Assembly: GCA_050952625.1 (NCBI GenBank)
Contig: JBMNLH010000001.1
Location: 1,216,001 to 1,280,000, forward strand
From: Bacillota bacterium
GTDB lineage: Bacteria; Bacillota; Ch66; Ch109
Reading direction: 5' to 3'
Length of the DNA: 64,000 bases
The notes under the pieces are model-generated. The model searched no databases and had not been told where the DNA came from. It saw nothing but the letters and a program-made list of their open reading frames with translations. The first letter of the stretch is position 1, and each line of letters opens with the position of its first letter. Positions 1 to 64,000 of this stretch are shown piece by piece. The position numbers and the translations under genes are program-made.

Positions 1-1171
1 CCTCGTTGAAGGCATTCTGCGGTCCCCGGATAACCCGTTCGGAGACAGCTTGTTCCACTCCCCGGCGGGGCCAACCGCTGGTTTCAATCACCAGGGCCTG
101 AGGAACTCCCTGGATGAAGAGGGCTGCAGCCCCGGAATTTATGGATTCGATGATATCGGAGAACTTTTCCCTTGTTTTCACCGCAGCTACTGGTAACAAG
201 CGCTGTTTAATCAAACCGAGCAAGGGGGCTCCACTCTGAGCCGAACTTAGCTCAGACATTAGCATTAGCGGCTCAAAAATAGATTGCGCTAATCGACCGG
301 GATCAGCTAGACCCTCGACATAGACCACAATTGCTTTAGTCGGCGGCTCAGTGCCTACCACAAACTCCCGGACAATTAAACCCGTATCTGTCGGCCAGTG
401 AAAAGCTTCCCCAATATAGAATAAATTTTGCTCCAGATCGGCATATACTTGAAGGTCTTGAGCGGTGTTATCATTAGAGTTAGGACCGGTTGTTTTGTTC
501 CCTTCTGGAGCAGAGGCCCTTTTAATTGAATGATTGCCCTTATTATTGCTACTAGTATTTTTGTTTTCCGAATTAATACTATTTGACTGTTTAGATGTCG
601 TGCCTTGATTGGACTGCCGGTGCTGACGGTGTTGTCGACGACTACGCGAACCCGAACCGGGTTGGTCTCCTTTGGAACTGCTTGGTGATTCGGTGCTTTT
701 TTGTCCGGATTTGGAGTCTCCCGAACTAGCTCGAGATTCACCGGCAGCTTGTTTTTGCTTAAGCTGGTCGGATACTTTTTTCACTAGCTCCACGGTAATT
801 GGGTCGCCAATTTTGGCAGCCCGGGTCGGCCGACGTGCCAACCGATAGCCGGGCCCTGGTTGACGGACCGATGTAGAAGCCGCTTGAGTATCATGGTCTT
901 GTTTCTGCTGACCAGGCGGCGGTTGATTAGGGTTTTGTTGATTCGAACCACCAGTCTCCGCATGAGTTTTGGCTGGTTGACTATCTTGAGTTGAACCGCT
1001 ATTTGATTGAGTTGTATTTGTTATTGGCGGTTGTTTCTGGTCTGCGGTTTGCTCGGCGGTTTCTTTGTTTCCTTCTGGTTGGTCATCAACAGATTCCAGC
1101 AACTCAAAAGGCTGGGCTTGATCCGGTTCTTGAAAAGTAAGAATTTTAGCCAACGTTTGCCAAAAACCCAA
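1..1171 (-). CDS. GerA/GerKA-family spore germination receptor A subunit, 5' part (runs off the window edge), with long low-complexity N-terminus
   Basis: Not in ORF track. TTG at 1171 after RBS GAGGGGGGA; frame open to position 2; reads ...AIVVYVEGLAD...ERVIRGPQNAFNE, matching the GerA RGP-x-x-x-F-x-E motif. Confidence 0.85.
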   Translation of the reverse strand, partial: MGFWQTLAKILTFQEPDQAQPFELLESVDDQPEGNKETAEQTADQKQPPITNTTQSNSGSTQDSQPAKTHAETGGSNQQNPNQPPPGQQKQDHDTQAASTSVRQPGPGYRLARRPTRAAKIGDPITVELVKKVSDQLKQKQAAGESRASSGDSKSGQKSTESPSSSKGDQPGSGSRSRRQHRQHRQSNQGTTSKQSNSINSENKNTSSNNKGNHSIKRASAPEGNKTTGPNSNDNTAQDLQVYADLEQNLFYIGEAFHWPTDTGLIVREFVVGTEPPTKAIVVYVEGLADPGRLAQSIFEPLMLMSELSSAQSGAPLLGLIKQRLLPVAAVKTREKFSDIIESINSGAAALFIQGVPQALVIETSGWPRRGVEQAVSERVIRGPQNAFNE

Positions 1172-1335
1172 AGATTATCCCCCCTCGGGATAAAAGTTTA
1201 CTTTAGTTGTTTCCCAAAGAGTGAATCAGTATCCAAAAAATGACCAAGCAAGGAAGAACAAAAAAGGCACCACCGGCGATATAACCAGTGCTGCCTTTCA
1301 AGACAGATTGTTCGTTTATCGTTAACAGACTATCA

Positions 1336-2412
1336 TTATAACTCATTCATTTTTCTGATTATGGCATCAGCCATTTCCGCTGTCCCGACAGCAGTGGGGT
1401 CATTGCGATCTAGTTTAAGATCATAGGTGACATCTTTCCCTTCGGCAATAACCGCCATTACTGCTTGTTCCAGTTTATCAGCTGCCTCGGCTTCGCCCAA
1501 ATGGCGCAACATAAGCATCCCGGACAAAATAACGGCAGTCGGGTTAACCTTGTTGAGGCCTTTATATTTGGGGGCTGAGCCATGGGTGGCTTCAAAGACA
1601 GCAGCCTCGTCACCGATGTTGGCTCCCGGAGCGACACCCAGCCCGCCGACCAACCCGGCACAAAGGTCAGATAAAATATCGCCGTAGAGATTCTCCATAA
1701 CCAGGACATCAAAGGCCTCCGGCCGCTGCACTAATTGCATGCACATGGCATCGACCAGCCATTCTTCGTACTCAATCTGTCCTGCATAGTCTCGGGCTAC
1801 TTCTTGAGCTGCCCGATAGAAAAGACCGTCCGTGAATTTCATAATATTGGCCTTAGCCACCGCGGTCACTTTTTTCCGGCCATTGCGGACTGCATAGTCA
1901 AAAGCGTAGCGAACGATCTTTTTGGATGCTTCCAATGAAATAGGTTTGATGGAGATCGCGGAATCGTTTTTAATTTTGCCATTACTCATGGCCATAATCT
2001 GACGGGCTTCCGCGCTTCCCAGGTCAAATTCAACACCGGCATAAAGATCTTCGCTGTTTTCCCGGACAATAACTAGGTCAATGTCTGAGTAGCGAGACCT
2101 CACTCCAGGGTAGCTTTTACAGGGACGGACACAGGCGTAGAGGTTAAGGGCATGTCGCAAAGCAACATTAACACTACGAAATCCCGTGCCAATCGGGGTG
2201 GTTATGGGTCCCTTTAAGGCGACGCGGTTGCGACGAACACTTTCCAGGACTTGATCAGGCAGGGGGGTGCCGTATTTTTCCATAATATCTACCCCAGCCT
2301 CCTGGATTTCCCAGTCTATATTAACCCCCGTTGCATCAATCACTCTTTTGGCTGCTGCGATTAATTCAGGTCCTGTTCCATCACCAGGAATCAAGGTTAC
2401 TGTGTGTGCCAA
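1336..2412 (-). CDS. icd: NAD-dependent isocitrate dehydrogenase (isocitrate/isopropylmalate dehydrogenase family)
   Basis: [28 protein letters not shown] and FEATHGSAP motifs. Confidence 0.8.
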
Positions 2413-2522
2413 CTAACTTCTCTCCCTTCGCCACATTATTTGTTATAACTACTATTGTCATCATCCTTCGGCTGACAATTATCATAATACCATAAAATTT
2501 GTGAATGGGAGGGAAAAAAATA

Positions 2523-2542
2523 AAAAACCTCCATGCTGGAGG
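2523..2542 (-). terminator. Rho-independent terminator of the tRNA-Gly/tRNA-Arg pair
   Basis: CCTCCA/TGGAGG hairpin followed by a U-run on the minus strand. Confidence 0.6.
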
Positions 2543-2558
2543 CTGTTGTTCGCTCTTA

Positions 2559-2633
2559 TGGTGCGCCCGACAGGAATCGAACCTGTGCTCCTGGCTCCGG
2601 AGGCCAGTGCTCTATCCCCTGAGCTACGGGCGC
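2559..2633 (-). tRNA. tRNA-Arg(CCG)
   Basis: GCGCCCGTAGCTCAG...anticodon loop CTCCGGA...GGTTCGATTCC...CCA. Confidence 0.95.
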
Positions 2634-2634
2634 T

Positions 2635-2708
2635 TGGAGCGGGTGATGGGAATCGAACCCACGCAACTAGCTTGGAAGGCTAGGGCTCTACCATTGAGCT
2701 ACACCCGC
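2635..2708 (-). tRNA. tRNA-Gly(TCC)
   Basis: GCGGGTGTAGCTCAATGG...loop CTTCCAA...GGTTCGATTCC...CCA. Confidence 0.95.
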
Positions 2709-2808
2709 AAACGCAAGTGAATTATAGCATATGAATAATCTAAAGTCAAAGGGTTAGTTTGATTTTTTTGAGTTGGCACGTAGGATGGAGATGCCGGCCG
2801 CAATTGTA

Positions 2809-4285
2809 CTAATGACAGCGGCTACTTGAAACACCCGAGCAATTGAAGCCGCATAAACTTCTCGGCTTAATTCCACGGTAGTGCAGGTAGGAGTCGAAAG
2901 GGAATAGGACTAAGGAAAAGTACGCAAAGACAGCGGAAGACAGGGTTACTCCCAGAACCATGCCTAAATTGCGTCCAGTAGCGACAACTCCGCCAGCGAT
3001 CCCTAGCTTAAATAGAGGAACTGAACCCATGACTGAACTATTATTTGGGGCATTAAACAATGACATTCCTAATCCATAGATACCTAACCCCACAACAACT
3101 TTAGCAATTAAGGCTGACGAGCCTAACAATGATAAATTGATCAGAGCAAAGGTGGTGATAATGAGACCAAGGCAGGTAAGTGTTTGATAACCAATTCGAT
3201 CAGATAACCAGCCGGCAGTAGGTGAGACAACTGCCATAGTCAAAGGAATGGCGGTCATAATCAGACCCATTTGCTGCGGGGTTAACAAAAGGGAACCTGC
3301 CCCAGGTAAAAGGGGATCCAGAAGGAGACAAAGAAAGACACCATATAAGCCAAGACAGAGGCTGAAATACCGCTGGCGAAGGTCCAATTTTGAAATAGAT
3401 TTAAATCTAGCAGGGGCAATTTAACCCTTTTTTCTCGATAGATGAATAAAAAAAGCAAGTTGAGACCCGCAATGCCAGAGATAAGCGTCAGCGGATTTTG
3501 CCAACCCCAGGTCGGGCCCTGCCCTAAACTAAGCAGGAATAAGATAATACCTGAGGCAAATAAGGCAAAGCCAAGCAGATCAAGCTGATGACGTAGTTGA
3601 ATGACTTGAGATATGAGTCTCTGAATCCGGCCGGTAGGACCGGTTTCTTGATCCATTATAAACTGGTTAGTTTGACCAAGTGAATGATTCGGCAGGTAAC
3701 GGTAAGCTAAGTAGAAGCCAATGACCCCCAAAAAAACGTTGAGGTAAAAAATTTTTGACCAATCCCACGTTCCGACAATAAAGCCGCCGAGGATCGGCCC
3801 GGTAAGGGTGCCTAAGGCCACGACTGTCCCGGTGGTCCCTCAGAGCCTGACCACGTTGACTGGGAGGAAAAGAGGCTGTTACAATCCCCATGCCGGTCGA
3901 CATCAACATCGAAGCTCCTATTGCCTGAAAAGCCCGACACAAGGCCAGGAGCCACACATTTCCAGCCTGACTGCAAAGGCCAGAACCAATAGCAAATATC
4001 AGAAAACCGGTGGAATATACCGGCTTGCCCCCAATCAAATCACCGATGCGGCCAAATAAGAGTAGGGTCGCTGTAATGCATAATAAATAGGCAGTAACTA
4101 CCCATTGAGCAGTCTGGGGAAGGATTCCCCATCGTCACAGCAATCGAAGGAGTAGCGATGTTTACCATGCTTCCATCCATACAGGAGATAAAAATACCAA
4201 CGGAAACTACCATTAAAACCATCCATTTGTTGGCGTAGGGTTCAGTTTTTGGTGACTGGCTTAGCCTTGCTGATTCATAATTCAC
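2809..4285 (-). pseudogene. DHA2 (EmrB/QacA-like) MFS transporter split over four frames (real pseudogene or indel errors)
   Basis: Consecutive ORFs 4040-4285, 3667-4038, 3282-3821 and 2809-3387 carry successive MFS segments (DGSMVNIATP, RAFQAIGA, GPILGG..W..IFYLN, GWLSDRIG, APNNSSVMG). Confidence 0.85.
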
Positions 4286-4532
4286 GGGCTTACCTCCAGT
4301 ACTTTTGGATATTTGGCAAGAGGAATTCCTACTTTAGTTTAGCAGACCAGCTAGCATCTGGTAAGTCTAAACTTAGAATCGAGGTAAAAGTCAACAAGCC
4401 TTGTCCCGATTTATCGGCGCCTCCACTTTTTTAAGCCCGCAGGGCAAGGAGAGGTCAGCCTGAAGCCGACGCGGTGCGTTCCTGTCTAGGGTGTGCCCGA
4501 GCAAAATAAGGCATAGGATCTGTTAAGTAAAA

Positions 4533-4564
4533 AGAGAAACCCGGTTAACGTTCCTGGGTTTCTC
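4533..4564 (-). terminator. Terminator downstream of ahcY
   Basis: GAGAAACCC/GGGTTTCTC inverted repeat with U-tail on the minus strand. Confidence 0.6.
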
Positions 4565-4607
4565 ATCATCGGTATTACTTTAGCTATGGGGCCCTGCCAA
4601 TTAGTGA

Positions 4608-5874
4608 CTACTGCCAACTAGCCAGATATTTTTCCTGTTCTGGGGTTAGACGGTCAATTTGTATCCCGCGACTCTGTAGACGGAGGTGAGCCACCAGTTG
4701 ATCTATTTCGGCTGGCACCTTGATGATTCGAGGTTCTAACCGACCAGCATTTTCAGCCAGATAACGAGCGGAAAGGGCCTGTAGTGAGAAGCTAGTGTCC
4801 ATCACTTCCGCTGGATGGCCGTCACCCGCGGCTAGGTTAACCAGCCGACCCTGAGCTAGAAGATAAACTCGACGACCATCGGGAAACACAAATTCCTCAA
4901 TATTGTTCCGAACAGTTCTGGTAGATATAGCTAAAGATGCCAGGTCTGACTTATTTATTTCCACATCAAAATGACCGGCATTGGCCAGAATTGCTTTGTC
5001 CTTGATTACTTCCAGGTGTTCCCGCCGGATTACGCTAACATTACCGGTTACAGTTATGAAAAAGTCACCCTGCGGAGCGGCTGCTAAAAGGGGCATAACT
5101 TCAAAACCATCCATCAAGGCTTCGTTCGCTTTAATCGGATCAATTTCCGTCACGATAATCCGGGCTCCCAAACCCATTCGCCCGCATCGCTACTCCTTTA
5201 CCACACCAGCCATAACCGACAACGACCACGGTCTTACCGGCTATCACCAGATTAGTGGTTCGCATTATCCCATCCCAGACAGACTGTCCAGTTCCGTAAC
5301 GATTGTCAAAAAGATATTTCATTAAAGCATCATTAACTGCGATCATCGGAAACCGAAGCAGTCCGTCTCTTTCCATTGACCGAAGTCTGACTAGGCCTGT
5401 AGTAGTTTCTTCACAACCGCCAACTACCTCTGTAACCTGCTCGGGTCTTTCGGTGTGTAATAGAGTTACGACATCACCCCCGTCATCAATGATGATTTCG
5501 GGGTGATAATCCAGGGCCCGGTGAATATTAGCGAAGTACTCTTCAGTAGTAGAACCATGCCAGGCAAAAGCTCGTACACCACTGGCTACAAGCCCGGCCA
5601 CTACATCATCTTGAGTGGAAAGAGGGTTGCTGGCTACTACAGTAACATCAGCCCCGGCGGCTAACAGGGTCAAAGCAAGGTAAGCTGTTTTGGCCTCAAG
5701 ATGGAGACAAAGCAAAATGCGTCGACCAGCAAGGGGCTTCTCCTGAGAAAACCGACGATACAACTCGTTCAAAATCGGCATATGCATTTTAACCCATTCA
5801 ATCTTTAGTAAACCTTCGGGCGCAAGACCAAGATCTCGAATAAGTGATTGTTGGCTAATTGTTTCATGCTTCAT
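4608..5874 (-). CDS. ahcY: Adenosylhomocysteinase, one apparent +1 frameshift near 5178
   Basis: [24 protein letters not shown] and GYGWCGKG in ORF 5140-5874; [15 protein letters not shown] and GHPAEVMD in ORF 4608-5177. Confidence 0.9.
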
Positions 5875-6096
5875 TGGCTGTTTTATTACCTGCCTTTCTT
5901 TCCAGACATAACTTTTCTTAAACTTGTCCCTAATACTATTTCATTATATTTTAACATAAACAACAGTCGATTTTTTCTTTTCTTATTTTTGGAAGGAAAT
6001 TTAAAGCTTAAGAGCGAATAGAATAGTGAAGTCGCTAGGCTCCGGCTCCTAATCAAAATTTCCTATGCTTATGCAGTGAAAGGAGGAGGTTATTGT

Positions 6097-7336
6097 TTGG
6101 TCGACCTAACCAAAGTATTAGCGGTGGTACTAGCTGGTGGCGAAGGTAGTCGGTTATTTCCTCTGACCGAACAACGAGCCAAACCGGCCGTTCCGTTTGG
6201 AGGTAAATACCGTATTATAGACTTTACTCTAAGTAACTGTATAAACTCTGGACTTCGAAGAGTAATGGTCTTAACTCAGTACAAGTCTCACTCTTTAGAA
6301 AGACATATTCGTTATTCCTGGGGATTTTTGAGTGGATGTCTTGGAGAATATATTTATCCTATTCCACCGCAACAAAGGGTTAACAAAAATTGGTATTTAG
6401 GCACTGCTGATGCGATTTTCCAAAACCTATATTCTATCCGAATGGCGAATCCTAGCTATGTGATCATTCTGGCCGGAGATCACGTTTATAAAATGGACTA
6501 TCGGCATATGCTTAATTATCATATTAGATCTGGAGCGGAGATTACCATCGGGACGATCGAAGTAGATAAGTCAGAAGCACCAAATTTTGGAGTAGTTAAA
6601 ATAGACTCCAACAGCGGCATTACTGGCTTTCTGGAGAAGCCCAAAGATCCGGCGATATTGGACCAATTACCACAAAAGGTATTGGTTTCAATGGGCATCT
6701 ATGTATTTCATATCAATAGCTTGATTGAATGGGTAGAAAAAGATGCAGCCAACCTGCAATCTGACCACGACTTTGGCAAAAACGTTATCCCTCAAATGCT
6801 GGAAGCCGGCAGAAGAGTATTTGCTTACCAGTTTCGGCAACCGAACAGTGATCAACCGCCTTATTGGAGAGATGTAGGGACCTTAGATGCTTACTATGAG
6901 GCAAATATGGACCTGGTTTCCGTGTTGCCATCCTTAAACCTTTACGATCCGGAGTGGCCATTTCGGACTTTTCAGGAACAGGTACCGCCGGCTAAATTTT
7001 TATTTAGTGAATCAGATACTGGTCGAATCGGGGACCGCGATTGATTCAATTGTGTGCGATGGTTGTATTATCAGCGGCGGAAAGGTAGTTCATTCCGTTC
7101 TTTCCCCGAATGTTCGGGTCAATAGCTACGCGGATGTTCGGGATTCAGTGATTATGTCGGGGGTTCAGATTGGTAGAAACAGCCGAATTCAAAGAGCTGT
7201 AATTGACAAAAATGTACGGATCCCCCCCAATTCAGTCATTGGTTATAATCCCGAGCAAGACGCCAAGCGATTTACAATAAGTGATTCAGGTGTTGTGTTT
7301 ATTCGAAAAGGAACTATTGTTGATGATTCGGGCTAA
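6097..7336 (+). CDS. glgC: Glucose-1-phosphate adenylyltransferase, apparent +1 frameshift in GGGG at 7030-7033
   Basis: [32 protein letters not shown] and DFGKNVIP; beta-helix C-terminus continues in ORF 7007-7336; start approximate. Confidence 0.9.
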
Positions 7337-7379
7337 ACTGGAACATTCAATAATTGAGGATTATGCGGGGGTTTTGAAG

Positions 7380-7808
7380 ATGTTTTCCACTAGCCTATCG
7401 GAAAATCTAGGTCCAGAACTACCAGAGAGTTACGGAAGAGACTACCTGGTAGTTTTGATGTGTAATCCAAATAAAGTTTTTGTTTTCTGGGAATCAAGTG
7501 TGCCTGGATTATCTTTAGCTTTACGCCGACGACCAATTGACCGGAACTCATCTGACGAGTTGCTAATCCTTGATAATCTAACTGAGAATCATCAGATGGG
7601 TCGTATCTATCTGGAGGTTCCATCGGGTAATTGCTTAAGGTTGGAATTAGGGGTATGGAAAGAAGGGAACTTTGATTCTCATATTATAAGCAATACCATA
7701 TTGCTCCCAGAATGTAAGGGAATTAGACCTGAGCTAACTGATAATAATCAAATTAAGTTGTATTTGATTATCCCTTGCATAATTTTAAAAAAGTTTAAAT
7801 TAAAGTAG
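7380..7808 (+). CDS. DUF4912-like protein in glycogen operon
   Basis: ELPESYGRDYLVVLMCNPNKVFVFWE motif; position between glgC and the GH57 gene; start uncertain. Confidence 0.6.
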   Translation: MFSTSLSENLGPELPESYGRDYLVVLMCNPNKVFVFWESSVPGLSLALRRRPIDRNSSDELLILDNLTENHQMGRIYLEVPSGNCLRLELGVWKEGNFDSHIISNTILLPECKGIRPELTDNNQIKLYLIIPCIILKKFKLK

Positions 7809-7819
7809 ATATCAGGAGG

Positions 7820-9433
7820 GTGACAACTTTGCCCGATGGACTGGTTATGCTGGTTTTTCACGCCCATCTTCCGTATGTTCGCCATCCGGAATTAAATTAC
7901 TGTCTCGAAGAGAATTGGTTTTTCGAAGCTATTACAGAGACTTATATACCTCTATTAATGATCTTTGAACAGCTGGTTGAGGATAATGTTAATTTTAAAA
8001 TCACCCTAACCATGACTCCTACCCTGATGAGTATGCTGAAGGACGATTTCCTTCAGGAACGATTTCGGAAGTATTTATCTTCTCGTTTGGAACTCGCTAA
8101 TAAAGAAAAGATTCGCACCTGGGGTCAACCTGGTTTTCACTGTGTAGCCCGCTGGTACCGGGCCCGACTTCAAGAGATTGAGCATTATTACCATAATTTA
8201 TACCGGGGAGATTTATTAAATGCCTTTCGTAAATTTAGCGAGATGGGCAAATTAGAAATTCTTACTTGTGCCGCAACTCACGGCTTTCTTCCTTTACTGC
8301 AGGGACAGCCACAAGCGGTTCGAGCACAATTACAGGTAGGAGTAGATACCTATCGTGACTTTATGGGCCGATCACCTCAGGGTATTTGGCTCCCCGAGTG
8401 TGCCTACTACCCGGGATTGGAAAAGATATTGCACCAAGTTGGTCTGCGTTACTTTTTCCTAGATACGAAGGGAGTAACCGAAGCCAGTCCAACTCCTCCT
8501 TGGGGAGTTTTTACACCTCTGATGACGGATAACCAAATCGCCGCTTTTGGTCGCGAAGCAGAAACATCTCGGCAAGTATGGTGCGCTCAAACTGGCTATC
8601 CAGGAGATCCCGTCTATCGTGATTTCTACCGTGACCTGGGTTTCGATCTGGATATGGATTATATAGGCCCCTATGTCGATCCAGCCGGGATCCGGATTTT
8701 CACCGGATTTAAGTACTATCAAGTGACTGGAAAAACAGATCAGAAACAACCCTACAATCCTCAAATCGCTTTGGAGCGCGCGCGACATCATGCGGAACAC
8801 TTCGCCGAAAGTCTGGTCAATCGGGCCAGGCAGTTGAAGCTTCAAATGAATAGGCAGCCATTGATCGTATCAGCCTATGACGCTGAACTACTCGGCCATT
8901 GGTGGTTTGAGGGACCGAACTGGTTGGAACACCTGCTGCGAACCCTGGATAAAGAAGGAAAGGTAGAAACGGCTACCGGACCCGAATACCTCAGTCAGTA
9001 CCCGGATAATCCAATAGGCCGACCAGCAGTGTCTTCCTGGGGAGATCAAGGATACTACAGCACCTGGTTAAACAACACAAACGACTGGATTTATCCGCAT
9101 CTTTATGCAGCTGGAGAACAAATGTCGGAGATGGTTCGACGTTATCCAAATGCTGCAGGATCGCTACAAAGAGTATTAAACCAAGCCTTGCGTGAGCTTT
9201 TATTAGCCCAAAGCAGTGACTGGGCCTTTATCATAAACAATCAAACAGCAGCTGAATACGCTGAGCGTCGAACAAAAGAACATTTGCATAATTTCCGACA
9301 GTTATACCTTTATGCTTGTTCAAGCCAATTGACCGAAACACTTCCCATTGAAGTGGATACACTATTAACTAGTTTAGAAGCGAAAAACAATTTATTCCCT
9401 AAAATCGACTATCGCGTGTTTAGAGAAAGCTAG
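7820..9433 (+). CDS. GH57 1,4-alpha-glucan branching enzyme (DUF1957 C-terminus)
   Basis: HAHLPYVRHP, ETYIPLL, GIWLPECAY, DAELLGHWWFEG and ELLLAQSSDW. Confidence 0.9.
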   Translation: MTTLPDGLVMLVFHAHLPYVRHPELNYCLEENWFFEAITETYIPLLMIFEQLVEDNVNFKITLTMTPTLMSMLKDDFLQERFRKYLSSRLELANKEKIRTWGQPGFHCVARWYRARLQEIEHYYHNLYRGDLLNAFRKFSEMGKLEILTCAATHGFLPLLQGQPQAVRAQLQVGVDTYRDFMGRSPQGIWLPECAYYPGLEKILHQVGLRYFFLDTKGVTEASPTPPWGVFTPLMTDNQIAAFGREAETSRQVWCAQTGYPGDPVYRDFYRDLGFDLDMDYIGPYVDPAGIRIFTGFKYYQVTGKTDQKQPYNPQIALERARHHAEHFAESLVNRARQLKLQMNRQPLIVSAYDAELLGHWWFEGPNWLEHLLRTLDKEGKVETATGPEYLSQYPDNPIGRPAVSSWGDQGYYSTWLNNTNDWIYPHLYAAGEQMSEMVRRYPNAAGSLQRVLNQALRELLLAQSSDWAFIINNQTAAEYAERRTKEHLHNFRQLYLYACSSQLTETLPIEVDTLLTSLEAKNNLFPKIDYRVFRES

Positions 9434-9448
9434 AGAGGAGCAAAACTC

Positions 9449-10897
9449 ATGAAGATTTTACTGGTAGCCGCCGAGGTGTCACCATTTGCTAAAACGGGAG
9501 GTCTGGCCGATGTAGCTGGATCACTGCCTAAAGCACTTAGAGCCTTAGGACATGACATCCGGATAATCTTACCGGCTTACCAGGAAATAAACCCAAAGGT
9601 CCAGAAATTTGTTCCTATCGGTAAAACGGTCAAGGTCAAAATAGGACAACTGCAACATCTAGGGGAAATACTGGAAGGACAATCAGGCGATGTTCCGGTA
9701 TATTTAATTAAGTGTGATGAATTATTTGACCGGCCAGGTATCTATGGTCCTCCTGAAGGAGGGGGATTTCCGGATAACCTCCAAAGATTTGCCTTTTTTT
9801 GCGGGGCAGTACTTGAAGCGATAAAAACGATTCCTTTTCCAGTCGAGGTTATCCACTGTAATGATTGGCATACTGCCTTGATTCCCGGTTTATTGAAAAC
9901 GCTATATGCTCAAGATCCTTTTTTTCAATCGATTCGGACACTATATACTGTCCATAACCTTGGTTACCAAGGCACATTTCCTTTAAATGATTTCGAGTCG
10001 CTTGGATTGGATCCTTGGCCATCTATAGCTGAAGCCTATGAGTATTATGGCGAAGTAAACTTCATGAAGGGTGGGGTTATTCTCGCCGATCTAATAAACA
10101 CGGTTAGTCCAAATTACGCTAAAGAAATTCAAACACCGGAACATGGCTGTGGACTGGATAAAATTTTGAATTTACGACGAGATCAGCTTTTTGGCATCCT
10201 AAATGGAATTGACTACCAAGATTGGAACCCGGTTATTGACCCTAACTTAATTAGCCCTTTTTCAATAAATTCTATTGATCGAAAAACCAAAAACAAGCAG
10301 GCGTTACAAAGAGAGTTAGGGCTCGAAGAGTCTTCTGATATTCCATTAGTCGGGATGGTCGCTCGTTTGGCTGAACAGAAGGGTTGTGACCTCTTAGGCG
10401 AAGCTTTGCCTTGTCTTTTACAGGATACTAATATGCAGTTCGTTGTGCTGGGTACTGGAGAAAAGCGTTATGAGGAACTAATAAAACAGTTAATCTGTAA
10501 ATATCCCAGGCAGGTTGCCGCTGAGTTTAATTTTAACGATCCTCTGGCTCATCGGATTTATGCCGGGGCAGATATTTTTCTTATTCCGTCACAATATGAG
10601 CCTAGCGGTCTTTCGCAAATGATCAGTTTCCGTTACGGGACCATCCCGGTCGCCCGGGCCACTGGCGGATTAGTTGATACAGTAATTGATTACTCCTCTA
10701 GTGAAAAAGGAAACGGTTTTCTGTTTCATGAGTATAGCGGCGAAGCTTTAGCCGGGGCGATCCGACGCGCCTTAGAGGTTTTTGTTCAGCCGGCAAAATG
10801 GAAGCAACTGATTAACAGAGGTATGAAATTGGATTTTTCCTGGAAAAACTCAGCCTTAGAATACCTGGCACTTTATTATAAAATTATTGTGGGCTAA
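9449..10897 (+). CDS. glgA: Glycogen synthase
   Basis: KTGGLADV, HCNDWHT, RLAEQKG and TGGLVDTV. Confidence 0.95.
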   Translation: MKILLVAAEVSPFAKTGGLADVAGSLPKALRALGHDIRIILPAYQEINPKVQKFVPIGKTVKVKIGQLQHLGEILEGQSGDVPVYLIKCDELFDRPGIYGPPEGGGFPDNLQRFAFFCGAVLEAIKTIPFPVEVIHCNDWHTALIPGLLKTLYAQDPFFQSIRTLYTVHNLGYQGTFPLNDFESLGLDPWPSIAEAYEYYGEVNFMKGGVILADLINTVSPNYAKEIQTPEHGCGLDKILNLRRDQLFGILNGIDYQDWNPVIDPNLISPFSINSIDRKTKNKQALQRELGLEESSDIPLVGMVARLAEQKGCDLLGEALPCLLQDTNMQFVVLGTGEKRYEELIKQLICKYPRQVAAEFNFNDPLAHRIYAGADIFLIPSQYEPSGLSQMISFRYGTIPVARATGGLVDTVIDYSSSEKGNGFLFHEYSGEALAGAIRRALEVFVQPAKWKQLINRGMKLDFSWKNSALEYLALYYKIIVG

Positions 10898-10979
10898 AAT
10901 TTTTGGATAATTATTTTTTGAGAGTCTTGTCCTGATTAAGGTAATCCAGTAGAATATAGTGGATTATTCGGGGTGAAAT

Positions 10980-13928
10980 ATGTCTTATTTAATGAACTAC
11001 CGACCGGTTATAATTGCCTTTGATTTAGAAACCACTGGATTGTCTCCTGGTCAGGATGAAATAATAGAACTTGGGGCAGTTCGAATTGAAGAAGGAATAA
11101 TCACGGAAAGATACCAAACCTTGGTATGCCCTAGAACCCGGATTCCACCGAGAATAAGTCGTTTAACTGGAATCACCCAGGATATGCTGGATAAGGCCCC
11201 TCCCTTAGGAGAGGTACTGCCCAGTTTTTTGAATTTTTTGAGTAATTATCCTTTAGTTGCCCATCAGGCCTCTTTTGATCTAAACTTTTTAGAAACTAGT
11301 TTGGGACAAAGACTCTCCAACGAGGTTTTAGATACCGTAGAACTAGCCCGTTTAGCCTTCCCAATGGCGGCTAACCATCGATTAGTTAGCCTAGCCCGAG
11401 AATTAGAGCTTACCCTGATTGATGCGCATCGGGCTTTGGCTGATGCCGAGGCGACAGCTTTGCTGTTTCTAAAAATTGATGAGATTATTAAAAGCTGGCC
11501 CTTTGCCCTTGTTCATCAAATAAATCAAATGGCTGCCACCTTTTCTTGGCCTCTGGCTGGATATTTCCAGTACATTGAAAAATTCCTTACCCGTCATCTG
11601 AAGTTTCAACCCGTCGGAAGCTTATCTAACTACCTGGCACCAGTACCAGCTGAGGCTAGTGGAATATTTGCTAAAGAATGGGAAAAAACTAATAAGCCTA
11701 TTCAACCCTATGTCCCAGTAGATTTTCAATGGTTGGAGTCTCTGTTCGGCCCAAATGGAACATTTGCCCAGAGTTTCGGGCTATACGAATATCGACCCCA
11801 ACAGATTACCATGCTTAATAAGATCGCTGAAGCCTTCAATAAAGAACATCATTTACTAATAGAAGCTGGGACCGGTACCGGTAAATCTTTGGCGTATTTG
11901 CTGCCAGCCGTACTCCTTGCCATCCAGAATCAGGACAAGGTTGTCATTTCTACCCATACTATAGCCTTACAAGAACAACTCTGGTTCAAAGATATACCCC
12001 AATTAAGAGAAGCATTGAAAAGTCTAACTTCAATAGACAAAGGCCAAATTAACAAAGAGACCAGTCATAATCTGGAAAATTTTAGAGTTGCTTTAGTTAA
12101 AGGACGGGGTAATTACTTGTGCCTGCGCAAGTGGTTTTCCATTGAACAAAACCTTGATTCTTATACGGCTGAAGAAAAGAGATTTTTTATCCGTCTGTAC
12201 TCCTGGTTAAGTAAAACTAGTACTGGTGACCGTTCGGAATTAAACCTTAACCATCATGAGGCCGAGCTTTGGTTTCTGGTGGCGGCAGACAGTGAGTCTT
12301 GTTCTGGTGGAAAATGCCCCTGGTTTAAGAATCAATGTTTTATTATGCGGGCGCGAAGGCAGTGTGAAGAAGCCCATCTCTTAGTAATCAATCATTCCTT
12401 ACTCCTGGCTGATTTTAAAACTGATAATCAGGTACTGCCTGCCTATAGCCGGGTCATCATAGACGAAGCGCATCATCTGGAAGATGCCGCAACCGAACAT
12501 CTAGGGTTACAGATCAGTTTCCAGAGTTTAATTGGTGCGTGTCAGGGTTTGCATCGTCAGACTCGATATGGCTCGGCCGGTTTGCTCATTAATCTTAAGA
12601 AACAGTTAAATCGTCTAAAATGGCAATATGGTTCCCTTGACCTGGAATCCGGAGAACAAGTAATTGAATCTGTACTTCGAGATCTGTTGACAGTTAAGGA
12701 ACAGGCAGAGACTTTTTTTGGAATTATTATGGCAATAGTTAATCAATCCTCTACAGACTCAGCATACTATAATAAGAGGTCTTTTCGTTTTAGGAAAAAA
12801 AATACCGAATCAAAATGGTGGACCAGCTGGATTGGCACACGAGACAATTTGATTTTTCAGCTTAATTCTCTGCATAAAAACCTAAAATTACTGGAGGACT
12901 GGCTAGAATATATTGAGTTAGCAGTTGGGACCTGGATTGGTGAAAGAAAAGATTTACAAGCTAGACGCCAGTTTTTCAACCAGTTTATGAATGACCTCCA
13001 GTTTATTACGGCTATCGAAGAGGAGCATTGGGTTTATTGGGCTGAAATTGAAGAAAGGCGAGAAAACCATAACACTGTCTTAAGAGCTGCACCTATTGAG
13101 GTAGCTGAATTATTAAACAAGTACCTATTTGCTGTCAAAAAGACAGTCATTTTGACTTCAGCCACCCTGAGGGTTAGTGACAGTTTTAATCATTTCATCG
13201 AAAGAGTTGGGTTGGCGTTAACAGAAGCGGACAAAATCGAGCTGCTCCATTTGGACTCCCCTTTTGCTTATGAAAAGCAGGCTTTGCTTTGTATCCCTCG
13301 CGAGCTTCCTAACCCGGCTGTGGTAGGTGACCGGACTTTTTCCGAAGCTATTTCGCCAATTCTAGAGGAAGTAATCGAAGCTACTGCTGGAAGAACGATG
13401 GTTTTATTCACTTCTCATAATCTGTTGCGACAAACCTATTCCCGAATCAAAAATGCTTTAGAAGCTAAAGGGATAAACTTACTCGGTCATAATATTGACG
13501 GTGGCTATGCTCGTTTAGTAGAAGAGTTTCGAACCACGCCTCGTTCCGTGTTGTTTGGGGCGAGTACCTTGTGGGAAGGGGTTGATATTCAAGGAGAGGA
13601 ACTGAGTTGTGTTGTATTAGTGAAGTTGCCTTTTTTACCCCCTAACTTACCGATAGTCGAGGCCCGCATAGAGGCAATAACAAGGCGAAATCGCAAAGGA
13701 TTCTATCACTATACATTACCGGAAGCCATTTTAAGAATGAGGCAGGGTTTTGGAAGATTGATTCGGTCTAAGTCTGATCGAGGAGTAGTGGTTATTCTAG
13801 ACAATCGAATTATTGAAAAAAAATATGGTCAAGAGTTTTTAAAATCGTTTCCCTTAAAGACTCATGTTAGGATTAACTGTTCTGATCTTAAAGAGACAAT
13901 CAATGCATGGTTAAATAAACTGAATTAA
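10980..13928 (+). CDS. dinG: DinG-family helicase with N-terminal DEDDh 3'-5' exonuclease
   Basis: DLETTG...HRALADA, EAGTGTGKS, DEAHH and QGFGRLIR. Confidence 0.9.
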   Translation: MSYLMNYRPVIIAFDLETTGLSPGQDEIIELGAVRIEEGIITERYQTLVCPRTRIPPRISRLTGITQDMLDKAPPLGEVLPSFLNFLSNYPLVAHQASFDLNFLETSLGQRLSNEVLDTVELARLAFPMAANHRLVSLARELELTLIDAHRALADAEATALLFLKIDEIIKSWPFALVHQINQMAATFSWPLAGYFQYIEKFLTRHLKFQPVGSLSNYLAPVPAEASGIFAKEWEKTNKPIQPYVPVDFQWLESLFGPNGTFAQSFGLYEYRPQQITMLNKIAEAFNKEHHLLIEAGTGTGKSLAYLLPAVLLAIQNQDKVVISTHTIALQEQLWFKDIPQLREALKSLTSIDKGQINKETSHNLENFRVALVKGRGNYLCLRKWFSIEQNLDSYTAEEKRFFIRLYSWLSKTSTGDRSELNLNHHEAELWFLVAADSESCSGGKCPWFKNQCFIMRARRQCEEAHLLVINHSLLLADFKTDNQVLPAYSRVIIDEAHHLEDAATEHLGLQISFQSLIGACQGLHRQTRYGSAGLLINLKKQLNRLKWQYGSLDLESGEQVIESVLRDLLTVKEQAETFFGIIMAIVNQSSTDSAYYNKRSFRFRKKNTESKWWTSWIGTRDNLIFQLNSLHKNLKLLEDWLEYIELAVGTWIGERKDLQARRQFFNQFMNDLQFITAIEEEHWVYWAEIEERRENHNTVLRAAPIEVAELLNKYLFAVKKTVILTSATLRVSDSFNHFIERVGLALTEADKIELLHLDSPFAYEKQALLCIPRELPNPAVVGDRTFSEAISPILEEVIEATAGRTMVLFTSHNLLRQTYSRIKNALEAKGINLLGHNIDGGYARLVEEFRTTPRSVLFGASTLWEGVDIQGEELSCVVLVKLPFLPPNLPIVEARIEAITRRNRKGFYHYTLPEAILRMRQGFGRLIRSKSDRGVVVILDNRIIEKKYGQEFLKSFPLKTHVRINCSDLKETINAWLNKLN

Positions 13929-14032
13929 AATCCAAAATTATTACATTTTTATTAGTTTAATTTAGGCCTTCCACCGGTTCTTTAAAAATGATAGAATTAA
14001 TATGTTGAATTAGCTAGACGGAGGAACCCGAA

Positions 14033-14668
14033 TTGCGGAATTTTCCCATTGTCCCTGATGGATGGATATATCTGATTGGTTTGGGTTTTATAACACTACT
14101 TATATTTTTTTGGAAATCTTACGCAGCTCTCATCCCATTTATTCTGTTTATTTTTGTTGGCTTCTTTTTTCGCAATCCAAAACGTGACATACCACTTCAG
14201 CCAGATTTGGTAGTATCGCCAGCGGACGGGGTTGTCATGAGTGTGGAAAAAGTGATCGAAAATCGTTATATCCAGGCAGAGGCAATCCGGATTAGGATAT
14301 TTCTTAATATTTTTAACGTTCACGTAAACCGGGCTCCAGTGGCCGGGACGGTAGGATTTCAGGAGTATCGGCCTGGAAAATTTCTAGCTGCCTACAAAAA
14401 CGAAGCTGCTCAGCTAAATGAACAAAATCTGGTTGGGTTTCAAGACGGAGATTTTAGGGTGTTGGTGAGTCAGATTGCCGGCTTGATAGCCCGAAGAGTC
14501 GTATCTTGGGTCAAACCGGGAGATACTCTTCAAAGAGGAGAAAGGTTTGGTCTGATTAAGTTTGGGTCCTGTACTGAAGTCTATCTTCCCAGTAATGTAC
14601 AGGTTGAGGTAAAGAAAGGAGATCGGGTTAAAGGGGGAGAAACAATCATAGGGAGGGTGATCAGGTGA
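14033..14668 (+). CDS. psd: Phosphatidylserine decarboxylase
   Basis: FFRNPKR, SPADG, FNVHVNR and KFGS self-cleavage motif. Confidence 0.9.
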   Translation: MRNFPIVPDGWIYLIGLGFITLLIFFWKSYAALIPFILFIFVGFFFRNPKRDIPLQPDLVVSPADGVVMSVEKVIENRYIQAEAIRIRIFLNIFNVHVNRAPVAGTVGFQEYRPGKFLAAYKNEAAQLNEQNLVGFQDGDFRVLVSQIAGLIARRVVSWVKPGDTLQRGERFGLIKFGSCTEVYLPSNVQVEVKKGDRVKGGETIIGRVIR

Positions 14669-15180
14669 GACCGGTTGTCAAACCCATAGTGCCCAATCTG
14701 TTTACCTTGAGTAATTTATTGCTGGGCATCATGTCACTAGTCTATACTCTGAACGGTCGATATACGCTAGCAGCGGCGGCTATCCTGGGATCAACGGTGC
14801 TTGACCGAATGGATGGCAATCTGGCTAGGCGGCTTGGAGTTAGTTCCGATTTTGGGAAAGAGCTTGATTCATTGGCTGATTTGGTATCATTTGGAGTTGC
14901 ACCGGCCATCCTCGCTTATGCCTCGGTTCTTGATGAATTTATGGGCCACGCTGGGTTAGTTATTGCCCTTATTTTCATAAGCTGCGGGGCAATTCGATTG
15001 GCCAGATTTAATGTCATTAATGTTTCCGATCATTTTGTCGGTGTCCCGATTACTATTGCTGGTGGGCTAATGGCTTTATCATTACTTCTAATCAATCATC
15101 TGCCATTCTGGGCCGTAGCCATTTTTATGGTTTCTCTGTCTGGATTAATGGTCAGTAAGATTAAAGTAAAGAAACGCTAG
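14665..15180 (+). CDS. pssA: CDP-diacylglycerol--serine O-phosphatidyltransferase
   Basis: DG..AR...S.FG.ELDSLAD.VSFGVAP motif; overlaps psd. Confidence 0.9.
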   Translation: MRPVVKPIVPNLFTLSNLLLGIMSLVYTLNGRYTLAAAAILGSTVLDRMDGNLARRLGVSSDFGKELDSLADLVSFGVAPAILAYASVLDEFMGHAGLVIALIFISCGAIRLARFNVINVSDHFVGVPITIAGGLMALSLLLINHLPFWAVAIFMVSLSGLMVSKIKVKKR

Positions 15181-15312
15181 GAATAATCATCAATTGCACT
15201 ATATGGCTTGATAATTTCAGTCTAGTTTAACAATCTCTTGAGCGGAGGAACCTTTTCTTACTAGCTCTAATATATTATTAGAAGAGGTAATATGAAAAGG
15301 GGTGAGATTAAA

Positions 15313-15378
15313 TTGAAGATAGTTTTCATCCCCCTGCCAGGGTTCTTGCGGAGGCTGTTACTACGGATTATTAAGTGA
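15313..15378 (+). CDS. spoVM: SpoVM-like 21-aa amphipathic peptide MKIVFIPLPGFLRRLLLRIIK
   Basis: RBS AAGGGGTGA then TTG (in-frame ATG also at 15292); L8-P9-x-F11-L12 pattern as in SpoVM; own terminator. Confidence 0.7.
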   Translation: MKIVFIPLPGFLRRLLLRIIK

Positions 15379-15400
15379 GTTAAATACTAACACATTTGTC

Positions 15401-15427
15401 AGCCGAGATATCTCGGCTTATTTTTTG
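15401..15427 (+). terminator. Terminator after the spoVM-like ORF
   Basis: AGCCGAGATATCTCGGCT palindrome plus T-run. Confidence 0.75.
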
Positions 15428-15568
15428 TTTATCTGTGAAACAAAAAATAAGCCTAAGGCACTTAAGCTATAGGGTTACCTTAGGCACACCGCTATGAAAG
15501 GATTGCGTTCCAGTCAGCAAGCTGGACCGGGAACGATTATAATTGATGTAAGCGATGTGATTGTATGA

Positions 15569-15940
15569 TCACTTTTGGTGAAAAGCTACACCCATAATTC
15601 CACCAAGGATGCCAGCCAAAGCAGCCAATAAAAACTTAATCAATGAGGTGGTCCAGGAGAAATGTCCCGGATTAAAAACCAGATTAATAACTAGAACTAG
15701 GATAATAAACGCAAGGGCCATTTCGAAACCTAATAACAAGCCCTTTGACCCTTGCCGACGAGCCGCTAGAAAACCACCTACAAATACACTAAAGATGAAG
15801 ATTGATAAAGTTAGGAGGGGGGAAACTGACTCGGGGAGATTAGTAAAATACATTAATAAACCAACGATAATTCCTAATATCCCAAGCAAAATGACACCAC
15901 TAGTAAAACCACGGACCAATGGGCTGCTTAATTTAATCAT
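15569..15940 (-). CDS. TIGR04086-family four-TM membrane protein (YrzE-like)
   Basis: S.F.GG..AAR....KGLL.G pattern; ends in GGIMG. Confidence 0.7.
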   Translation of the reverse strand: MIKLSSPLVRGFTSGVILLGILGIIVGLLMYFTNLPESVSPLLTLSIFIFSVFVGGFLAARRQGSKGLLLGFEMALAFIILVLVINLVFNPGHFSWTTSLIKFLLAALAGILGGIMGVAFHQK

Positions 15941-16127
15941 TAACCATCGCCTCCACAGATAATTTAGAAGACAATTATCATATTTTATATTAAAACCATA
16001 TGCTGACGGCCCTTAAATATACCCGAGACTTTTTCTAGAATTAAGACTCTTGCATATTGCTATCAACAAGAAAATACGATCTTAACTCAAGTCTATGTAT
16101 CTATAAAAAAGAAAGGAGGTTTGAAAT

Positions 16128-16361
16128 ATGGAAAATACAGTCAGTATGCTTAAGGTTCAAGGGATGTCTTGTTCTCATTGTCAGATGGCTGTTGAAAAGA
16201 CATTGGTCAACTTAAAAGGGGTAAATGCGGTAGACGTTGACCTGTTGTCTGGAAAAGTAAACGTAGACTATGATCCGGTGCTAGTTAACCTTACTCAGAT
16301 GGTTAATGCTATCGAAGAAGCTGGATTTACCGTACTATTTGACCACGAAAAAAATAAATAA
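16128..16361 (+). CDS. copZ: Copper chaperone (HMA domain)
   Basis: GMSCSHC motif, 77 aa. Confidence 0.85.
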   Translation: MENTVSMLKVQGMSCSHCQMAVEKTLVNLKGVNAVDVDLLSGKVNVDYDPVLVNLTQMVNAIEEAGFTVLFDHEKNK

Positions 16362-16411
16362 GGAATGGAGATAGTTAATGCATCATAGCTTAGACCGAAA
16401 AAGTTTTCCCG

Positions 16412-17170
16412 TTGGTAAAGGAGGGGAACGAATTGTTATCTATTTTAAGCTATGGTGCATTAGCAGGATTAACGACAACTATGGGTGCGGTAGTGGTCCT
16501 GCTTTTTGGATTACCAGACCGCCGAGGCATCTCTTTTTTTCTTGGTTTAGCTGCCGGGGTTATGTTGGCGGTCGTTGTTTTCGATCTCCTGCCCTCAGCC
16601 TTTCAATTAGGTACTTGCTGGAACGTTTTATGGGGATTAATCACCGGGGGCAGCCTGCTTTGGCTGACTGACCATCTTTTGTCATTAAAAATCGGCATTT
16701 CTAATAATGGTACTCAGACCTTTAGACGACTCGGTTATTTAATTGCCTTGGGTATTGCGATGCATGATTTACCCGAAGGGATAGCAATTGCTTTGGGTTA
16801 TGCAACCGCCGAACGGCTGGGACCGGTTATTGCTATGGCAATTGGTTTACACAATATTCCAGAAGGAATGGCGACTGCTGCTCCTTTATTTGTCGGGGGA
16901 ATAAAACCTTCTCGGATAATTCTACTCACTCTAGTCGTTAGTTTAATTACTCCTCTGGGTACCGCTCTTGGCATCTTGTTAACTCAACTTATTCCTCAAA
17001 ATATTTCCCTAATGCTAGCCTTTGCCGCTGGGTGTATGCTTTACTTAGTTATTGTTGAACTGCTCCCCGAATCTCGCCGCCACCATCCAAAGATTGCTTA
17101 TTTAGGATTTTTTTTGGGAATCAGCCTAATTATTGGTGTAAGCATTTTAGATAAATGCTTTCGAGGATAA
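16412..17170 (+). CDS. ZIP-family metal transporter
   Basis: HDLPEG and HNIPEG motifs; start may be TTG at 16433. Confidence 0.85.
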   Translation: MVKEGNELLSILSYGALAGLTTTMGAVVVLLFGLPDRRGISFFLGLAAGVMLAVVVFDLLPSAFQLGTCWNVLWGLITGGSLLWLTDHLLSLKIGISNNGTQTFRRLGYLIALGIAMHDLPEGIAIALGYATAERLGPVIAMAIGLHNIPEGMATAAPLFVGGIKPSRIILLTLVVSLITPLGTALGILLTQLIPQNISLMLAFAAGCMLYLVIVELLPESRRHHPKIAYLGFFLGISLIIGVSILDKCFRG

Positions 17171-17302
17171 TTGCTTGCTTTATCGGTCATCCTAACCTTG
17201 GATCAATTCATTAATTATATCTTAAACATATCTACGAAAATAATAAACCGATTTCTTGCTCGGTTTTATTAAATATTGATTATGAATTGAGGGAGTAAAA
17301 GG

Positions 17303-17746
17303 ATGACTGGAAAACTTATTTATTTAGTAGTAGCCGGGGTTGCTGGAGCGGCTATGGCCGTACAGGGAACCCTCAATGCAGCCTTAGGAAAGATAATCGG
17401 CTTATGGGAATCAACATTTCTTGTGCATCTTGTCGGTATGATTGTAGTAATTGTTATCCTGTTTGGTTTTAAACAAGGCGACGGAGATTGGAGCCTTCTT
17501 GGTCAAGCTCCTTGGTATACCTATCTCGGGGGTCTGCTTAATGTTTTAATAATTTTTGGCGTTGTTTCTAGCATCCCAAAAGTGGGCGTTGGGGATGCCA
17601 CAACGATGATTATTGTTCTCCAGATCCTTAGTGCTGTGGCAATTGATCATTTTGGCCTTTTTGGTATGACTAAAGTTCCCTGTAAGTGGTGGGACCTACT
17701 AGGAATTGCTTTCCTTGGAGTAGGTGCTAAATTATTACTGCGTTAA
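17303..17746 (+). CDS. DMT-family (YdcZ-like) membrane protein
   Basis: Q...NA.LG, PWY.YLGG and IDHFGLFG. Confidence 0.8.
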   Translation: MTGKLIYLVVAGVAGAAMAVQGTLNAALGKIIGLWESTFLVHLVGMIVVIVILFGFKQGDGDWSLLGQAPWYTYLGGLLNVLIIFGVVSSIPKVGVGDATTMIIVLQILSAVAIDHFGLFGMTKVPCKWWDLLGIAFLGVGAKLLLR

Positions 17747-17931
17747 TTTAGTTGTTAACGATTTAAGTTAAACTAGTGAAAATTGAAAATATCTTTCTGC
17801 TTTAAGCAGAATATTTTTTGTCTAAATCATAAGATATTTGTTGTACGATTTTAGAAGCCTTAGGAAGGACTTTACTTAACTCCCAAGAATTTTAAAAATA
17901 ATGATAAGCATTTGAGAGGAGTGGTTAAGTT

Positions 17932-19185
17932 ATGTCAAGTCTAGCCCAAGGTTGGCGGCAAACAGTGCGCTGGATCATTAATAGTAATTGGGCGTTAATC
18001 TGGGAGTACTTTTTAACCTGTCTGAAAACCTGGCAAATAAGCATAAAACAAGATACAAAAAATAATTACAATGCAACCGAAAAAGATTCCAGGCTACTTC
18101 TGCAATTAGGTAAAAAACTATTTTTACAGAATCAGTTTGAAGAGGCTATTGAACATTTTAAATCCGCCCTAGATATAACACCGGCGTTAACTCCTACATT
18201 TAATAAAAACGAATGTTTAAGATGGTTAGGATTAGCTTACGACAAAACTACTCGTTGGGAAGAGAGCTTGACAGTATGGCAGGAACTATTAAAAACGGAT
18301 TGTCGTTCCCTGGAAAACTGGAATTATAAAGGAAAGGCCTTACTTAATCTAGGGCGTTTCAAAGAGGCAGAGAACTGTTTTAGTCGAGCTTTAAACCTGA
18401 AACCAAATGATTCTACGACACTGAACAATTTGGGAATTTGTCTAATGGTTCAGGGAAGACCGGGTGATGCTTGGCGTTGCTTTCAAATGATTCTGGATGA
18501 GTACCCTCGGGATCCCATTTTTCTAGGTAACGCTGGCCTTGCTTTAAGCCGGATTGGAGATTATTATAAAGCTGTGGAATTTTTGCGTAAAGCTTTTAAA
18601 TATGGATCGCGCGATCCTATTGTGTTAAATAATTTTGGAGTTTGCCTCGCTGAACTCGGACAGTATCAAGAGGCTGCCCAATTCTACCGAGAGGTTCTAT
18701 CTAAGCTAGACACAGAGAATACTGAGGTTTTATCAAACTTAGGCAGTGTTTTTTGCAAAACCGGTTTTCATGAAGAAGCCTTAAAATGCTATTTAACAGC
18801 CTTGAGAAATAACCCCCAAGATCCAGCTTTGCTAAATAATTATGCAATGGCCTTAGAAGCTCTAGACCAGTTAAACGAAGCACTGTATCATTATAACCTG
18901 GCCTTGGAAATTCAGCCCCGCAACCCTATATTTCTCCAAAACAAGGCTGTCTGCCTGGACAAGCTCCAACGTCAAAATGAAGCCATGGAATGTCTAGATC
19001 AAATCCTACAGGAAGAACCATTAAATAGAGCAGCCTGGGATTACAAAGGGGCCCTTTATTTGCGTCAGGGTAGACAAGATCTAGCTGTTGATTGTTATAA
19101 TTTAGCCCTGGGTTTATGTTATCTGCCAAAAGAAGACTTGTTTGTTCCTAAACCGCCGCATCTTGACCGAGGTATCGGAGCATAA
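17932..19185 (+). CDS. Tetratricopeptide repeat protein
   Basis: Repeated LNNLG...A...Y..AL...P 34-aa units. Confidence 0.85.
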   Translation: MSSLAQGWRQTVRWIINSNWALIWEYFLTCLKTWQISIKQDTKNNYNATEKDSRLLLQLGKKLFLQNQFEEAIEHFKSALDITPALTPTFNKNECLRWLGLAYDKTTRWEESLTVWQELLKTDCRSLENWNYKGKALLNLGRFKEAENCFSRALNLKPNDSTTLNNLGICLMVQGRPGDAWRCFQMILDEYPRDPIFLGNAGLALSRIGDYYKAVEFLRKAFKYGSRDPIVLNNFGVCLAELGQYQEAAQFYREVLSKLDTENTEVLSNLGSVFCKTGFHEEALKCYLTALRNNPQDPALLNNYAMALEALDQLNEALYHYNLALEIQPRNPIFLQNKAVCLDKLQRQNEAMECLDQILQEEPLNRAAWDYKGALYLRQGRQDLAVDCYNLALGLCYLPKEDLFVPKPPHLDRGIGA

Positions 19186-19385
19186 ACAAGCTTAACCATT
19201 AGAGTTTATATAATTAACTGCTTTTTCGGAACCGAGGGTAAGGCTTTCACCGGTAACCCTTGGTTTTTCACTTGCTAAGGGTATCTTGGATACCTTTACT
19301 CATTGTGGTACAATTCAAAGTGTGTTGAAATAAGTTAACTCATTTTTAGCGGGAAGGTAGGTGAACCCGGATTTCCGGGTAACCC

Positions 19386-19943
19386 TTGGATCAAGACAAG
19401 ATTAAAGCAGCAGTCAAATTATTACTTGAAGCAATAGGAGAAGATGTTGAACGGGAGGGCCTTCGGGCAACCCCAGATAGGGTAGCCCATATGTATACCG
19501 AAATTTTCCGTGGACTTAAGGAAGATCCACGAAATCATTTAGAAGTTTTCTTTAGCGAACCTCATGAAGAAATTGTAATGCTTAAAGATATTCCTATTTA
19601 TTCAATGTGTGAACATCACCTCCTGCCGTTTTATGGCAAGGCTCATGTTGCCTATATCCCTCGTAAGGGAAAAATTACTGGACTAAGCAAGTTAGCCCGC
19701 GTTGTAGAAGGCTATGCTAAACGTCCACAACTTCAAGAAAGATTAACATCTCAAATTGCCGATTCCATTATGGAGGTCATGAAGCCTAGAGGAGTAGTGG
19801 TAGTAATTGAAGCAGAGCATATGTGTATGACCATGAGGGGAGTGCAAAAACCCGGTACTAAAACCCTTACCTCTGCAGTCAGAGGTGTTTTTCAAACCAA
19901 TGAGGCAACCAGGGCTGAGGCGTTCGCTTTGATTCGGGGATGA
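19386..19943 (+). CDS. folE: GTP cyclohydrolase I
   Basis: SMCEHH, GLSKLAR, QLQERLT and HMCMTMRG. Confidence 0.95.
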
Positions 19944-19971
19944 TTAACCTTTGTTTATGAGGGGAGTAGAT

Positions 19972-20196
19972 ATGCTCTTGAAACCTGAGAATATTTCCAA
20001 CACCCGCACTTCAGATGAAAGTATTAGAACAGAAGGAAAATTACAACTGTTAGCTATTAAAACATTAAGTTCCCACGATGAATTGTATAAAGTAGTAGAC
20101 TTTCTAAATAAAACTCTTAAAGAACATCATTTAATGTTCGGCCTGACAAAAAACACCAGAGATAATACGATGACTATTTCCATCTACGAAGTTTAA
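19972..20196 (+). CDS. YpmA-family (DUF4264) small protein
   Basis: LYKVVDFLNKTLK...MFGL motif. Confidence 0.75.
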   Translation: MLLKPENISNTRTSDESIRTEGKLQLLAIKTLSSHDELYKVVDFLNKTLKEHHLMFGLTKNTRDNTMTISIYEV

Positions 20197-20238
20197 AATT
20201 TCCAAAGAGAAAATACTTGTTCGAGGTGATTCAAAAGC

Positions 20239-20811
20239 ATGATCGAAGACAAGGGGGAATCAACGGATCTTAATGGGAAGTTTACTACTAAAGGATTAGT
20301 GGGATTAATCAAAGAGACTTTAAGTATACTGATAATAGCTTTTTTACTCTCAATGGTATTAAAAGCCTATGTAGTAGAAGCCCGGTTAATACCAAGCGGT
20401 TCGATGCTGCCAACAATTCAGGAACAAGACCGGGTGCTGGTTAACAAGTTTATTTATCGATTTCAGTTGCCAGAGCGTTTTGAGGTAATTGTGTTTGAAC
20501 CTCCACTAGAGACTGGCCACCATGAGGATTTTATTAAGCGGGTAATCGGTTTGCCTGGAGAAACCGTAGAGGTGAAAGATGGCAAAGTCTATATAGACGG
20601 AGAGGTACTAATAGAAGATTACATTCAGGAAGAACCAAATTATAGTTTTGGACCGGTAGTAGTTCCGGCAAATAGCCTTTTCGTGATGGGAGATAATAGA
20701 AATCGAAGTTTTGACAGTCACCTTTGGAGCGGTTGGTTGAGCCTGGATAAGGTCAAAGGAAAAGCTTTTTATACTTATTGGCCCCTGGATCGGATGGGAG
20801 TTATGAAATAG
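20239..20811 (+). CDS. lepB: Signal peptidase I
   Basis: SGSMLPT, IKRVIGLPG and GDNRNRSFDS. Confidence 0.9.
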   Translation: MIEDKGESTDLNGKFTTKGLVGLIKETLSILIIAFLLSMVLKAYVVEARLIPSGSMLPTIQEQDRVLVNKFIYRFQLPERFEVIVFEPPLETGHHEDFIKRVIGLPGETVEVKDGKVYIDGEVLIEDYIQEEPNYSFGPVVVPANSLFVMGDNRNRSFDSHLWSGWLSLDKVKGKAFYTYWPLDRMGVMK

Positions 20812-20820
20812 GAGGTAACC

Positions 20821-21591
20821 ATGCGGATTCTCTTAACCAATGATGATGGCATACATGCTCGTGGACTGGACGCCCTCCGGCTAGCTTTGGAAGATATTGC
20901 TGAAGTTATAGTCGCGGCTCCGGACCGCGAGAGAAGTGCAACTGGTCATGGGATAACTGTAGATTATCCTATCCGGGTCAGCAAATATCAATTCTCGCAT
21001 TCATCAACTCCGGGATGGATTATTGATGGCACTCCGGCTGACTGCGTAAAATTAGCCATCTGTGCTCTATTATCTCATCCTCCAGATCTCGTTGTTTCCG
21101 GGATTAATCGGGGTGGAAATCTGGGGACAGATGTCCTGTATTCAGGAACCGTATCAGCAGCTATTGAAGGTATCATCCAAGGAATACCATCTATAGCTGT
21201 TTCTTTGAATAGCTTTGATTTTCAGGCCGACTACAGCTATGCAGCTAGCGTTGCTTGTAAACTATGTCTGGAAATAAAGAAGGTAGGTTTAACTACCGAT
21301 ACCATGCTTAATGTCAATGTCCCGGCAGTTACTGAAGCTGAAATTAAAGGAACGCAAATTACCAAATTAGGTATTCGCCGTTATGAAGATGTTTTTCAAG
21401 AACGTCAGGATCCCCGCGGCAGAACCTACTTTTGGTTGGCCGGAGATATTGTTGACGATGACCAAGATCAAGATGCTGATGTTATGGTAATCAGAAAAAA
21501 TATCATCTCAATTACTCCCATTCATTTTGACTTAACCAATTTTAAGCTGATACAGGAACTTAAGGATAAACTAAACCATGTCTTATGGTAG
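20821..21591 (+). CDS. surE: 5'/3'-nucleotidase SurE
   Basis: LTNDDG, GTPADC and SGIN.G.N...YSGT. Confidence 0.95.
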   Translation: MRILLTNDDGIHARGLDALRLALEDIAEVIVAAPDRERSATGHGITVDYPIRVSKYQFSHSSTPGWIIDGTPADCVKLAICALLSHPPDLVVSGINRGGNLGTDVLYSGTVSAAIEGIIQGIPSIAVSLNSFDFQADYSYAASVACKLCLEIKKVGLTTDTMLNVNVPAVTEAEIKGTQITKLGIRRYEDVFQERQDPRGRTYFWLAGDIVDDDQDQDADVMVIRKNIISITPIHFDLTNFKLIQELKDKLNHVLW

Positions 21592-21617
21592 CTAGGGAAA
21601 GGTAGAGGTTGATTTAG

Positions 21618-21878
21618 TTGTTTTGGTTAAATTGGGTTTTGAACTCGATTGTGTTTATTATGGTATTTAATCTCTCAAGAATAGTAACCTGGTTTCAAAC
21701 TCGGACCTGGAAGTTTGGAAATCCGGTGTTAACCGTGTTTCTGCCCCTGACTCTAGCCTTAGCTCTCACAGTTGTCGATAGTCTCCGACTTTATTTTGTT
21801 TATCAGTTAATAATTCTGGTAGTAACTGGTGGTCTGCTCTATTGGTTGACTTATAAAACAAAAAAAGACCGATGGTAA
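21618..21878 (+). CDS. Small hypothetical membrane protein
   Basis: RBS AGAGGT, TTG start, three hydrophobic segments. Confidence 0.55.
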   Translation: MFWLNWVLNSIVFIMVFNLSRIVTWFQTRTWKFGNPVLTVFLPLTLALALTVVDSLRLYFVYQLIILVVTGGLLYWLTYKTKKDRW

Positions 21879-21954
21879 TCAGGTTTTTTAATTTTCGTGA
21901 AACACGGAGCAAGCAAGATTTCTGTTCTGATGGTGCTATCTAGTGGCTTGTTGC

Positions 21955-23619
21955 CTACTTAAATAATATAGCGCGAGCTTCCGAAATCTTAAGTGAGTCT
22001 CCCCAAATGAGAATTGCTAAATAAGCTGTCAAGCCGATTAGAGAGGCCAAGATTAATAATGGGATCTCTTCTAGAATAGGTAATTGAATTCTATATACTA
22101 TTTGATGCAGAATTACTCCCATTCCAAAACCGGCAACTAGTGGTATGATTAAGTCCTGTTTGATATCGAGAGTAATTATTTGATTAAGAGGGGTTAGATT
22201 TAAAGCAACCCCCACGACATAACTCAAGATATAGGCCAACGCCACTGCCCCCACACCACTCTCAAGAATGGCCGCGAAGCTTGATCCATAGAAATAATAA
22301 TTAACCAGTATCCTTGAGGTAAAAATATATATCGCACCAATCCGAACTATTGCCATAATTAAACTATTACCTAACACCAGATTTACCCTTCCTAAACCAT
22401 TTAAAACCCCGTTAGTTATTTGGATTACATAGAGAAATAATCCCCCCGTGGCTAAAACACGGAGAGGGACGCCGGCTCCAGTAACGCCGAAAATAAGGCT
22501 GGATACTTTTTCGGGCACCACCCAAAGGATAACCAATAACGGAAAACTAATAATTATTGTATAGTAAATACTCTGCGTTAACCTTTTTTTAAGCCAGGCA
22601 TGGTCTTTTCTAACCTGGGCCGCGGATACAGCTGGTAGTAGGTTTGTACTGATGGCCGTGGTAAAAATATTTGGAATCGATACCAAAGTCAAGACGACTC
22701 CCGTAAACAGACCATATAGGGCGGTGGCCTCTGATTGGGAGTAACCTAAATTTTCTATCCGGCTAGGAATCAAAATTGCCTCAGCGTTGAGCAGAAGTAC
22801 AGCTGCTATCCTGGTTAAAGTAACCGGTCCGGCTATCGGCCAGATTCTCTCTCTAAAGACCGAGGTTTCATTATTAGTAGTCGATAGGTTAGTGCTAGCA
22901 AAATTTGTCTGCGAGCTTTTAATATGATTTTTGGGGGGAAGATACTTATTGCGCTTAAAAAACGATAATCCACCTATGTAAAAACTAATAAGTAACAGGC
23001 AGCCTGCTGTTTCACCAACAAAGACCCCGGCTGTATAGCCTGTAGCGGCCCAAGATACTCCCCATGGTGTCATTTGCTTAGCTAAATACAGGCCAACCAC
23101 CACTCGCACAGCTTGTTCGATAACCTGAGCTACTGCGGGGATTGCCATGCGTTGAATTCCTTGAAAGTAGCCCCTGAAGGCTGAGGAAACAGCGGTTATT
23201 GGCAAAGTGGGGATGAGGACCAAAACACACCAAATTGCCCGGGGATCAGCCATTATCTTGCTCCCTATGCTAGGCAGAAGCAAGGCTAAAACTATGGCCA
23301 GGCCCATGCCAGTTATTCCTAATCTTATGACTGACCAGCGTAAGATTTGGTGGGCGGACCGCGAATTCTTACCAGCTAATTCTTCAGCCACTAATTTGGA
23401 TACTGCCACAGGGATGCCGGCTGTCGTAAATACTAAGGCTAACATGTAAATGGGAATTGCTAACTGAAATAAGCCATACCCTTCGGAACCTATCAAACGT
23501 AATACTAGAACCTGGTTGACTAACCCCAGTAATCGATTAACTAGGTTGGCCGTAGTTAACACTAGCGTACCTTTAATTAAATGCCGATCAGACATATGTA
23601 ATTTGTGCCTCCTTGCCAA
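21955..23619 (-). CDS. spoVB: SpoVB/MurJ-family (MOP) flippase
   Basis: GIPVAVSKLVAE, RGYFQG and QVIEQ.VR. Confidence 0.75.
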   Translation of the reverse strand: MARRHKLHMSDRHLIKGTLVLTTANLVNRLLGLVNQVLVLRLIGSEGYGLFQLAIPIYMLALVFTTAGIPVAVSKLVAEELAGKNSRSAHQILRWSVIRLGITGMGLAIVLALLLPSIGSKIMADPRAIWCVLVLIPTLPITAVSSAFRGYFQGIQRMAIPAVAQVIEQAVRVVVGLYLAKQMTPWGVSWAATGYTAGVFVGETAGCLLLISFYIGGLSFFKRNKYLPPKNHIKSSQTNFASTNLSTTNNETSVFRERIWPIAGPVTLTRIAAVLLLNAEAILIPSRIENLGYSQSEATALYGLFTGVVLTLVSIPNIFTTAISTNLLPAVSAAQVRKDHAWLKKRLTQSIYYTIIISFPLLVILWVVPEKVSSLIFGVTGAGVPLRVLATGGLFLYVIQITNGVLNGLGRVNLVLGNSLIMAIVRIGAIYIFTSRILVNYYFYGSSFAAILESGVGAVALAYILSYVVGVALNLTPLNQIITLDIKQDLIIPLVAGFGMGVILHQIVYRIQLPILEEIPLLILASLIGLTAYLAILIWGDSLKISEARAILFK

Positions 23620-23832
23620 TTAATATGATTTAGGCAAGCTGGTTAGACTAGGTTAGAAAGGAAAGGACTGTCTGGCAAAATCAAGGCATGCCCTTGACTA
23701 GCTCTTTTACTATCTGGTAAAGTATTATAGGATTTATTTGGTTTTCTAAAGTAAACGACCATTTCCAGCAAACCAGCTCAGATATTGAGGAAATAGTCTA
23801 ATTTTACTGTTCTAGATAAAAGGAGGAGATAT

Positions 23833-25878
23833 TTGTTGAAGGTATATCCAACCAGTAAGATTCGAAATGTGGCTTTAGTAGGACACGTTGGCTCCGGTAA
23901 AACTTCTTTAACCGAAGCAATGCTGTTTAATGCCGGACATACTACACGTTTAGGGAAAGTGGATGATGGAACCACGACAACTGACTTCCATCCAGAAGAA
24001 ACAAAACGGAAAATAACGATTAATGCAACCCTGGCCCCTATTGAATGGAAAGACCATAAGATAAACTTGATTGATGCTCCGGGGTTTGCTGATTTTTATG
24101 CTGAAGTAAAAGGAGCCATGCGAGCGGTTGATAGCCTAATAGTGGTTCTAGATGGAGTAGGCGGGGTTGAAGTCCAGACCGAGGTTGTCTGGGAAGATGC
24201 TGAAAAACGCAATCTGCCTCGAATAGCCTATGTTAATAAAATAGAAAGAGAAAATGCTAATTTCTTTCGAGTTATTGACCAAATGAAAGAGTCCTTATCC
24301 GGCAATATTGTGCCAATCCAATTACCAATTGGTTCAGAAGCAGCCTTTTCCGGAGTAGTTGATCTACTGAAAATGAAAGCTTATCAGTGGGAAGGTAATG
24401 GGAAGTTTAAAGAGGTAGCGATTCCTGCCGAATTAGCGGATGATGCCGCAGCCTATCGTGAGCAACTTGCGGAAGCTGCAGCTGAGGCAGATGATGACCT
24501 ACTTAATAAATTTTTAGAAGGGGAAGAGCTTTCAGCAGAGGAGATCTACACCGGTTTTAAGGTTGCAATACGTAAAGGGATGGTCATACCGGTACTCTGC
24601 GGTTCAGCCACAAAAAATATCGGTATCCAACCAGTGCTTGACCTGATCATTGAAGGGTTGCCTTCTCCAAGCGAAACGGCGGAAGCCGAAGGAAAAGACC
24701 TGGCCGCTGAACCGCTAACTGCCCTTGTGTTTAAGACTTTGGCTGACCCCTATGTTGGTAAACTAAACTTTTTCCGAGTCTTTAGCGGCACCTTTAAGGG
24801 GGATACCTTTGTCTACAATGTCAATAAAGAAAAAGAAGAGAAAATCAGCCAAATTTTAATTATGCGGGGGAAAAATCAGGAATCAGTCCCAGAACTTCAA
24901 GCGGGTGATATTGCAGCAGTAGCCAAACTCAGTGAAACCACAACCGGTGATACCTTCTGCCAAAAAGCAAACCCAATTGAGCTTGAAGGTGTAGAATTTC
25001 CTGAACCAAGACTATCAATTGCCATTGAACCAAAGAGTAAAGGTGACGAAGATAAACTAGGAACCGCAATTGCTCGTTTAATGGAAGAAGATCCTTCTCT
25101 CCAGTGGTCTAAGAATGTCGAGACCAGACAAACCTTGTTAACCGGTATGGGTGAAACCCATCTGGATATTGTGCTTGAAAGGCTTCAACGCAAATTTGGT
25201 GTCGAGGTTACGACAAAAGAACCGAAAGTTGCCTACCGGGAAACTATTCGGGGTACCGTTAAGGTGGAAGGAAAACACAAGAAACAGACCGGGGGCCATG
25301 GCCAATATGGTCATGTTTGGCTGGAGATAGGCCCTAGTTATGACTCGGAATTAGAATTTAGCGAAAGTCTTTTTGGTGGTTCAGTGCCAAAACAATATGT
25401 GCCGGCAGTTGAAAAAGGCATTCGGGAGGGAATACAAGAGGGAGTCCTAGCTGGGTTCCCGGTAACCGGGCTTAAAGTTAATCTTTACGATGGCTCTTAT
25501 CACACCGTTGACTCCAACGAACTGTCCTTTAAAATGGCTGCTATCTTAGCTTTGCGCAAGGGTTTGGAGCAAGCCAAGCCGGTCTTATTGGAACCGATTG
25601 CATCGGTCGAAGTAACAGTGCCGGAACAGTTCATGGGCGACATAATTGGTGACCTTAATACCAAGAGGGGCCGAATCCTGGGAATGGAGCCGCAAGGAAA
25701 ATACCAAGTAATTAAAGCTCAGGTACCTGCTTCAGAAATGCAACGTTACTCGATTGATTTAAAGTCAATCACTCAAGGTCGGGGTTCGTTCAATATGGAA
25801 ATTACCGGCTACGAAGAAGTACCAAGTAATTTAGCGGAAAAGATTATTGCTGCCCGTAAAGCAGAAAAAGAAGAATAA
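23833..25878 (+). CDS. Elongation factor G paralog (EF-G2 type)
   Basis: GHVGSGKT, DAPGF, NKIE, KKQTGGHGQYG and GMGETHL; outside the str operon. Confidence 0.85.
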   Translation: MLKVYPTSKIRNVALVGHVGSGKTSLTEAMLFNAGHTTRLGKVDDGTTTTDFHPEETKRKITINATLAPIEWKDHKINLIDAPGFADFYAEVKGAMRAVDSLIVVLDGVGGVEVQTEVVWEDAEKRNLPRIAYVNKIERENANFFRVIDQMKESLSGNIVPIQLPIGSEAAFSGVVDLLKMKAYQWEGNGKFKEVAIPAELADDAAAYREQLAEAAAEADDDLLNKFLEGEELSAEEIYTGFKVAIRKGMVIPVLCGSATKNIGIQPVLDLIIEGLPSPSETAEAEGKDLAAEPLTALVFKTLADPYVGKLNFFRVFSGTFKGDTFVYNVNKEKEEKISQILIMRGKNQESVPELQAGDIAAVAKLSETTTGDTFCQKANPIELEGVEFPEPRLSIAIEPKSKGDEDKLGTAIARLMEEDPSLQWSKNVETRQTLLTGMGETHLDIVLERLQRKFGVEVTTKEPKVAYRETIRGTVKVEGKHKKQTGGHGQYGHVWLEIGPSYDSELEFSESLFGGSVPKQYVPAVEKGIREGIQEGVLAGFPVTGLKVNLYDGSYHTVDSNELSFKMAAILALRKGLEQAKPVLLEPIASVEVTVPEQFMGDIIGDLNTKRGRILGMEPQGKYQVIKAQVPASEMQRYSIDLKSITQGRGSFNMEITGYEEVPSNLAEKIIAARKAEKEE

Positions 25879-25905
25879 TATCAATTATAAGGGTATTAAG
25901 CTGAA

Positions 25906-25936
25906 AGGAGTCTCTGATCGGAGACTCCTTTCTTAT
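25906..25936 (+). terminator. Terminator after the EF-G paralog
   Basis: AAGGAGTCTC/GAGACTCCTT hairpin plus T-rich tail. Confidence 0.7.
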
Positions 25937-26151
25937 TATAGTACAGAACGATTGACCATGTTTACATCTAAATCTTGCCTGTGGTTGATTACATCAATTA
26001 CCGTTCTGACTTTGAATCTAGTATCCCCAAATTATGCTTTGCCTATTCTGAGCCTAATAAATATGGATCCATATCTTCTTTCCTCAGAGTAACCTTTAGC
26101 TACTTTTTTTAATATTATTTAGTAGTGCCGGTTATGGAAGGAGGAGATCTC

Positions 26152-26979
26152 ATGGTCTACGCCAGTCGTTATTTGCGGCTGATGTCACCATACATGAGTG
26201 GACCTGATGTTAGGGATGTTCAACAAAGACTCACCGAGCTCGGAATATTTAGAGGGGCAGTTGACGGGATTTACGGCCCGGATACTGAGACGGCAGTTCG
26301 CGAGTTTCAAAGACAAAATGGTTTAGCGATTGATGGAATCGTTGGCCCCAATGCTTACCAGGCCTTATTTCCCGGTTATCCGGGCGGCAAGGGACAGCTC
26401 TCGATAACTATTGATGTGACAAGCCGAATTCTTGAATTAAAAAGAAATGGTCAAACTGTCAAGACTTATCCAGTGGCAGTTGGTAAACCGGAGACCCCCA
26501 CACCAATAGGTGACTGGACTATTGTTCAGAAGACTCTTAACCCTGGCGGTCCTTTTGGAGCACGTTGGATGAGACTGAGTGTGCCCTGGGGAGGCTACGG
26601 CATTCATGGAACTGATAATCCGAGCTCAATTGGCCAGGCAGCCAGTCATGGCTGTATTCGTTTGCATAATCAAGATGTGATTGAACTTTATGATATGGTT
26701 CCATTGGGTACTCTTGTAAAAATAATCGGTTCAGTTATAACCGGTAGAATTCTTCGGGTAGGCAGCCAAGGTGGTGATGTCCGAGAGGTGCAGCAAAGAT
26801 TGAAGATACTTGGTTACTATCAAGGCGATATTGATGGTGTTTTTGGACCGATTACTGAACAAGCAGTTCGTGCTTTTCAAAGAGACCAGGGACTAGAACC
26901 GGACGGAGTAGTTGGCCCGGATACCTACAATGCATTACAGAAGACTTGGGATATTATTCAGGGTGATCGGCAGCCGTAG
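26152..26979 (+). CDS. L,D-transpeptidase (YkuD) flanked by two peptidoglycan-binding domains
   Basis: YGIHGT...ASHGCIRL; two DG.YGP.T..AVR.FQ domains; RBS GGAGG before ATG 26152. Confidence 0.9.
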   Translation: MVYASRYLRLMSPYMSGPDVRDVQQRLTELGIFRGAVDGIYGPDTETAVREFQRQNGLAIDGIVGPNAYQALFPGYPGGKGQLSITIDVTSRILELKRNGQTVKTYPVAVGKPETPTPIGDWTIVQKTLNPGGPFGARWMRLSVPWGGYGIHGTDNPSSIGQAASHGCIRLHNQDVIELYDMVPLGTLVKIIGSVITGRILRVGSQGGDVREVQQRLKILGYYQGDIDGVFGPITEQAVRAFQRDQGLEPDGVVGPDTYNALQKTWDIIQGDRQP

Positions 26980-27050
26980 ATAAACAATCTCCCAACAGAT
27001 AAAAAGAAAGGGATACTCCCTCAGGTGATCCCTTTCTCACATTTTACGGC

Positions 27051-27239
27051 TTAGGCCTCTTTTATTGCCTCAGTTGGACAGCCTTCCACAGCTTCTTTAC
27101 AAGTACTTTCAAGCTCATGTGGTACTTCATCGACAATTGCCTGGGCTTTTCCTTCATCATCCCAATCAAATACTTCCGGGCATGTATCTATACAGGCCCC
27201 ACATTCAATGCACAAATCAGGATCAACAGAAACCTTCAA
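27051..27239 (-). CDS. Single-cluster [4Fe-4S] ferredoxin
   Basis: CIECGAC...CP..F...CPTEAI; TTG start after GGAGG. Confidence 0.9.
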   Translation of the reverse strand: MKVSVDPDLCIECGACIDTCPEVFDWDDEGKAQAIVDEVPHELESTCKEAVEGCPTEAIKEA

Positions 27240-27325
27240 TTTCCTGGAACCTCCTTTAGAATTAATCGCCAAGCCAGGAAATAGTTTGTCCAGTTGTTTA
27301 TCAGATCTTTATTGTGACATTATTA

Positions 27326-27574
27326 TTAATGAACGTATTTCTTGCCAAGGCGTAATACGATTTCGGCCATCATCCTTTTTTCCTCATCAGTGGCTATTTT
27401 CCAGATTTCGCTTAGTAGAGCTTCCTCGGGAGTATCCGGTTTAACAAATCGGCTCATCAGGTTTCCAATGCTTACCATCCCTTTGACCATTTGGTCGTTA
27501 CTAACACCATGCTTAAGACCATCGCGGATGTTTTCAGCTAACTCTTGAGGAAAATGAATTTGCGGTTCAACCAT
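27326..27574 (-). CDS. DUF3243 (YmfJ-like) protein
   Basis: P.TPEE.LL.EIW..A..EEK motif. Confidence 0.7.
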   Translation of the reverse strand: MVEPQIHFPQELAENIRDGLKHGVSNDQMVKGMVSIGNLMSRFVKPDTPEEALLSEIWKIATDEEKRMMAEIVLRLGKKYVH

Positions 27575-27685
27575 TTAAACAACACCTCTTTCAAATTACA
27601 GGCTAGTATTGTTGATTTATCCATTAATAGTATGACCATAAGTATAACCGGCTATGACTAGCAGACGGTTATGTTAAGCTCTTGC

Positions 27686-28648
27686 TCATTCAATATTATG
27701 TTTTCGTTTAAACTGAATAGGTTCAGTTGCCGGAGTGATGACTTCAAAAATAAAACCCATTTCTTTTAAACCCTCAATAATTGAGGGGAGAGCCTTTACC
27801 GTACTAGTCATTCTAGAGGAATCATGCAATAAAATAATGATGCGATCCTTTCCCTGCGCCTGTTTAATAGTATTGTTTATAAGCATCTCGGGCGTTTTGG
27901 GACTGCCTGCCGCATCGCCAGGACAAACATTCCAATCATAGTATATATATCCTTTTTCTATCAAACGATCAATATGATGTTCTTTGAGAAAGGGGATTGA
28001 TCCACCAGGAGGGCGAAATATCTTGGGATTATCACCAATTATTTCACCCAAAATATTAGTGCAAATATTGATCTCGTTTATTAAAGTATCAGCAGTACGG
28101 TAGACTTCACTATACTGATGAGAATAACTGTGATTGCCAATCGTATGACCCTCAATAAATGCTCGCTGAACAATTTCAGGATGCTTCTCGGCTTGTTTGC
28201 CAATTACAAAAAAGGTAACCTTTATCTGGTAATGATTGGCGATATCCAGTATTGGGAGGGTAACCTCTCTTGATGGACCATCATCAAAAGTCAGATAGGC
28301 AACCTTACTCGGCTTTTCAGAAAATTGATCTTCTGATTCCGAAGCTTGCGCTTCGCTAGGACTGAAAGATAAGGGTGGAGTCTCACTTATTGAAGTATCC
28401 TCTGGAGTTGAAGTATTCTTATCAATACCCAAGTCAGGATTAGTCAAAGTATTTATATCCGAGTTTAACTCCCCGTTAATTAGAGACTTCTCTGACTTCA
28501 CTATATCTTCAGGTCCCATAAGGAAAATATACTTGCTAAACTGAGTAGGGGTTAAGTCAATAAACCCAACAGTTATTAATAAAAGGCCAGTTAAAATAGC
28601 GGTTGATAAACAACGAATAATATTTTTCACAACCCCCACCCCCATCAC
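27686..28648 (-). CDS. Polysaccharide (peptidoglycan) deacetylase, CE4
   Basis: YLTFDDGP, GNHSYSH, FRPPGG and LLHD. Confidence 0.9.
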   Translation of the reverse strand: MMGVGVVKNIIRCLSTAILTGLLLITVGFIDLTPTQFSKYIFLMGPEDIVKSEKSLINGELNSDINTLTNPDLGIDKNTSTPEDTSISETPPLSFSPSEAQASESEDQFSEKPSKVAYLTFDDGPSREVTLPILDIANHYQIKVTFFVIGKQAEKHPEIVQRAFIEGHTIGNHSYSHQYSEVYRTADTLINEINICTNILGEIIGDNPKIFRPPGGSIPFLKEHHIDRLIEKGYIYYDWNVCPGDAAGSPKTPEMLINNTIKQAQGKDRIIILLHDSSRMTSTVKALPSIIEGLKEMGFIFEVITPATEPIQFKRKHNIE

Positions 28649-28778
28649 TAATAAATATTAATGTTATAATACTAACGCATACCCTTTACAAATAGATATG
28701 GAAAAATTTCGCCATTAATAAGGTAATAACTGTAAACCGTTCCAAATATTATTTAGTTTTCTGGATGTAATTTTACCC

Positions 28779-28807
28779 TTGCATTTAACATCGGATCCTG
28801 ATAAAAT
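28779..28807 (+). promoter_or_regulatory. Sigma-A promoter of tRNA-Trp
   Basis: TTGCAT-17bp-TAAAAT with extended TG. Confidence 0.6.
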
Positions 28808-28842
28808 AAATAACGTCAATTAGAGAAAGTATAATTTTTTGC

Positions 28843-28918
28843 AGGGGTGTAGCTCAATTGGTAGAGTAGTGGACTCCAAATCCATTGGTTGCGGGTTCGA
28901 GTCCTGCCGCCCCTGCCA
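28843..28918 (+). tRNA. tRNA-Trp(CCA)
   Basis: AGGGGTGTAGCTCAATTGG...loop CTCCAAA...GGTTCGAGTCC...CCA. Confidence 0.95.
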
Positions 28919-29185
28919 AAATTTCTAGCCTTCGGGAATTTTCTCGAAGGCTAATTACTTTCGATTTGTTGTTTGTGTCTCATTGCTAAAGTATTACCTA
29001 AAAGTCTTATAAACGGTAGTTATTTTTAGAAGGCAAAAATCGAAAGATCAAGAATACAAATATAAAGAAAGCAGTCATGCTAGTAAATAATAGGTTGAAA
29101 AGGAGGGAGGCGCGCTATCCAGTTAGATTTGACAATGGTCTTTGTATCCTTGTCCTAACTATCTTGAGATTAAGCGCCATTAAGG

Positions 29186-30124
29186 ATGAAAAAAATTGCG
29201 GTTTTCTGTGGAGGGACCTCTTCGGAACGAGAAGTGTCTCTTAGAAGTGGGGAAGCCGTATATCAAGCTCTGCTGGCAACAGGCTATTCGGCTGTTAAAA
29301 TTGATGCCAATACATCGATCATAGAACGACTACTCCAAGAACGACCCGATGCGGCTTTTATTGCTCTTCATGGTAAGCTAGGGGAAGATGGAACCCTCCA
29401 GGGGTTACTAGACATAATGGGGATACCTTATACTGGTCCTGGGGTTCTGGCCAGTGCCATAGGCATGAATAAGTTAATTACCAAGAAATTATTAAGCTAT
29501 GAAGGAATACCTACCCCACCTTTTATTAGTCTCAATCGAAAAGAAGTCGACACATTAGGCTGGACATCAGTACTGAACAAGATTAAACAACTGTATCCTT
29601 TACCTTTGGTGGTGAAAGCAATAACTCAAGGATCAACCATTGGAGTGTTTTTTGTTCATCGGGAAGAAGACATAATAGCAGCAGTTAAGGATGCTTTGTC
29701 TTTTGACTCTGAAATTTTGGTGGAAAAGATGATTAGAGGAACCGAGGTAACAGCGGCCATTATGGGTGACAATCCGCCAGTCGTCCTGCCCTTGATTGAA
29801 ATAACCTCAGTAACTGGCATCTACGATTACCAATCTAAGTATACCCCGGGAATGAGTCAGCATCTTATACCACCTAACTTACCCGAAACCACCCAGAAAT
29901 TAGCAAGCGAGGTCTGCCTTCGCACCTATCAATCAATTGGTTGTCGAGGATACGCTCGGGTTGATTGCATAATTGATACCAACGGCCAACCTTTTGTTTT
30001 GGAGATAAACACCGCCCCGGGTTTAACTGCCACCAGCCTATTTCCGGATGCCGCACGCCATGCTGGAATTGAGTTCCCTGAGCTTGTTCGCCAAATAGTG
30101 GAAATGGCTCGAACAGGATACTAA
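29186..30124 (+). CDS. ddl: D-alanine--D-alanine ligase
   Basis: GG.SSEREVSL, HG..GEDG, YDYQSKY and LEINTAPG. Confidence 0.95.
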   Translation: MKKIAVFCGGTSSEREVSLRSGEAVYQALLATGYSAVKIDANTSIIERLLQERPDAAFIALHGKLGEDGTLQGLLDIMGIPYTGPGVLASAIGMNKLITKKLLSYEGIPTPPFISLNRKEVDTLGWTSVLNKIKQLYPLPLVVKAITQGSTIGVFFVHREEDIIAAVKDALSFDSEILVEKMIRGTEVTAAIMGDNPPVVLPLIEITSVTGIYDYQSKYTPGMSQHLIPPNLPETTQKLASEVCLRTYQSIGCRGYARVDCIIDTNGQPFVLEINTAPGLTATSLFPDAARHAGIEFPELVRQIVEMARTGY

Positions 30125-30298
30125 TAAATACGTGGTGGCCATTAATTGTTTCGCGCACTAGAAATCAAATAATGGCTGCGGATGTATGTTAGATCCTAAA
30201 GTCATTTTCGACAAAGGTTAACTATACGAGGAGGAAATGGCGGAATTATCTCGAAATAGATAAATATTTGTATTTATCAGCTTAAGCAAAAAGAACGG

Positions 30299-31414
30299 AT
30301 GAAACCCAGAAGGGAGAAACAGGACAAAGTGTCGGACCGGTTATTAAAGGATATTCAAAACAAGCTAGATCAAGGGAAGCGACTTACTCGGCAAGACGGA
30401 CTAGCTCTGATGGATTGCCAGGACCTGATAGGGTTAGGCCGGTTAGCCAGAAGAATTAAAAAACACAAAACCGGGCAATATGTCTACTTTAACTCGAATT
30501 TCCATATTAATTTGACTAATATCTGCGTATCCCGGTGTAAATTTTGTGCCTTTGGTCGTGACCGAGATGATGCCGGAGCCTATGCAATGACTCTGGATGA
30601 GGTATTGCAACAAGCCGAGTATGGGGTTGAAGGTGGCGCCAAGGAGCTTCATATTGTTAGTGCTCTCCACCCGGACCTGCCTTTTGATTATTACGTCGAG
30701 GTTATTCGTCTTTGTCGGGAAAGGTTTCCCACGATTCACCTAAAGGCCTTTACGGCAGTTGAGATAGACTACTTTACCAAGATTTCTCAGCTTTCTTTGC
30801 ATCAGGTATTGCAAACTCTAAAAGAAGCCGGTCTGGATTCATTACCGGGAGGAGGGGCTGAGGTTTTTAGTCCCCGGGTACGAGACAAGCTATGTCCAAA
30901 TAAAGCCAACAGTGAACGCTGGCTGGAAGTAATGCGGACAGCGCACAGTTTAGGCCTCAAGAGTAACGCAACGATGCTTTATGGTCATATTGAAACATTA
31001 GAAGAAAGAGTAGATCATCTATTGGCTTTACGTAACTTGCAGGATGAAACTGGCGGCTTCCAATCGTTCATCCCGTTACCTTTTCATCCGCAAAATACTC
31101 AGATAGCAAGTATCCAAAGGACAACGGCTCATGAAAACCTCAAAATGATCGCCTTGTCTCGTCTAATCCTGGACAACTTTGACCATATTAAGGCTTATTG
31201 GATTATGCAAGGAATACCATTGGCCCAGATATCGCTTAATTTCGGAGCGGATGATCTTGATGGCACCGTGGTCAAAGAAAAAATTACTCATGCAGCTGGG
31301 GCTAGAACTAATGAAGGTATAACTAAAGAAGAGCTTATCCGACTTATTCGGGAAGCCGGCTATACTCCAGTTGAACGCGATACTTTATATAATATTCTTC
31401 AAGTATTTGATTAA
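30299..31414 (+). CDS. mqnE: Aminofutalosine synthase (radical SAM)
   Basis: NICVSRCKFC, PGGGAE and HIKAYW; adjacent to mqnA/mqnC. Confidence 0.85.
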   Translation: MKPRREKQDKVSDRLLKDIQNKLDQGKRLTRQDGLALMDCQDLIGLGRLARRIKKHKTGQYVYFNSNFHINLTNICVSRCKFCAFGRDRDDAGAYAMTLDEVLQQAEYGVEGGAKELHIVSALHPDLPFDYYVEVIRLCRERFPTIHLKAFTAVEIDYFTKISQLSLHQVLQTLKEAGLDSLPGGGAEVFSPRVRDKLCPNKANSERWLEVMRTAHSLGLKSNATMLYGHIETLEERVDHLLALRNLQDETGGFQSFIPLPFHPQNTQIASIQRTTAHENLKMIALSRLILDNFDHIKAYWIMQGIPLAQISLNFGADDLDGTVVKEKITHAAGARTNEGITKEELIRLIREAGYTPVERDTLYNILQVFD

Positions 31415-31436
31415 ACATATAATAGGGGGGTTGTTT

Positions 31437-32279
31437 ATGCGTCCCCGTGTTGGACACATTCAATTTATTAACTGCTTACCTTTATACTATGGTTTAGTTA
31501 AAAAAGGTGTTTTGTTGGATGTCGAGTTAACCAAAGGTACTCCAACCGAGTTAAACCGGATGCTTATTCAAGGTGAATTAGATATTAGCCCCATTTCGTC
31601 TATAGAATATGGGCGACACGCAGAATTGCTTTTACTGATGCCTGACCTGACCGTTAGCGCGGAGGAAGAGGTACTCAGTATCTTACTCTTAAGCAAGGTG
31701 CCAATTGAAGAACTCGAAGGCCGAACCATTGCATTGACCAATACCTCGGCTACTTCTCATGCTTTGCTCAAAATTTTACTAAAGGAAAAATACGGCTTGA
31801 ACTGTAACTTTTTTATTTGTCCCCCAGAATTAGGTTCAATGCTGTTAGAAGCTGATGCTGCCCTATTAATTGGCGATCCGGCCTTACGGGCTTATTTTCA
31901 GCCCCGACCAGACTTGTTTAGTTATGATTTAGGAAAATTATGGAAAGAGTTGACGGGGTTGCCGATGGTTTTTGCTGTTTGGGCAATTCGGCGCGAGTTT
32001 GCCGAAAAGCACCCGGAACTTGCCCAGGAGGTATATCATTCATTTTTCCAATCCATGCAATACAGTTTGGAGAATCTATCTCAAATTGCCAGTAATGCTG
32101 CCCGTTGGGAAACGCTAGAGGCTCATCTTCTGGAGCAGTACTTCGCCTGTCTGCGATTTGATTTCGGGCAGAAAAAGCAAGAGGGATTAATAACGTTTTA
32201 CACAAGTGCTCATAAGCACAATTTCTTACCAAAGGTGCCCTCGTTACAGTTTTTAAATATACCTCGTTCGTTAGCTTAA
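31437..32279 (+). CDS. mqnA: Chorismate dehydratase
   Basis: FINCLP, SATS, LLIGD.AL and TGLPMVFAVW; ATG 31437 after GGGGG. Confidence 0.85.
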   Translation: MRPRVGHIQFINCLPLYYGLVKKGVLLDVELTKGTPTELNRMLIQGELDISPISSIEYGRHAELLLLMPDLTVSAEEEVLSILLLSKVPIEELEGRTIALTNTSATSHALLKILLKEKYGLNCNFFICPPELGSMLLEADAALLIGDPALRAYFQPRPDLFSYDLGKLWKELTGLPMVFAVWAIRREFAEKHPELAQEVYHSFFQSMQYSLENLSQIASNAARWETLEAHLLEQYFACLRFDFGQKKQEGLITFYTSAHKHNFLPKVPSLQFLNIPRSLA

Positions 32280-32310
32280 CTTCGAATGAGTTGGAAGGCG
32301 GAAAGATTAT

Positions 32311-33381
32311 ATGAACACAATACCAAGATTATTAAGAGAAGTAGTTAATGGACGGCGTCTGAAACCTGCAGAGGCTTTGGTTCTTTTAGAAGAAGCAGAT
32401 TTTTTAGACTTAGGACAGGCTGCAAGCGAAATTTATCGTCAGCGGTACCCTGATAACACGGCGACTTTTATTATTGATCGGAATATCAATTATACTAATA
32501 TTTGTATCAGCCGCTGTCAATTTTGTGCTTTCTACCGAGATAGGCACCATTCTGAAGCTTACGTTCTAACTGAAAGAGAGATATTCGAAAAAATTGAGGA
32601 TGCCCTAGCTCAAGGGGCAACACAGATAATGCTGCAAGGAGGCCTTCACCCAGACTTAGACTTGGACTTTTTTATCAATTTGGTCAAAGACATCAAATCT
32701 CACTTTAACATTACGGTCCATTCCTTCTCACCTCCAGAGATCTACCATATGGCTATGGTATCGAATGTTTCGATTCGTACGGTCCTATTAAAACTGGCTG
32801 AAGCCGGTTTAGATTCCTTACCCGGTGGTGGGGCAGAAATTTTAGTCGATAGAGTAAGGAATATCATCAGTCCTCATAAAATCTCCTCCAGTCAATGGTT
32901 GGAGGTAATGGAAACTGCGCATGGTATTGGTCTGGCATCAACGGCCACGATGATGATGGGTGTAACAGAAACTAGAGCAGAAAGAATAAGCCACCTGGAC
33001 AAGATAAGAGATTTACAAGATAGGACCAACGGATTTAGAGGTTTTATTCCTTGGACCTTTCGCCCTGACAACACTAGACTGGGAGGAACTCATCTATCGT
33101 CAATTGAATATTTAAGAACTCTGGCCATCGCTCGCTTATATCTAGACAATTTCCCCCACATTCAAGGATCATGGTTGACCCAGGGGCCAGAGGTTGGTCA
33201 ATTATCACTTATTTTTGGAGCAGATGATTTGGGGAGCATTATGCTCGAAGAAAATGTCGTGCGAGCCGCTGGTTGTGAGAATCGATTAGACAAAGATGAA
33301 ATCATTCGGTTGATTCGAGGGGCAGGAAGAATTCCAGCCCAGAGAAATACTGAATATACAATACTGAGAAGATTTGATTGA
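32311..33381 (+). CDS. mqnC: Cyclic dehypoxanthine futalosine synthase (radical SAM)
   Basis: DRNINYTNIC...C.FC, QGSW and DLGSIMLEENVV. Confidence 0.85.
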   Translation: MNTIPRLLREVVNGRRLKPAEALVLLEEADFLDLGQAASEIYRQRYPDNTATFIIDRNINYTNICISRCQFCAFYRDRHHSEAYVLTEREIFEKIEDALAQGATQIMLQGGLHPDLDLDFFINLVKDIKSHFNITVHSFSPPEIYHMAMVSNVSIRTVLLKLAEAGLDSLPGGGAEILVDRVRNIISPHKISSSQWLEVMETAHGIGLASTATMMMGVTETRAERISHLDKIRDLQDRTNGFRGFIPWTFRPDNTRLGGTHLSSIEYLRTLAIARLYLDNFPHIQGSWLTQGPEVGQLSLIFGADDLGSIMLEENVVRAAGCENRLDKDEIIRLIRGAGRIPAQRNTEYTILRRFD

Positions 33382-33462
33382 TGCTGTAACTACTTATAAA
33401 ATACGAACTTAATATAAAATAAATTCAGTTCAGGTCCATAAACATTCACAGAAAGGAGACAA

Positions 33463-36291
33463 GTGATGGAAATAAACCCAAAACGGAAAATTGTGGTTTT
33501 TTTAGGGGTAATCTTACTAATCGCACTGGGTGCCCTCACTACCGATCTGTATGTGGACTGGATGTGGTTTAAATCTATCAATTTTCAATCTGTGTTCTTA
33601 ACGACTCTATTCACAAAAGTACTCTTGCGGTTGATAGTTGGTCTTGGATTTTTTACAATTTTTTTGATTAATTTTTTGGCTACTCGCCAAACTTTAATCA
33701 ACTTAACCTTAAACAAAGCACCCGACAATATAATTCGGCTCCAAAAGCCTTTTTGGGAAAAGTTTTTGGAAGGCCGGGGTTTAATCATTTTTTTTATCGT
33801 TTGTAGTTTGCTGCTGGCTTATATTTTTAGTGCGGTAGCTTCTGATAATTGGATAGTAGTTCAGCAGTATCTTCACGCGAGTTCATTTGGAATTATTGAT
33901 CCTATCTTCCAACAAGATGTAGGATTTTACATTTTTAAATTGCCATTCTATCAGCTTATTTATAATTATCTGATTGCTGGAATTATTATTTCAGCAATTG
34001 CTGTTACCATTATTTATCTTTTGAGTAGTCCGAAAGCTATTTTTAAAAAGCCCTTTACCGAATTTACACGTGCAAAAGTCCATTTATCTGTTCTAGTTGC
34101 CACATTTTTCATCATCAAGGCCTGGGGCTATAAGCTTGATTCTTATGGCCTGCTTTACTCAGCCAATGAGATTATGTATGGAGCAGGCTATACAGATATC
34201 CACGCTCGTCTCTTAGCCTATCAGACATTGTGTATAGTCGCCTTGCTTTGTGCTTTAGTTATCATTGGCAACCTTTACTTTCGCCGGCTTAAATGGGTTG
34301 GAATCAGTATTGCCCTACTTATCACTACTTCCCTGCTGCTGGGTGTGTTTTATCCGGCCATGATTCAAAAATTCAGAGTAATTCCCAATCAATTTACTGT
34401 TGAAGAACCCTATATTGCCTATAACATTGCCTATACTCAGAAAGCATATGGACTGGATAAAATTAAGCGGCAAAATTTCCCGGTGGAGAATACTTTGACG
34501 CCCACTGACTTGAAAGAAAACGAGGCTACCATTAATAGCATCCGTCTATGGGACTGGCAGCCGCTGCAGCAAACATATTCTCAGCTCCAAGAATTATGGC
34601 CTTATTATACCTTTAAAGATATGGACATTGACCGATATATGATAGAGGGCAACTATCGACAGGTAATGCTGAGTGTGCGAGAAATGGTCCAATCTAAGCT
34701 TCCGCCCCAAGCTCAGACCTGGGTTAACCAGAAATTGAAGTATACCCACGGATACGGAGTAGCTATGAGTCCAGTTAATGAAGTTACCGCAGAAGGACTG
34801 CCTACGTTCTTTATTAAAAATATCCCTCCTGAATCATCAATTGAGAGTTTAACCTTAGTACACCCTGAGATTTATTATGGGGAAGAGACTAACGACTATG
34901 TGATTGTCAATACAAAAACTTCTGAGTTTAATTACCCAATGGGCGAGCATAACGTAGAGTCTGTGTACCAAGCAGTTAGCGGGGTGCAGCTTTCATCTAT
35001 TTTCCGGCGGGTAATGTTTGCGATGGCTTTCGGGGATTATAAACTTTTGTTATCTCATGATTTAACCCCGACTAGCCAAATCCTATATAACCGCAACATT
35101 CACGAACGGGTTCGGAAAGTGGCACCATTTTTGCGATACGATTATGACCCATACCCAGTAGTTAGTGGGGGAAGGGTTTACTGGATTCAAGACGCCTATA
35201 CAGTTAGTAGCCTGTATCCCTATTCCGAACCGACTGAAGGGTGGGGGAACTATGTTCGTAATTCGGTTAAAGTAGTAATTGACGCCTATGATGGCAGTAT
35301 GAGTTTTTACGTTACAGACAATGAGGACCCAATTATCCGAAGTTACCAACTTATTTTTCCCCAACTATTTCGGCCATTAGAGGTAATGCCAGCGGATTTA
35401 AAACAACACTTGCGTTACCCGGAAGATTTGTTTTTAGTCCAAGCTAAAATGTACGCCACCTATCATATGCAAAACACCCGTATCTTCTACTATAAAGAAG
35501 ATAAATGGGGTCTACCAGAAGAGCTTTTTAATGTCCAAAAAGAAACCGTCAAGCCTTACTACACTATTATGCGCTTGCCAGATGAAGAGAAACCCGAATT
35601 TTTGCTGATGATTCCTTTCACCCCGGAAAAACGGCCTAATATGGTTGCCTGGATGGCTGCGCGCTCCGATGGTGAAAATTATGGTCAACTACTTGTCTAC
35701 AATTTCCCTAAACAAAAATTAATCTACGGCCCAATGCAAATTGAATCTCGGATTGATCAAGATGGTGAGATTTCGAAGGAGTTAACTCTCTGGAACCAGC
35801 GAGGTTCAACGATTATTCGCGGCAATCTCTTAGTTATCCCAATCAAAGACTCATTATTATATATTGAGCCCCTGTACCTTCAGGCGGAACAGAGCAAAAT
35901 GCCCGAACTCCGTCGAGTTGTCGCGGTATATGGTGACCGGGTGGTTATGGAACGGAATTTGGATGAGGCTTTAAAGAAGATATTAGGATCAGGAGCCTCC
36001 CCGCCAGTTGAATCAGAAGCCCAGACACCGGTAACAAGTGATCCAGCTGAGTCTCTTTCAACGTCTGATTTATCGAACAAGGCCTATCAAACCTTCCAGG
36101 AGGCTCAACGCCGATTACGGGAGGGCGACTGGTCTGGTTATGGGGAGAGTATTAAGGAATTGGAAGCAATTCTGCTGGAATTGCAAAAGGTTTCGGGTAA
36201 TGTCGACCCCTTGACCGAACCGCTTCCAGCACCCGCTGGAGAAGGCGGCCTAGATCCCCAACCGGTTGTTACTCCATCTGTCATAGATTAG
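33463..36291 (+). CDS. UPF0182-family membrane protein
   Basis: IRLWD, YTHGYG, NYVRNSVK and RGNLLVIP. Confidence 0.9.
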   Translation: MMEINPKRKIVVFLGVILLIALGALTTDLYVDWMWFKSINFQSVFLTTLFTKVLLRLIVGLGFFTIFLINFLATRQTLINLTLNKAPDNIIRLQKPFWEKFLEGRGLIIFFIVCSLLLAYIFSAVASDNWIVVQQYLHASSFGIIDPIFQQDVGFYIFKLPFYQLIYNYLIAGIIISAIAVTIIYLLSSPKAIFKKPFTEFTRAKVHLSVLVATFFIIKAWGYKLDSYGLLYSANEIMYGAGYTDIHARLLAYQTLCIVALLCALVIIGNLYFRRLKWVGISIALLITTSLLLGVFYPAMIQKFRVIPNQFTVEEPYIAYNIAYTQKAYGLDKIKRQNFPVENTLTPTDLKENEATINSIRLWDWQPLQQTYSQLQELWPYYTFKDMDIDRYMIEGNYRQVMLSVREMVQSKLPPQAQTWVNQKLKYTHGYGVAMSPVNEVTAEGLPTFFIKNIPPESSIESLTLVHPEIYYGEETNDYVIVNTKTSEFNYPMGEHNVESVYQAVSGVQLSSIFRRVMFAMAFGDYKLLLSHDLTPTSQILYNRNIHERVRKVAPFLRYDYDPYPVVSGGRVYWIQDAYTVSSLYPYSEPTEGWGNYVRNSVKVVIDAYDGSMSFYVTDNEDPIIRSYQLIFPQLFRPLEVMPADLKQHLRYPEDLFLVQAKMYATYHMQNTRIFYYKEDKWGLPEELFNVQKETVKPYYTIMRLPDEEKPEFLLMIPFTPEKRPNMVAWMAARSDGENYGQLLVYNFPKQKLIYGPMQIESRIDQDGEISKELTLWNQRGSTIIRGNLLVIPIKDSLLYIEPLYLQAEQSKMPELRRVVAVYGDRVVMERNLDEALKKILGSGASPPVESEAQTPVTSDPAESLSTSDLSNKAYQTFQEAQRRLREGDWSGYGESIKELEAILLELQKVSGNVDPLTEPLPAPAGEGGLDPQPVVTPSVID

Positions 36292-36355
36292 ATCAATGGG
36301 AGCCGCTATGAGACTATGAATAAATACTATTCAAGAGGGGTGGATAAATACTAGT

Positions 36356-36928
36356 ATGTCTACAGCACCTAAAATAGCCTGTCTCGGCGATAGCTTGACC
36401 TGGGGATTTCCCTATGGCCCAAAATACTCCTGGGTTTACCTGGTTGGGCAACGGACTGGACTAAACCTGATCAACATGGGAATTAATGGGAATACTACAG
36501 AAGATATGTTACACCGTTTTATACCCCAAGTAGTAAAAGCAAATCCCACCCATGTAATCATCATGGGTGGGACTAACGATATTATTTGCCGGGAATCTAT
36601 TCCTCGAATTACTTGCAACCTAAAGAATATTATCGATACGGCTAAGCAGCATAATATACAGCCAATTTTGGGACTGCCCATTCCTCTAGGTTGGAAGGAA
36701 GCTGAATCCCGTTTAGCTCGGGTCCGCGACTGGATAGTGAATTTTGTCATTGAATCCAACCTTTATCTGATTGATTTTTCCCGAGGCTTTTACTGGCAAC
36801 AAGACGATGGGGAACTTCAAATCCGTTGGAAATTAATGCTGGATGGATCACATCCAACTACCGAAGGCTATGTAGCAATGGCAGATCAGTTTGACGCAAA
36901 AGCTCTCGGTCTCCTGACCCAGGAATAA
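36356..36928 (+). CDS. SGNH/GDSL hydrolase
   Basis: GDSLT, GGTND and DGSHP. Confidence 0.85.
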   Translation: MSTAPKIACLGDSLTWGFPYGPKYSWVYLVGQRTGLNLINMGINGNTTEDMLHRFIPQVVKANPTHVIIMGGTNDIICRESIPRITCNLKNIIDTAKQHNIQPILGLPIPLGWKEAESRLARVRDWIVNFVIESNLYLIDFSRGFYWQQDDGELQIRWKLMLDGSHPTTEGYVAMADQFDAKALGLLTQE

Positions 36929-36943
36929 CAAATTATTGTCAAT

Positions 36944-37957
36944 CTACTTCTGCAGCAAATCATCGACCTCAGAAGGATCTAGAGAAGCAACTTCAATAAA
37001 CCTGGGTTCGTCATTAGCGGTCCAGTACTTGATTAACGCTAGTGGTAGATTTTTCGCATCACTGTAACGAGCAGTAATAGCAGCTGCCAGTTTAATGTTT
37101 TCTCCGGGTATAGTTTCCAATTGGGTTACTTGGTTTGTTTTTGGAAAATGCAGTATTGACAGTGGCCCAGGGTGCGAAGCAACCTTAAATAGAATATCTT
37201 GGGCACCCGCTTTATCGTATAAAATCTGGTTTTCACTCTCTTTTCGACCAACAATTAAGTAAAACCAGTTAGGGCCAAAGAAATGTCTCCCTACTTTAAG
37301 CAGTTCAAAATCATCATTGCCCGCCTCAGGATATCGTTCCAGAAGCGATTTTAGACGCTCAGCGAAATTGGGTACCGTTAGCAGACAGCCCCCGGCTGGT
37401 GAAGGATACTCATGGATTCCGTACTCTTGAGCCAGTTTAATTTGTGTTTTCCGAGAACGACCAGAAATATCCAAAAGTCGTTCTCGATCAACTACTCCCC
37501 GAATCTCGGGCAAGGTAGGAGGTAATAGTCGAGCCGAAAGCGGCCGCAGAATCAGTCCAGAATAACCGGAAATTTTTTCTACAGCCCGCATGGCATCTGC
37601 CTTCTGAGATTTAGGTCGCTGTTTAAGTACTTCGCCAGTGATTATAAAATCGGCCCCGATCTCTTCCATATATTGTCCGGCTAGTTTCAACATTAAACCG
37701 TGGCAATCAATGCAGGGATTCAGGTTCTTGCCAAAACCGTAACGAGGATTTTTCAGAAGATCCAAATATTCTTCCCCAAAGTGAATTGTATGCACTTTAA
37801 TCCCCAGGTTTTGGGCTGCTTTTTCAACCCATAAGGATTCGCCAAAAAAAGGACTGCTAAAATTAACCCCAACAACTTCTATTCCCTGGTCCTGAATCAA
37901 ACGGATGGCTAATTGACTATCCAGACCACCAGAGAGAAGGGCTACAGCTTTGGTCAT
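36944..37957 (-). CDS. ThiI/MnmA-like PP-loop tRNA thiolation protein
   Basis: LLSGGLDS, NPCIDCH, TGEVL.QRP.SQ and PAGGCLL; ATG 37957 after GAGGAAAGG. Confidence 0.75.
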   Translation of the reverse strand: MTKAVALLSGGLDSQLAIRLIQDQGIEVVGVNFSSPFFGESLWVEKAAQNLGIKVHTIHFGEEYLDLLKNPRYGFGKNLNPCIDCHGLMLKLAGQYMEEIGADFIITGEVLKQRPKSQKADAMRAVEKISGYSGLILRPLSARLLPPTLPEIRGVVDRERLLDISGRSRKTQIKLAQEYGIHEYPSPAGGCLLTVPNFAERLKSLLERYPEAGNDDFELLKVGRHFFGPNWFYLIVGRKESENQILYDKAGAQDILFKVASHPGPLSILHFPKTNQVTQLETIPGENIKLAAAITARYSDAKNLPLALIKYWTANDEPRFIEVASLDPSEVDDLLQK

Positions 37958-38062
37958 GTACCTTTCCTCCAGTCTTTCGCGATTTAATTGCTTTTGTTTA
38001 TTAACCGCCCATGCCCGGAGGCACAACCACGGATGATAATAACACAAACAACAATAAACGTG

Positions 38063-38632
38063 TTATTTGCTTATTAGCTTATCTAGCAGCTCTGGAGTAA
38101 CCTGTTCTTCAGTCAGAACTTTAATTCCTATTTTCTTTAGAAGAGCGGTAGTAACCCCATCGCCATTTATTAGACATCGATTAAAGCTGCCATCATAAAT
38201 TAATCCACACCCACAGGAAGGGCTGCTGGCTTTTAAGATTGCATAACGTACGCCGGTACTCCTAGCCAACCGAACTACTTCGAGTGCTCCTCGTAGAAAC
38301 TGCGTGGTTAAATTTTTTCCCGCCTGGTTGATTACCTGGGTACTAGAGGATTGGAAGGTATCTTCACAAAAACCCAACGGGCCAATGCCGCCATCAAGTT
38401 TATGAGCAGTTTCAACTGCATCTAAGGATAGATCATAACTTCTCAATAAGTCTTCACCTGTCCCGCCTAAAATTTCGGCCGGAATTCTAGGAGTCGGAAG
38501 CCCCCCTAACTGTTCCGGGCACACTGGCAGGAAGCAACCAGTTGCTAGTTTTTTAACCAACTCCGGCTGGATATTATTACTTCCATCATAACGACAGTTT
38601 ACACCTACTAAACAGGCACTAACCAAAATCAT
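38063..38632 (-). CDS. DUF523 / 2-thiouracil desulfurase (TudS-like)
   Basis: VSACL.G..CRYDG, CPEQLGGL.TPR and SPSCG. Confidence 0.85.
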   Translation of the reverse strand: MILVSACLVGVNCRYDGSNNIQPELVKKLATGCFLPVCPEQLGGLPTPRIPAEILGGTGEDLLRSYDLSLDAVETAHKLDGGIGPLGFCEDTFQSSSTQVINQAGKNLTTQFLRGALEVVRLARSTGVRYAILKASSPSCGCGLIYDGSFNRCLINGDGVTTALLKKIGIKVLTEEQVTPELLDKLISK

Positions 38633-38789
38633 AGTCCACCTCCCAGGATTAAACAAGTAAATTATACAACTTCGAGGAAGGAAATTGGTAATCTTGTGCC
38701 GAAATAGAACATCAAATTCATAATGATGGCCCGAATCTGCATTTTTTTTAGAACGGATGCCGTTGGGTTCTCGACTTTAGGGTGATCAA

Positions 38790-40079
38790 ATGTTACAAAG
38801 AACTTACATGTTTTATTCTAAAATTTTCATACTTGTCTTTATTACCCTGATCTTGACATTAATTATCCCATTTTTCTCGGTTCTTTCCACTAGGGCGGAT
38901 ACTATTCCCGTCGAGAAGGATATGTCTACTGCAATACCCGAACCAAACATAAAAAACGAGGTTTCGGCAGCTGTGCTTATGGATGCTAATTCCGGTCAAA
39001 TTCTATTTGCCTTCAACCCAGATACCCAGTTGCCGATAGCAAGTACGACTAAAATAATGACCTGTTTATTGGCATTAGAACAGGCACCGCTAGATACCCC
39101 AGTAGTTATTTCGGAAAATGCAGTGCGAGTCGAGGGTACCAGGGTTTACCTTGAGATGGGAGAAACCCAAAACATTGAAAATTTACTTTACGCTGCCATG
39201 TTGAACTCAGCTAATGATGCGGCTATAGCTCTCGGGGAATACCTTGGTAGTGGTTCACTTGAATCCTTTTCGATCATGATGAATCAACGAGCCTTAGAAA
39301 TAGGGGCTATTAATACTAATTTTGTAAACCCAACTGGTCTAAGTGATATAAATCATTACTCTACCGCATACGATATAGCCTTGATCGCACGAGAAGCGAT
39401 GATTAATCCTAAATTCAGAGAGATAGCCGCAACTCGTACCCGGCCATGGGTTGGAGAAAAATACCAGACTAACTTGGTTAACCTAAATCGACTATTATGG
39501 AGCTATCCTGGGATAACTGGCATTAAAACTGGTTATACACGGGCTGCTAAAAATTGTCTAGTCGCCTCGGCGGAAAAAGATGGACGCGAATTAATCTCCG
39601 TTATTTTAGGAGGAGGTAATAATATATGGCAGCAAACAGCCGAACTTCTAGACTACGGTTTTAAACGTTACGTTGCGCAAACCCTGGTAAACAAAGGTGA
39701 AGAAGTAACTACTATTACTTTTCCCAAGGAACACCAGGTAGGTTTATTAGCCTCCCGTTCACTTAGAGTTTCTTTACCTCGGGATAAAACGGTCAACCCC
39801 CAATCCCAAATCTGGGTGAAACCCGACCTAGAACCACCTTTAGCTGTGGGAGAGGTCGTTGGTCAACTTACTTACATCGTGGAAGAACAACAATTGGAAT
39901 CGATACCGCTAATTTTAGCGGAAGAAGTTCCAGCATATTCAAAGAGGCCTCTATTATTCATTGCTGGTGGGTTGATGGTTGCCACCGGCATCTGCTGGCA
40001 CTTATTGGAACGACCTCAGCGACTTTATTACCGTCGTCGTAAAATAGAAAGAAGGAATCGAAAACCCTTTATTTCATGA
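38790..40079 (+). CDS. D-alanyl-D-alanine carboxypeptidase (S11)
   Basis: STTK, SAN and KTG motifs. Confidence 0.9.
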   Translation: MLQRTYMFYSKIFILVFITLILTLIIPFFSVLSTRADTIPVEKDMSTAIPEPNIKNEVSAAVLMDANSGQILFAFNPDTQLPIASTTKIMTCLLALEQAPLDTPVVISENAVRVEGTRVYLEMGETQNIENLLYAAMLNSANDAAIALGEYLGSGSLESFSIMMNQRALEIGAINTNFVNPTGLSDINHYSTAYDIALIAREAMINPKFREIAATRTRPWVGEKYQTNLVNLNRLLWSYPGITGIKTGYTRAAKNCLVASAEKDGRELISVILGGGNNIWQQTAELLDYGFKRYVAQTLVNKGEEVTTITFPKEHQVGLLASRSLRVSLPRDKTVNPQSQIWVKPDLEPPLAVGEVVGQLTYIVEEQQLESIPLILAEEVPAYSKRPLLFIAGGLMVATGICWHLLERPQRLYYRRRKIERRNRKPFIS

Positions 40080-40173
40080 ATTAACCCTAGGACACAAAAT
40101 ATTTGATGATTTCAGTTGTATAGACAATTTTTTGCTCTCATGCTAGAATAAAACATGGAGAGGAGGACATACT

Positions 40174-41358
40174 ATGCGCAATTTAGCTAAGAAAACAATT
40201 TATCTTGCTCTTATCTTAGTTGCATTTTTTCTTGGCGGAACGCTGGTAGCCGGTGGGTTGCCTTTTGATATACCAGGATTAAACCAAATTTTATCTAAAT
40301 CAAGTGGCGAGTTACGGTCAGACAATAATTCAGCAAAGAAAGCTAACGCTACGACACCAACAGATATTCGTATTGGCCCGACAACTATTGCTGATACCGT
40401 ATCCACGATCAGCCCGGCAGTAGTTAATATTAATACTACATTTACAACAAGCGTATCCTTGAATGATCCTTTTTTTAATGACCCGTTTTTTCAGCATTTT
40501 TTTGGTAACTCTCTAAGAAGGGAAAGTACTCAGGTAAAACACGGAATTGGTAGCGGATTTATTATTTCTCAAGATGGTTATGTTATAACTAATGAACACG
40601 TGGTTAGTGATGCGACTGAAATCAGTGTTACAGCGATTGGTTTTAATGACCCTATCCCAGCGAAGGTTGTCGGAGCAGACCACGAACTTGATCTGGCAGT
40701 TTTGAAACTGGAAACTAATCAAGAAATGCCATATATTGCTCTCGGAGATTCCAATTCAATTCGAGCTGGCGAATGGGTAATTGCCATCGGCAATCCATAC
40801 GGTCTTGATCACACTGTAACTGCTGGGGTAATCAGTGCCCTTGGTCGACCTGTTCAAATTGAAGATCGTTTCTACCGAAACCTTATCCAGACTGATGCAG
40901 CGATTAATCCTGGAAACAGTGGTGGACCTTTACTAAATTTAGCCGGAGAAGTAATCGGTATTAATACCGCAGTTAATGCTGAGGCGCAAGGAATCGGATT
41001 TGCTATTCCGATTAATACCGCTAAAGAAGTACTTGATGATCTGATAAATAAAGGTAAGGTTATTCGACCCTATTTAGGAGTTTACATGCAGCAGGTTACT
41101 TCTGAAATTGCTTATTACCTTGATTTACCGGATCTCCAAGGTGCCTTCATCAGCGAGGTTATTCCGAATAGTCCAGCGCACAAGGCTGGTCTACGATCAC
41201 GCGATGTTATTCGGAGGATTGACGATCAGGTTGTCACCAACCCCGAAGATCTACGACAAAAACTAAAGAATCATCAAGCAGGAGATAAGGCTGTCTTAGA
41301 GATATACCGCGAAAAGCAAACACATAAAGTAACAGTTACCCTGGGCGAGCAACCCTAA
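40174..41358 (+). CDS. htrA: HtrA/DegP-family serine protease with PDZ domain
   Basis: TNEHV, DLAVL and INPGNSGG. Confidence 0.9.
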   Translation: MRNLAKKTIYLALILVAFFLGGTLVAGGLPFDIPGLNQILSKSSGELRSDNNSAKKANATTPTDIRIGPTTIADTVSTISPAVVNINTTFTTSVSLNDPFFNDPFFQHFFGNSLRRESTQVKHGIGSGFIISQDGYVITNEHVVSDATEISVTAIGFNDPIPAKVVGADHELDLAVLKLETNQEMPYIALGDSNSIRAGEWVIAIGNPYGLDHTVTAGVISALGRPVQIEDRFYRNLIQTDAAINPGNSGGPLLNLAGEVIGINTAVNAEAQGIGFAIPINTAKEVLDDLINKGKVIRPYLGVYMQQVTSEIAYYLDLPDLQGAFISEVIPNSPAHKAGLRSRDVIRRIDDQVVTNPEDLRQKLKNHQAGDKAVLEIYREKQTHKVTVTLGEQP

Positions 41359-41641
41359 TTAAACCCTATTAATTATATCTTACTACTTTGCAGCATTAAG
41401 GCACAAATATGACCTGGCTTAGCCAGGTTGTTTATTTCCTTTTATACCGCAGATTAACCTCACCTCTAACAAGTATTTTGATAATAAAGAAGGTAAATTC
41501 CGAATAATATAGAATACTACAGAATTCCAATTTTTCTGTAACAAACAATTTTTACGGGCATTGTTTTAAGTATTAACTTAACTATAGGAAAGAAAGGAGG
41601 CAGGCTGGCTCTTTAATGGTAAAGTTGGTCAGCCGAAATTT

Positions 41642-42511
41642 ATGGAGCAATTCAAACCAATACCTACTCTCGGAGGAATTATGGGGTTTGGGATTTATGT
41701 AATTGTCACAACTGGCCTAGTTGGAGGGCTCACCTATGCTCTGGCTGAATCAAGTAATTTAATTAAGGCAATGCTTTTTATCCCTTTTTCTTTGTTCGCG
41801 TTAATTAGTCTTTATGTTGTATTATCTTTTTTTAATATTAAATACGTTATATCCGATTCTGCCCTTGAAATCTCCTGGGGTTTAACTCGGAAAGTGATCC
41901 CCTGGTCTTCGGTAAAAACAATCGAAAAAGTAATTGGAATGCCTAAGGTTTGGGGGGTTTTTGGAGCGCGATGGCCTGGTTATCATGTAGGTGCCTTTAA
42001 TATAACAGGATTAGGGGTTATGACCATCATCGGAACACAACTTGAAGACAATTTGGTTGTACTGCGAACTGAAAAAGGTGTCTTTGGCATCACTCCGGTA
42101 CACGGAAATTGTTTCATGGACGTCATTCAACGAAAAACTAACCTGATTGCCCAAATAATTAATCTTGATGAAAACAAAGAGTCGCTACTCCAAAACGTAC
42201 CTAGCGAAGATAATGTTTATCTGGGATTAGCTGGACTAAACTTGATCTGCCTCCTGGCCTTTATCACCTATTTAGCAGCTTTTTTCCCTAGTGCCGTACA
42301 AGCAGCTGTGGCTGCAGGTATTCCTGGCCCCCCACGTGAGCTTGTTCTTTTAGCAGTAATTGCTGCGGCTGTCTTTCTAATTAACTTAGGGTCTGCCTCG
42401 AAACTTTACCAAAATGCAGCGAGTGCTGGCTATATGATGTGGGGTCTGGGGATATTTATTAATCTGTTTTTTATCACTATCTCAGTATTTGTACTCGGCT
42501 TTGGAATATAA
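41642..42511 (+). CDS. Membrane protein with bacterial PH-like domain
   Basis: Two TM helices, Y.I....L.I..G.....IP..S, G...PGY..G.F, then further TM helices. Confidence 0.6.
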   Translation: MEQFKPIPTLGGIMGFGIYVIVTTGLVGGLTYALAESSNLIKAMLFIPFSLFALISLYVVLSFFNIKYVISDSALEISWGLTRKVIPWSSVKTIEKVIGMPKVWGVFGARWPGYHVGAFNITGLGVMTIIGTQLEDNLVVLRTEKGVFGITPVHGNCFMDVIQRKTNLIAQIINLDENKESLLQNVPSEDNVYLGLAGLNLICLLAFITYLAAFFPSAVQAAVAAGIPGPPRELVLLAVIAAAVFLINLGSASKLYQNAASAGYMMWGLGIFINLFFITISVFVLGFGI

Positions 42512-42606
42512 TTTTGTAAGTAAATAAGATATTAACTCCGGTTGTCATTACGATAAATATAACCATTTATTCGTTTATCGTGGTGCGGGCAACGCATGAT
42601 AATTCT

Positions 42607-42665
42607 CTGGGCGAAGCGAAGAATCCTTCCCAAGCTAAGAAGTAAGATTCTTCGCTAACGCTCAG
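42607..42665. repeat. Palindromic REP-like element between convergent genes
   Basis: Arms CTGGGCGAAGCGAAGAATC (42607-25) and GATTCTTCGCTAACGCTCAG (42646-65). Confidence 0.6.
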
Positions 42666-42790
42666 GATAACATACATTCACTATTTTCACCGGGTGGTCG
42701 TGTCTAACCGGCATGGACGGTTAATAAGATAAACATAATAGGATTTCTCTTGGCTATTGATTATTAATCTAGTTTTTTTCTACACTTCGC

Positions 42791-43627
42791 CTACTTTCCT
42801 GCTGCTTTTTTTACCATCGCTTGGTGAGCAGAGTCGAGTTTATTGCTTTCATGTGTGCGGCTATTCAAAAAGTGGATGCAGAAATGGCCATCGAAATCGT
42901 TATTCTTAATTGCTCCGGCACCATGAGGCATACCATTCATCGATGCAGCCATATGTTTTCCATCAAGACTAACAACTATCGCTCTCCTAGCCCAACTCCA
43001 TTGACCACCGTATATTTTCCGCATAACAGCAGTATCCTCAGCCGTAAGGGGCTGACAGTCAGCATGCTTGGATCCCCCTCGTCGTTGCACTCTAAAACTA
43101 AGACCCGTTTCAACATCAGTAATAAGGGCCCTATCTCCTACAGCCAAAATGCGACTAGCCTCATTCCAAGGGATAAGATCGCCCATTCGGCTTCCAGTTC
43201 TAGGAACTGAAGAACTTTTCTTATCCCCTGGAGCTACTTTTACATTACTATTATCTTTTTCAACAGTTGTTTTATTATCAGAGCGACTGTCTCTACTCCG
43301 ACTAGTTGACTGATTAGAGTTTACAGAATGAGCTGCTTGAAGGTCCTTAGAATTATCTGTAGGAGAATTATCCAATAAATCTATATTATTATTAACACCT
43401 ACGGTTTCCTGATTATATGTAGGATTATAATTTGGGGTATTCTTAATATCAATTGTAGCCTGATCTGCAATACTCAGTGGTTCTATCTTATTTTGTGCTA
43501 TAAGCTCATTTTCTTCATAACCTAAAAAGCTGCCCAATGGTGCCAGAAAACAAAGAGTAAAACATAAAACAACTAAGATAAGCATAGTCCCTACTATATC
43601 CCGAGGTTCTAACCCCAAAGTCAACAT
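42791..43627 (-). CDS. Exported protein with conserved His-rich C-terminal domain, paralog of the 48597-50036 C-terminus
   Basis: N-terminal hydrophobic segment, polar linker, GGSKHADCQPLT...AASMNGMPH...GHFCIHF. Confidence 0.7.
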   Translation of the reverse strand: MLTLGLEPRDIVGTMLILVVLCFTLCFLAPLGSFLGYEENELIAQNKIEPLSIADQATIDIKNTPNYNPTYNQETVGVNNNIDLLDNSPTDNSKDLQAAHSVNSNQSTSRSRDSRSDNKTTVEKDNSNVKVAPGDKKSSSVPRTGSRMGDLIPWNEASRILAVGDRALITDVETGLSFRVQRRGGSKHADCQPLTAEDTAVMRKIYGGQWSWARRAIVVSLDGKHMAASMNGMPHGAGAIKNNDFDGHFCIHFLNSRTHESNKLDSAHQAMVKKAAGK

Positions 43628-43846
43628 TCCCCCTTTAAAAGTAAAATAAAATTCAGATAACTACGTTCGACATATTTAAGTGGTTACCTTTAGTTAAATT
43701 TAACCATGATTTATATTACTTAAAGTTAATTAATAAAAATGTCAAGATTTAGAAGACTTAAAGACAAACGCCCGACCTATCACCAACTTTTTACAAGCAG
43801 TAATAGGACAGGCGCCAACAAACAAGGATTATTAGATAGTATAATC

Positions 43847-45166
43847 TCAATGCTGAATTAATGCTTTTTGTAGGAGCTGAACTGGATGTAGGACTTTTAT
43901 ATCTAAACCGGCCTCACGTAATCCATAGCTAATCTGAGTTGTGCAACTAGGGCAACTGGTAGCCAATATTTCGGCTCCACTATTTTGGATGTTTTCAATC
44001 TTTCTTTTTAAGATTTTCATAGAAAGATCATAATGGGTCAAACCAAATGTCCCGGACCCACCACAGCAAGTATCTGCTCCGACCATTTCTTGAAAATCAA
44101 CTCCCGGAATACTTTGTAAAATCTTGCGCGGCTGATTCTTTATTTTCTGGGCTTTAACTAGGTGACAAGGATCATGATAGGTCACCACGACTGAATTCAT
44201 CAATCTGCCAATTTCCGTAGGTAAACCTAATTCATCCACCAAGAATACAGTAAGGTCAAACACCTTACCTTTTAGCCAATTGGCGGCTTCTATGGTTTTC
44301 TCGGCTAAGGTTGGCGCAGAATTTGAGCTATTCCTAAGTTTATCAATGACGGTAGCCGGCCGATAGAGGTGCCCATTTAAAGTCGAGGTACAGGAAGCAC
44401 AATCACTTATTATGGCGTCAACCCCGAGTTTGGACAGGATATTTAGATTGTGGATTACCAGTTCTTCGGCTACAGTCTTTGCTCCATTAGCCAGATGAGG
44501 TACGCCACAACACTTAAGGTCCGGAGGAATAATTACCTCACACCCACAATGGGTTAGCACCTCTGCCGTAGCTAGTGCTATTTCCGGCTGCAACAGGTCA
44601 GTTCCACAACCAAGGAAATAAGCCACCCTGGTTTTGCGGGTGCCTCTGGCCGGCATTACTGCGGCTAACTGAGACCGAGCGGATCGACGCGGAATTTTAC
44701 CCAGGATCTTTTCGGCCCGGGGTAAATCTCCCGGGAGGATACCGGTTAGTCCTAGGGAACGTGCCAAACTCCGCAACCCCAGGCTATCAGCTAAACCGGC
44801 AGCGGCCACTGAATTACGGAGAAGGCCCGGGTTGGTCCACAACTTCTCAAAGATTAGTTTTTTACTGGTTGAAGGCCGTTGTTCGGTGATAAATGCCCGA
44901 GCTTCAGCGACCAGTTCTGGGACCGGAATCGCCGAAGGACAATTACTGGAACATGATTCACACATCAAGCAGTCGCCCAATTTGGCGGCTACCTTATCCG
45001 AAACAGAAAGCACACCGTCACGGAGCATTTGAACCATGAATACCTGACCACGGGGGGAGTAGTTTTCGGTTCGATACTCATTAAAGATGGGGCAAACACT
45101 GCGGCACTTGCCGCAGCGGACGCACTTTTTAAGTTGATCTCGAACTGCTGGTGTATCCTTAAACAT
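43847..45166 (-). CDS. glcF: GlcF-like Fe-S subunit of a 2-hydroxyacid dehydrogenase
   Basis: Two CxxCxxCxxxCP motifs and two CCG domains. Confidence 0.8.
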   Translation of the reverse strand: MFKDTPAVRDQLKKCVRCGKCRSVCPIFNEYRTENYSPRGQVFMVQMLRDGVLSVSDKVAAKLGDCLMCESCSSNCPSAIPVPELVAEARAFITEQRPSTSKKLIFEKLWTNPGLLRNSVAAAGLADSLGLRSLARSLGLTGILPGDLPRAEKILGKIPRRSARSQLAAVMPARGTRKTRVAYFLGCGTDLLQPEIALATAEVLTHCGCEVIIPPDLKCCGVPHLANGAKTVAEELVIHNLNILSKLGVDAIISDCASCTSTLNGHLYRPATVIDKLRNSSNSAPTLAEKTIEAANWLKGKVFDLTVFLVDELGLPTEIGRLMNSVVVTYHDPCHLVKAQKIKNQPRKILQSIPGVDFQEMVGADTCCGGSGTFGLTHYDLSMKILKRKIENIQNSGAEILATSCPSCTTQISYGLREAGLDIKVLHPVQLLQKALIQH

Positions 45167-45169
45167 TGG

Positions 45170-46585
45170 TTATTCCCCCTCTGGAAGAAAGACTTTCCCA
45201 GGATTCATGATTCCCTTGGGATCCAGAGCTTTCTTGATCGCCTGCATAACCTTAACGGCTGGTCCATGCTCTAATTCGGCATACATGGCTCTTACCGCAC
45301 CCACACCATGCTCACCGGTTGTGGAGCCGCCAAGGGTAATCGCCAGTCGATGAATGTCATCGACCAATCGATTGGCCATTTCGACTTCTTCTGGTTTTTC
45401 CGGATCAATCACCGGGGCGGTGTGAACATTGCCATCACCAATATGACCATAATTGACCACTTGAACCCCATGTTTTTTCCCCAAGGCTCGAATACTGCGC
45501 AAGGTCTCAGCCACCTTGGCCAAGGGGACACTAATATCTTCTCCGGCAAACACCCGGCTGCCATCAGGTCGAACCCGAGCCGCGGCCGTCGCTACTACGC
45601 TGCGGCCTTCCCAGAGATCGGCCATTCTTTTTGGCTCGGTGGCCCACTCTACCTGGGTTGCTCGTCGTGCGGCTATTTCTTTAATTTTCAGGCCTTCCCA
45701 TTCGACGCTGGATGGGTTGCCATCCACTTCAAAAAGAAGGATCGCTTCCCCCTGAGGCAGATTAATCTCCGGCCGATACATATTTACCGCATTAATTGCT
45801 GATTGGTCGAGAATTTCAATTCCAGAAGGCAGAATACCAGCTTGATAAACCTCTAAAACAGAGGCTGGAGCATCATCGAGTGAAGGATAAACCGCCATGA
45901 CGATCCCCCGCCCTTTTGGTTTAGGCCATACTCGAAGTCTAACTTTAGTAATAACTCCCAAAACCCCTTCAGAACCAACAAAAAGTTTCGTTAGATTCAG
46001 CCCGGAAACATTTTTAATTGACCGAGCCTGCATACCGCCAGTTACGATTACCTCCCCATTGGGCAGGACAACTTCCAGACCCAGAATATACTGCTCAGTG
46101 CAGCCATATTTGACGGCTCGGAGTCCGCTGGCATTATTAGCGACCATCCCCCCGACTGTACACATAATCGAACTGCCTGGGTCGGGCGGGAAAAAAAGTC
46201 CATATTCAGCTAAACGCTCATTTAACTTGGCGTGGATCACACCGGGACGCACAAACACCTGCATATTAGCCACATCAATTTCCTCGATTGTATCCCAGGG
46301 GGAAAGATCCATCACTATACCACCCTTAATCGCAACCGAACCACAAGTCTCTCCAGTACCAGCTCCGCGAGGGGTTACCGGTACATCATTAGCGTAGGCT
46401 ATCTGCATTACTGCGGATACCTCTTCAGTCGAGCGGGGCGTTACTACTGCATCCGGAATAAAACGGTTTAGTCTAGCTAGAAAAGAACTATCATAAGAAT
46501 AATACATGAGATCCACTGGGTCAGAGATTACCTTATCTTTCCCCAACCGGTTTTCCAATTCCTTAACTAGAAGTGAACGATCCAT
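45170..46585 (-). CDS. glcD: GlcD-like FAD-linked oxidoreductase (glycolate/D-lactate)
   Basis: PRGAGTG, PPDPGS, GSEG.LG, GH.GDGN.H and GEHGVG. Confidence 0.8.
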   Translation of the reverse strand: MDRSLLVKELENRLGKDKVISDPVDLMYYSYDSSFLARLNRFIPDAVVTPRSTEEVSAVMQIAYANDVPVTPRGAGTGETCGSVAIKGGIVMDLSPWDTIEEIDVANMQVFVRPGVIHAKLNERLAEYGLFFPPDPGSSIMCTVGGMVANNASGLRAVKYGCTEQYILGLEVVLPNGEVIVTGGMQARSIKNVSGLNLTKLFVGSEGVLGVITKVRLRVWPKPKGRGIVMAVYPSLDDAPASVLEVYQAGILPSGIEILDQSAINAVNMYRPEINLPQGEAILLFEVDGNPSSVEWEGLKIKEIAARRATQVEWATEPKRMADLWEGRSVVATAAARVRPDGSRVFAGEDISVPLAKVAETLRSIRALGKKHGVQVVNYGHIGDGNVHTAPVIDPEKPEEVEMANRLVDDIHRLAITLGGSTTGEHGVGAVRAMYAELEHGPAVKVMQAIKKALDPKGIMNPGKVFLPEGE

Positions 46586-46839
46586 TTTTTATTGAACACC
46601 TCCATATATGTTCCTTTTGGTCTGAATAGTTCTCAACTATGTTCACAAACATAAGAATCTAAAAAATGAGAACAGCAAGTCGGTTCTTAAGAAGTGGGCA
46701 TGCAGAATGGCCAACTTGCTGTTCAATTCCTCAAATGATAGAATAAAAGTCTAATCATGGAAGGTGAATCGTCAAAAAGCAGCAAACTCCATCTTTAATC
46801 CCCGATCACGATTATAACACACCCTGGGAGGTATCGGTT

Positions 46840-47778
46840 ATGAAAATGAAGCCTGTAAAAGAATCCGAGTGGCAACCCGTTTTACGTCAGTTAACCCAAG
46901 TAATCCCGGCCCAACGAATAGCCTGGGATGAGCCAATGTCCCGGCATACTACCTTCCAGATCGGGGGTCCGGCAGATGCCCTGGTTATCCCAACTAGTGA
47001 AGAAGAATTACAACGGATTATATTGTTTTGCCGGGAAAAAAAACTACCCTATTACATAATTGGGAAGGGCAGTAATCTTCTAATTCGTGATAAAGGGATT
47101 CGCGGGGCCGTGATCAAAATAGATCAGCCCCTAGGTCATTTAGAATTCTCGGGCCATCAGGTCAAGGCCGGGGCTGGTTTGTCGCTGGGTGAACTTTCTC
47201 GTAAGGTTGCCGAGCGAGGGCTTTCCGGCCTGGAATTTGCAATAGGAATACCCGGCTCGCTCGGGGGTGCATTGGTAATGAATGCCGGGGCCTATGATGG
47301 CGAAATGAAGGATGTTGTTACCAGTGTCCGAGTTTTGGATGAGAAGGGGAGGTGTTTTACCCTCTTAGCTGATCAGCTTAAATTTGGCTACCGGCACAGT
47401 ATCCTTCAAGGGAGTGATCTAATCGTCCTTGAAGCAACGATAGATTTAACCCCGGGCAATCCTGACGAAATTCAGGCGCGAATGGATGACTATACTAAAC
47501 GTCGTGAATCACGACAACCGCTTAACCTACCCAGTGCCGGGAGTGTCTTCCGGCGTCCGACCGGTTACTTTGTGGGACCGATGATTGAAGAATTAGGTTT
47601 AAAAGGCTTTCAGGTAAACCAGGCTCAAGTATCAGAAATGCACGCTGGCTTTATAGTTAATCAAGGCCAGGCTACCGCCGAAGATGTTATAACCTTGATT
47701 AAAATCATCCAGGAACTGGTCAAAGAAAGATTTGGTGTTGAACTGGTTCCGGAAATAAAAATAATCGGCGAAGAATAA
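46840..47778 (+). CDS. murB: UDP-N-acetylenolpyruvoylglucosamine reductase
   Basis: IGGPAD, GSNLL, MNAGAY and PSAGSVF. Confidence 0.95.
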   Translation: MKMKPVKESEWQPVLRQLTQVIPAQRIAWDEPMSRHTTFQIGGPADALVIPTSEEELQRIILFCREKKLPYYIIGKGSNLLIRDKGIRGAVIKIDQPLGHLEFSGHQVKAGAGLSLGELSRKVAERGLSGLEFAIGIPGSLGGALVMNAGAYDGEMKDVVTSVRVLDEKGRCFTLLADQLKFGYRHSILQGSDLIVLEATIDLTPGNPDEIQARMDDYTKRRESRQPLNLPSAGSVFRRPTGYFVGPMIEELGLKGFQVNQAQVSEMHAGFIVNQGQATAEDVITLIKIIQELVKERFGVELVPEIKIIGEE

Positions 47779-47830
47779 AAACGCAGCCCAGATTTAATTA
47801 TTACCTGGACTGCAAAATAACTTTTAAAGT

Positions 47831-48163
47831 TTATTTACCTGTGTTGGATCCGGGAATAAACAATAAGAACCAATAGATGACTAGAGCAACAATAAACCAG
47901 GTTAAGCTTCGATTAAAACTTAAGACTTCCGATTCTTCGAAAGCTGATCCCAACTTAGTCTCGATGTCGCCTTTTTCATTGGTTCTCCCGGTGGAACTAA
48001 AGGGTTTGTTTATTGCCCGAACAAGTTCCCCGATTAACTTCTCGAGGAGGTCTAGGCGCGTTTCAGTTTGCGAAGCCTTATTCCTTTGGGCTAATTTATG
48101 TTGCAGCATTAATCGATTATAACAACAAGGCAACACAGCCATCCCCCCATTAAGCAGCTTCAT
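47831..48163 (-). CDS. Hypothetical protein with C-terminal TM helix
   Basis: ORF only; start uncertain. Confidence 0.35.
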   Translation of the reverse strand: MKLLNGGMAVLPCCYNRLMLQHKLAQRNKASQTETRLDLLEKLIGELVRAINKPFSSTGRTNEKGDIETKLGSAFEESEVLSFNRSLTWFIVALVIYWFLLFIPGSNTGK

Positions 48164-48390
48164 TTGCTACCAGTATATGACTGTCAGGTAGATTGGGTTA
48201 CATAAATTAGAAATATTGGCAAAGCAGATCTAATCGGAATCTGATTCTCATATTATTTTTATTATCTGCCATCTCAATCATAAATGGTTATAGTTACTCA
48301 ATAAAAGGCATGGACGATGATAATCTGGCGAAGATAATCTGAAAAAATAAAACCGCTTCAGTAATAAATACTGAAACGGTATTAATCCGA

Positions 48391-48466
48391 TGGTGGAGAT
48401 AGGGGGATTCGAACCCCCGGCCTTCTGAATGCGAACCAGACGCTCTCCCGACTGAGCTATACCCCC
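48391..48466 (-). tRNA. tRNA-Ala(CGC)
   Basis: GGGGGTATAGCTCAG...loop TTCGCAT...GGTTCGAATCC...CCA; G3:U70 pair. Confidence 0.95.
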
Positions 48467-48596
48467 AGATAATCCTAATTAGGTCTTGAACGATGATAAT
48501 TATACCACTTCACTTTGAAAAGTCAACCAAGTTTACCCTTGACCACCGGTGGACTGGGGTGCCAAGGGTAAACTAGCTTTATGCTTATGGAGTTAT

Positions 48597-50000
48597 TTAA
48601 TAGCCGGCTGCTTTTTGTACATTAGCTTGATGCGTCGAGTTAATTTGATTGGTGTTATGCTGACGGCTGTTTAAAAAATGCAGATCAAAATGGCCTGCAA
48701 AATTATTCCCGGAAATGGTATCAATATCATGGGGCATACCGGCCATCGACGCCGCTAGTACTCGACCATCAACCTCCACCAGGACCGGGCGATAACGCCA
48801 ACCCCAGTATCCCCCGAAGATTTCTTTCATTATCTGAGTATCTTGTTTAGTTAGCGGTTCGCAGTCCGCATGATTAGATCCTCCAATTCGTTGGACTGTA
48901 AAACGCTTTCCGGTTTCCAAATCGCGGATAACCGCCTGATTGCCAATATCAAAAATCCAGTAGACAAACTCCCAATCTAACCATTCTCCATAACCCGCTT
49001 TAGCCGGAACTTGAGGAGCAACAACCGAGACCGCCTTACTGGAATTAACTGGGATAAACAAAGGCTGCTTAATCCCAACCCAATCGACATGCAGGTGATT
49101 AGTGGTTTTGATTGCATCAATGGTCGTATTATATTGCTGAGACAAGCCCCATAGATCTTGCCCTGGTTTAACCTGCACCAGGACCGCTCCATCGGGAATT
49201 ATCCAGTTAACAGAAGAAGGAGAATGCGGGGGTGGTGTAGGTGGGCCCGCAGGATTTCCTGGTGAATTCGCAGAAATCGGGACAGATAAAACTTGTCCGA
49301 CTTGTAGCATCGTTGACTTTAAGTTATTCTTGGTCATGAGCTGAGCGATGGTTGTGTGGTACCGCTGGGAAATTAAATAAAGGGTATCTCCGGAGCGAAC
49401 AGTATGATTAACCCAATCTTCACTCGGTAGGGTTAATAGTTGACCCACATAAATCAGATCAGAAGTTAGGTGATTTAAAGTTTTAAGCTTATCCACGGTT
49501 GTTCCAAACCGTTGAGCTAGCAAATAAAGAGTATCACCCGGCTGAACTAGGTAGCGGTTGCACGTCACTGGAATCTTAAGCAACTGGCCAACTCTAAGCT
49601 CTGATGAGGTCAAACTATTAACGGACATTAAATCCGCGACGTTGGTTCCGTATTTTAATGAAATGAGATATAAAGTATCTCCAGGCTGCACTTGATAGGT
49701 TGTCCCTTTATTACTGGCGGGATCTGGAATCTTCAATACCTGTCCGATTCTAATCTCTGTGGAAACTAAACCGTTTAGTTCTATTAATGTTTTGATCGTG
49801 GTCCCGTATTTGGTTGATAAAATATACAGAGTATCTCCTGCTTTAACAGAGTAATAAAGATAGCCGACTTCGGCAGTAGTTAAGGGTGAGGCTATAACCG
49901 GTTTTTCCGGTATGCAAAAACTTCCGAATGTTGTTACTATTAAACTTAGACCGACTGATATAAATCGGCAACCACCCGATTTTATACCCTTACGCGACAT
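48597..50000 (-). CDS. Five-LysM exported protein with His-rich C-terminal domain
   Basis: Four Y.V..GDTLY repeats plus a fifth LysM; C-terminus GGSNHADCEPLT...GHFDLHF; ATG 50000 after GGAGGGG. Confidence 0.85.
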   Translation of the reverse strand: MSRKGIKSGGCRFISVGLSLIVTTFGSFCIPEKPVIASPLTTAEVGYLYYSVKAGDTLYILSTKYGTTIKTLIELNGLVSTEIRIGQVLKIPDPASNKGTTYQVQPGDTLYLISLKYGTNVADLMSVNSLTSSELRVGQLLKIPVTCNRYLVQPGDTLYLLAQRFGTTVDKLKTLNHLTSDLIYVGQLLTLPSEDWVNHTVRSGDTLYLISQRYHTTIAQLMTKNNLKSTMLQVGQVLSVPISANSPGNPAGPPTPPPHSPSSVNWIIPDGAVLVQVKPGQDLWGLSQQYNTTIDAIKTTNHLHVDWVGIKQPLFIPVNSSKAVSVVAPQVPAKAGYGEWLDWEFVYWIFDIGNQAVIRDLETGKRFTVQRIGGSNHADCEPLTKQDTQIMKEIFGGYWGWRYRPVLVEVDGRVLAASMAGMPHDIDTISGNNFAGHFDLHFLNSRQHNTNQINSTHQANVQKAAGY

Positions 50001-50328
50001 AATCCCCCTCCTAAATAAATGATTATAATTGATCAAATTCCAAGAAATATTCTACATTCTTCCCGAGAGTTCCCTTGAATGGGAATATAGTCGAAGTTTG
50101 GGATTTAAATTCTACCTTACCAGTAGGATTCCTTTAGGTAAATTAAGCCACTAATAGGGTCATTTTAAATAACTAAAGAGCATATCCTGCAGGGTACTCT
50201 CCTTGGTAAGGACTCCAGTCATTGTCTGCTTGGGGGATCCGTGTTACCATATTAATAAACTCAATAGTTATTAAATTTAGCAAATTTTGAATATTAGATT
50301 TCCATGCATAAAGGGGGGGTGGGGGGTT

Positions 50329-52428
50329 ATGAAAAAAAGACTGGGGGATATTCTTCCCACCGGTCAAGTTGTTTTATCCGACAGCCAAACAGTAGAGGAA
50401 GCTCAAAACAGATTAAAGAATACACAAGCTATTGCGGCAGCAGTCATTAATTCTAGCCAGCAAATTGAAGGAGTCATTGTCCAGGAAGAATTGCTGCAAG
50501 CCGAATGGGTTAAACCAGACGAATCTATTTCTTCATTAATTAATCGCGGTTGGAGTTCAGTATCTTTAAACGATACCTTGGAAATGGCCTTAAAGGTTCC
50601 AAATTCCTGGATCATTGCGGTCGATGATAATGGTTTGCCGTTAGGTGTTTTATCAAAAATCAAAGTGGTAGATGCAGTAGTTGAAGTGTTTGAAACAACT
50701 TTAAACCGCTTATATACGGTGATGGATTCGGCCCATAATGGAATCATCGCGTTAGATAATAATGGTTTCATCACCCATTACAATACAGCTGCGGAAGTTA
50801 TGTTTGGATATCCTAGGGATCAGGCCATCGGCCGGCATATCAGTGAGGTTGACCCGGAAAGCACGTTGATGGATGTGGTTCAATCAGGTCAAGCTCAGAT
50901 GACGCAAAAAAGGCAATTGCCTCGGGCGTTAGTTTTGACAAATCGGCGTCCAATCCTGGTTAATGCAGAGGTCGTGGGCGTCGTTGCTGTTTTTCAAGAT
51001 TTATCTGAAGTTGAGGCAGCCCAAAATGAGCTTCGTACTGTTCAGGCACTTAATCACGAATTAGAAAGCATTCTCGAATTTTCCCATGATGGTTTAGCTA
51101 TCTGTGATGATGAAGGCTGCTTTTTACGAGTTAGTCCTAGTTTCGGCAAATTGTTGGGCATACCGGTAGAGGAACTGACCGGACGCTCAATTTTCAACCT
51201 ATCTGGAATTGCTCAGTTGATTTTGCCGGTCATTCATGCCGTTATGGAACAACGAGTGCCGATTTCAATGACGCAAAATACACCCGGGGGCCAGCAGATT
51301 CTAGCTACCAGTATTCCAGTATTTGATGAGAAAGGCCAACTTGTCCGAATAGTAACTAATCTGCGTGACATGACTGAATTGAATGATTTAAGGGAACAAG
51401 TACAACAAACTAATGAACTTAGCCGTCGGTATCTCCAAGAATTGGAGGAATGGCGGGCAAGGTTTGTCGCGACCTCTGAGGTAGTAGCTTCTAGCCTGGC
51501 CATGCAACGGGTTATTGAAATGGCTCTTCACGTAGCCAAGGTTGATTCTACAGTATTAATTACTGGAGAGTCAGGAGTCGGCAAAGAAGTTATTGCCAAA
51601 ATGATTCACCGGGTGAGTCCGAGGAGGGACGGACCCTTTATTGAGATAAATTGTGGAGCTATCCCGGAAACGTTACTGGAATCAGAGTTGTTCGGTTATG
51701 AACGAGGGGCATTTACGGGGGCTGCTCGGGAAGGCCGAACCGGTATCTTTGAATTGGCGAATAACGGAACCCTTTTATTGGATGAAATAGCCGAGATTCC
51801 CCTAAACCTTCAGGTAAAACTGCTGAGAGCCCTGCAGGAACAAGAAATATATCGAGTTGGGGGTACTCACCCCATTAAGCTGAATGTTCGAATAATCACC
51901 GCAACCAATAAAAATCTTTGGCAAATGGTCCAAAGCCGGCAATTCCGTGAGGATCTTTATTATCGCCTCAATGTCGTGCCAATGGAAATTCCGCCACTCC
52001 GTAAGCGAAGAGAAGATATCTTACCCCTGACGAATCATTTCCTGAAACTATGTAACGACAAGTACGGATTTAAACGTCGCCTGGCTCCGGAAGTCTATCA
52101 AATTTTTGAGAGTTATAGTTGGGCGGGCAATGTTCGCGAGTTGCAGAATTTGGTAGAGCGTCTGGTGGTTACTAGTAATACAGAGATAATCACCGAGAAG
52201 CATTTGCCGCCATCTTTATCAAGAAGAACCCTGGCCAGCCCCCAAGCCGTACAAGTCTTCGGTTTAACAACCCTAAAAGAGGCAGAGGAAACGGTGCAAA
52301 AGGAATTAGTAACGCGAGCTCTCCGTGTAGGGAAAAGCACTCGGCGGGCTGCAGAAATTTTGGGGGTTACTCATTCCACGATTGTCCGTAAGATAAAACA
52401 ATACGGTATTCAGGTTGGACCGGAATAG
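50329..52428 (+). CDS. Sigma-54-dependent activator (CBS-like, two PAS, AAA+, HTH)
   Basis: GESGVGKE, ESELFG, GAFTGA and W.GNVREL; C-terminal HTH; ATG 50329. Confidence 0.9.
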   Translation: MKKRLGDILPTGQVVLSDSQTVEEAQNRLKNTQAIAAAVINSSQQIEGVIVQEELLQAEWVKPDESISSLINRGWSSVSLNDTLEMALKVPNSWIIAVDDNGLPLGVLSKIKVVDAVVEVFETTLNRLYTVMDSAHNGIIALDNNGFITHYNTAAEVMFGYPRDQAIGRHISEVDPESTLMDVVQSGQAQMTQKRQLPRALVLTNRRPILVNAEVVGVVAVFQDLSEVEAAQNELRTVQALNHELESILEFSHDGLAICDDEGCFLRVSPSFGKLLGIPVEELTGRSIFNLSGIAQLILPVIHAVMEQRVPISMTQNTPGGQQILATSIPVFDEKGQLVRIVTNLRDMTELNDLREQVQQTNELSRRYLQELEEWRARFVATSEVVASSLAMQRVIEMALHVAKVDSTVLITGESGVGKEVIAKMIHRVSPRRDGPFIEINCGAIPETLLESELFGYERGAFTGAAREGRTGIFELANNGTLLLDEIAEIPLNLQVKLLRALQEQEIYRVGGTHPIKLNVRIITATNKNLWQMVQSRQFREDLYYRLNVVPMEIPPLRKRREDILPLTNHFLKLCNDKYGFKRRLAPEVYQIFESYSWAGNVRELQNLVERLVVTSNTEIITEKHLPPSLSRRTLASPQAVQVFGLTTLKEAEETVQKELVTRALRVGKSTRRAAEILGVTHSTIVRKIKQYGIQVGPE

Positions 52429-52454
52429 CACCAGAATGGAACAGAATTGCATCA
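52416..52454 (+). promoter_or_regulatory. Candidate enhancer (UAS) pair
   Basis: TGGACCGGAATAGCACCA and TGGAACAGAATTGCATCA with 21-bp period; third site CGGAACATTCATGTTCCA at 52525-42. Confidence 0.55.
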
Positions 52455-52773
52455 CTCAACTTAAGATAAAGATGTTCTTGAAACCTTAGAATATCCAAGA
52501 TATCCAAGGCCGACAAATCTATAACGGAACATTCATGTTCCAACTGAGAACGTTAGTATTTGAGCAAGGAGTCTTCCTGATCGATAAAGGGGAGACTCTT
52601 TTTATTTTTTCTTTTTATTTCTATTCATGATAGAGACGGTTGTTTTAACCTAAGGAAGTGCTTTAACTCCAGCAGTACCAAACGTTTAGAAAAACTAAGC
52701 ACATGGCTATAAATGAAAAATAATCAAATATTACGGAATTTATTTTAAATTAATTAGCTAACAGCCTTTATCC

Positions 52774-52789
52774 GGGCATTACTTTTGCA
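52774..52789 (+). promoter_or_regulatory. Sigma-54 -24/-12 promoter
   Basis: GGGCATTACTTTTGCA (GG-N10-GC). Confidence 0.65.
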
Positions 52790-52861
52790 TATTGCCAGAA
52801 TTATAGAAAAATAGAAAAGATCAAATAGAGTACTTAATAATATTAAGGGGAGGGATGATTC

Positions 52862-53110
52862 ATGAGTCTGAAAACGATCTTCTTTATCTTTGTAGGGTTT
52901 TATGCCACAGTTAAACTTTGCTTTTTTATCGGTGTTTACTTCATTACTAAGCAAATTGAACGTAAGGCTCTGGCAGAAAAGGCTAAACGGCAAGAACACA
53001 ACCGCCTGGCTGAATTAGAATCCTTGGTTGAAATGTATGAAAATAAAGAAAAAGCATTTAAAAAAGACAAACAAGTTTATGGGGTTCGCCACGGAAAATT
53101 TATTGCCTAA
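52862..53110 (+). CDS. Small single-TM hypothetical protein, paralog 1
   Basis: RBS GGGAGG; aligns end to end with 53568-53813. Confidence 0.75.
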   Translation: MSLKTIFFIFVGFYATVKLCFFIGVYFITKQIERKALAEKAKRQEHNRLAELESLVEMYENKEKAFKKDKQVYGVRHGKFIA

Positions 53111-53494
53111 CTTAACAAGCTATCAATATATATCACTATTCAATAGTAGCCGGTTTAAATATAAACCAAAGCGGTTCCCTTTTATTCCAGCGGAACTTTT
53201 TTGAACCAATCCTCCGCATCTGATTAATTAAGCTTCTCGGGGTTCGCCTACTCGATCGCTCTTAATAATCGGTACCTATTTGCACCACTTAAGAAAGTGT
53301 TTACGAGAACAACCGTTGGTTTTAATAAGTAGTTAGACACGTTTATTTTCTTGGTTTTCAAGCCAAATAGTATGTGCTCTGGTTTGGAACAAGGCGAAAA
53401 ACCTTTAAAAATAATGACTTTATTACTTCGGGTTAAGGAAACATGGATCAAAAATCAACCGGGAATAAACCACCCACCAAGATGCTTGGATATT

Positions 53495-53510
53495 TGGCAT
53501 ATAAATTGCA
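53495..53510 (+). promoter_or_regulatory. Sigma-54 -24/-12 promoter
   Basis: TGGCATATAAATTGCA, near consensus. Confidence 0.8.
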
Positions 53511-53567
53511 ACTAAACTTTGCTAGCAATCACTTGAATGACAATAAATTTATTAGGGGGTGTGGTTT

Positions 53568-53813
53568 ATGGTAACAATCACTTCATTCTGGATTATAGTA
53601 GCTTTTTATGTAATTGCCAAGATCTGTCTCTTTACTGGAATCTACTTAGTAACCAAGGCTATTGAGAAACGGGCACTGCGTGAGAAAAAGCAACGACTAG
53701 CCAATTTTCAACTTTATGAACTCGAAACCCTTATTCGCAGGAAGGAGCTAAGCCGAAAAAATACCCTCAAGGATCAAGAGCTCTTCAGAGTGCGTCATAA
53801 ACGTTATGCTTGA
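53568..53813 (+). CDS. Small single-TM hypothetical protein, paralog 2
   Basis: RBS AGGGGGT; shared FY...K.C.F.G.Y..TK.IE..AL.EK and KD.....VRH. Confidence 0.75.
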   Translation: MVTITSFWIIVAFYVIAKICLFTGIYLVTKAIEKRALREKKQRLANFQLYELETLIRRKELSRKNTLKDQELFRVRHKRYA

Positions 53814-54019
53814 TAGTTCAAAGATAAGTGGGTTTGTATAATTGGTGATTTTTAAATTTAACCAGTCCATGTTCCAACTGGTTGGTATTGAAATAATACT
53901 TTAATATATAATACCTTAATACTTTATATTAGTGGATTATAAAAAGGAGTCAGTCCAAAGACTCCTTTTTATAATTTTGTTTATAATTTGGCAAATAAGA
54001 TCTATAACAGTATCAAGGA

Positions 54020-54724
54020 CTAGGCCCAACCAGGAGGCGTATTTTGAAAAAACTTTTTAGCCGAGACTTTAGGGTTGATTGAGTTTTCTTTGGTGGGGAT
54101 ATCTAGATATGCAGTTCTGGTGATTAGTAGCACTTCCAATAAAGAAGGGACACGTTCAGTTAGAGTATGCTCAGAAATTTGAAGGAATATCGCGGCATCC
54201 TTAATTGCCTGTTTCAAGGTTCGCACTCCATCAAAATACATCCACAGAATATAAGCCACAAAGTCTAATCCGGCCACCGGACTACCATCAATATGAGCAA
54301 TTAAATATTCGCGGGGGTCTTCTAAATTTACTCCTAAACCAACTCCTTGAGCAATTATCTTTAAGGATAATAATTCGCTGGATAATTTGTTTTGTTCAAA
54401 AGGAATGATTAGTTTACCTTCCAGAAGTTCTGTGAGATGCTTAATCCAAATATCCGGAGATTCAATAGACTTATTCTCGAATAGGTGCTTTTTTATTTCT
54501 GCACCACTGGCCGGAACCGTGGCCCTTAACCAGATATCCACGGCTGGCCAAGGTATTCCATGAAATTTATCTCCGCAGCGAATCCAATAAAGTCTTTCAT
54601 TTGGATTAAAAGGATCTGTATCATTTGGTCCGGATATTATCCCCACTGAAAAACCAACGGATATAAAGATTTGTTTGTTTAGCTGATCTATATTTTCCGT
54701 TAATTTGTTATCCATCAAACTCAC
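54020..54724 (-). CDS. Hypothetical protein, possibly tandem PqqD/RRE-like domains
   Basis: RBS GAAGGAGAG; LWMYFDGVRTL segment. Confidence 0.6.
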   Translation of the reverse strand: MSLMDNKLTENIDQLNKQIFISVGFSVGIISGPNDTDPFNPNERLYWIRCGDKFHGIPWPAVDIWLRATVPASGAEIKKHLFENKSIESPDIWIKHLTELLEGKLIIPFEQNKLSSELLSLKIIAQGVGLGVNLEDPREYLIAHIDGSPVAGLDFVAYILWMYFDGVRTLKQAIKDAAIFLQISEHTLTERVPSLLEVLLITRTAYLDIPTKENSINPKVSAKKFFQNTPPGWA

Positions 54725-54873
54725 CTCTCCTTCGAAAATACAGGGCGTTAGGGTAAATCAGCCCGATTCTGAATATCGGAAGAACGAAGCAATCAAGAAG
54801 CTCATTTCGCAGATTGAGGTCTAATGTTTAATGTATAATATTTATTACTTACCTAATGTTGAATAGTAAAACC

Positions 54874-55371
54874 AGACTGTTCATTAGGAAAGATGCGAAT
54901 AACCCGCTCACGACGCCGTATTTCCTGGTTGAGCCGTTCCACTCCGTTAGTGGTGCGTAGTCTTTTTCGGTACTTTAGTGGCAGGATTAAAACGGCGGTA
55001 ATGTCATCAAATGCTTCATCCAAAAGACATACAGCTTTCGGTGCTTTGGATTCGTATTTGTTGATAATCTTATCCCGGGTATCTCGGGCACTTTCAATGT
55101 CAACTGCTTCATAGAGTTGTCGTAAATCTTCTTTGATTTCCGGCTGGTGTGACTTGGGTGTCTGGTCCAACATATTTCTGGAAAAATGGGTTTGACACCG
55201 CTGCCAGGTGGCTCCCTGAAAATGTTTCTGTATAGCATTTACCAGTCCTTTATGATTATCAGAAGTGATCAGGTGGACACTTTTTAGTCCTCGTTCTTCA
55301 AGAGAACCAAAGAGTTCACCCCAACTGCTTTCAGATTCAGTGTTAGCTACATGAAAACCGATGATTTCACG
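54874..55371 (-). mobile_element. Internal fragment of an IS256-family transposase
   Basis: Open frame REIIGFHV...SDNHKGL...WQRCQTHF...RTTNGVERLNQEIRRRERVIRIFPNEQS; both ends truncated, no start codon. Confidence 0.9.
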
Positions 55372-55615
55372 ACATTAAAACTGATAATCAAGTGCTATAT
55401 TATATGTTTAAATTGTTTGAAAAAGGCAACGATATGACTCAGAAGACAGAGGAAGATAGACAATAATTGATTGGTTTTCGACATTCATTTTTCAAAACAG
55501 TTGATTTAGCAGGTATTTTTACAATAATGTAGAAACCTTTTACAATGTAAAGCCTTTTACAACGGAAACGGTTTACTATCCTCCATGATGTCCTGATTAG
55601 AAAGGAGATATTAAA

Positions 55616-56164
55616 GTGAAAATTTATCACGGTTCTCGTAAAAATGGCAAGCCATACGTAACAGTGCAGGATGACTCCAATGCGGCACTCAGGCCCCTCC
55701 GACATTTTGTCAAGCATACCCCGTCAGGGTTTGATTGGGGTCACGGAGGGTCCGGCCCGGCAGACTTAGCGTGGGCACTACTTATTGACTTCTATGGCCC
55801 TAAGGCGATTCACTTTGCGGAGTTTATTTATCAAAAGTTCAAGCGAGATGTAATTGCTAACCTTGATCCACAAGAATGGACATTAACTGGCGAAGCAATA
55901 GCCGAATCAGTTAACCAATACAAAATAATTTTTGATGAAGAGTTTAACAAAACGATCAGTATATCGAGCAACTATACTGATAACCTTACAATAACTGCTA
56001 CCGGCAATATCGAAGCATTGATTAAGCTTAGCGATGAAATAAAAGCTTTAGCCTCTGAAGCTAGTATGGATCTAACTAGCACTAATTTGGGGGATATCTA
56101 TTACCAGGTTCTGCAGTATTGCGAGATGATGAAACAAGATCTTCTCAACAAAATAGGGGCTTAA
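55616..56164 (+). CDS. DUF6166-like hypothetical protein
   Basis: HTPSGFDWGHGGSGPADLAWALL motif; RBS AAAGGAG. Confidence 0.65.
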   Translation: MKIYHGSRKNGKPYVTVQDDSNAALRPLRHFVKHTPSGFDWGHGGSGPADLAWALLIDFYGPKAIHFAEFIYQKFKRDVIANLDPQEWTLTGEAIAESVNQYKIIFDEEFNKTISISSNYTDNLTITATGNIEALIKLSDEIKALASEASMDLTSTNLGDIYYQVLQYCEMMKQDLLNKIGA

Positions 56165-56183
56165 TGTTTTAGCTGTTTATCTA

Positions 56184-56225
56184 TTAACCCGCGATAATTT
56201 ACTCGTGATAATTAACCCATGATAA
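56184..56225. repeat. Three tandem imperfect 14-bp repeats
   Basis: TTAACCCGCGATAA / TTTACTCGTGATAA / TTAACCCATGATAA. Confidence 0.75.
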
Positions 56226-56378
56226 TAACTGTAAAGACTAAAATTAGGCGAGGTCGTTCAATGATATTGGCGACCTCGTTTGATGTAAGCAAACAAAGTC
56301 ACCCTATTTTCTGTATTGATAACTTCACTTTTTTAGTCTAATATTTAAATTCAATTGCTGTTTTAGCGAAAAAAGGTA

Positions 56379-56407
56379 TTGACAGTCAATTCAGTCCCTG
56401 GTATACT
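56379..56407 (+). promoter_or_regulatory. rrn promoter P1
   Basis: TTGACA-17bp-TATACT, extended TG, upstream A-tract. Confidence 0.85.
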
Positions 56408-56494
56408 TTTGATTCGTTGACGGGCATAAAACTACAGGTAAGACTAACCAGTATTACCTAGAGTTAAGCTGAACTAGCTGGCAACAAAAGGTTG

Positions 56495-56523
56495 TTGACA
56501 GACACAGCGGCCCTTGCTACAAT
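56495..56523 (+). promoter_or_regulatory. rrn promoter P2
   Basis: TTGACA-17bp-TACAAT, extended TG. Confidence 0.85.
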
Positions 56524-56718
56524 AAAGTTCCGCTGAAGGCAAAAGCCCAAAGCGACCGACGCGAGTCGGACCCTGATCCCTGAAAACTGAACAGTTGTCA
56601 AAATGTGCGAAGCCTGATGCAAAAGTCAAGGACCTCGATCAACGAGAGTTTCAAGACAAAGCAAGGTAGCGACAAGCTAGCGAAATAGTAAATAAGAGCA
56701 GATAAGCTCTTCGATATT

Positions 56719-58399
<1,681 letters not shown>

Positions 58400-59986
58400 A
58401 GTAACATCCGAAAGGATGCGAAACCAGGTCGGTCGTCAGACTTCGCATAACAACTGTTTAGTTTTGAGGGACCAGGCAACTGGCAACTCAAAGAAAAATA
58501 AAAAACCAAAAGCTTCTAACCAAAGAAGCCGCGGTAAAAAAGACTTCCCATAAATTTAGCCAAACTCAAAAGAGCCAGGCCAAACCAGAGGGAAGCCAAA
58601 CTCGACTAACTAAGAAAAAACCGAAAGCTAGTCGAAACCGAACCCTGAAAACTGCACAGCGAATTATAAAAAAGTTCTGTCAAGCGCAAGCCAAAGGATT
58701 AAACCAAAAAACCTTAAAGTAGACCTTAAAGTAGAAAGACAAAGGTCAAGCTACTAAGGGCGTACGGAGGATGCCTAGGCGCTAAGAGACGAAGAAGGAC
58801 GCGGTAAGCTGCGAAAAGCCTCGGGGAGCCGCAAGCAGGCCTAGATCCGGGGATCTCCGAATGGGGCAACCCAACTGGAGTAATGTCCAGTTACGGCTAA
58901 CTGAATCCATAGGTTAGTCGAGACAACCAGGGGAACTGAAACATCTTAGTACCCTGAGGAAAAGAAAACAACAGTGATTCCCCAAGTAGCGGCGAGCGAA
59001 CCGGGAAGAGCCCAAACCTCAAGAGTGTCAAAGCCTGCCGGCGTTGCTTTTGAGGGGTAGCGGGACCATCCTGGGCAGCGGCAGCAGCCCAAAGGAGTAA
59101 GAAACCATACTTCTAGGTGAAGCGGTCTGGAAAGACCCGCCACAGAGAGCAACAGCCTCGTAACCGAAAGAAGCATGGCTCCTGGATGGGATCCCAAGTA
59201 CTGCGGGACACGTGGAACCCCGTGGGAATCAGGGAGGACCACCTCCTAAGGCTAAATACTCCTTAGCGACCGATAGTGAACCAGTACCGTGAGGGAAAGG
59301 TGAAAAGCACCCCGGGAGGGGAGTGAAAAAGAACCTGAAACCGTATGCCTACAACCAGTCGGAGCTATTTCTTCGGAAAGAGTGACGGCGTACTTTTTGT
59401 AGAACGGACCGGCGAGTTACAGTAACTAGCAAGGTTAAGGAAACGGAGCCGAAGCGAAAGCAAGTCTTAAAAGGGCGAAAGTTAGTTGCTGTAGACCCGA
59501 AACCGGGTGATCTACCCATGGCCAGAGTGAAGCGATGGTAAGACATCGTGGAGGCTCGAACCAACCGTTGTTGAAACAGCGGTGGATGAGCTGTGGGTAG
59601 GGGTGAAATGCCAATCGAACCCGGAGATAGCTGGTTCTCCCCGAAATAGCTTTAGGGCTAGCCTCAAGGGATAATTGATGGGGGTAGAGCACTGAATAGG
59701 CTAGGGGCCTTACCCGGTTACCGAACCTTCTCAAACTCCGAATACCATCAATCGGACCTTGGGAGTCAGACTGCGAATGATAAGATCCGTAGTCGAGAGG
59801 GAAACAGCCCAGACCGTCGATTAAGGTCCCCAAGTGTGGACTAAGTGGAAAAGGATGTGGGGTTGCCCAGACAACCAGGATGTTGGCTTAGAAGCAGCCA
59901 CCATTCAAAGAGTGCGTAATAGCTCACTGGTCAAGTGACCCTGCGCCGAAAATTCCCGGGGCTCAAGTCCACCACCGAAATCACGG

Positions 59987-60460
59987 ATCGTCTAGATGTT
60001 AGATGTTGGATGTTGGATATTAGATAGGGATAACGGAAGACATGAAGCAAGGTTATGAAAGACTTAGGATATACCAAATCTCATACGAAATGGCAGTCTT
60101 GATTCATAGAGAGACGCAAGAATTACCGAAAGAAGAAAGATATGAATTAGGCAGTCAAATGAGAAGAGCGGCTATATCCATACCGTTAAACATAGCGGAA
60201 GGCTATGCAAGAAAGCAGTCTCAAGCAGATTTTGCACACTTTATAGCCATAGCTTTAGGATCTTGCAATGAAACAACCGTATTATTAAACCTGGCTAGAG
60301 ACTTAGGGTATCTGGTGGAAGAGAAGGCAGCAGATTATCTAACCCGGTATCAAGAACTGGGTAAACAGATTAATGTATTTCACCAGAAACTAAAATCATC
60401 AAAGAGCCAAAATCGAAACCCATCTAACGTCTAAAATCTAAGATCTAACATCTAGACGAT
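59987..60460 (+). other. 474-nt protein-coding intervening sequence in 23S helix 45
   Basis: Between ACCGAAATCACGG and GGTAGGGGAGCGTTC; perfect 18-bp terminal IR ATCGTCTAGATGTTAGAT. Confidence 0.92.
60042..60434 (+). CDS. Four-helix-bundle protein (23S rRNA IVP / TIGR02436 family)
   Basis: L.IYQ.S, P.EE.Y.L.SQMRRAA.SIP.NIAEG and F..IA.GS..E signature. Confidence 0.92.
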   Translation: MKQGYERLRIYQISYEMAVLIHRETQELPKEERYELGSQMRRAAISIPLNIAEGYARKQSQADFAHFIAIALGSCNETTVLLNLARDLGYLVEEKAADYLTRYQELGKQINVFHQKLKSSKSQNRNPSNV

Positions 60461-60921
60461 GGTAGGGGAGCGTTCCCACAGCAACGAAGTCATCCTGGAA
60501 GGGATGGTGGAGCAGTGGGAAGAGATAATGCCGGTATGAGTAAGCGAAAAGGCAGGTGAGAATCCTGCCCGCCGAAAGCCTAAGGTTTCCTGGGGAAGGC
60601 TCGTCCGCCCAGGGTAAGTCGGGACCTAAGCTGAGGCCGAAAGGCGTAGGCGATGGACAACCGGTGGAAATTCCGGTACCACCCCAAGCCGCTCGAGCGA
60701 AGGGGGGACGCAGGAGGGTAAGCGAAGCGTACCGTTGGTTGAGTACGCGCAAGCTGGTAGGGGGTAAGACAGGCAAATCCGTCTTACACAAACCCTGAGA
60801 AGTGACGCCGAGGGAAATAAAGTACCGAAGTCGCTGAACCCAAACTGCCAAGAAAAGCCTCTAGCAAGGCAAAAGGGTGCCCGTACCGCAAACCGACACA
60901 GGTAGGCGAGGAGAGAATCCT

Positions 60922-60953
<32 letters not shown>

Positions 60954-61179
60954 CGGCAAAATGACCCCGTAACTTCGGGAGAAGGGGTACCCCGCGTAGC
61001 GTGACTATGTGAACATATAGAAGCGTGAGGGGGTCGCAGTGAAGAGGCCCAGGCGACTGTTTACCAAAAACACAGGTCCCTGCCAAAGCGAAAGCTGAAG
61101 TATAGGGGCTGACGCCTGCCCGGTGCTGGAAGGTTAAGGGGAGAGGTTAGCGCAAGCGAAGCTTTGAACCGAAGCCCCA

Positions 61180-61264
<85 letters not shown>

Positions 61265-61514
61265 TCTGGGCACTGTCTCAACGAGGGGCTCGGTGAAATT
61301 GTACTACCGGTAAAGATGCCGGTTACCTGCGACAGGACAGAAAGACCCCGTGGAGCTTTACTGTAGCCTGATATTGGATTTTGGTAGGCAATGTACAGGA
61401 TAGGTGGGAGGCAGAGAAGCAAGTCCGCCAGGATTTGTGGAGCCAACGGTGGGATACCACTCTTTGTGTACTGAAGTTCTAACTCGGCCCTGTGATCCAG
61501 GGTGAGGACATTGT

Positions 61515-61547
<33 letters not shown>

Positions 61548-61548
61548 C

Positions 61549-61582
<34 letters not shown>

Positions 61583-61703
61583 AATGGTTGGAAATCATTC
61601 GCAGAGTGTAAAGGCAGAAGGGAGCTTGACTGTAAGAGAGACATCTCGAGCAGGGACGAAAGTCGGGCTTAGTGATCCGGTGGTCCCGAGTGGAAGGGCC
61701 ATC

Positions 61704-61740
<37 letters not shown>

Positions 61741-61769
61741 TATCTCGCCCAAGAGTCCATATCGACGGC

Positions 61770-61853
<84 letters not shown>

Positions 61854-61858
61854 TACGT

Positions 61859-61901
<43 letters not shown>

Positions 61902-61926
61902 TCGCAGGCGCAGGAAACTTGAGAGG

Positions 61927-61964
<38 letters not shown>

Positions 61965-62016
61965 GCTGGTGTATCAGTTGTTCCGCCAGGGGCAACGCTG
62001 AGTAGCTATGTTCGGA

Positions 62017-62048
<32 letters not shown>

Positions 62049-62333
62049 ACCGGCCTCAAGATGAGGTTTCCCATGGAGTCAATCCAGTAAGACCCCAGCA
62101 AGACTAGCTGGTAGATAGGCCAGGAGTGTAAGAACAGCAATGTTTTCAGCTGACTGGTACTAATCGGTCGAGGGCTTGACCTAGTCTTCTAAACGAAAGG
62201 CGTTTAGAGTTTAAACTGAGGTTTTGATAGAACATAAAAATTCGCTGTGAAGTTTTGAGGGTTCAAAATTAGGGATAAGACAATGACCTAATAGATGACA
62301 TAATACAGAACCCTAAACTAATTGAATAAAGCT

Positions 62334-62451
62334 TTCTGGTGACGATAGCGGAGAAGAAACACCCGTTCCCATCCCGAACACGGCAGTTAAGCTCTCCAGC
62401 GCCGATGGTACTTGGGTGGTGACGCCCTGGGAGAGTAGGTCGTTGCCAGGA
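62334..62451 (+). rRNA. rrf: 5S rRNA
   Basis: CACCCGTTCCCATCCCGAACACGG..GTTAAG and GAGAGTAGG; terminal stem CTGG/CCAG. Confidence 0.97.
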
Positions 62452-62457
62452 TATTTT

Positions 62458-62491
62458 AAAGCCTCAGGTTTTGCCTGAGGCTTTGGTTTAT
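62458..62491 (+). terminator. rrn terminator and intron target hairpin
   Basis: AAAGCCTCAGG-TTTTG-CCTGAGGCTTT then GGTTTAT. Confidence 0.85.
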
Positions 62492-62687
62492 GTGCGCCAC
62501 GCATGGCGATTAACTAGACGGTGAAAGTCCGTTATGGGGGTATGTAGCGACCAACCATTAGCCTAAGGCAAGGGTGTCCATCGAAAGGTGGAATCTAAAG
62601 GAAGCCAGCGGCAAAATTCCGACCCGAGGAACACGAACAATATTAGGCGCAAAACGTGGGGTAAGACTGCACAACAAGTTGAAGCCC

Positions 62688-62813
62688 AAGCTCATCCAAA
62701 TCCTATCGGAAACAATAAAGGACGGACGAGTCATATCCTTAATCCACAAATTCCTCAAAGCAGGGGTCATGATGAATGGACTATTCGAAGAGAGCCCTGA
62801 GGGTGTCCCGCAG
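62688..62813 (+). pseudogene. Class C intron RT fragment (RT3-4 region), ends at GVPQ
   Basis: KLIQILSETIKDGRVISLIHKFLKAGV...EGVPQ. Confidence 0.85.
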
Positions 62814-62814
62814 G

Positions 62815-63090
62815 AAAGTAAATTGTAATGCAAAGCAAACGCATTAAAAGCAAGGTTTTAGAGCATTTGTTCTAGAATTACTTTGCATAATAATCTCGAT
62901 AAATAGTCGACATTACCCCTTAAAAATGCGGAAAAAGCAGTCCATTTAGTGTAGATAAAAGCGATTTCGGTATATTTTCTCGATTTATTTGATTATCACG
63001 CTACTTGATTATGCAAAGTAAATTTGATCTATACCTACTAAAGACAGGCTTTCCCACTGTTTACTTTGCATAATTACTTTCTTTGCATAA
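62815..63090. mobile_element. 276-bp non-coding element with five TTATGCAAAG-type sites (RIT-like ends, no recombinase gene)
   Basis: Sites at 62826(+), 62881(-), 63009(+), 63064(-) and 63081(-); interrupts the RT at PQ|GG. Confidence 0.7.
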
Positions 63091-63777
63091 GGCGGCCCCG
63101 TTAGTGTACTCTTAAGCAACATATATCTTCACTACGTATTGGACCCATGGTTCGAAAAAGTAGTAAAACCAAGGCTTAAAGGAGAGAGTTACTTAATCCG
63201 TTATATTGATGACTTTGTGGTATGTTTCCAGTACCGAGCAGACGCAATCAAGTTTTGTGAGGCATTGGAGAATAGACTAAGTAAGTTTTCACTGAGCATT
63301 GAAACGAATAAAACAAGGTTTGTCGAGTTCGGCAGGTTCTCATCAAAGCACGCCAAGGAAAAAGGAAAGAAGATGGAGACAATTTACTTCCTTGGCTTTA
63401 CGCACTTTTGTACAAGAAATAGAAAAGGTAATTTCATGGTAGGCAGGAAGACAGAGAAGAGCAGACTTAAGAGAAGCATACAAAAAATCACCGACAAAAT
63501 GAGGGAAATCAGGCACTGGGCAATAAAAGACCAGGCAGATAAAATTAACGAAATGCTCAGAGGACATTACAACTACTATGGAATGGGTGGTAACCTTAAA
63601 TCATTGCTCAGGGTATACTACAGAGTCGAAGATTACTGGCGGAAAATGTTAAGTAGCCGAAGCTGGAAGGGTTATATAACTTGGGACAAATACAAGGAAA
63701 TTAAGAAAACGTTCCCGATATTGCGACCCAAGATAAGAATCCCGTTTGGGAGCATGAAATCTTACGCAATGCTGTGA
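63091..63777 (+). pseudogene. 3' half of a group II intron RT/maturase of a non-C class (RT4-7 plus X, no endonuclease)
   Basis: GGPVSVLLSNIYLHYVLD...RYIDDF...KTRFVEFGRF...FLGFT...LRGHYNYY. Confidence 0.9.
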
Positions 63778-64000
63778 ATCAATTTCTGAAGAGCTAGCTG
63801 CGGGAAATCCGCACGGCTGGTTCTGTGGGGGTATGGGCTACGAATTGCGTAGCCCTTCTACCCGGAGTCGGCTGACCAAATAATGATCAGCCTCCTACCC
63901 GATTTCTTAAAAGCGCAGCAGGATTGAAGAAATACCCCTTAGGGCAATTCAAGACAATAATATCCTGGCCATTTCCGTGAGTAGCCGCGAACTAGAACGC

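Follow-up and report, generated by a model that had tools for sequence, protein, structure and literature searches.

A putative gene-less miniature of a recombinase-in-trio (RIT) element between halves of two different group II intron reverse transcriptase genes

Our analyses indicate that positions 62814–63090 of the window (the whole stretch of 64,000 nucleotides from a Bacillota bacterium that was analysed) hold a gene-less miniature derivative of a recombinase-in-trio (RIT) element, which lies between pieces of two group II intron reverse transcriptases (RTs) that, to judge from their sequences, come from different introns, one class-C-like and one of a type with a 439-aa RT. We consider it very probable that the explanation as a whole is right, namely that a miniature RIT derivative from a lineage that targets RT4 persists here as a dead relic, flanked by two introns that recombination has joined. 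RITs are a known family, reportedly catalogued since 2009; homing to RT4 and the miniatures are what this locus and its relatives would add.

The stretch between the two RT pieces comprises 277 non-coding bases (276 if a shared G is counted with a flank), and no ORF of at least 40 aa was found wholly within it; ORF ends that run in from the left RT piece enter its first 20 bases only. Its framework is a 10-bp site, TTATGCAAAG (S, or S' when inverted), of which five examples are present (Table 1) with start-to-start spacings of 55, 128, 55 and 17, that is, with 45 bp between the members of each of two inverted pairs and with a terminal 17-bp doublet. This layout, and the non-coding nature of the DNA that carries it, are as a first-pass annotation of the sequence had described them. 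Exact matches to S number four in the 64-kb window, all of them inside the element, and 10 in the whole 2.9-Mb genome, against 7.8 expected on both strands; no second cluster of the sites was found in that genome. The first-pass annotation had also read GAAAGTAA at the left junction as a mirror of the spacer in the right doublet: the string is real but out of register, TAAATTG being the spacer and GAAAG what remains of an outer site. At 62809–62818, where that outer left site is expected, the window reads CGCAGGAAAG; of the six sites that the layout calls for, the other five are in register.

Table 1. Features of the window at and around the element, in order of position
Feature	Position	Strand	Basis
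rRNA operon terminator (intrinsic; stem of 14 pairs, T tail)	62456–62492 (stem 62456–62486)	+	Context in which the first intron was inserted
5' end (GTGCG) and part of domain I, group II intron of class-C-like type	62493–62687	+	Rfam group-II-D1D4-3 at 62577–62731, 65.2 bits
RT3–RT4 fragment, 42 aa, of a class-C-like intron RT, ending ...EGVPQ	62688–62813	+	tblastn to the L015 RT; DNA match to the paralog
Putative miniature non-autonomous RIT-type element, 277 bp	62814–63090	.	Both RIT ends without genes; site layout, same ends around trios, homologous miniatures
GAAAG, what is left of the outer left site after truncation	62814–62818	+	17-bp register of all relatives; alignment to L149 and L150
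Inner left site TAATGCAAAG, one mismatch	62826–62835	+	Site search
Left subterminal inverted site	62881–62890	-	55 bp start-to-start from the inner site
Right subterminal site	63009–63018	+	Site layout
Right terminal doublet (site, 7-nt spacer TTACTTT, site; sites at 63064 and 63081)	63064–63090	-	Counterpart of the ritA-proximal end in full-length elements
GGCGGC core (RT4 glycine codon pair), forming the canonical right junction	63091–63096	+	G pattern of the relatives' downstream flanks; RVT_1 match from position 122
3' half (228 aa and stop) of a different group II intron RT, YIDD type, 439-aa family	63091–63777	+	RVT_1, GIIM, P0001 identity
Domains V–VI and 3' end of the second intron	63789–63903	+	Rfam Intron_gpII, 43.9 bits (gathering score 40)

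Set beside the ends expected of a RIT, which has terminal inverted repeats of about 28–34 bp on either side and a palindrome on one of them, the right 27-bp doublet of the window copy is intact, its left end is without half of the outer site, and the palindrome is absent. The three tyrosine recombinase genes are missing as well, and the window copy is in this sense a derivative and not a full RIT member; it does have what defines a MITE-like element, that is, both end modules, no coding capacity and homologous copies elsewhere. The 295-bp stretch that the first-pass annotation had singled out occurs once in its own genome, and a search of that 95.9%-complete assembly found neither an autonomous partner nor further copies, and no trio. 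Considering that the genome has no trio and that the left end is incomplete, we regard the window copy as a dead relic that is now immobile.

Upstream of the element, near the window end, lies an rRNA operon (16S, 23S and 5S, the last at 62335–62451). Class C introns are said to insert directly behind intrinsic terminators; here the terminator of the operon with its tail abuts GTGCG at 62493, and terminators read from the sequence also stand directly before the related intron elsewhere in the same genome (L015) and before an intron fragment in another genome, G002 (L004). That related intron is complete (C1:514608–516511), and the window matches it in two blocks, 62520–62687 to C1:514635–514802 (73% at the DNA level) and 62687–62812 to C1:515608–515733 (76%), about 806 nt of the paralog being absent from the window between the domain I stump and the RT fragment. 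The fragment stops with the GVPQ codons GGT GTC CCG CAG, which end at 62813, and its 42 aa are 85.7% identical to the L015 RT versus 41.5% to P0001, a 439-aa RT (tblastn); the 3' half of this left intron is missing.

On the right the reading of an RT resumes at 63091 with GGPVSVLLSNIYL, where GGC GGC CCC GTT AGT encodes GGPVS in frame with a 212-aa ORF at 63139–63777. This piece is 92% identical to P0001 over all of its 228 residues, matches RVT_1 from profile position 122 to 204 (E 1.6e-12) and scores 19.7 bits with GIIM, under the cut-off of 23. An RT/maturase and domains V–VI, by which a group II intron is recognized, are thus both present on this side, the 5' half being absent. The GGC GGC CCC at the start of the flank gives GGP versus the GGS of P0001-type proteins; P0001-type DNA close enough to trace the origin of these first 9 nt was not found, the best match in 200 sampled genomes of the phylum reaching 46% identity. 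Searches of the own genome found neither a P0001-type RT 5' half nor a second class-C-like RT 3' half, and 40 related genomes gave matches to the intron pieces only and no copies of the miniature. The earlier observation that the stretch joins two different RTs is borne out by these identities. The accompanying idea that the two introns are nested is not, the 3' exon of the second intron being a fragment of ParB_N and not intron sequence.

The assignment to RITs comes from relatives with the same ends. A species-representative genome collection was searched with the terminal doublet, its spacer left free, and returned at least 120 stretches, together with one viral contig from another sublineage; 121 loci among the matches listed were fetched, so that all locus counts given here describe a sample. 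By their record titles, the matches listed include Bacillota, Desulfobacterota, Bacteroidota, Pseudomonadota, Chlamydiota, Verrucomicrobiota, Chloroflexota and other phyla. In many of the listed loci two doublets, inverted relative to each other, lie at a distance of about 3.44 kb, and one of these loci (L019) is a 3446-bp contig with a doublet at either end and, between these, three overlapping ORFs (94–1374, 1367–2353 and 2340–3350; 426, 328 and 336 aa), whose products all carry Phage_integrase, with SAM-like domains also found (Pfam) and with Xer-type NCBIfam models matched under cut-off only. In tblastn searches with these proteins, all three were matched over at least 200 aa in 30 of the 121 listed loci, and at least one was matched in 70. 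The right 85 nt of the window element are 77.6% identical to positions 3–86 of L019, directly beside the ritA start at 94. Moreover, each end of 13 full-length or miniature loci that were examined has S at 0, S at +17 and inverted S at +72, a register that the window copy follows save for its outer left site. The layout of the window element is thus that of RIT ends, as the first-pass annotation had suggested, and we assign the element to this family on its architecture.

The outward flanks of all 145 doublet ends in the 121 listed loci were classified, nine of them being too short to score. Among the 136 scorable ends, 40 lead into the 3' half of RT4 in sense (GG..SP.L.N), 37 into the palindrome GGNGGN, S, S', NCCNCC followed by antisense ...(Q/R)GG, and four directly into antisense PQGG. 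The other 55 (34 with other flanks and 21 palindromes with other cores) fall outside these three RT4 classes, although Pfam places six of them in RT genes as well (L041, L055, L087, L070, L073 and L088), bringing the ends that abut an RT gene to at least 87 of 136. The remaining 49 have non-RT or unidentified flanks, and six of these, in three loci, are plain tandem arrays. RT homing accordingly describes one lineage and not every element with this doublet.

Elements with the same doublet were also seen in genes of other kinds. Some sublineages sit in IstB_IS21 with flanks that end or start at profile position 104, in the Walker A motif (L029, L081 and, on both sides, L039). Others lie in a tyrosine recombinase gene (L056), a non-intron RVT_1 (L035), a Transposase_31 (L037), an IS66 transposase (L107), a gene for a TnpB-like protein (L024) and a gene for a HATPase_c_4 protein (L089).

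Within the RT lineage the position of the break is sharply defined. RVT_1 was found in 39 of 41 translated downstream flanks, every match beginning at profile position 122, as does that of the right RT piece in the window, and GIIM was found too in 27; on the upstream side RVT_1 was found in 30 of 35 translated flanks, 29 of which end at position 122–123, and the five without a match are 52–88 aa long. All 39 distinct downstream flanks have G at positions 1, 2 and 4, and 38 of them have it at position 5. Across 41 distinct upstream and 39 distinct downstream flanks the DNA is fixed at first and second codon positions only (GGN ACN CCN CAR GGN GGN on one side, GGN GGN ... TCN CCN on the other) and the third positions are free; the target is therefore defined by an invariant protein motif. 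As far as these flanks tell, the lineage of the relatives is located in group II intron RT genes, at the glycine codon pair of PQGG, the RT4 motif. Copies enclosing tyrosine recombinase genes, and RT halves broken at PQGG that flank such ends repeatedly, were what the first-pass annotation had named as support for its reading, and both were found.

In the reading direction of the RT, an occupied site of the canonical form runs ...PQ, GGNGGN, S, S', NCCNCC, S-N7-S, then the genes or about 130 bp, then S'-N7-S', GGNGGN and the rest of RT4. The duplicated core of 5–6 bp, GGNGG(N), is normally kept by both flanks; of 17 elements in which both flanks could be scored, non-RT sublineages included, 10 have identical first 5 nt on the two sides. 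The upstream (PQGG) side usually has the 20-bp head-to-head S/S' palindrome and the inverted core, whichever way the rit genes point: by eye, 10 elements have the palindrome at their ritA-proximal end and six have it at their ritC-distal end, while the RT 3' halves are ritA-proximal in seven and ritC-distal in nine. In the window, the right junction is canonical (doublet, then GGCGGC), and the left one is not: GG codons, palindrome and inverted core are gone, and the outer site has lost its first five bases. The earlier claim that the element is placed exactly between PQ and GG is thus true of the letters, but a canonical insertion makes no clean cut there, and we regard the left side of the window copy as a secondary lesion. 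Deletion between the direct repeats of a canonical junction was considered as a source of the left joint and rejected; it yields the rare form with PQGG directly at the end (the four ends above) and not the joint seen in the window.

Miniatures, taken as elements of 150–900 bp with both doublets, number 20 in the 121 listed loci and lie mostly in RT4. Two of them (L033 and L064) are 98.3% identical and occupy different RT genes on one chromosome, and two others (L114 and L130) are 95.3% identical and lie in opposite orientations relative to the target. A metagenome search with a 26-nt pattern containing one N gave no matches; a gapped pattern taken from the window miniature gave four metagenome loci. 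Over 62819–63090, middle part included, the window miniature is 81.5% identical to L149, 79.1% to L150 and 56.8% to L151, and it is 67.7% identical to L040 over the same interval (70.5% over 271 nt by BLAST). L149 and L040 are each a simple insertion whose junctions are canonical, L149 keeping all of the terminal repeats and the palindrome, and L040 being entered by an RT ORF from one side and followed by an RT4 3' half on the other. Because miniatures of about 280 bp elsewhere are 68–82% identical over the whole length, the alignments argue that the miniature belongs to a travelling lineage that existed before its arrival here, and the proposal that its core was made at this locus by deletion is not upheld.

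We suggest the following course of events. Recombinases bound at S would release the element in circular form, and the junction of the circle, as pictured from integrated copies, would read doublet, GGNGGN, S, S', NCCNCC, doublet. Crossover within either copy of the GGNGG core with the RT4 codons would then give the asymmetric junctions that are seen, and the symmetry of the circle junction would permit insertion in either orientation. Since the protein motif is invariant, RT4 codons would remain available as targets in any genome that bears such introns. A miniature retains the binding sites and could be moved in trans, in the manner of a MITE. At the locus in the window, recombination at the element between two RT4 targets may have joined the two introns with loss of the DNA between them, either through two copies of the element, both targets being occupied (route A), or through recombination of the right junction of one copy with a second, empty target (route B). 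By either route the 3' half of the first intron and the 5' half of the second would be deleted, and a small lesion would later have damaged the left end. A rearrangement at the element that removed the DNA between two RT targets is plausible on the evidence of the flanks, and recombination of this kind is the most likely origin of the two-intron arrangement.

Other histories were weighed against this one. The closest to it starts from a full-size element in each of two nested introns and has the deletion between them create the 277-bp core on the spot; it agrees with flanks from two different RTs, with the absence of their missing halves from the assembly and with rearranged copies elsewhere (L057 and L150, which have RT 3' halves on both sides). 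It is nevertheless quite improbable, considering that the internal 130 bp or so are homologous in the miniatures of other organisms (L149, L150 and L040), that the simple canonical insertions at L149 and L040 mean that the miniature existed beforehand, and that nesting is not seen, ParB_N sequence following the second intron. Somewhat less far-fetched, though still unlikely, is a normal insertion of the miniature in an RT of the 439-aa type followed by an unrelated illegitimate deletion from the class-C-like RT, with the PQ endpoint a coincidence. The non-canonical left junction, which cuts into the outer site, speaks for such a deletion, as does the loss of about 806 nt that the class-C-like intron has already suffered, with short direct repeats at its ends (by reading); against it, a random endpoint would fall only a few bases from the single position targeted by this family in an intron of about 1.9 kb with a chance of well under 1 in 100, and microhomology was not seen at the joint.

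Two further readings would do away with the rearrangement or with the element itself. An assembly chimera, in which the two RT pieces were joined through a shared repeat, has to be considered, the genome being a nine-contig assembly, the runs that hold the stretch being metagenomes (bioreactor, digester), and RT genes and miniatures being repeats in such communities; in addition, cover from the 5S gene to 62611 consists of short multi-context pieces only, with loose ends at 62472–62492. The chimera is nonetheless very improbable, for Logan contigs of four runs from four studies bridge both junctions without any difference. Single contigs reach from 62611 (run X3, record 16) and from 62641 (run X4, record 24) to 64000, two other runs bridge each junction by overlapping contigs (X2, records 6 and 7, 62641–62987 and 62962–63907; X8, records 29 and 30, 62611–62954 and 62931–63150), and the element is single-copy in its own genome. 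Both junctions, and the joint of domain I with RT3, are therefore real in nature. The other reading sees no mobile DNA in the cluster and takes it as sites to which a regulator or a replication protein of the host would bind, in the manner of iterons or an operator array. Three loci (L103, L125 and L128) do have the 10-mer in plain tandem arrays that repeat every 17 bp, but trio elements of many phyla show the exact 0/+17/+72 layout at both of their ends, the junctions inside RT genes are defined, and the genome has no other cluster, by which this reading is effectively refuted. We keep to a miniature RIT derivative whose flanks were most likely joined by recombination between two RT4 targets.

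The passages on RITs in the published work describe overlapping tyrosine recombinase genes ritA-ritB-ritC in about 3.5 kb, the ends having a 28–29-bp inverted repeat and a palindrome (Van Houdt 2012, PMC3414803), RitA having two CB domains and RitC an extra C-terminal helix (Smyshlyaev 2021, PMC8138268). The relatives of the window element agree with this in their three adjacent, overlapping tyrosine recombinase genes, their length of about 3.4–3.5 kb, their inverted repeats of about 27 bp and the palindrome at one end; unlike them, the window copy is gene-less, and the published passages contain no map of binding sites and speak neither of group II intron RT genes nor of miniatures. According to these passages, RIT mobility is undemonstrated and convincing binding sites were not found (PMC3414803, PMC5737581, PMC10214605), target specificity is apparently marked as not tested in a comparison table (PMC10214605), and RIT insertions are on record in a transposase gene and in the radC gene of an ICE. 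A full-text literature search found no papers that link RITs to group II intron RT genes or that describe miniature RITs, although an earlier mention outside the texts searched is possible.

The miniature and its lineage were also compared with other mobile DNA. With MITEs the miniature shares ends that are kept while coding is lost, a length of about 280–295 bp, near-identical copies at different targets in one genome (L033 and L064) and an autonomous partner with the same ends. In contrast to MITEs, which are derivatives of DDE transposons, it would be mobilized by tyrosine recombinases through site-specific crossover, and its target is a defined 5–6-bp core within a protein motif and not a short generic duplication. 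Tn554 and GInt/SE, as set out in the passages of PMC10214605, are alike in bringing several tyrosine recombinases together, in a strong target preference, in a circular intermediate that is proposed or shown and in having no classical target duplication; they differ in their TnpABC or ginABCD genes, their cargo and their single chromosomal att sites, whereas the RIT lineage is cargo-free and has as its target a conserved motif in a gene of another mobile element. Homing endonuclease genes, inteins and group I introns likewise insert in the DNA of an invariant protein motif, where targets persist across taxa; unlike these, the RIT lineage has no splicing and destroys the host gene, and its chemistry is that of recombinases as opposed to an endonuclease and repair.

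Finally, we lean, by a narrow measure, towards a broader proposal in which this RIT clade would consist of specialized hyperparasites. The 5–6-bp cores at the circle junctions of its sublineages would match invariant catalytic motifs in the enzymes of other elements, the palindromic junction would give either orientation, and miniatures would ride along, recombine occupied or empty targets and so fuse, delete and reshuffle retroelements. The cases behind this proposal are PQGG of the intron RTs and the Walker A motif of IS21 IstB, those of the integrase, the IS66 transposase and the TnpB-like protein being taken at the level of the gene only. Apart from this proposal, the locus and its relatives show how one class of selfish DNA systematically disables another, which bears on the restraint and fragmentation of group II introns and, by the insertions in other genes, also of IS21 and others; some annotations of 'broken RT' are explained by insertions of this kind. 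They also supply, as a set, a candidate 10-bp binding site in a fixed layout of three per end, a defined 5–6-bp core, a natural target in the GG codons of RT4 and natural gene-less substrates; together, site, core, target and miniatures make a transposition assay easy to design.

Hairpin intermediates are suggested for RITs in the passages of Nielsen (2017, PMC5737581). Covariation of the palindrome arms was considered as evidence for a hairpin and dropped, compensation being weak (15 compensated versus 33 uncompensated deviations). An internal 20-mer of the window miniature, 62934–62953, is 75% like the right junction and was considered as a mimic of the target; it is kept in L149 and not in L150. 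The single-strand fold of the window miniature has z = -2.87, which merely mirrors the inverted sites.

Further RIT (recombinase-in-trio) sublineages with the same terminal doublet were found, by Pfam analysis of the flanks at their doublet ends, to break genes of other mobile elements (Table). In the IS21 IstB genes the break lies at exactly Pfam profile position 104, which is the Walker A motif, at each of three loci, one of which (L039) is seen from both sides. To judge from these sequences, homing to motifs may be a general trait of the RIT clade that carries this doublet.

Since further copies have been rearranged, a full-length RIT and a mini (L057 and L150, respectively) both having outward-pointing RT 3' halves on both flanks, recombination between copies or targets recurs at other loci. 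Additionally, the 10-mer CTTTGCATAA was found at three loci in plain tandem arrays that have the 17-bp period and lie outside any RIT context; another protein may use the same 10-mer and period, or the arrays may be decayed ends.

Features and their coordinates (interrupted genes were identified on doublet-end flanks)
Feature	Locus	Position
IS21 IstB, interrupted	L029, L039, L081	
Tyrosine recombinase, interrupted	L056	
Non-intron RT, interrupted	L035	
YhgA-like transposase (Transposase_31), interrupted	L037	
IS66 transposase, interrupted	L107	
TnpB-like gene, interrupted	L024	
HATPase_c_4 protein gene, interrupted	L089	
Full-length RIT	L057	2616-6063
Mini RIT	L150	900-1200
Tandem array	L103	1260-1320
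Tandem array	L125	3258-3301
Tandem array	L128	5438-5464
Paralog class-C-like intron	L015	1608-3511 (G000:C1:514608-516511)
Intron fragment, related genome	L004 (G002:C137)	1422-1584
16S rRNA gene	window	56719-58393
23S rRNA gene	window	58744-62183
ORF within 23S rRNA gene	window	60042-60434
ParB_N fragment	window, L003 (downstream continuation)	63914-64000, on to L003 3119

The other class-C-like intron of the genome has a hairpin and T-run upstream, and its RT4 target (the PQGG glycine codons) is empty, reading CCGCAAGGCGGC. The RT of this paralog is split by a +1 frameshift within a C-run, three bases past the target; the frameshift may stem from decay or from an error in the assembly, or might conceivably mark a scar. 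In another genome of this family, the first 163 nt of the window's class-C-like intron (94% identical) lie behind a different terminator; this fragment breaks off at another point and is followed by a gene that, from a reading of its sequence, looks MerR-like.

Within the rRNA operon, the 23S rRNA gene exceeds the Rfam model by about 500 nt and contains an ORF matching PF05635, the 23S rRNA-intervening sequence protein (E 7e-35); the 16S rRNA gene measures 1675 nt, compared with 1533 for the model. The stretch behind the operon is littered with fragments of mobile DNA. Downstream of the second intron, a ParB_N domain fragment (E 1.3e-6) starts 11 nt past the intron's 3' end and ends after 66 aa.
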